Shown piece after piece: positions 1-37,256 of a stretch of 37,256 nt of DNA. The notes under the pieces are model-generated. The model was not told where the DNA came from and ran no database searches. It saw nothing but the letters and a program-made list of their open reading frames with translations. The position numbers and the translations under genes were made by a program. This DNA comes from Octopus bimaculoides. Its lineage: Eukaryota. The stretch lies in contig NC_068986.1 in the NCBI RefSeq assembly GCF_001194135.2, forward strand, positions 52,298,387-52,335,642, read 5' to 3'. Every line of letters begins with the position of its first letter. The stretch's first letter is position 1.

Positions 1-297
1 TTAATACCTAGCTCAGATACCAGGAAACCCCAAAATGGCTGAAGTTCAAAAGATAGTGCTCATGGGAACTGCCCATATCCTACGTAAAATACTGTCTATG
101 TGATCTCAAATTTTAAAGCAAACACATAATTTTCTTATGGTTTCTTAAACATTCACTTGAACAAAACTGTACAAATCCAAATATATGGTACCCTAGGCAT
201 AACACCTACATGAACTTCTAACTTGTTGTCTCTTGAGGTCTCTGGGTGAGACTTGGATCCAACTTGTACAAATGCAAAACAAAAGTCAAACATAAAC
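1..297 (+). mobile_element. 3' end (ORF C-terminus + 3' UTR) of an R4/Dong-clade RLE non-LTR retrotransposon, subfamily 1
   Basis: Frame from nt 5 reads YLAQIPGNPKMAEVQKIVLMGTAHILRKILSM* (TGA 101-103). The ORF end and 3' UTR align with the longer copy at 36660-36948 (roughly 80% by eye), which carries RT-thumb, CCHC, RHD and RLE motifs. Ends directly in (TAA)n. Confidence 0.8.
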
Positions 298-329
298 TAA
301 TAATAATAATAATAATGATAATAATAATA
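298..329. repeat. (TAA)n tract between two R4-type elements
   Basis: Direct reading of the sequence. Confidence 0.95.
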
Positions 330-330
330 G

Positions 331-890
331 GAATTAGCAAATTTCTCCCCAGTGCCGCATCTATAATACAGTGGACGAAACTATTGCCCATATCACGAAC
401 GAATGCTCTAGACTTGCCCAAAACAACAAGCAGTGGCGACACGATAAGGTAGCGAAAGTACTACATTGGAAACTGCGCGGATAGTGGAGGCTAAAGAGAA
501 GCAAGAGAGTGGCGGTGTCAGAGATTTGCAAAATTCTCTGGGATTTCCCAATTCAAACAGATCAGCTGCTAGAGCATAACAGAGTGGACCCAGTGGTGAT
601 CGAAAAGATGCTCCACATATGCTGCATAGTTGATGACGTGTGCTACTTTGAGCCACAAATAGTCAGGAAAGAAGGCGAAAAATAGATGAGTACAACACTC
701 TTAAGTACGAAACTGGAAATTGAAGGCGGTGAAGATGATACCAATTATTGTTGGGTCTTTGGGAACAGTATCAGAAGCCATCACCTGGAATATGAAGGAA
801 ATCGGAATAGAGTCCCCAGTACAACTGTTACAAAAGGTTTACCTCTTTGGCTCAGCTAGAACAACCAGGAAAGTATTAGATAATTGTACA
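331..890 (+). mobile_element. 5'-truncated, decayed R4/Dong-clade element (subfamily 2): zinc-knuckle, RHD and RLE region
   Basis: From 353: CRIYNTVDETIAHITNECSRLAQNNKQWRHDKVAKVLHWKL (degenerate CCHC + RHD). Then KILWDFPIQTDQLLEHNRVDPVVIEK...IVDDVCYFE...KEGEKIDEY (degenerate PD-(D/E)xK) and MIPIIVGSLGTV...LLQKVYLFGSARTTRKVLD (ORF 720-920). Stops and frameshifts present. Confidence 0.75.
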
Positions 891-898
891 GAACAGAT

Positions 899-1048
899 AG
901 CACAAGGCCTTAAATTTTAGGCGAGGAAAGTAGTCGATTGCATCGACTCCAATGCGTAACTGGCATTTATTTCATCGACCCCAACAGCATAAATGACAAA
1001 GTCAGCCTCGACGCAATTTCTACTCAGAACGTAAAGACGAACGAAATT
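899..1048 (-). mobile_element. SINE family A (tRNA-like head), partial
   Basis: Matches the reverse complement of the repeated unit seen at 6948-7125 and 8742-8948 (GTCGAT..ATCGAC hairpin core, ACTCAGAACGTAAAGACG). Confidence 0.7.
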
Positions 1049-1053
1049 CATTT

Positions 1054-1132
1054 ATCAGATGGGTAGTCATGATGGGTGTATTGCGCTTCACAAATTTATG
1101 CGCCAGTGACATTATGAGGGCATGCGCTGTTC
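1054..1132 (+). mobile_element. 3'-terminal fragment of the 556-bp TAA-associated element
   Basis: TTATCAGATGGGTAGTCATGATGGGTG...GGCATGCGCTGTTCT aligns with the last ~80 nt of 33313-33868. Confidence 0.6.
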
Positions 1133-1134
1133 TA

Positions 1135-1312
1135 CAAACAAAATGCTTAGCGGTATTTCGTCCGTCTTTATGTTCTGGTTTCAAATTAAGTCAAGGTTGA
1201 CATTGCACTTCATCCATCGGGGTGTAAAAATAAATCATACGAACACTGGGGTCGACGTAATCGACCTACCGACTTCCACAAACTTGCTGGTCTTGTGCCA
1301 AAATTTAAAACC
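1135..1312 (+). mobile_element. SINE family A, head-truncated
   Basis: AAATGCTTAGCGGTATTTCGTCCGTCTTTATGTTCTG...GGGGTCGACGTAATCGAC...CTTGTGCCAAAATTT, shared with the other copies. Confidence 0.7.
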
Positions 1313-1819
1313 AATTACAAAGGTTATTTTATTAGTTACAAAGTACTCGAAGAGATACATTAAAATGCAATGTACTTTAAACTAGAGACTTAAGAAGAAG
1401 TGAGTACCGGACAGACAAGTTATATAAAAACGAAGGAGGATGGAAGAACATTATACAGTTAAAGTGGCGACATGCTATTGATTTATAAAACCCACGACAT
1501 TACACAAACAGCCAAACGTGCAACGAAACGTACACTTAAGATGTAATTTGACCAGAAAACTAAAACATGAAACACATTTCACTTTCTCGATCACACATGC
1601 CTCAGGTTAGAGCATCTCACATCTCTCTCAATTTGCCAATGCTTGTATTTTAGTTTACCCGTTAACATGGTTTGAATGTGCTGGGAATGATAATAACTTG
1701 TATCCATAGGAGATAACTGTTACAGTTCATTAAAATATTTCGTCTCATTATTTTTTAAATAACATCCTGTCATTCGAGTCTCTCAGCTATTTTATCCTCA
1801 CTGTTTCTGTAATTAATAT

Positions 1820-1905
1820 AGGGGTCGATGAAATAAGTACCAGTTGAGTACTGGGGTCGAGGTAATCAACTAGCCACATCCCCTTAAATTTTCAGGCCGT
1901 TTCAG
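1820..1905 (+). mobile_element. SINE family A, 3' half, followed by a (TAA)n tail
   Basis: GGGGTCGATGAAATAAGTACCAGTTGAGTACTGGGGTCGAGGTAATCAAC core, then (TAA)n from ~1908. Confidence 0.6.
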
Positions 1906-1906
1906 A

Positions 1907-1907
<1 letters not shown>

Positions 1908-1947
<40 letters not shown>

Positions 1948-2014
1948 TTATAATTATAATTATAATTATTATTATTATTATTATTATTATTATTTTTTTT
2001 TTTTTTTTTTTTTT
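1908..2014. repeat. (TAA)n joined to (TTA)n (near-palindrome), then poly-T before an N gap
   Basis: Direct reading of the sequence. Confidence 0.9.
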
Positions 2015-2024
2015 NNNNNNNNNN

Positions 2025-2346
2025 TGAAAAAAGTATGTTTTAAGGATGATGAACAAACGGCCATGTTTCTAGAGGTGATTTATTCAAACCTCAAAGAATT
2101 CCTCTCAACACATGCCTATGCTGTTCCCCTACTACTTTTGCTCATGATCAGAGATGCGCATATCATCAACCACTAAGGGACATGCTCAACTGGTTAAGGT
2201 CAAACAAAAGACGAACAAATCTGTGGTATTGAGCAGAATATTTGCTGTAGCCCATCTTTTATACCGAGACAAATCAATGCACATAACTCTGCCGATCAGT
2301 TAAGATCAAAAGCCACGAGAGTCACTGCCTGGTAATGCATCAGGGC

Positions 2347-2347
<1 letters not shown>
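2025..2347 (-). mobile_element. 5' part of the 556-bp TAA-associated non-coding element (3' part lost in the gap)
   Basis: The reverse complement begins TGCCCTGATGCATTACCAGGCAGTGACTCTCGTGG and aligns colinearly with 33313 onward. Preceded on its own strand by (TAA)n. Confidence 0.8.
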
Positions 2348-2436
<89 letters not shown>

Positions 2437-2440
2437 CAGC

Positions 2441-2500
<60 letters not shown>
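2348..2500. repeat. Compound microsatellite (TTA)n-(TAG)n
   Basis: Direct reading of the sequence. Confidence 0.95.
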
Positions 2501-3149
2501 CGTAGGGGAGAGGGAAGAGGAGGAGAACATTAACAACAAGGATAAGAACAACAATGTTCTATAGAGTACTATAGTTATTCACCGTAAAACTATTCACTAT
2601 AATTCCTAACAGAAGCCTGAGCAGTGGAATCTTGTTTGTGTGCAAAGAATAGTAGTTACGATGATAATGTAATAAAGCGAAATAAATAAATAAATGAATA
2701 AATAAATAACCAAACAAATAAATAAAAGTGAAAGCGAAAGTGAATGTACAGAGTAAAAATACACCTGACAAAAACGATACCGAAAATCGTGATTACATTT
2801 ATAATAACAACCCAAACTATAACGCAAAACGATGATAGCAGAAGTAATAACAACCACAATTACGATATCAAGAAGAACAAGAAGCAAAAGAATCTAGTAT
2901 TTGATAGGAATACAACTGAAAGTATACACATCTATGCTTTAGTTCAAAAGAAACAGGTTACATATATGTTTGTTTTGTTATTTGTTTTTCTGTTAGCTTT
3001 TCCTTTGTATATTTCAACTCTGAGTTGATAAAATAACGTAGATATAGAGGCTGTGGTGGAATTAGGAAAAAGGGAAAAAAATATTGAAGGAAAAGGCAAA
3101 AAAGGAATGATAGAAATTTGAGAGAAAAGAGTAATGAAGTAAAATATTC

Positions 3150-3610
3150 CTGAGAGTGAAAAGAAATGGAAAAGGTTTGAAGAAGAAGAAGAAACAGGAG
3201 GAGGAGAAGAAGAAGAAGAAACAGGAGGAGGAGAAGAAGAAGAAGAAGAAACAGGAGGAGGAGAAGAAGAAACAGGAGGAGGAGAAGAAGAAACAGGAGG
3301 AAGAGAAGAAGAAGAAGAAGAAGAAGAAGAAGAAGAAGAAGAAGAAGAAGAAGAAGAAGAAGAAGAAGAAGAAGAAGAAGGAGGAGAAGGAGGAGAAGGA
3401 AGAGAAGGAGGACGAGGACGAGGAGAAAGAGAAGAAAGAAAGAAACAGACAAACAAACAAACAAAGAAGGAATGAAAGGAAGAAACAAACAGACAAAACA
3501 AAGAAGGAAAGAATCAAAAAAGAAAGCAAGAAAGAATGAAAGGAAGAAACAAACAGACAAAACAAAGAAGGAAAGAATCAAAAAAGAAAGCAAGAAAGAA
3601 TGAAAGAAAA
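3150..3610. repeat. Purine-rich simple-repeat block: (GAA)n/(GGA)n, ~5 units of GAAGAAGAAACAGGAGGAG, and a perfect 64-bp tandem duplication (3470-3533 / 3534-3597)
   Basis: Direct reading. It explains the poly-K/E, poly-S/P and poly-L/F ORFs in the track. Confidence 0.95.
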
Positions 3611-4444
3611 GTTACTGGAAATGTTATTTCTGGTGAACAAGACGAGGAAGATGCTGCAAATGCTGACATTGGTGAAACGAAATTGTGTATGATATGTGAT
3701 AGCGAGGAAATATAGAATAAAAGAGCAAAATTATATATATCTGAAATGTAAACGAGAGTGACAGGAAGAAATACAAAAGAAAGTGTAATAAGGAATTTAA
3801 AAAAGAAGAAGGATAATGTGACAATTTTATTCTAGAGATAGAAAATATAAACACTTCAGAAGGAAGTGAGAGTTTATGAGGCAGAAAAAAACTATAAGCA
3901 ATTTGGAGTAACAGTACTTACAAGAACTATCTGTTCAAAAGATATCATTGGCACAGAAACATGAAAATTTTATATTTCTAACAATTGAAAGTACATTTAC
4001 ATATGTACTTTGGATATGACTACAGAATGTACGGTGGCTGGATATTGTGAATTTTCTGGCTAGATGAACACCATATATNNNNNNNNNNTGTGTGTGTGTG
4101 TGTGCGTGTGTGCGTGTGTGTGTGTTTGTGTAAAATGAAATATATGGCTGTATGAATATCATAAACGTTATGAATTGTATGATTATTTTATAGTGATGAG
4201 TTTTTGCGGCTGTGTGAGTAGTAAATAGGTCCTGATATAGTGTATTATAGTGTATTATATATTCATACACCCACCCACACACACATACATACGTCTATCT
4301 ACATATATGTATATGTATATATATGCATACACCTCTCCACACACACATACATACATACATCTATCTACATAACAACCCACTAACTATTCTACTCTACCTG
4401 TGTAAACTGTGGGCATTGTGGTATGATATTTACTGTGTATATTT

Positions 4445-4690
4445 CCTACTTACTATTGAGGAAGTTTCATTTATGAGGACGTACTCCCGTTTTTGTTTGA
4501 GTGTTGGGTCCTTTGGGTGCTTGGATAAGATGCGGATGTCAAGTTGACCCAAAATACCTCCATGTTGGTCCTCGGCATGATGGTAGAGTATGGGGGACTA
4601 TTTTTTGTCGTCATATTGTCTCAAATATTCATTTAGTCGTTCCGCAATGCTCCTAGATGTCTCCTCTATGCAGTGGATTGGCAACTAAGT
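4445..4690 (-). mobile_element. Penelope-like element fragment, GIY-YIG endonuclease C-terminal half (decayed)
   Basis: Minus frame reads CIEETSRSIAERLNEYLRQYDDKK*SPILYHHAEDQHGGILGQLDIRILSKHPKDPTLKQKREYVLINETSS. This fits the PLE pattern YIGET.R.l..Rl.EH...S.l..H...H...i.IL...R...E..lI. Confidence 0.7.
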
Positions 4691-4699
4691 TCTCGCCGG

Positions 4700-5064
4700 T
4701 TTTTAAAATTTCGGAATTTATTTCGGGTTTAAATTTTGGAATCTATATTTTTCGAGAATTCTATTTTTGAATCATTTTGGAATCTATTTTGTTGGTTTGT
4801 TTTTCTAGTTAATGTTTGTCAATTTTTATTTATTTTCAGATCATTAAAATGGAATGCTAAGTTAAGAAAAACGATCATTTTCGACACCTCTTTCTTTTTG
4901 TTTTTAATCAAGGTTCTAAGGCCGCAAAATCTGCTTGCGATATTTGTACTGTGTATGGAGAGGGTGCCATAGTTGAAAGAACCGCTCCTGATTGGTATGC
5001 CAAGCTCAAAAATGGAAATTTTGACCTCAAAGATTCACCTCGCTCTGGCCGTCCACTTGAGTAA
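4700..5064 (+). mobile_element. mariner transposon 5' fragment (5' UTR + N-terminal HTH region)
   Basis: 4849-5061: MEC*VKKNDHFRHLFLFVFNQGSKAAKSACDICTVYGEGAIVERTAPDWYAKLKNGNFDLKDSPRSGRPLE, the typical mariner HTH ending in RSGRP. Confidence 0.85.
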
Positions 5065-5084
5065 AAGTGGATAAATATTTTTCT

Positions 5085-5959
5085 GGTATGGAAGAAATGA
5101 GGACGAGCCACGCCACTCTGATGTTGGTTTTGCCATCAAGATCGAAATAGCTATATCCTTTCTTTTTCTACCCAAAGTTATTTCTTATCGCATCATGACA
5201 CTAACGTTGTAACTTGATCTCAACACTCGTGCTACGCTTATCAGCTGCTATGCTCCAACCATGGTCAGCACTGAGCAAGAAAAGGATAAATTTTACAACC
5301 AAATCTGTTATGTCATTTCTAGTTTCCACCATAGGGATAAACTTATCCTTATAGCGACTTTAACGCTCGTGTTGGTACTGACTATGAGGCATAGGAGGGT
5401 GTACTTGGTCACAATGGTGCAGATCGAATGAACTCCAGCTGTCTGCGTGTTCTCTCTATCCGCAGGGAATTCAGTCTATTCATCACAAATACCTTTCTTC
5501 AACAGCGAAATTGTTGCAAGATGACCTGGACGCATCCTAGATCTAAGGATTGGCATCTCATAGATTATGTTATCACTAAGAACCGAGATATGAGAGACAT
5601 TTTATCATTACACGTTCCTTTGATAACCCCTGCTATCTCTCAGACTATTGTCTTCTCTGCAGTAAGGCTACGTTCCATCTGAAGCACACAAGGCTACAAG
5701 TCATCAGTGTCTAAGGACATTAATGCTCTGCCTTTGAAAACTGCTGAAAAGCAGACTGAGCTCTCTGTCAAGTTGGACAATGTACTCAACACTGTAAATA
5801 TCAGTGATGACATAGAATCATCTTGGTAGGCTCTGCGTGATGCAACGCACTCTGCATCTGTAAAGGTTCAAGAACTTGCTGTTCGTAAACATCAAGATTG
5901 ATTCAGTGATAACATAGATGTCCAGCAGCGATAGATAAAATGCACAGCTCTCATAAACA
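5085..5959 (+). mobile_element. RTE-clade (BovB-like) LINE fragment, APE endonuclease region, decayed
   Basis: WYGRNEDEPRHSDVGFAIK...LISCYAPT...EKDKFY...(G)DFNARVG...ITNTF...TWTHPRSKDWHLIDYVI...RKHQD*FSDN, with stops and frameshifts. Confidence 0.85.
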
Positions 5960-6107
5960 TGGATAAATTATAAGAGTTCATCCAGAAAAGAGAATGCTTA
6001 AAAGAAATCCAGATGCCAGGTCCAACGTGCACTCCGACAGATGTATGTATATATATATATATTTTCTTTTTTATTATTTTATATATATGTATATATATAT
6101 TATTTTT

Positions 6108-6355
6108 CATTCTTTTATTCTGTTACTTGTTTCAGTCATTTCACTGCGGCATCGCCTTAAAGTGTTATAGTCGAAAAATCGAGACCAGGAGTTAATTTTT
6201 GTAAGCCTAGTACTTTTTCTGTCGGTCTATTTTGCCGAATCGCTAAGTTACTGTGAAATAAACACACTACCACCGGTTATCAAACGATGGCGGTGGGAAC
6301 AAACACAGACACGCACGCACACAAAAACACACACACACACACACACACACAGAGG

Positions 6356-6416
<61 letters not shown>

Positions 6417-6563
6417 GACGAGCTTCTCTCAGTTTCCGTCTAGCAAAGGCTTTGGTCGACCCGAGGCTATAATAGAAGACGCCCAAGGTGTCATACAGTG
6501 GGACTGAAGCCTATACCATGTGGTTGAGAAGCAATGTTCTTACTACACAACCACGCCTGCACC
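6108..6563 (-). mobile_element. SINE family B (tRNA-like head, internal CA/TA microsatellite), near full length
   Basis: The minus strand starts GGTGCAGGCGTGGTTGTGTAGTAAG (A-box-like) with a B-box-like GCTTCAGTCCC. It ends ...GACTGAAACAAGTAACAGAATAAAAGAAT, like the tail at 31680-31717. Confidence 0.8.
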
Positions 6564-6947
6564 TATATGTATATATATATATATATATAAACACACACAC
6601 ACATACATATGTATGTATATTTAAAAGAGTCCTTAACTTACCTTCTTTAATTGAGAAAATATCTGCTAGGGTCTTGATAACTTTTTATTTATCACTAATA
6701 ACGTGAGTATATTTGTTGGTTCTTGCATTATTGCGGATCTAGAGGACCTGGATTAGTGGAATCATTGGAACATCGGACTGAATCTTTTCTCGTGTTTTGC
6801 CGACTCCTTGTAGCCTAAGATCAAATCACATATTTTTATTATATATGACCATTCAAGCACTTGAGTCGATAATAATCGAACATCTTATATCCAACCATTT
6901 ATTTCGTTTTGTTTCAATGTAAGAAATCCTTATTAATGTTGTAACCT

Positions 6948-7125
6948 AGGTGGCGAGCTAACGTTTCATCCGGCTTTATGTTCTGAGTTCAAATTCCACC
7001 GAGATCGACTTTGCTTTTCATCCTTTCGAGGTTGATAAAATAAGTACCATTTGAGCACTAGGTCGTTGTGACCGACTTACCCACCTTCTATGGAAATGTT
7101 GGCCTTTTGCCAAAATTTGAAACCA
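6948..7125 (+). mobile_element. SINE family A with internal deletion
   Basis: GGTGGCGAGCT...GTTCTGAGTTCAAATTCC (B-box) ...ATAAGTACCA...TTGCCAAAATTTGAAACC. Confidence 0.75.
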
Positions 7126-7599
7126 AATGGAGACTGATACCGAACTAAATAGCTAATAATATTTTCTTGTTAAATCACAAATTTGTGATTTCAAAAATAA
7201 TTCATGACTCGATGATAGCAATCAATCACCACTCAGAGATCGATACATGTAATATTAGGCATCGATAGTGATTAATGCCAATGCCAGTCAGTAATACTAC
7301 TTCTCTGCAATAATGCAATAATGTGGTCTTGTGCTAATGTGAGAATTCATTATTGAAACTTCCTCTAAGAAATTATAAATTTAAATAAAATATTGAAAAT
7401 CATTTCTTGTAATATTGTCGGCATTTGTGGCATATTGATTTTGTAGTGTATTGATTTAGTAGTGTTGTCTTTTGAGATGTTAGAATCTTGGCATGCATGA
7501 GGACAATAAGATTTTGTCCAAAGATCTCAATAAATCCATATAACTACATTGGCGGCGAGATCTTTCATATCATATAATGTGAATGTACACGTGCACGCA

Positions 7600-8024
7600 C
7601 GTGCATCTTTTACACGCGGGTACAGACACATACACTTATACTCCTCACAGACATACACACATACACAATGGCGCACAAATATACACAAATGTATATATAT
7701 ATATATATATATATACAGCGCCAAGCATGCATGTTTGCACACACATATACATACATACATACATGCATGCATGCATACATACATACATACATACATAAAT
7801 ACATACATACATACATACATACATACATACATAAATACATACATACATGCGTACATACATACATATTCCGGCACTACTCAAAATTGAACATACGTATAAT
7901 TAAATTCTATTTCGGTCATTAGTTGAGGAATATTATGTTAAATATTTAGAAAGTATTTCCTCCTCTATCACTCCCTTTCTCCCCGTCCCTCTCTTTCTCG
8001 CTCTCCTCTCTCTTTCTCGCTCTC

Positions 8025-8062
<38 letters not shown>

Positions 8063-8075
8063 GTCTTTCTCTTTC
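7600..8075. repeat. (TA)n / (TACA)n microsatellites and a (CT)n tract (7960-8075)
   Basis: Direct reading of the sequence. Confidence 0.9.
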
Positions 8076-8328
8076 TGATATCCATAAATTATAAGCTATG
8101 TTCCAAGTTAACAATATTGTCTTCTGGGTTTTTCCCCCATATAACTGGAGAATGCAGAAAGGAAAATAACTTAAAATCTAGTAAAAACCAGTCAACAATA
8201 ATACCAATGATATAACATTGTCTTGCTCTGTTTATCTTCTTATAAAAGGAAGAACACATAAGAGGGTAAGTAGATATTTCTTATACAATTAAATGACACG
8301 AAAACGAGCTACGATAAACAACTGTCAG

Positions 8329-8559
8329 TGCCTTTGAAAACTGCTGAAAAGCAGACTGAGCTCTCTGTCAAGTTGGACAATGTACTCAACACTGTAAATA
8401 TCAGTGATGACATAGAATCATCTTGGTAGGCTCTGCGTGATGCAACGCACTCTGCATCTGTAAAGGTTCAAGAACTTGCTGTTCGTAAACATCAAGATTG
8501 ATTCAGTGATAACATAGATGTCCAGCAGCGATAGATAAAATGCACAGCTCTCATAAACA
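8329..8559 (+). repeat. Exact 231-bp copy of 5729-5959 (internal part of the decayed RTE fragment)
   Basis: Base-by-base comparison shows no mismatch. Offset is exactly 2600 nt and the same premature stops are present. Confidence 0.95.
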
Positions 8560-8741
8560 AATGAACAACAAAGACGGATAGAAATACATAAAACTACCAT
8601 GCAAGGTAAATTCTTGATGAATTGATATTTCCGCGTCCGAGGATCAACTCCGAATAAGAATGGGTAGATATTCTCAAGAAACAAGAAGCCTCTAAAAATG
8701 CACGTAGCATTAGGTAAAAGTTACTTGATGCTCATCATTAT

Positions 8742-8948
8742 AGTCTTTTCTACTGTAGGCACAAGGCCCGAAATTTTGGGGGAGGGGACAAGTCGACTAG
8801 ATCGATCCAAGCACACAGCTGGTACTTAATTTATCGATTCCGAAAGGTAAAGATGACCTCATTGGAATTTGAACTCAGAACATAAAGATAGACGAAACAC
8901 CGCTAAGCATTTCGCCCGGCGTGCTAACGTTTCTGCCAGCTCACAGCC
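8742..8948 (-). mobile_element. SINE family A, near full length
   Basis: Minus strand: GGCTGTGAGCTGGCAGAAACGTTAGCACGCCGGGCGAAATGCTTAGCGGTG...GTTCTGAGTTCAAATTCC...CTTGTGCCTACAGTAGAAAAG. Confidence 0.85.
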
Positions 8949-8978
8949 ATATGCTCGTTATTATATTGTCTGGTGAAA

Positions 8979-9185
8979 ACGGTGAGTTCGCAGAAAATTT
9001 AGCATGTCAAATAAAATGCTTAGAGGTATTTCGTACGTCTTCACGTTCTGAGTTCAAATTCCACTGAGTTCGACTTTGCTTTTCATCCTTTCTGGGTCGT
9101 TAAATAAATGTCAGTCGAACATAGGTGTCGATGTAATCGACTTACCCAGTCATCCTCAATTGCTGGCCTTGTGCCAAGATTTTTA
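8979..9185 (+). mobile_element. SINE family A
   Basis: GGTGAGTTCGCAGAA...GTTCTGAGTTCAAATTCC...GTCGATGTAATCGAC...CTTGTGCCAAG. Confidence 0.8.
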
Positions 9186-9210
9186 ATCATTATTATATTG
9201 TCTTGTGAAA

Positions 9211-9400
9211 ACAGTGAGCTGTCAGAAGTGTTTGTATGCCAAATAAAATACTTGGCGGCATTTTCTCTGTCTTTACGTTCTGAGCCGAAACTCTGCCGAG
9301 ATCGACTTTGTCTTTCATCCTTTCCTAGTCGCTTAAATATGTAATCGACTTGCCAACTCCACCCACATTTCTGGCTTTGTACCTACAGTAGAAAGGGCTA
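9211..9400 (+). mobile_element. SINE family A (alternative 3' tail)
   Basis: CAGTGAGCTGTCAGAAG...GATCGACTTTGTCTTTCATCC...GTACCTACAGTAGAAAGGG. Confidence 0.75.
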
Positions 9401-10219
9401 TTGTCTTGTAGAAGTTGACATTGTTATTTAGCGCCAGTTCTACTCTAATCAAGGATACATCTGTTACAAGCCATCCAGGCCTTAACCATCCCTATTTTTT
9501 TTATTAAAACAGTGCATTTAGGACAATATTATCCAATGCTTGATGTTACATTTTTTAAAAGCAAAATTAAGGAATAATGCGGTGTGATATGAGGGACATT
9601 TTGTTGCTAGTTTCTAGCAAGTCCAGTGACAAAATTGAGGTTGTTTTGTTGCCTCGTCATTCTGCAGTTGGTTCAGAATGTATTATCTTTCGTTTTGTTC
9701 ATACTTTAATAGAAATTCTAAATATAAGATATCGACAAGAAGAAAAAAAGGAACATGTTACAGCTCACGAGGAAGTGCACGCAACAAACACAATTTTTGC
9801 ACAGAGGTAACATAGCGCATTTAGATTAGGAATGAAACAGTTTTTTGTTGAGAGGTGAGCGGTATTTTAAGATAAAATAAAGAACTAAGCAAAAAGAAAA
9901 ATGAGAATGAAGAAACTGTATAACTACTGATAACGTAACAAAATACGATTGGCCTACATTTTGATATATTTAATTATTCGTTATCTTTTTATTTCAATAT
10001 TGGTTTCAAATTATGAAGTGAAAGTCACAATTTAAGTTTCTTAATTTAAGTAATATGATTCTAACAATTTTTTAGTGTCATGATTGCCGCCATAATCGTT
10101 AAATAAATCAACATGAACAAAGTAGAGCAAACTAAACATACTCACACACACATATGCATGTAGGCATCTAGATATGTAGGTGGGGAGAGAGAGAATTAGG
10201 TAAGAAGGAAGGAAGGTTA

Positions 10220-10275
10220 ATAGGTAGGTAGGTAGGTAGGTAGGTAGGTAGGTAGGTAGGCAGGCAGGCAGGCAG
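10220..10275. repeat. (GGTA)n-(GGCA)n tetranucleotide repeat
   Basis: Direct reading of the sequence. Confidence 0.95.
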
Positions 10276-10539
10276 ACAGTGAGGAAGCAGATACGTCACG
10301 TCAAATAATCAATTTAATCATCAACTGATGATGTGCATAAATTAGAAACCACATCTTTCAAATTTACTCATATCACGTTTCGAAGCTACAAAAACTGTAA
10401 TAATAATTATTATCATTTCTAACAAAGGCAAAATGCCAGAAATTAGTTTTAGGGTTGTCCAGATTTATTGACTCAGTACTTGACTCATACTTTCTTTTAT
10501 CGATGCCAAAAAGATGTGACCAACAATTAACCTCGTTTG

Positions 10540-10790
10540 TGCTTACTCGTTTTAGTCATTTGACTGCAGTCATGCTGTTGCACCGCTTTAAAGGGTCTTC
10601 AGTCAAATAAATCGACCTCAGGACTTATTCTTTGTAAGCCTAGTACTTATTCTCTCACTAAGTTACGGGTACATAAACACACCAACATCGGTTGACAAGC
10701 GATGGTGGGACACACACACATCAATATGTACACACACGCACACACACAAACACGCGCGCACACACACACAGACACGCAAACACACACACA
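10540..10790 (-). mobile_element. SINE family B, 3' half ending in its internal (CA)n
   Basis: Aligns with the tail half of 6108-6563 (AGTCATTTGACTGC...TTTGTAAGCCTAGTACTT...ACACCAACATCGGTTGACAAGCGATGGTGGG). Confidence 0.75.
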
Positions 10791-10792
10791 TA

Positions 10793-12044
10793 CAGAGCTT
10801 GGACAAAATAATGGAAAGACCTTAAAATTTCAAACAAATTTATTTTAATATGGGGTAGGACCGCCTATGGCAGTAATTACAGCTTGAATTCTACGACGTA
10901 TGGACTCGTACAAAGTTTGAATTGTTTCCAAGGGAATATTTGTCTATTCTTCAGCTAAAACAGCCTCCAGTTCTTGTAGTGGTGATGATGGAGGATATCG
11001 ATTCCTTACTTGATTTTCTAAAATGCACTATAAATGTTCAATAATATTGAGATATAGGGACTGTGGTGGTCAGATAAGATGTTCAACTTCACTAGAATGT
11101 TCCTCATACCATTCAGTAACAACTTTAGCTGTTGAATTAGTGCATTAACGTCTCGAAAGATTGCGTTTCCCTCTGTAAACAGTTCCGCAACTATAGGATG
11201 AATTTGATCAGATAAAATGCTTAAATAGCCTTGACTATTAATTCTGCCATGAAGGGAAACCATTGGGCCGGCGGATTTCCAAGAGATAGTCTCCCAGATC
11301 ATCACAGATCCTCTTTTATGTCTAACAGTCGGAAGAAGGTAGTCTAGGTCAAAAGCTTCTTTTGGTTGTCTTCACACGTATACTCGGCCGGTGGTCGGAA
11401 ATAAGGTACAGGATGACTCGTTCGAGAAAATAACATTCTAGGGACCAATTCTGTAGGTTTTTACTCCACTCTACACGCTTTACAATGTTTATTTTTGAAA
11501 GTAGTGGTTTTCTGATTGCAGCTCTCATGTGAATTCCGTCTTTGTGCAGCTTCCGGCGAACGGTTTTCGTGGAAACTAGGTTCTGGAGGTGGTCATTAAT
11601 CTCTGCAGTAATTTTGGGAGCTATACTTTTGGGATCCTTTCTAACAATTCGTGTAAGAGTCCGACGTTTCCTATCTGAAAACTTTGGTTTCCTTCAGGAG
11701 TTTTGTTTCGTCGAGGAGGTTTTTCTCTCTTTCTCAAAGGCTATCTTTACTTTCGGGACAGAACTTCTTGATACAGCAACCATTTTGATTGTTTTCGTTA
11801 CGCTATGAACTGCCATACGAGCACCAACAATTTGACCGCTTTGAAATTCCGATAGATCTGTAATTTTAAGGAATTTTAATTACATTTTTCTGATGATAAC
11901 TGAAAAGAAACTGCACTTTTAACAAAGCATATAGAGCAACACCAATAGTAAATCATAAAACATAAAAATAAACAAACCTTTGACGATTTTATAGATATTT
12001 CAAAATTATGATGCTATGATGCTAGATATTTCCATTATTTTGTC
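10793..12044 (-). mobile_element. Tc1-family DNA transposon, essentially full length, transposase pseudogene (~10845-11864)
   Basis: Left end TA|CAGAGCTTGGACAAAATAATGGAAA. The matching inverted TTTCCATTATTTTGTC runs into the gap at 12044. Minus translation: TDLSEFQSGQIVGARM...AAIRKPLL...IFSNES...GSVMIW...IFRDVNA...PPQSPYLNIIEHL...GGPTPY* (DD34E-type), with stops and frameshifts. Confidence 0.9.
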
Positions 12045-12627
12045 NNNNNNNNNNNNNNNNNNNNNNNNNNNNNNNNNNNNNNNNNNNNNNNNNNNNNNNN
12101 NNNNNNNNNNNNNNNNNNNNNNNNNNNNNNNNNNNNNNNNNNNNNNNNNNNNNNNNNNNNNNNNNNNNNNNNNNNNNNNNNNNNNNNNNNNNNNNNNNNN
12201 NNNNNNNNNNNNNNNNNNNNNNNNNNNNNNNNNNNNNNNNNNNNNNNNNNNNNNNNNNNNNNNNNNNNNNNNNNNNNNNNNNNNNNNNNNNNNNNNNNNN
12301 NNNNNNNNNNNNNNNNNNNNNNNNNNNNNNNNNNNNNNNNNNNNNNNNNNNNNNNNNNNNNNNNNNNNNNNNNNNNNNNNNNNNNNNNNNNNNNNNNNNN
12401 NNNNNNNNNNNNNNNNNNNNNNNNNNNNNNNNNNNNNNNNNNNNNNNNNNNNNNNNNNNNNNNNNNNNNNNNNNNNNNNNNNNNNNNNNNNNNNNNNNNN
12501 NNNNNNNNNNNNNNNNNNNNNNNNNNNNNNNNNNNNNNNNNNNNNNNNNNNNNNNNNNNNNNNNNNNNNNNNNNNNNNNNNNNNNNNNNNNNNNNNNNNN
12601 NNNNNNNNNNNNNNNNNNNNNNNNNNN

Positions 12628-12808
12628 ATATATATATATATACACATATATGCACACACACATATGTTTATATATGTATGTACAAATATGTATGCCCATA
12701 TGTCGATATATATATATCTATAACATCCATCACACTCTCCTTCCGATACCCTCTGCATTTACTAATAGTAAAATCGTGCAATTGCAGACATACATACAGA
12801 CATATGTG

Positions 12809-12867
<59 letters not shown>

Positions 12868-12983
12868 CCGTGTGTGTGCGTGCGCGCGCGCGCGCGCGTG
12901 TGTGCGTGCGTGTGCGTCTGTGTGTATATGTACGTATGTATATAGATATATGTATATATACATATATCTACATAGATACGTAT

Positions 12984-13016
<33 letters not shown>

Positions 13017-13028
13017 CGTATATATATA
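12628..13028. repeat. Compound (TA)n/(TG)n/(CG)n/(CA)n microsatellites
   Basis: Direct reading of the sequence. Confidence 0.9.
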
Positions 13029-13434
13029 ATCCAAATTTAGGGAATGGATCAGACAAATTCCAAACTATATATGTTTCCTGGCTAGCGACAGCTTGGAAAT
13101 AGTAATTACTCCACGAGGAGTTCTCCATTAGCTACTCATCAAGCAGAAGATAATTTAGTTAAATGAAGGTTACCATATATCCTAGATTTTGCCTGCTTTA
13201 TTCCCTCAATTTGGATTTTTATCCGCATACATAGCAACCCTAGTTGCTAGCCATGAACTATAGAATAACTTTTTTCAGCTTATCTAACTTCGATATGGAC
13301 AAAATTTACAACCTTCTACGCCAATAAAGCACTATTATTCCTGAAAGTTTTTTAATACCTTCTACAGACTGCTCGAAACTCACTAACTTCTAACTCACTA
13401 ACTTGTGCACTTGGTTCTTACGTTCACATACCAT

Positions 13435-13962
13435 GGCTGGTCCTGTCAAATGGCTAGAAGATGATAGAGGTTCAATTCTCTGCTTGCAATATATGTCGGG
13501 TGCAGATTGCATCGATAAGTAACTAGAGGAGACCTCCACTGGGGTTAAAAATGGTAGTAACCTTGTTTCGTATGGAACAGTCAGGTTGAAGTGTCGACAA
13601 ATATTACTTCTCTGTTTAGTTACTACTTACATCACTTAGAGTGATAATTGTCACTTAGTGTTCTATATATTACGTGATGGATCGAACTACTGCTATCTCT
13701 AGCGGGCAGGTGTCCAGTACTGGGGATGAGTAAAAGTAGCCCGAAACCTGACGGTCTGCTGCTCCAGTCAAATAGGAAGAAGATGGTAGAAGGGTTCGTT
13801 TCTCAAGCTTGTAATATATGTCGGGTGTAGATTGGATCGATAATCAGACAGAGGAAGCTTCCTCTTGGGGTTACAAATGTTAGTAACGTATTCATACGGA
13901 ACAGCTATGTTGAAGTGCCGTCAAACATTACTTCTCAGTACAGTTACTACTTTCATCACTTA
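13435..13962 (+). mobile_element. Candidate non-LTR retrozyme: one 322-nt monomer (13435-13756) plus a partial second copy (13757-~13962)
   Basis: 13436-13640 and 13758-13962 align colinearly (offset 322, roughly 75% identity by eye). A hammerhead core lies at the junction and homology starts at the cleavage site. The monomer is highly self-complementary. Confidence 0.75.
13706..13769 (+). ncRNA. Type I hammerhead ribozyme (slightly mutated genomic copy)
   Basis: Stem I 5' CAGUA (13715-19). Core CUGGGGA (13720-26; canonical CUGANGA with A6>G). Stem II U-GAGUAAAAGUAGCCC. GAAA (13743-46). Stem III ACC/UGAC/GGU. Cleavage triplet GUC ending at C13756. Stem I 3' UGCUG (13757-61). Confidence 0.75.
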
Positions 13963-14325
13963 TAGAAATTTTCTATCTACCTACTTTGCTTGTTTTATAT
14001 AAATATATATGATAATTTAACGCAAGTAATCGCATATATGCTATACATGAACATTAACAAGATTCATTCTTTACAACGACATATTTTGCAGTCATGGGTC
14101 CGCACTCCAAATAATGTTTGATTAGTTGTAAAGCGCTATCAGTGAGAAACACCTCGCTTAGTCCAAGTATAACGTGTGTGGTTCATAGGTATCACTTTGG
14201 GAAAGAAACGCACCGACAGATGCGCACGGGCATGCATAGATCATGCACAAACACACACAATCACATTAACACGCAAACACATAATTCTGAATGAAGATAC
14301 ACACATACTTGTATGTATATATATA

Positions 14326-14387
<62 letters not shown>

Positions 14388-14788
14388 CACACATACGCAC
14401 ATATATTTTTGCTATGTATTTGATTAGGCCGTTTAATTGTGAGTGGCAATTCGTTTAGATTTCATGTTGTTTTGCATTGCTTTCAGTAACAACGCCGGAA
14501 TTTTCTGCAAACGCAGACTCATTAATCAAGAAAAGAATTCAATTTAAGAATTTAACAAAGGCAAAAGATACTATCTTGCGGCGTCCGTCTACTTTTATTC
14601 CTATTTTTCAGGCACTGCAATTATTTTAACACTTTCTTTTCTGCGAAACCATAAAATATATTACCATTACTAAAATAACAACAAGGCTTATTTATCCTGG
14701 CTGCTATTCTATTGTATTATATTTTCATAGACGCATAAATACAATATACGCACGCGTAGACACACATACATAAGTGTGTGAGTGCGTA

Positions 14789-14820
<32 letters not shown>

Positions 14821-14956
14821 AGTGTGTGTGTGCTTGCGTGTGTGCGTGCGTGCGAGCGCGTGTGTTTCAGTGTACGCCTGTTCGTTTCTTTGAAAATCTA
14901 TGTATGTTCCATCCTGCGGTTAAAGAGTTTGGCTTTTTCGTATAATTACTGGAACA

Positions 14957-15099
14957 GTTGTGTGGTCAGATATTAGCATCCCAGCCTCAAGGATTCTGGT
15001 TCAGTCCTTGTGCATAGTACCGTACGCAAATGTCTTCTGCTACAGCCCCGGATTTGATCGACAGAAACTGAAAGAAGCTCGTTCTATACACACACACAG

Positions 15100-15136
<37 letters not shown>

Positions 15137-15345
15137 GTGTGTGTGTGTGTGTATGAGTGTGTGTTTGTGCTTGTCTGTGTCAGTGTTTATCCCCCAGTTA
15201 CGGTTGTCAATCGGTGTTGTTTTTTTTATATCCCACTAAGCTAGCGTTTCGGCATAGACACCAAATGTGTACCAGACATCATAAAACAAAATACTGAGTT
15301 TGATTTGTTCACTTGAACGGTGGGTGGGTGTGGGTCTTCATTCAT
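14957..15345 (+). mobile_element. SINE family B, decayed, with internal (CA)n(TA)n(TG)n
   Basis: GTTGTGTGGTCAG...GGTTCAGTCC head, GAAACTGAAAGAAGCTCG before the microsatellite, family B body after it. Confidence 0.7.
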
Positions 15346-15672
15346 TTTTACTCTCTAACGACTGAAACGAATATCTACATAATTACATACATACAGAGTT
15401 GATCCAAAAATACACAAGAAAAACAACAGAACGAGGACGTGGTACACGCACAGTATTAAAAGCCACACATAAATACATACATACATACATACATATATAT
15501 ATTACAAATCGCAAAAAATTTCGCTACTTTCTCGAAGCTTTCGTTGAGCAACAGACCATTCCCAGCAAGAGTAAGAAAAAAAAATCCGCCTATGTATAAA
15601 TATATATATGCGTCACACACACATAAACGCATAAGCCCAGATGCTCACCGACCTTCTGCTAAATCAAGATAT

Positions 15673-15856
15673 TTAGGCATCACTTGCTTCCTGTGCAACC
15701 ATGACGTCAAAGAAATTCCCCTTTCTAAACAAACTGGTGGCGATATGCAACTGATGTTCTTTGATAATACTATGTGATCGCGCTTTGGCTAATAGCAGCC
15801 TATCTTCCAGTAGCCATTTTTGACTTTTTGTATCTCTGCATTTGGTAATATGAAGT
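15673..15856 (-). CDS. Possible coding exon of an unidentified host gene (weak resemblance to a ricin-B/QxW lectin repeat end)
   Basis: Good acceptor CTTATCTCTTTCAG|A at 15857/15856, then 60 open codons: LHITKCRDTKSQKWLLEDRLLLAKARSHSIIKEHQLHIATSLFRKGNFFDVMVAQEASDA*. The sequence is non-repetitive. No partner exon was found. Confidence 0.25.
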
Positions 15857-15994
15857 CTGAAAGAGATAAGCTTCTGTTAGAGGCCTGCGTAACTTAAAGT
15901 CACATAGAACCCAATAAAACTGTTTTAAATAATACATGTAACTTCCACGAAATGTGTTCAGTGCACTTTTCTTTCGTCTGTTCACTTATTTGTG

Positions 15995-16058
<64 letters not shown>

Positions 16059-16894
16059 TAATATTTAGGATATATGATATGGAGGCAATTATACACATAA
16101 ACAAATCAGGTACATTAATTACATTAAAATATATGAAATATATCAAAACAGAAAATATGTATATTTTTATACATGCAAAACGAGAGAAAGNNNNNNNNNN
16201 NNNNNNNNNNNNNNNNNNNNNNNNNNNNNNNNNNNNNNNNNNNNNNNNNNNNNNNNNNNNNNNNNNNNNNNNNNNNNNNNNNNNNNNNNNNNNNNNNNNN
16301 NNNNNNNNNNNNNNNNNNNNNNNNNNNNNNNNNNNNNNNNNNNNNNNNNNNNNNNNNNNNNNNNNNNNNNNNNNNNNNNNNNNNNNNNNNNNNNNNNNNN
16401 NNNNNNNNNTATATATATATATATATATATATCTGTGAGTGTGTGTGTGTGTGTAATATGTCATTTACAATATGTAGATGTGGGTGTGACTATACATATT
16501 TTATTTGTATTAAGTTCTTTTTATTTGTAATTTAACCTTTGTTGATATATTTATGCTACATCATGAATTGCACCTTAAATGTTTGCTATTGCGTAGTTTG
16601 TTCGAGAATATACATCATTGAATTAGATTTAACTGAATATATTTAATTCGAGATTTACTATATATGCTACTGGTTATCCCGTTATTGAATTGACCTCGTT
16701 CGTTATCATCACGGAATATAAAAGTTACACAGTGATTTTGCACTGCGTATAACCTCAGAAGCACTTTTAAAAGGTAAATGAACTGTCGAAGATAGTGATA
16801 ACTTAGGGTGAATTAACATACATTAATGTTTATCTAATTTCACGCACTTTCTACAACTACTACTTCTACACTTACGTACGCACACAAACACACA

Positions 16895-17620
16895 CACGCA
16901 CACTGCATAAAGGTTGAAGTTCTAGTTGAGAAAATTCAAGCTAACATCGTGAACTGGAAGCCATCGGAATATTGAAAACGGGTTACGGAAATCATGATGG
17001 TTAATGCCAGGTACGAAAATGCGGACATCACGACTGCTGTTCAATGCTCTGTGAACGCCGTAAAGGTTGTAAGACGTGACATGGACAGATGCAACGAAGA
17101 GTACTAAACCCTAGACAGCAAGCAGCAAGGGACATAGTAGGCACTCTGAGTGTGTTCGTACGATGGGGTTAGTCCAGCAACGGATGATCAGGGCTTCAGG
17201 CTCAATTCAGACGGTTGCGTCAAAGCTGTTAGAGACTGTAGTCAATCACTCCGAGCAGGAGATGATTGCTGCTAGAAAACCATATGTGTGGCAGCAGGAT
17301 TCGGCTCCTTACCATACCTCCGGAAAGAGTCAGAAGCGGTTGTCGGAGAATTCCTACGACTTCACCAGCCACAATTTCTGACTTCTTAATTCCCCTGATT
17401 CTAATTCTATAGATTACTATGCTTGGGTTATGTTTCGGAAAAACACCTACCGATTCGGGGGGCATTGTTGAGGATGTGGTGGAAGCTGAGTGCGGCTATA
17501 TGGCGTAGACAATTATCTCCCATCCACATTCAAATTATTTTACATTTTAACATAATTTTCTTTTTAGATTGAATATTTTCTTTTTCTTTTATGAAGGCTG
17601 TCGTATTTAATCTTAACATT
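16895..17620 (+). mobile_element. Internally deleted Tc1/mariner-superfamily element, probably DD37D (maT) type
   Basis: ORF 17163-17381 and beyond: KPYVWQQDSAPYHTSGKSQKRLSEN...*LLNSPDSNSIDYYAW (QQDSAP..H and SPDxNPxD motifs with a final D). The N-terminal remnant is near 16945-17160. Confidence 0.7.
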
Positions 17621-17831
17621 ACGTCGTTTCTTTATATATATGCGTGTGTGTGTGCGTTTGTATTTGTAATTTAAATTGGTAAGTACTTCATACGCACACA
17701 AAGCATTTTAGGGTGTTTTCGTATATATCTAGTGCTTCTACAATCATGACATAGAAAATCTGGAGTGATAACTTAGTCATTGCACGGTGAGCGACATAAC
17801 GTTAAGCTTATATAAAAATGCCATATATATA

Positions 17832-17914
<83 letters not shown>

Positions 17915-18804
17915 NNNNNNNNNNNNNNNNNNNNNNNNNNNNNNNNNNNNNNNNNNNNNNNNNNNNNNNNNNNNNNNNNNNNNNNNNNNNNNNNNNNNNN
18001 NNNNNNNNNNNNNNNNNNNNNNNNNNNNNNNNNNNNNNNNNNNNNNNNNNNNNNNNNNNNNNNNNNNNNNNNNNNNNNNNNNNNNNNNNNNNNNNNNNNN
18101 NNNNNNNNNNNNNNNNNNNNNNNNNNNNNNNNNNNNNNNNNNNNNNNNNNNNNNNNNNNNNNNNNNNNNNNNNNNNNNNNNNNNNNNNNNNNNNNNNNNN
18201 NNNNNNNNNNNNNNNNNNNNNNNNNNNNNNNNNNNNNNNNNNNNNNNNNNNNNNNNNNNNNNNNNNNNNNNNNNNNNNNNNNNNNNNNNNNNNNNNNNNN
18301 NNNNNNNNNNNNNNNNNNNNNNNNNNNNNNNNNNNNNNNNNNNNNNNNNNNNNNNNNNNNNNNNNNNNNNNNNNNNNNNNNNNNNNNNNNNNNNNNNNNN
18401 NNNNNNNNNNNNNNNNNNNNNNNNNNNNNNNNNNNNNNNNNNNNNNNNNNNNNNNNNNNNNNNNNNNNNNNNNNNNNNNNNNNNNNNNNNNNNNNNNNNN
18501 NNNNNNNNNNNNNNNNNNNNNNNNNNNNNNNNNNNNNNNNNNNNNNNNNNNNNNNNNNNNNNNNNNNNNNNNNNNNNNNNNNNNNNNNNNNNNNNNNNNN
18601 NNNNNNNNNNNNNNNNNNNNNNNNNNNNNNNNNNNNNNNNNNNNNNNNNNNNNNNNNNNNNNNNNNNNNNNNNNNNNNNNNNNNNNNNNNNNNNNNNNNN
18701 NNNNNNNNNNNNNNNNNNNNNNNNNNNNNNNNNNNNNNNNNNNNNNNNNNNNNNNNNNNNNNNNNNNNNNNNNNNNNNNNNNNNNNNNNNNNNNNNNNNN
18801 NNNN

Positions 18805-18835
<31 letters not shown>

Positions 18836-19349
18836 TATTCTATATATATTATACCCACACACATACACACATAGAAACACACAGATTCACAGAGTTGTTT
18901 GTGCTCGCAAGGAATGAAGGGACACCGAAAAGTAATTGGTATATCTTTCTGCATGAAGCGCCAGAGTTGAATGACTAACTCGAGCTTGCGGCAATTTGGA
19001 AATTGGCGAGGTGTTCGTGACTGTATGCGATGACATTCAATTCTCTTCTCTATGTGTAGAATTCTAGTTTTACCTTAAGCTTACATATCTATCCTCCGTT
19101 CGATAAAATGAACAAAGCAACAGTATTGCACGATGTAATGAATGCTTGTTGCATGTTGTGTGAGAGTAGGGGTCCGTTAGTAGGGGAGGAACATGGATGA
19201 AATATTAGTAGCTATATCATTTCAAATAAATGATAGGAATTAACGAAGACTGAAACTTGCCTATGTAGATATGAGCATACAGACATGAGGACTCACAATA
19301 TATATTTGTGTGTGTAGGTGTGTATACATACATATATATGCATGTCTGA

Positions 19350-19421
<72 letters not shown>

Positions 19422-19474
19422 GATCACTGTAAGTTTGTATACATCAACATATATACATATACACAAACACACGT

Positions 19475-19523
<49 letters not shown>

Positions 19524-20244
19524 TGTATATATTTATATATACATATTCATATGCAAACATATGTACTAAATATGTGTGTGTATATAGAAATATGCATTTC
19601 GGACGTAAAGATGGCTATATAAAATTAAATAAATTAAATACTTAAATATAGAAGTATAATTCAAAATTTCATTGACATAATTTCACAGAAGCACAGCCAA
19701 ACGCACACACACACATGCACTCACACACACACGCACTCACACACACTCACACATAAATACACACACTAATCACATAACTACATCGTACCGACCGCTGACA
19801 TTCATGCTAAAGAATATCAACTTTATGTGTTTCTATCACACAACCTCGTAAACACCATGGTCTATATTAAAACTGTAAGCAGCGGAATATGTCTTCTGTC
19901 AGGACTGAGGCATTATCTGAAGTGTGAGAAATCAAGAAATAAGCATGCATGTGTGTATGGTCCATGTCGTGGTTGAGGCAGTCAGAATGTAATATTCTCT
20001 ACTTGTGTTATTGGTTGATTTATTTCAGTCGCTGGACCGCAGCCATATTAGGACAGCACTTAGTCGTTCATACCAAACTCAAGACTTCTATTTAAGTCTT
20101 GTATTCATTGTAATGTATTTTTGTATGGAACTTACTACATGACAAGGGAGCAAACAAATCAACACCGGTTGTTAACTTCTAAGAGATAAATGCAATGACT
20201 ATGTACAATCATGCACACAAGTATATCTTTCTCCCCATCTCTCT

Positions 20245-20304
<60 letters not shown>

Positions 20305-20359
20305 CACACACACAACACACAGACACATGCACACGCATACACACACATATAGGAATATA

Positions 20360-21635
20360 CGAGGGAGATTCAAAAATTATATGCACTCTTGATTATTCAA
20401 TGTATTTACACAAAAGCAAAAGATCAACAAGTACGTCATTTTTCTAGATGGTCTCCTTCCATTTCGATTCACTGTGTCCAACGGTCTACAAGCTTGCGCA
20501 TTCCCTACAAGATTTTCAGTTGGTCGTGCAACCACTTATGCATGGCTTACTTCACATCTTCATCCATTGGAAACCATCTTTGAGCGGTCTATAAATATGA
20601 TAGTCGGAATGGGAAAGATCTGGGCTGTAAGCAGGGTGTTCCAGCTCCTCAAAACCAAATTGGTTAATGGTTTCAACGGTCTGGGGGGGGGGCGTGTGTG
20701 CGTGCATTGTCATGCAACAACAAAACTTCTTTCGACAGTAGGCTTCGGCGTTTGGGTGCGAATTGACTGGCTTCAGTTTGTTTGCTAGCAAAGCACTGTA
20801 TCTTGCACTGTTCATCGTACACCACTTTTCCAGGTAGTCTTCCAGTATAAACCCATTTGAGTCCCAAAATAGGGTTAGAATCACCTTTATCGCAGAAAAC
20901 GGATTCTTGAATTTCTTCGTCGCTAGCGAGCCAGAATGTTTTCACTCCATACTCTGTCCGTTGGATTCTGCCTCATAATTATGGACCCACGCTTCATCTC
21001 GTGTGACTATTCTGCTCAAACATTCCTCGCCTGCATTGTTATAGCGATCGAGTAAACGACTCCAATACGTTTGTGTTTGTGCTTTGCAGGTAGCACTTTT
21101 GGCACTCATCTTGCAGGGGACTTTCTGGAAGCCGAGCTCACCATGGGTGATTTGATAGGCAGAAACATGACTAATCTGCAGTGAACGAGCTACTTCATCG
21201 ATGATATCTACTTGGTTCACCACTACCATCTCTCGAGCTTCCTGAATCTTCTTGTCAGTGGTGAAAGTTAACAGGCGCCGTGATCCCTCTTCGTGTGTTA
21301 CACTTGTCCGGCCTCTTTTAAACTTCTTGATCCACTTATACACACTTCTGCGCGGTAGTTCGCTGTCCCCGTATGGTGCTAAAAGCCTCCGATGAATTTC
21401 AACTACTGACATATTTTCCGACCAGAGAAATCGATTCACTGTTATTTACTCTCTTGGGTGCACATTGCTAGTGGAGCGGCCATGTTTACACTGTGAAGCC
21501 AGAAGGAAAAATGGCGCGATGAGGCTGAAACTTCGATCACGCGACCACAATATAAGCATGCATGCACATAAGGCCGTGTGACAACAATAAAGATATGTTA
21601 TGGCGAATGTGCCGATCATTTTTGGCTTACCCTAG
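20360..21635 (-). mobile_element. mariner (DD34D) DNA transposon, full length, transposase pseudogene (~20436-21483)
   Basis: TA|CGAGGGAGATTCAAAAATTATATGCAC on the left and inverted GTGCCGATCATTTTTGGCTTACCCTAG|TA on the right. Track ORFs give the HTH, IVTRDEAWVHNY, LLLHDNARTH and HPAYSPDLSHSDY motifs. Confidence 0.92.
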
Positions 21636-21819
21636 TATATATACTTATACGTATACATACACAAACAAATTTAATTAAAACGACAAGAGATCGGTAAGAG
21701 TTCATTTCAAGAATGTTCAAATGGTTCTGAGATATGCTGAGATATGAGATATATTCCCCGAATAGATACAAAGTTCTTAGAATTGATACTACGTAATAGG
21801 TTCAAATACCTCCAATGCC

Positions 21820-21895
21820 TTTTATCTTTTCGGGGTTCATAACATAAGTACCAATTGCGCAATGTGGTCGATGTAATCGATTTACCCCTCCTCAG
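21820..21895 (+). mobile_element. SINE family A, 3' fragment
   Basis: TTTCGGGGTTCATAACATAAGTACCA...GTCGATGTAATCGAT. Confidence 0.6.
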
Positions 21896-21896
21896 T

Positions 21897-22062
21897 GTCA
21901 CAAAGCTGACCCTTTGGAATACAGATACTACTTATTTTTGATAGCTGGGTGGACTGAATCAACGTGAAATAAAGTGTCTTGCTCAAGGACACAACACAGC
22001 GCTGGAAATTGAATTCACGACCTTGCAATCGGGAGCCGAATACCACTAAGTCACGCTCCTTC
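21897..22062 (-). mobile_element. SINE family C-like fragment with tRNA-derived head
   Basis: GTCTTGCTCAAGGACACAAC...TGAATTCACGACCTT...CCACTAAGTCACG reads as a tRNA-like head on the minus strand. It shares AAAGCTGACCCTTT..ATACAG with 31965-31990. Confidence 0.6.
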
Positions 22063-23127
22063 TAGAAAATGTATAAAAGTGAGCATAAAGAAACTGAGGC
22101 AAAATAAGTAGACGCGAACATAGGACGAGAGATAGTATATAATATATATTATCTCTGCTCACTATAGTAAGCTATTATATAATATATACTAATTTCTAGA
22201 GCTAGGGGAAGATGTAAAGAAAAAAGTGCCTCTATGAGTAGTGAGAGAGGTATGGTATGAGGGATGGTGTGAAGGGGACAATACGTAGCATTATTGCAGT
22301 GAGTCAGTGGGGAATAGAAGTTATCGCTTTGGTCAAACTACACAGAGTGGACAGCCTGCAGTAGGTGGCCTGAGTTTAAAAGTAGAGGAATAGAGTACTA
22401 AGAGATAATGATGTTATTCAGAATAGCTTGCTGCGTGGAAGACTGAGACAAATAGTCAGTGTGATATAGATGTGAAGATACGTGTTAATCTAAAAAGAGG
22501 AGAGAAGAGGAAAATAAAAGAGATAATGAGATTATAAATTTGTAAATTATACTCCTGTGATAGTATCGAAAATTTTACGCGAAGGTATATGGTGTATGTT
22601 AAGTTAATTGGAGTTACATTTTATAGACTAGGCTCATTCGAGGAACATCATTTGTTTAATTACTTCGTACATCCTGTTATTCCTTACATTATACTATAAT
22701 CGATCATCATTATTTTACCTTTAATTACATACCTTATTATAAAACTTCCACTTGTACAATACTCATTTGCTACTACCTTCCATAGTTTATTTCATTACTC
22801 CACCTTCCGTTCGCAATTTCTCTATAACGCTTTAACTACTTATCATATTTCAAAATACATCTATTGACATTTTCATTAACTATGCGAATTTTAAAATATT
22901 ACACGTTGCTCTCCAACGCTGGTTCGTTACATACATTTGTGCTTATTCATATTAGTCAATACATATATAACTTCGAATGTTAAGTCTTCATTTTTTTAGT
23001 AAATTTTTTAACCTATAAATATTAATTCCTATTAACTTGAATAGTACATGCATAAAATTTTGAATACTACTCTTCCTTGAGTATACTAGCACATTTCACA
23101 ACCATTATGATCAATACTGAATCGAGC

Positions 23128-23876
23128 TTTTACTGATATCTTCTGATCCAAATTCCTTAAGGATTCTCCTGTATATGTACACATACTTATAANNNNNNNN
23201 NNNNNNNNNNNNNNNNNNNNNNNNNNNNNNNNNNNNNNNNNNNNNNNNNNNNNNNNNNNNNNNNNNNNNNNNNNNNNNNNNNNNNNNNNNNNNNNNNNNN
23301 NNNNNNNNNNNNNNNNNNNNNNNNNNNNNNNNNNNNNNNNNNNNNNNNNNNNNNNNNNNNNNNNNNNNNNNNNNNNNNNNNNNNNNNNNNNNNNNNNNNN
23401 NNNNNNNNNNNNNNNNNNNNNNNNNNNNNNNNNNNNNNNNNNNNNNNNNNNNNNNNNNNNNNNNNNNNNNNNNNNNNNNNNNNNNNNNNNNNNNNNNNNN
23501 NNNNNNNNNNNNNNNNNNNNNNNNNNNNNNNNNNNNNNNNNNNNNNNNNNNNNNNNNNNNNNNNNNNNNNNNNNNNNNNNNNNNNNNNNNNNNNNNNNNN
23601 NNNNNNNNNNNNNNNNNNNNNNNNNNNNNNNNNNNNNNNNNNNNNNNNNNNNNNNNNNNNNNNNNNNNNNNNNNNNNNNNNNNNNNNNNNNNNNNNNNNN
23701 NNNNNNNNNNNNNNNNNNNNNNNNNNNNNNNNNNNNNNNNNNNNNNNNNNNNNNNNNNNNNNNNNNNNNNNNNNNNNNNNNNNNNNNNNNNNNNNNNNNN
23801 NNNNNNNNNNNNNNNNNNNNNNNNNNNNNNNNNNNNNNNNNNNNNNNNNNNNNNNNNNNNNNNNNNNNNNNNNNNN

Positions 23877-23952
<76 letters not shown>

Positions 23953-24027
23953 ATGTGTGTGTGTGTGTGTGTATATACATATACAAGAGAATTCTTAAGG
24001 AATCTGGATCAGAAGATATCAGTAAAA
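23128..24027. repeat. 52-bp inverted repeat arms (23128-23179 and 23976-24027) around a gap and a TA/TG microsatellite
   Basis: Arms are reverse complements with 3 mismatches. Confidence 0.85.
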
Positions 24028-24137
24028 TCCAAAATAAAAGCCAAAACGGGAAGAACAACAAAGTCAACAGGATGTGCACCGTGAATGTATTAAATTAATG
24101 CTCACGGAAAGTTTAACATGGGAAAATGAGGGCGTGT

Positions 24138-24164
24138 GACATTTCGAGCATGGCTCTTCGTCAG
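24138..24164 (-). ncRNA. Minimal (Penelope-type) hammerhead ribozyme remnant
   Basis: Minus strand CUGACGA-A-GAGC-CAU-GCUC-GAAA-U-GUC: intact core and 4-bp stem II. Stem III would be the palindromic GAAACGUC with one C>T change. Stem I pairing is not evident. Confidence 0.6.
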
Positions 24165-24479
24165 AAAGAGGAAGGAGGAAAATGTCCGGAGAGAAAGAAA
24201 TTAATAGTCCGAAAATAGTCCGAGAAAATCATGTGTGTCGTTACATGGCTGAGAAATGACTATACACACGCGCGCGCGTATAGAAACACACACACTCACA
24301 CACACTCATACACAATCACACACACATACACACACACGCTAATATACGTATATCTGAATTGCTGTGTAGTGCAGTATTCCCATGTGTATTCTTGTTAAAC
24401 TGTGGCCCCATTTAATCCTGACGTATTCTCAATCATATTTCATATTAAGTTATCGGGCAGACGTTCGGATAAAACCTCT

Positions 24480-24607
24480 AGTAACATCATTATTATGATC
24501 TTCATCGCTGTGGACGTCGTCGATGTCATCATCATATTCATGTACTTCGTACTCGCTCTCGTCGTCGTCGTCGTCATTATCACCATCACCATCATCATTA
24601 CCACCAC

Positions 24608-24657
<50 letters not shown>

Positions 24658-24785
24658 ATAAAATCACATAAGATATTTTGATGATGATAATGATGTCAAT
24701 GATGATAGGAAGGAGGAGTGTGGTGGTGGTGGTGGTGGTGGTACTAGTGGCTGTTCTGGTGATGATAATGATGGTAGTGATATAG
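24480..24785. repeat. (CGT)n/(CAT)n/(GAT)n/(GGT)n trinucleotide mosaic
   Basis: Direct reading of the sequence. Confidence 0.9.
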
Positions 24786-25239
24786 AACATCAGAGGTCAG
24801 TTTCCTTTCACATTATTTAGTATTTACTGCTGAAGTCGACATTTATTTTTCCTTTATATGTGGCTGTTTTTTTTGTTGTCGTTGTTTAGCTCTAGAACTA
24901 AACTGAGCAACGCTGATCTATCCAGACACAATTTTAAAGACGTTCGGGCAGAAAGCATTTCTTCTTTTTTTTTTTTTAGTTAGTTACAGACCATTTATGA
25001 CTACATTCTCTAAGTAACATTCATATACTTAACAGAAAAACGATAAGATCCAGCATCTATTTCTAACAGATCGTACAACCATGTCACGGCTTCTCCCTGT
25101 TTGGTTCAAAATGTTCGCTTCTAAAGTAACTAGCATCATATTAATATACTTTGTCTTGCATCGGCCTTCATTTGGCCGCTTAACGATAATACAAGCATTG
25201 TATTCATGTAACACGTCAACAGAAACTCAAACTGTGACA

Positions 25240-25361
25240 TTTACATACATACATACATCCATACATACATACATTGATACATACATACATACACACATAC
25301 ATACATACATACATTGATACATACATACATACATACACACATACATACATACATTGATACA

Positions 25362-25394
<33 letters not shown>

Positions 25395-25400
25395 TCATAC
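25240..25400. repeat. (TACA)n with periodic CATTGA and CACA interruptions (~40-bp higher-order unit)
   Basis: Direct reading of the sequence. Confidence 0.9.
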
Positions 25401-25759
25401 ACATATGCCTAGATAAATACAGGTGTACGTGTGTGAGTATAGGTGAGTGTTTGTGTGTGTAAAGCCATTATTGATATTAATATAAATGTAACCTGATGTT
25501 TGGAGATATACAAATAGAAAGGCATATAATGTGTATTTTACTGGAAGAGGCTATGCAACGTCAAAACAATATTGTTCAATATAACAAATGTAAAACGAAT
25601 TATGAGAGAAACTAGAGAGACGGAAATATTATTTAAAAAAAAAAGAACAGAAAAAATAGCGTAAACATGAGCAAACTAAACAGTTACAGATGTAAACAAA
25701 AGAGCTGTATGGAAATGAGCCAATGAGATAGCTTTTACCTGATCACACATGCTACAAAT

Positions 25760-25915
25760 ATCAATGCCGCACTTGAAATTTCCCAACATTAATCTGCATG
25801 TTGTTTATTCAAACCCATTTGTACATTGCATTTAAGTCCCATTGTAAGCTTTCGATGTCATCTGGATTTTTTATTGCATGAGATAATTTGTATCACCAGC
25901 GTAGCTATCAGTCAA
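25760..25915 (-). mobile_element. CR1-type LINE RT fragment
   Basis: Minus: SYAGDTNYLMQ*KNPDDIESLQWDLNAMYKWV*INNMQINVGKFQV (YADD region and downstream LQ.DL motif). Confidence 0.75.
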
Positions 25916-26557
25916 ATAGTCAAATCTCTCAGTTTAATAAAACTCGATACTTTTTTCTTTGAGAATGAAAGTCATTGAAGAATTTAGTTCTATAAGAAGT
26001 GCTTATGAACACAAGGTGATAGTCACCGCTGTAGCGACACTCATTCGAAGAAAACCTAGTTTTAAACAACAAACAACTGTAGCTGAAGTGATCTCACGAA
26101 TAGTCTCTTATATCGAAATATAAGTGATTGTTCCAGAAACAAGAGCTGAAACATCTTCAGATCAAACACCATCATATAAGGAAGACGAAGGAGCATATTT
26201 TACTACCAACGATAATATCAGAAAATATAGCATACAAACAATAAGTATACATGAGCACATACGAACACCCTGGCATATGTATGTATTACGTACTGTTCTG
26301 TGATGGTAAGATCAGCAAAGAAAAAGAGATAAATATTATTTCATAGACACAACATAAGATTTTATGTGCTACTAATACTTTCTAGTGTTGAGAACATGCC
26401 AAACAAAGTTTTAGAACATGCCTGTGGTGACGTAAGTGTGTTCTGGACATTCGCAACCGACCATTGAAAATTACATTTTTACTTCTTCAGCTCATCTCTT
26501 ATTTATAGCTTTATCTGCTCTGAGATCTACTGTTCTGAAATAACTGTATGTATATAC

Positions 26558-26588
<31 letters not shown>

Positions 26589-26764
26589 TGTATGTATGTA
26601 TACATAGATACATATATGTGTGTATGTGTGTGTGTGTGTGTGTATGCCTGAGAGAGTGCGTGTGTGTGTGTGTGAATGTTTGTATGTATGCATGTATGTA
26701 TGTATGCGTGTGTAATCTTTTATTCCTTTATTTGTTTCAGCTATACGGCTGCGGTTAAGCCAGA

Positions 26765-27870
26765 GCGCCACCGTGGTTTTGCACAATTACTATTTCCTCA
26801 TGCTGGGGGAGGGCATCTCACCATCACTCCTAGGTGCCTTTGCTCCAACTGTTTGGCCATTTGGTACATGAGGGAGTTTGTTTCTGCTTCCCTCATCTGC
26901 ACCTCATGCTGAGCTGTCGATTCATCCGATATTGTGGTAAGGAGAATGTCTAGTTCGTTTTTGAAGACATCTACGTCTATATTATGTAGGTTTCTTAATT
27001 TTTGTGGCAGAGTATTGAAGAGTAGTAGGCCTTTGAACCCTATGCTACAGTGGCGTCCAATCCTGACATTTGTATAACATTGAATGCCGAAATTAGGTAC
27101 TAGCCCTTTTAGAGTATTCCATATCTAGATTATTATATATCTGTCGCGCCTTGCCTCCAGGGAGTAAAATCATAGTTGTTTCAGCCTCTCCCTAGAGCTC
27201 ATGCGGTGCACTGGTTTAGTCCTTTTGTTGTGCTGGCGCTAGACTGCTTCAAGCTTCCCTGTTAGCTTGACACTATGTGGTGAACATAGCTGAGAGCAGT
27301 AGTCAAGACGGCTGAGAACAAAGTTCCTTCACATGGTCAGCATAACATCTTAATCTCTTGTCTTGGAGGATCGTATTATCCACCCTGCCAGTTATCTGCA
27401 CTTTGCTGTCATCTTGCTAATGTGCACATGAAATGATGCATCATTGCACATACAGATCCCCAAGTCTTTCAGTGTTTGAGACACTGGGATTGCAGTGCTA
27501 TTCGCTCCTGTATATGTAAGCCGCGGTGCATTTGTGAGTTGATAGTGCAGTGCTTGAAATTTTCCAACTTGTAAGCTTGTGATATCATCTGGACATTTTT
27601 ATTGCCAGCGATAATTTTGTATCATCGGAGTAGCAAGTGACAATGGTTGTCTGTGTGTACATGGACATGTCTAAGAGGGCTATTGTAAATAGTAATTGTC
27701 CCAAGACAGTTCCCTGAGAGACATCACTTCGAACTTGAGCTTCCTCAGAAAGGGCACTGTTGACCGCAACTGCCTAACTTCTGTCCTTAGGGAAAACATG
27801 CAGCCACTCTCCCAGTTTACCAGCAATTCCAATGTTTCGGAGCTTGTGACATATCGTGCTATGATCTACT
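26765..27870 (-). mobile_element. CR1-type LINE, 3' ~1.1 kb (RT core to 3' UTR), decayed
   Basis: Minus: ICHKLRNIGIAGKLGEWL...DVSQGTVLGQLLF...CYSDDTK..., followed by thumb and C-terminal region remnants. Confidence 0.85.
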
Positions 27871-28091
27871 TTAACACAAGCCCTTGCAAAGTCAAGATAT
27901 ATCACATTGACATATGGACGGTCAAGCAGTTGTTTCAATACCCAGTCTTAGTGGTATAGGAACTGTGAGAGTCAGCTTCTCCCTGAACGGAGTATATATA
28001 TATATATATATATNNNNNNNNNNNNNNNNNNNNNNNNNNNNNNNNNNNNNNNNNNNNNNNNNNNNNNNNNNNNNNNNNNNNNNNNNNNNNT

Positions 28092-28130
<39 letters not shown>

Positions 28131-28791
28131 TTACTGTTTCTTTACCTCCTCTTACCAACTGATCGAAATACTCCAACAGTAGTCGTGTGTGTGTGTGTGT
28201 GTGTGTATGTGTGGCGGAGGGTATCTGTGTGTAGTCGTGTGTTATGTATTTGGCGTCCATTGACTATGTAACTTTTAAATTCTGCACTATCACGTTCCAC
28301 CGCTTATCAGCTTCAATCTTCCTCTATAGACAGTAACTTATTTTATCGATTCTGTATCTCACATATCTCCCACGTACTCCCTTCTTTCCATAAGGTGTAA
28401 AGCATGACGAAATTAATGAATGAAGCAACGAATATTATTTTATATTATATATATATATATATCAGAATTTTCGACTCTGGTCGAATATAAAAAAGTACTC
28501 CAAATCGTTGTTAGAGTACGCACAAAGTTGTATCAAGATCGACTAGTTTTACTGACATTAGTCGTATTAGTTGTGTTACTTGTAATAGTTGTATAGTACA
28601 CAAACGCTTCAGGTTAGTGTAATATATGCACCCATTGCAAGAGTCTTCCTAAATGAAAATGTTTCAAATGAATAAGAGTTACGTAATGTATACCTTCTCT
28701 AATATATAATATACAAACCTGAAACGCGTATACTAAATAATTTTAAAGTATCACTATTTGGTTGGACTTCATATACACACACACACACACA

Positions 28792-28857
<66 letters not shown>

Positions 28858-28861
28858 CACA

Positions 28862-30052
28862 CACACATGCAGTAAGTAAATAGACTCCTTTAATTTTCAA
28901 AACCTTTTATTTAATATGCAAAGCGAACAATTGAAATGTAACCGATAGGTAGGACTGCATACTTTAGTATTTAGTTGACATTCCCTTTGCAGTTTCTAAT
29001 TCAGAAACTCTTTTTGGCATTGAACTGATGAGTTTTGAGATTGTCTCTTGTGGAATTTCTGCCCAATTTTCACGCAGCAATCGAAACAATTCATCTTTAG
29101 ATTTAGGTTTCTGTCGAGTTTTTCGTATTGCTCTATCTAGTATGCACCAAAAATTTTTAATAAGGTTCATGTCAGGAGATTGGCTCGGTCAAGAAAACTT
29201 TTTGGTCCTATTATCAGTTAGCCATTGTTGATTCCTTTTTGCTGTGTAGCATGGAGCCCCATCTTCCATGAATAAAAAGTCATTTTTCGTTGTTATCGTG
29301 TGAATACATTGGAAGTAGTCCTTGTTTAAGTATTTCGATATATTTTTCAGAGTTTATGGTTCCAACACATTCGATCAGCTCAGAACGACCGTTGCTGGTG
29401 ACAGCTCCCCTTACCGTTCCAGAGATACGGCCATGTTTCACAGTTGATTGGAGTCGTTTCAAATCAAATTCTTGATTGGGTAGCCTCTAGACCCAAACAC
29501 GTCCACTGTCTGAAAATAATGCATATCTGGATTTATCTCAGAAAATCACTCTATCCCAAAAGGAACTGGATTTTTCTGACATATCCTTAGCCCATTTCTT
29601 TCTTTTCGTGATATTAATTGGTTGAAGGAGAGATTTTCTTCTAGCTGCTCGTCCATAATACTTAAGCTTATGCAGATGTGTAACACACGTTCTTTGACTA
29701 ACTTCTAGCTGTTTTTCAATGTCAGAAGCTTTCGGACGGGGTTCGTTTTCCACATTTCTCTTCATACAGCGAAGCTTCCTTTCCAAGAGGAATTTGAAGA
29801 TTTTGGGCAATTTTTTGCTGGCTAAGACCAGCCGCAGATTGCCCAACAATACAACCTCTTTGGAAATCTGACAGTTCTGCTGAATTTTCTGTGCGTGGCA
29901 TGGTTACACTTCGCAGAAGTTTAATATAATGGCACCTGGAATGAAAAAGAATGATTGCATTTTAAATTCTACACCGCTGAAAACATATTAAGACGGTAGA
30001 TCAGAAATTTTGAAAATTGAAGGTGACTATATACATACATCCTGCATGTCTG
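28862..30052 (-). mobile_element. Tc1-family DNA transposon, full length, transposase pseudogene (~28964-29901)
   Basis: Degenerate TIRs CACACATGCAGTAAGTAAATAGACTCCTTTAATTTTCAAAA and TTTTGAAAATTGAAGGTGACTATATACATACATCCTGCATGTCTG|TA. Translation: [20 protein letters not shown]...AARRKSLL...VIFSE...VKHG...MEDGAP...PSQSPDMNLIKNFW...GMSTKY*. Confidence 0.9.
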
Positions 30053-30053
30053 T

Positions 30054-30116
<63 letters not shown>

Positions 30117-30717
30117 AACATATATGCATTAAATGTTAGGCATTTAAGTAGCATATATATTACATAAATGTACCATCAAACCATTTTACCTGTCAAACTT
30201 TTGTTGATTGAGACTATTGTAGGAGACATTTCCACATGGCACCATTTAGCTGAATCGAGCTGGAGACGACGTCTTGTTAGTTTTAAAATGAAGCCTTGTA
30301 TTTCTATCCGTCACTTGTGTATGTGTGCATGAAAACAGGTTCATTCGTATGATATTAAAACTATGTTATTTGTGCATGTGACTAGCAGGTAAAACATGCT
30401 GTTACATTCCTAAATATGTAAGAATATATTGAAGATTGTAATATAATTAGAAACTTGTTCCTTTTGGATATGTAAGTGAATAACATCGATTTAAAAGTAT
30501 ATGAAGAAATATGCATTTAGGATGTTATCATGTTACTTATTGGACAGCATCTAATACTTTACATCTAAACACCGGAAGTCGCAGACGTTTGACGTCTCAC
30601 GATTTCAAGTGTGCGTGCTAGCTTCTAGGTTTATTACTATGATCTATTGTTATAAACTAACAATACCAACTGAACTAAATGCTCAAATGATTATATTATC
30701 AATATAATAACGGAATT

Positions 30718-31077
30718 ATTCTTTGATTCTTTTATTTTGTTACCTGTTTCAGTCATTAGACTGCGGCCTTGCTGGGGCACTGCCTTGAAGAATTCTTAGT
30801 CGAATGAATCGACCCCAGTACTTATTCTATCTTTCTCATTTTGCCGAACCGTTGAGTTATAGGGAAGCAAACACACCAACACCGGTTATCAAGCGGTGGT
30901 GGGAAACAAACACACACACACACATATATACGACGGACTTCTTTCCTTTTCTGTCTACCATATCCACTTGTAAGGCTTTGATCGGCTCTTTCTCAAGATG
31001 CCACGCAGTGGCACTCAACCCGGAACCGTGTGTCTGGGAAGCAAGTTTCTTTCCACATAGCCACGACTGCACCTGTA
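30718..31077 (-). mobile_element. SINE family B, near full length
   Basis: Minus: CAGGTGCAGTCGTGGCTATGTGG...TTCCGGGTTGAGTGCCACTGCGTGGCA head, short internal TA/TG repeat, family B tail. Confidence 0.8.
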
Positions 31078-31096
31078 ATACTAATATATAATATAC

Positions 31097-31292
31097 TGGT
31101 TTCAAATGTTGGCAAGATGTCAGCGGTTTCGGGTAGTCGGTAAGTCCTCAGCTGGTACTTATTCTATCGACTCCGAAAGAATGAGAGACACAGTCGTTAA
31201 CTCGGCGGCATTTGAACTCAGAAAGTAAAGACGGACGAAATGCCGCTAAGCATTTTGCCCGGCACGGTAAGGACTTTCCCAGCTCACTGCCT
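31097..31292 (-). mobile_element. SINE family A
   Basis: CTGGTACTTATTCTATCGAC...TTTGAACTCAGAAAGTAAAGACGGACGAAATGCCGCTAAGCATTTTGCCCGGC...CCAGCTCACTGCC. Confidence 0.8.
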
Positions 31293-31446
31293 TTTACTAA
31301 TATAAAATATATTGTAAATTATGATAATAGCAACAAAGCAAAATTAGTATCAATTTCACCATTAATTTCACTATTTTGTATAAGAACCCACCCAAAATAA
31401 TAAAAGCGATAATCATGGCATCTTTGCCATAGTTCCTGGTATTACA

Positions 31447-31717
31447 ACAGGTGCTGGCGTGGCTGCGTGGTAAGAAGCTTGTTTCCCAATCACATATATG
31501 TATAATGTACTGATTGTTGAGAGAAAATGCAACAAAATAGAGTACCCCATGTATTAGAGTGCTACCGATAGTTTCATATATTGAGAAACTCAAACATATT
31601 CTTCAGGCGCGAACTACATATCATAACGAACTAAAGATGCCACATAAAATTCGTGAAGGCGGTGCTCCAGCATGGTCACTGTCAAATGACTGAAACAAGT
31701 AAAAGAATAAAAGAATA
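31447..31717 (+). mobile_element. SINE family B head (31447-31490) and tail (31655-31717) separated by unrelated sequence
   Basis: CAGGTGCTGGCGTGGCTGCGTGGTAAGAAGCTTG ... GAAGGCGGTGCTCCAGCATGGTCACTGTCAAATGACTGAAACAAGTAAAAGAATAAAAGAAT. Confidence 0.7.
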
Positions 31718-31802
31718 GTGCGGATAACACTCAGCACTGGGTTCGTTGCTATTGAAATGCCACCCCAACTCTTCTCAAAACTGTTGACCTTATTCCTCAA
31801 TG

Positions 31803-32185
31803 TTTGTCGTTGTTGGCACTCCGTCGCTTACGACGTCGAGGGTTCCAGTTGATGCGATAAACGGAACAGCCTGCTCGTGAAATTAACTTGCAAGTGGCTG
31901 AGCACTCCACAGACACGTGTACCCTTAACGTAGTTCTCGGGGATATTCAGCGTGACACAGTGTGACAAGGCTGACCTTTTTAATTACAGGCACAACAGAA
32001 ACAGAGTGAGAAAAAGTTGTGGTGAAAGAGTACAGCAGGGTTCGGCACCATTCCCTGCCAGAGCCTCGTGTCGCTCTTAGATGTTTTCGCTCAATAAACA
32101 CTCAAAACGCCCGGTCTGGGAATCGATACCGCGATCCTATGACCGTGAGTCCGCTGCCCTAACCACTGGGCCATTGCTCTTCCAC
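31803..32185 (-). mobile_element. SINE family C, full length, with a clear tRNA-derived head
   Basis: Minus starts GTGGAAGAGCAATGGCCCAGTGGTTAGGGCAGCGGACTC...GGTATCGATTCCCAG (A-box TGGCCCAGTGG, B-box GGTATCGATTCC) and ends in ...CCAACAACGACAAACA. Confidence 0.85.
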
Positions 32186-33029
32186 ATTCCACGATGTATA
32201 TTGAGGTATAATGTATATATATATATTTGTGTGTGTGTGTTATAAGTGCTTCATTTGCATGTGACTGTATTTGTTCGAACGTTATGAAATTATGACTGCC
32301 TGCTCCTGTGGATCTATTAGTTTTTTGTGTATGCGTGTTAGTGTGAGTGTGTGCGTGCGCGCTTGCTCGCTCCTTGTTTAATATAAAAAAATATCTTCTT
32401 TTTTGTTTCGCAAACGTGATTTTCGTTTTTATTTATGGATGAATGTTTATGCGTGCGTGTGCACGGACTGGATTTTGTGTATTACTGGTTATTACTGAGT
32501 ACGCTTATATAGGTGTCTTGCATCTTATCTTCGTATATGTGTGGACATACAACTGTATTCTATACGTGTAAGCTATATGAATGAAGATTACGTCCGTGTG
32601 TGTTCGCGCGCGCGCGTGCCCCTATATATGTGCATGTGTGTAATTGTGTATACACAAGTGTGTATATATGTGTGTGTGTATGTGTAACTCTGTGCTTGTT
32701 CACATGTTAGCATGTATGTGACTAGGTTTTGTTTGTATGAGAGTGTCGTTTGCAATTCCGCTCTTGGAAATTTCTTCTGATACTCTATTTGCATGGCTGT
32801 CTGGAATGTTTCCAATATGTTTGCAAGTTTTCAAATTAGAACTGAAAACAAGAATAAAATGAATGAAATTTGCGCTGAAGCTGATTGTCACAATCAATAA
32901 AAACAGAAAAGTGTTTAAATAATCGGTTTATAGTTATGAGAAAATGTCAGTTAGCAATAAGATAAGAACAAATTCAACGTTAATCGCGGGGTCTGGGATT
33001 GGTACAATGCTAAAATATTTGGTGGATGG

Positions 33030-33205
33030 GCTTAACCGATTATATTGACCTTAATGCTTGGCTGCTACTTCATTGTATCCATTACTGGAGATATGACAGG
33101 TAGAAGCTGATCTGCGCGGGATTTGTACTCCTAGCGTTAAGAGTCGAAACTGTTACAGCAAGGGCAATTTGTCTAGTTCTCTAACGATTCTACCAACCCA
33201 GCACC
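33030..33205 (-). mobile_element. Old, diverged SINE family A-like copy
   Basis: CGATTATATTGACC...GCTACTTCATTGTATC...GGGATTTGTACTC...CTAACGATTCTACCAACCCAGCACC resembles the family A minus-strand layout. Confidence 0.5.
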
Positions 33206-33217
33206 TTAGCACCAACT

Positions 33218-33225
33218 TGATAATT

Positions 33226-33312
<87 letters not shown>
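33218..33312. repeat. (TAA)n tract
   Basis: Direct reading of the sequence. Confidence 0.95.
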
Positions 33313-33868
33313 TGCCCGGATGCAGAACCAGGCAGTGGCTCTCATGGCTTCTGATCTCAATTGATTGGAAGTGTTATCATGTACATTGTTTTGTCTTGGT
33401 ATAAAAAGATGGGCTACAGCAAATATTCTGCTTAATACCACAGATTTGCCTGTCAGTTGTTTGATCTTAACCAGTTGAGAATGTCCCTTAGTGATTGACG
33501 ATATGTGCATCTCTGATCATGAGCAGAAGTAGAGGGGGAGCATCATAGTCATGTGTTGAGAGGAATTCTTTGTGGTTTGAAAAATTCACCTTTGGAAACA
33601 TGAGTGCTTTGCTCAACATCCCTAAGCAAACCTTATTCAGGGATCTTTTGAGCGGGATGGGCTACTTGACCTGAAGAAAATTCTAACTGGGCCCCACCTG
33701 CGAGGTCATGTGCTGTTTATCTTGATATGAGATCACCATGTCGCGCACATATGGTTCTGATGCATCTTCCTGCTGTACCCTTATCAGACAGGTAGTCATG
33801 ATGGGTATAATGGGATTCGTATATTTTACCCCAGTATCACTTTGATGGCATGCACTGCTCTCTCACCC
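33313..33868 (+). mobile_element. 556-bp non-coding element flanked on both sides by (TAA)n (putative non-autonomous retroposon)
   Basis: TGCCCGGATGCAG...CTGCTCTCTCACCC. Two other partial copies occur in the window. No coding capacity, TIRs or clear tRNA boxes were seen. Confidence 0.8.
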
Positions 33869-33904
33869 AATAATAATAATAATAATAATGACGATGATGA
33901 TGAT

Positions 33905-34418
33905 GATTTCATTTATTTGCCACTAGGCCGAAGGATAAGGGGGACAATACAAAACAGACATAACGTGTGTGCGGGGTGACATATATAATGAAATGAAATA
34001 ATAAATAAATAAACAAAAAAGAGTAAGTATACACGGTATATAATGAAAAGGAAGGGAAATATATAGTATACAAAGGTTAAAAAAGAAAAAGAAAAGGAGA
34101 ATGATAGTTATGTAGTCCTCCTGATACAGGATGATCTCTAAGGGTAATCGAGGAGCTCTACTGTCCAAGATCTCCCTGAACACCAAAGGCAAGTTCCCTC
34201 TCGAATTTCCTTTCTCCGACTCACAGGTTTACACTCAGAGAGGTACTATCCACTCTTGCTATTTTCGAAACTTTCACTCACCCTTCGATAAACTCACTCG
34301 AGGACAGCACTTCCCTCTCCAACCATAATTTCCTTTTCAAGTTAAACTTGAAGAAGTCAATGAGACCTCTACCAAACAGGAATGTATCTGTCCTCATGCT
34401 TTTCAGCTTCGTCCACTA
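33905..34418 (-). mobile_element. 3' end of a Tx1/L1-clade LINE, copy 1
   Basis: 34415-34221 minus: WTKLKSMRTDTFLFGRGLIDFFKFNLKRKLWLEREVLSSSEFIEG*VKVSKIARVDSTSLSVNL*, like the Tx1 ORF2 C-terminus (W..R...F...L...E...F...W). The 3' UTR ends GTGGCAAATAAATGAAA + (ATC/ATT)n. Confidence 0.65.
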
Positions 34419-34423
34419 TGCCT

Positions 34424-34998
34424 AATAACCGCCAAAGCTGATAAACCGGGTATTGTTGTGAAAGATGAAAACAATAAAGTTTGCTTATTGATCGACATGA
34501 GTTTTCCTTATGATCACAATATCTCACAAAAGAATTTGACAAGCTCAGAAACTATAAAGATTTGCTCATTGAAATTGAAACGATGTGGCTTCTCAAGGCA
34601 GTTACAATACCAGTGTTTGAAAGAGCACTAGGCATGATCAAAAAGGGAACTGAAAATTAATTGAGAAAGATTCCTGGCTTACCATCCATGGAAGAAGTAA
34701 AAAAGATTGTATTAACTGGTACGTTACACATATTGAGAAGAATATTCTTACTGTGAATTGTCTTTCATTTCACTCCGTTTATGTTTTTTATTTTATCATT
34801 TTTTCCCCATTTCCATTTTTTTATTTTTTCCTTTTTTGCCCTTTTTCTCTCTATCTTTTCCCCCCTTTTTTCTATCACATAACTTGACTTTGCAAATGAA
34901 CAACCTGGTGAGTTGAAACTAATGGCCTACCATGTATACAGTGTTCGTTTGTCCTAGATGTCAGGAAGATACTCGGCAAGAAATAGAAACAAAATTGA

Positions 34999-34999
<1 letters not shown>
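34424..34999 (+). mobile_element. 5'-truncated R4/Dong-clade element (subfamily 3): RLE domain + 3' UTR
   Basis: KADKPGIVVKDENNKVCLLIDMSFPYDHNISQK/EFDKLRNYKDLLIEIETMW...TIPVFERALGMIKKG...VLTGTLHILRRIFLL* (TGA 34754-56). Ends directly in (TAA)n. Confidence 0.8.
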
Positions 35000-35096
<97 letters not shown>

Positions 35097-35100
35097 TAAT
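35000..35100. repeat. (TAA)n tract
   Basis: Direct reading of the sequence. Confidence 0.95.
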
Positions 35101-35565
35101 TTCATTTATTGACCACCAGGGCTGACATATAGGGGAAAATACAGTAGATGTGGACAGTGGGAGTTTCAGACAAAAGAACGAGTACGCAATTAAAACAATA
35201 ACAGTAATATCAAACAAGGAGAATATAACAATGAAAGTTCCTTAGTAGGGGTAACCACCTGGGGTTGGCTCAGGTACCCCACCAATCTCGAACCACACGA
35301 CGCTTCGAGGGCACCCGCGAAGGGAACCCATCTCCCTCTCAAATTCACTAGCCTACAGGCACATTATTAGAGTAGGTCCATTTTCGCTACATTCACCCAC
35401 CTTTTAGCAAATGTACTGGGGGGGGGGCTCACTTTTCACTTTACGCTCATCTTCTTTTCCAAGTGAAATTTGAAAAATTTGATGCGGGACTGGCCTGAAA
35501 GGAAACTGCTGTCTTCGGTTCTTTCAACTTGGTCCATCATACAACCTCTTTTGCTACTGTTATCG
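35101..35565 (-). mobile_element. 3' end of a Tx1/L1-clade LINE, copy 2 (related subfamily)
   Basis: Minus: TVAKEVV*WTKLK.../IKFFKFHLEKK.../FAKRWVNVAKM. The 3' end TGTATTTTCCCC...GGTGGTCAATAAATGAAA + (ATT)n is similar to copy 1. Confidence 0.65.
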
Positions 35566-36945
35566 CAGGGTAAGGCCAATACTCAAGACAGAGCTGAATG
35601 CAACAAACAGGATCGAAGCAATCAATACTTTAACCATACCGCTCGTGACTTATAGTTTCAAAACCATTAACTGGTCAGTTTCTGAAATATGTAATCTTGA
35701 CTGAAAAATACGAGAATTGTTGACAATGCATTGAATGTACCACCCTAAGAATGACTTTACCTGTCAAAAAAAAGCGTGTGGCCGTGGACATTTACAACTG
35801 GAATTAACGATGAAGCTTGCCACAATTGGCTTCGACACCTACCTGAAAAACTCTGATGACTGGATGTTAAAACTTGTCTAAAAGCACGAAAGCAAGACAG
35901 CATCATACTCAGTAACAAAAGAGGCAAAATGAATTCCAAATCGAAGTGAATTCCAAATAAGGCAAATACCAGAATTAGACGTACTAGAAACAAATGCAGA
36001 AAAAGCTAAGCGTATGAAAACCCATGCTAAAATGTTGCTGCCTTAAATACTCTTACTTATAAATGGCGAGAAAAACCTATCAATGACATATACCCAAAGA
36101 GAGAAATAGTGCACATGTTGACAAAGCCCTTATCCATCAATGGTTAGTGTACTCTGGCTTAAAAACAGAAGCAAAAGGGTTTATCATCGCAGCCCAAGAT
36201 CAATGCCTACCTATAGGGAACTGCCAGGCTCACATATTAAAGAACGGCAGTAGCTCAACATGTCTTGTATGTAAACAACAAAATGAAACCATTGATCATG
36301 TTATCTCCATGTGTATCTCAACAGGCATGATAGAGCAGCACAGTATATTCTCTGGGCAATTTGAAAAAAAACCTGGACCTGCTCCATGATAAAAACTGGT
36401 GGGAACACACAACACCTCCAGTGCTTGAAAATGATCACATCTCACTCTTCTGGAACTTCACCATTCAAACTGACAGATATAATGCCTCTTCATTGATATG
36501 ACTGTCCCAACCCGCATAAATGTATCTGTGAAGATCAACCAAAAACTGAGCAAGTATAAAGATCTTGAAATAGATATTGGCAAAATATGGAACCTCAAGA
36601 CTAAAACAATACCTGTTTTCATAGGTGCCCTAGGAGTGATAGCAAAAAGGGGATGATTCCTACCTAGCTCAGATACCAGGAAGCTCCAAAATGGAAGAAA
36701 TTCAAAAGATGGTGCTCATGGGAACTGCCCATATCCAACGTAAAATACTGTGTACGTAAGCTCAAATTTTAAAACAAACTCATAATTTTCTTATGTCTTG
36801 TTAAATATTCTCTAAAACAATACTATGTACAAAACTAAATTTATGACACCCTAGACATAACACCAACAACTTCTAACTTGTTTCTCTTGAGATCTCTGGT
36901 TGAGACTTGGAACCAACTTGTACAAATACAAAGCAAAGGTCAAAC

Positions 36946-36948
<3 letters not shown>
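35561..36948 (+). mobile_element. 5'-truncated R4/Dong-clade element (subfamily 1), RT thumb to 3' end, decayed
   Basis: YRRVRPILKTELNATNRIEAINTLTIPLVTYSF...W; GFIIAAQDQCL; CLVCKQQNETIDHVISMC (CCHC); YLNRHD; LFWNFTIQTD; KLSKYKDLEIDI..W..KTIPVFIGALG; MVLMGTAHIQRKIL. Ends in (TAA)n. Confidence 0.88.

Positions 36949-37013
<65 letters not shown>
36949..37013. repeat. (TAA)n tract between two R4-type elements
   Basis: Direct reading of the sequence. Confidence 0.95.
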
Positions 37014-37256
37014 GTCAATGAACTAGATAGGATACAACATACACAAATGAAAGAAAAAATAAAGAAAGAGTACTATAGACGAGTTAGATCAATACTAAAA
37101 ACAGAGCTCAATGCTAAAAACAAGATAATGGGTATCAACACTTTAGCTGTCCCAGTTATAAGCTACAGCTACAACATCCTTAACTGGACACTAAACGAAC
37201 TATGTAAAATAGACAGGAAAGCAAGAAAAATAATGACAGGATATAGGATGCACCAC
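37014..37256 (+). mobile_element. 5'-truncated R4/Dong-clade element running off the window, with an open frame
   Basis: 81 codons without a stop: VNELDRIQHTQMKEKIKKEYYRRVRSILKTELNAKNKIMGINTLAVPVISYSYNILNWTLNELCKIDRKARKIMTGYRMHH (post-YKYLG RT thumb). Confidence 0.85.

What the first reader, a model, noticed from the sequence alone, without database searches (positions are those of the whole stretch)
13435..13962. Candidate cephalopod non-LTR retrozyme: 322-nt hammerhead-bounded, rod-folding monomer inserted as a ~1.6-mer
Seen: two colinear copies offset by 322 nt, with a type I hammerhead between them (core 13720-26, GAAA 13743-46, stem III ACC/UGAC/GGU, GUC ending at 13756). Homology between the copies begins at 13436/13758, within 1 nt of the predicted cut, and the 5 nt upstream share nothing. 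The start of copy 1 (GCUGG-U-CCUGUC) pairs with the pre-core strand (GGCAGG-UGU-CCAGUA) to give a two-part stem I with an internal loop. Pairing continues as CUAGC/GCUAG, CUAUC/GAUAG, GAACU/GGUUC, AUAUAUUAC/GCAAUAUAU and AGUAACU/AGUUACU, so the two ends of the monomer zip into a long rod if circularised. Known: metazoan non-LTR retrozymes are ~170-400-nt tandem units with type I hammerheads that yield circular RNAs and have no ORF. An extra residue between A9 and G10.1 occurs in some natural hammerheads. Inference: this is a decayed insertion of such an element whose 5' end was set by self-cleavage, mobilised in trans by a PLE or LINE RT. I cannot tell whether this family is already catalogued. 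This copy has A6>G and a stem II mismatch, so it is probably inactive itself.
Basis: partly seen in the sequence, partly recalled or inferred. Interest (0 to 1): 0.9.

Follow-up and report, generated by a model that had tools for sequence, protein, structure and literature searches.

The report
Decayed octopus hammerhead retrozyme copy
This is a dead, one-and-a-half-unit copy of a several-hundred-copy octopus repeat family whose units are separated by a hammerhead self-cutting RNA motif, a known kind of non-coding mobile element (a non-LTR retrozyme) apparently not yet described in cephalopods.

Summary
Two colinear copies (79% identical, offset 322-325 nt) are separated by a type I hammerhead at 13720-13756, and repeat homology starts at 13436/13758, 1 nt from the predicted cut.

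Two corrections:
- Copy 2 runs to about 13994, not 13962.
- Copy 1 lacks 39 nt that the family has, so the family unit is about 361 nt.

- The family has hundreds of copies.
- Its majority letters restore A6 (13723 G>A, 87/101 reads).
- They also restore helix II: 13729 A>G and 13731 U>C give GGGC/GCCC.
- They strengthen a 52-position helix that zips the unit's two ends (45 to 49 pairs).
- Other copies carry the same short-period hammerhead-to-unit-start junction.
- Three other organism labels share the family, with A6 in 94-100% of contig depth.

No RT or GIY-YIG ORF lies in the window. The window maps to assembly GCA_001194135.2, an octopus.

Not shown: self-cleavage, circular RNA, which reverse transcriptase moves it, or a family-wide pile-up of 5' ends at the cut. 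RNA libraries show only weak, fragmentary signal. Rfam does not detect this hammerhead type.

Verdict: new member of a known kind; this copy is inactive.

The parts
13436..13757 (+). Copy 1 of the unit (322 nt), running from the position just after one predicted cut to U1.1 just after the next. It carries a 39-nt internal deletion relative to the family, between 13641 and 13642.
   Evidence: Deletion inferred from loose-end consensus strings and the contig joint 13994 -> GCGAGATCAGTGACTGG -> 13648.
13758..13994 (+). Copy 2, 3'-truncated (about 237 of about 361 nt). It ends inside the segment that copy 1 has lost. Closer to the family consensus than copy 1 over 13919-13994.
   Evidence: Family depth continues to about 13996, with majority changes at 13958, 13967, 13976 and 13980.
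13705..13719 (+). Hammerhead helix I, 5' strand (GGCAGG-UGU-CCAGUA): two 6-bp parts around an internal loop.
   Evidence: Family change 13706 G>A turns a U.G pair into U-A.
13720..13726 (+). Core C3-A9, CUGGGGA in this copy. Position 13723 is A6 mutated to G.
   Evidence: 13723 G>A in 87 of 101 reads of the same organism and in 94-100% of contig depth in three other organism labels.
13727..13727 (+). Extra unpaired U between A9 and G10.1, conserved in the family as U or A.
   Evidence: Loose-end strings ...CTGAGGATGGGC......A GGG CAAATA CCC. The same bulge is described as usual in PLE hammerheads (PMC4209133).
13728..13742 (+). Helix II plus loop 2: GAGU/AAAAGUA/GCCC here (one mismatch, one wobble); GGGC/AAAAAUA/GCCC in the family majority.
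   Evidence: 13729 A>G 34/55, 13731 T>C 31/44, 13736 G>A 34/40.
13743..13756 (+). G12 A13 A14, helix III (ACC-UGAC-GGU) and C17. The predicted cut lies between 13756 and 13757. A major subfamily has the palindromic ACC-GUAC-GGU.
   Evidence: Loose ends GAAACCGTACGGTCT|GG (agreement 0.92, 11 contigs). No alternative letter reaches 40% at the other core positions.
13436..13447 (+). Helix I, 3' strand (GCUGG-U-CCUGUC) as carried by copy 1. It pairs fully with 13705-13718. The copy 2 equivalent (13758-13769) has two mismatches.
   Evidence: The junction construct folds into a three-way junction.
13436..13495 (+). Left arm of the long end-to-end helix (pairs with 13664-13718).
   Evidence: 45/52 pairs in the window copy and 49/52 (44 Watson-Crick) with family majority letters; slid controls 15-24/52.
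13664..13719 (+). Right arm of the long end-to-end helix, continuous with helix I of the hammerhead.
   Evidence: Majority changes 13672 A>G, 13675 T>A, 13677 A>C and 13682 T>G (with 13475 A>C) restore or keep pairs.

Best explanation
13436-13994 is an old, inactive insertion of about 1.5 units of a non-coding, tandem-forming repeat family of an octopus genome (assembly GCA_001194135.2). Each unit (about 361 nt in the family, 322 nt in copy 1 after a deletion) ends in a type I hammerhead ribozyme. By sequence architecture the family fits the metazoan non-LTR retrozymes.

Inferred mechanism, by analogy with published retrozymes:
1. Tandem copies are transcribed.
2. The hammerhead cuts after GUC. 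It may act as a dimer, through the palindromic helix III.
3. This releases unit-length RNA with 5'-OH and 2',3'-cyclic phosphate ends. The ends are held together by the long helix that continues helix I.
4. A host RNA ligase can circularise this RNA.
5. A reverse transcriptase supplied in trans copies linear or circular RNA into the genome. A Penelope-like element (PLE) is the likeliest source, because the hammerhead carries the PLE-typical bulged nucleotide.

In this copy the 5' edge lies 1 nt from the cut site. That fits a template whose 5' end was made by self-cleavage. The 3' edge is internal to the unit.

Shown here: the repeat, the motif, the family, the consensus repairs, the helix, the tandem junctions elsewhere and the absence of ORFs. 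Inferred: cleavage, circles, the RT and the origin of the 5' end.
For: - Repeat and motif coordinates.
- Multi-copy family. Raw DNA reads give depth 0 on the unique flank 14036-14190 and up to about 270 on the element. Contig word depth divided by the unique depth (14.4) gives about 500 copy equivalents at 13490-13528, about 840 at 13919-13957 and about 80 at 13685-13723.
- Majority letters repair the ribozyme: A6 87/101, G10.2 34/55, C10.4 31/44. Variant subfamilies all read CUGAGGA-(U/A)-GGG..CCC-GAAAC.
- Majority letters improve the helix I / end-to-end helix from 45 to 49 of 52 pairs. This includes a double change, A-U to C-G, at 13475/13682. The junction-domain MFE goes from -40.6 to -60.5 kcal/mol.
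- Other copies are tandem with the same short period. The unit start is preceded by GAAACC-GUAC-GGUC^U. 'Goes back' joints span 230-292 nt in the same organism and in other organism labels.
- The family, with A6, is shared by organisms B, C and D.
- No ORF above 49 aa in the element. No RT or GIY-YIG in the Pfam-scanned long ORFs of the window, only Tc1/mariner relics.
- GC is 41%, within the <45% given for metazoan retrozymes (PMC7229834).
- The bulged nucleotide is the usual PLE-hammerhead trait (PMC4209133). The identical core plus helix II base occurs in 68 contigs carrying PLE-type minimal hammerheads.
Against: - Rfam finds no hammerhead here, even at E<=10. This carries little weight, because Rfam also misses the intact-core PLE-type hammerheads in L001-L055.
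- The whole-unit fold is only z=-1.7 against shuffles.
- No RNA evidence for abundant unit-length or circular RNA. Family signal in three cDNA runs and four RNA contig sets is weak and mostly consists of fragments embedded in longer transcripts. The library types may exclude circles.
- No family-wide pile-up of 5' ends at the cut site was seen.
- Depth over the hammerhead core is far lower than over two conserved boxes (about 15 vs 500-840 copy equivalents). Many family members may therefore have diverged or lost ribozymes. Contigs with the core partly deleted exist (table 5c).
Confidence: 0.78

Rival explanations
1. It is a fragment of the terminal repeat (pLTR) of a Penelope-like element: a truncated autonomous element, not a separate non-autonomous retrozyme family.
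For: The bulged nucleotide 5' of helix II is typical of PLE hammerheads. The core and helix II base are identical to PLE-type minimal hammerheads in 68 unrelated contigs. A 2026 preprint finds vertebrate retrozymes to be sister to PLE pLTRs. PLE insertions are often partial tandems.
Against: The tandem period here is 322-361 nt with no ORF between hammerheads. Other copies show the same short-period junction. No RT or GIY-YIG was found in the window. Helix I (6+6 bp), helix II (4 bp) and helix III (3 bp plus tetraloop) follow the canonical metazoan type I layout, not the PLE minimal layout. I could not retrieve an octopus PLE to compare pLTR sequences.
Confidence: 0.12
2. It is a relic of a satellite or segmental tandem duplication that spread by DNA-level mechanisms. 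The hammerhead is a fossil that plays no part in its spread.
For: No RNA evidence of processing. Most copies are under 90% alike, so the family is old. Depth over the ribozyme is much lower than over two conserved boxes. No target-site duplication is visible at 13435/13995.
Against: The locus is a dispersed, isolated 1.5-mer whose left edge sits 1 nt from the cut site. By my own estimate, the chance of that for a random edge is about 3/322, or 1%. The family majority keeps every core position and both ribozyme helices across at least four organism labels. That pattern points to past selection on the RNA.
Confidence: 0.07
3. The hammerhead-like motif is a chance match inside an ordinary local duplication.
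For: A descriptor loose enough to accept this copy hits in 4% of simulated windows. Rfam gives no hit.
Against: Family majority letters repair exactly the two defects. Independent subfamilies carry intact cores. The motif sits at the unit boundary.
Confidence: 0.02

Closest known systems
Metazoan non-LTR retrozymes (Cervera & de la Pena 2020, NAR; coral, mussel, axolotl)
   Same: Short (150-450 bp) tandem units, low GC, no ORF, a type I hammerhead at the unit boundary, a self-paired unit, many genomic copies, and co-occurrence with PLE-type hammerheads.
   Different: No cleavage or circRNA evidence here, and only weak RNA signal. The hammerhead has an extra nucleotide between A9 and G10.1. I found no description of a cephalopod family in the held literature.
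Minimal hammerheads of Penelope-like element terminal repeats (Cervera & de la Pena 2014, MBE)
   Same: CUGAGGA core with a bulged nucleotide 5' of helix II. The 12+10 nt around helix II are identical to those of 68 contigs with PLE-type minimal hammerheads.
   Different: Here helix I is long (6+6 bp), helix II is only 4 bp, and helix III is 3 bp plus a tetraloop. The units repeat every ~322-361 nt with no RT/GIY-YIG ORF.
Newt satellite 2 and Schistosoma Sm-alpha hammerhead repeats
   Same: Dispersed or tandem ~330-nt non-coding repeats with type I hammerheads whose short palindromic helix III favours dimeric cleavage (background).
   Different: No sequence homology was tested or expected. Those families have experimental cleavage and transcripts; this one has none.
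CChMVd (+) hammerhead with an extra residue between A9 and G10.1 (De la Pena & Flores 2001, as cited in PMC4209133)
   Same: An extra unpaired nucleotide at the same core position.
   Different: That one belongs to a plant viroid, has a type III layout, and is an infectious RNA rather than a genomic repeat.
Plant LTR retrozymes (Cervera et al. 2016)
   Same: Non-autonomous, hammerhead-bounded, circRNA-forming retroelements.
   Different: The plant elements have type III hammerheads inside LTRs, plus PBS/PPT, about 700 nt between ribozymes, and high GC. None of these applies here.

Membership tests
Metazoan non-LTR retrozyme | Type I hammerhead with an intact catalytic core (CUGANGA...GAAA...UH) | tested here: met
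   Met at family level: majority letters give CUGAGGA, GAAA and GUC, and no alternative reaches 40% at other core positions. Not met in this copy (A6>G at 13723).
Metazoan non-LTR retrozyme | Short head-to-tail tandem units (about 150-450 bp) bounded by the hammerhead | tested here: met
   Offset is 322-325 nt here, and the family unit is about 361 nt. Elsewhere, tandem junctions show as hammerhead-to-unit-start loose ends and 'goes back' joints of 230-292 nt.
Metazoan non-LTR retrozyme | Many dispersed genomic copies | tested here: met
   About 80-840 copy equivalents depending on the segment, at >=80% likeness.
Metazoan non-LTR retrozyme | No coding capacity; low GC (<45%) | tested here: met
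   Longest ORF is 49 aa. GC is 41-42%.
Metazoan non-LTR retrozyme | Highly self-paired unit RNA | tested here: inconclusive
   A 52-position terminal helix is supported by family changes. The whole-unit MFE is only z=-1.7 and is branched in the middle.
Metazoan non-LTR retrozyme | Self-cleavage of the transcript | not testable with these tools
   Needs in vitro transcription of a consensus monomer and dimer.
Metazoan non-LTR retrozyme | Expression as unit-length linear and circular RNA | tested here: inconclusive
   cDNA runs X20-22 and RNA contig sets X25, X26, X28 and X31 show weak, mostly fragmentary family signal. One low-depth tandem-junction contig was seen. The libraries probably do not capture circles.
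Rfam hammerhead families | A covariance-model match | tested here: not met
   No hit at the gathering score or at E<=10. The models also miss intact PLE-type hammerheads, so this says little.
PLE terminal repeat (pLTR) | Repeats flank an RT plus GIY-YIG ORF (units about 3 kb apart) | tested here: not met
   No such ORF in the window. The period is 322-361 nt.
PLE terminal repeat (pLTR) | Minimal hammerhead: bulged nucleotide 5' of helix II, long helix II (6-8 bp), short helix I (4-5 bp), almost no helix III | tested here: not met
   Only the bulged nucleotide is present. Helix II is 4 bp, helix I is 6+6 bp, and helix III is 3 bp plus a tetraloop.
Canonical metazoan type I hammerhead | Helix I about 6 bp, helix II about 4 bp, short helix III with a small palindromic loop | tested here: met
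   Family majority: helix I 6 bp then an internal loop; helix II GGGC/GCCC; helix III ACC-GUAC-GGU, which is palindromic. Loop-loop tertiary contacts were not assessed.

The most novel reading that the evidence does not exclude
The family is a cephalopod-wide lineage of retrozymes whose hammerhead is intermediate between canonical retrozyme hammerheads and PLE minimal hammerheads: canonical helices plus the PLE bulge. This copy, with its 5' edge at the cut site and an internal 3' edge, would then record reverse transcription of a self-cleaved linear multimer rather than of a circle. That would give a genomic read-out of the template form used in retrozyme mobilisation and a molluscan link between PLE repeats and retrozymes.
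Probability: 0.15. Interest if true: 0.5.

Novelty: new member of a known kind. Interest (0 to 1): 0.3.

Why it matters
It adds a cephalopod family to the non-LTR retrozymes. Its hammerhead mixes canonical and Penelope-type traits, which fits the recent proposal that animal retrozymes derive from Penelope-like element repeats. It also shows that the Rfam models miss this hammerhead type, so genome annotations under-count it. The single locus is a dead copy with no expected function of its own. Its value is as a pointer to the family, and to a genome-wide test of whether copy ends mark self-cleavage.

Tried and rejected
- Rfam at the gathering score over the whole window, and at E<=10 over 13300-14100: no hammerhead, only chance snoRNA-like matches.
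- Tandem Repeats Finder does not report the 322-nt repeat, because 1.6 copies at 79% fall below its score threshold.
- A search for other copies in the window found none.
- I tried to see what lies before 13436 in relatives using raw reads on a 95-nt stretch. Too few reads aligned, and the loose ends were hidden. Contig runs then gave the answer.
- I tried to obtain a PLE RT query from the 68 metagenome loci. There are no RT-like ORFs upstream of their hammerheads, only mariner-type transposase fragments and low-complexity ORFs. The octopus PLE pLTR comparison was therefore abandoned.
- The viral contig collection has no match to the hammerhead pattern.
- I considered fishing for other genomic copies through short ORFs of the element. 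I dropped this because the ORFs are at most 49 aa and poorly conserved.
- No tRNA-like part was found, so there is no tRNA-derived SINE head in or beside the element.
- No target-site duplication is visible by eye at 13435/13995.

Full report
**1. What is in the sequence**

- CTGGGGA at 13720-13726.
- An extra T at 13727.
- GAGT/AAAAGTA/GCCC at 13728-13742.
- GAAA at 13743-13746.
- ACC-TGAC-GGT at 13746-13755.
- C at 13756.

The segment 13436-13757 matches 13758-13965 at 79% identity over 210 nt (E=1.5e-44). It matches nothing else in the window. Homology begins at 13436/13758, and the five bases before each start share nothing.

A hammerhead descriptor relaxed enough to accept this decayed copy finds one site in the window, this one. 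It finds 0.048 sites per simulated window. The motif alone is therefore only modest evidence.

**2. Source and surroundings**

A protein encoded in the window maps to assembly GCA_001194135.2, record CM046606.1 (117 Mb), near 52.3 Mb. Its best named relatives are Octopus bimaculoides and O. sinensis proteins. From memory, that accession is the O. bimaculoides assembly, so the 'cephalopod' label is supported.

The window has seven N gaps and Tc1/mariner transposase relics. None of the long ORFs scanned carries an RT or GIY-YIG domain. The element itself has no ORF above 49 aa. Its GC content is 41%.

**3. The family**

Public DNA reads of the same organism were laid on the locus at >=80% likeness.
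- Depth is 0 on the unique flank 14036-14190 and up to about 270 on the element.
- With assembled contigs, I divided summed word depth by the unique depth (14.4). This gives about 500 copy equivalents at 13490-13528, about 840 at 13919-13957, about 80 at 13685-13723 and about 15 over the ribozyme core.
- The profile is uneven because this copy is locally diverged and the family is heterogeneous. Variants with internal deletions, some removing part of the core, are seen.
- Family reads stop exactly at 13436 on the left.
- On the right they run to about 13994 and then continue GCAAGATCAGTGAC..GTCACTTGT. That is the same string that precedes 13661 in other copies. One contig joins 13994 to 13648 through GCGAGATCAGTGACTGG.

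So copy 2 ends at about 13994, copy 1 has lost 39 nt between 13641 and 13642, and the family unit is about 361 nt.

**4. The predicted repairs**

It does:

| Position | Change | Support | Effect |
|---|---|---|---|
| 13723 | G>A | 87/101 reads | restores A6 |
| 13729 | A>G | 34/55 | repairs the helix II mismatch |
| 13731 | T>C | 31/44 | turns U.G into C-G |
| 13736 | G>A | 34/40 | loop 2 change |

- Helix II in the family majority is GGGC/AAAAAUA/GCCC.
- No other core position has an alternative letter at 40% or more.
- Subfamilies seen as loose ends all read CUGAGGA-(U/A)-GGG..CCC-(U)GAAAC.
- Upstream of the unit start, relatives read GAAACC-GUAC-GGUC^U, with agreement 0.92 over 11 contigs. 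This gives a palindromic helix III, ACCGUACGGU, the form associated with dimeric cleavage in tandem repeats (PMC4209133).
- Three other organism labels carry the family with the same majority letters. A6 accounts for 189/202, 1789/1839 and 2426/2426 units of contig depth.

**5. Secondary structure**

Helix I (6 bp, internal loop, 6 bp) continues into a long helix between 13436-13495 and 13664-13718.
- The window copy forms 45 of 52 pairs.
- With family majority letters it forms 49 of 52, of which 44 are Watson-Crick.
- Sliding the partner strand by 1-3 nt gives only 15-24 of 52.
- The majority changes include a double change, A-U to C-G, at 13475/13682.
- Single changes that restore or strengthen pairs occur at 13464, 13477, 13495, 13672, 13675, 13677 and 13706.
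- The junction domain goes from -40.6 to -60.5 kcal/mol with the majority letters.

The whole unit is not clearly more stable than shuffles: circular MFE is -88.0 against -79.1 +/- 5.4, z=-1.7. The middle is branched.

**6. Retrozyme or Penelope repeat**

The bulged nucleotide between A9 and G10.1 is described as the usual trait of hammerheads in Penelope-like element (PLE) repeats. A pattern built from the octopus majority letters (CTGAGGATGGGC N5-9 GCCCGAAACC) hits 68 metagenome contigs. These carry PLE-type minimal hammerheads:
- helix I GCUC/GAGC;
- helix II GGGCG/CGCCC;
- almost no helix III;
- some in inverted pairs.

They share no other homology with the octopus unit and have no RT ORF nearby. 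Rfam detects none of them. This explains why Rfam is silent on the window.

The octopus hammerhead otherwise has canonical metazoan proportions, and its units repeat every 322-361 nt with no ORF. By architecture it is a non-LTR retrozyme (PMC7229834). The PLE-like bulge fits the recent proposal that animal retrozymes derive from PLE repeats.

**7. What is not shown**

- The unit start in most relatives is preceded by another hammerhead, so I saw no family-wide pile-up of 5' ends at the cut. The coincidence in this copy is a single observation. By my own estimate it has about a 1% chance for a random edge.
- Three cDNA runs have no reads of 99% likeness or more on this locus, and only one read of 95% or more among them. 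Family depth in these runs is low.
- Four RNA contig sets show mostly fragments embedded in longer transcripts, plus one low-depth tandem-junction contig. These libraries probably miss circles, so the RNA question stays open.
- Self-cleavage, circularisation and the mobilising RT are inferences from the published families.

**8. Literature**

The held library describes retrozymes in corals, mussels, axolotl and many vertebrates. It records 235 Rfam Hammerhead_1 loci in the giant squid genome, without further analysis. No paper describing a cephalopod retrozyme family was found.

**Verdict**

This is a new member of a known kind. The locus itself is a dead copy.

Noticed in passing
window 13139-13411: An unrelated multi-copy repeat lies directly upstream (about 60-350 copy equivalents). 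It is better represented in RNA-seq than the retrozyme and ends with a 13-nt direct repeat, AACTCACTAACTT x2, at 13377-13404. About 25 nt of unique sequence separate it from the retrozyme. Its type is unknown, and no tRNA-like part was found.
   Followed up: partly
window 12809-13008 and 14312-14387: (TA)n, (TG)n and (AC)n microsatellites lie about 400 nt to either side of the insertion and form long imperfect inverted arms. PLEs are reported to prefer microsatellite targets, but the insertion is not inside either one.
   Followed up: no
L001-L068 (JGI metagenome contigs): 68 host-like contigs carry a PLE-type minimal hammerhead whose core and helix II base are identical to the octopus family majority. 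It usually sits in a conserved ~100-nt element followed by AATAAA. Four contigs have inverted pairs 89 or 164 nt apart. Rfam detects none of them. From memory the contig prefixes look like termite-gut projects; I did not verify this.
   Followed up: partly
window 13919-13986: In RNA runs X20, X21, X22 and X31, a family fragment ending at 13986 is followed by the same string, AGATGTACTTCCCTATTCTTGTACCCATTA (agreement 0.96-1.0). One particular expressed transcript therefore contains a piece of this family.
   Followed up: no
window 20555-21445 (-), 11021-11693 (-), 29541-29903 (-): Decayed Tc1/mariner transposase fragments (HTH_48, Transposase_1 and HTH_Tnp_Tc3_2 hits).
   Followed up: partly
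window 36891-37256 (+) and 26801-27124 (-): ORF fragments that by eye resemble C-terminal parts of LINE reverse transcriptases. No Pfam match, so this is unconfirmed.
   Followed up: partly
window 2947-3611: A long low-complexity tract translates as poly-L/S/F on one strand and poly-E/K/R on the other. It is a trinucleotide-type simple repeat, not a gene.
   Followed up: no
window 2015-28090: Seven runs of N (10 to 890 nt) create artificial long ORFs in all frames, for example 12006-12758 and 17773-18978.
   Followed up: yes
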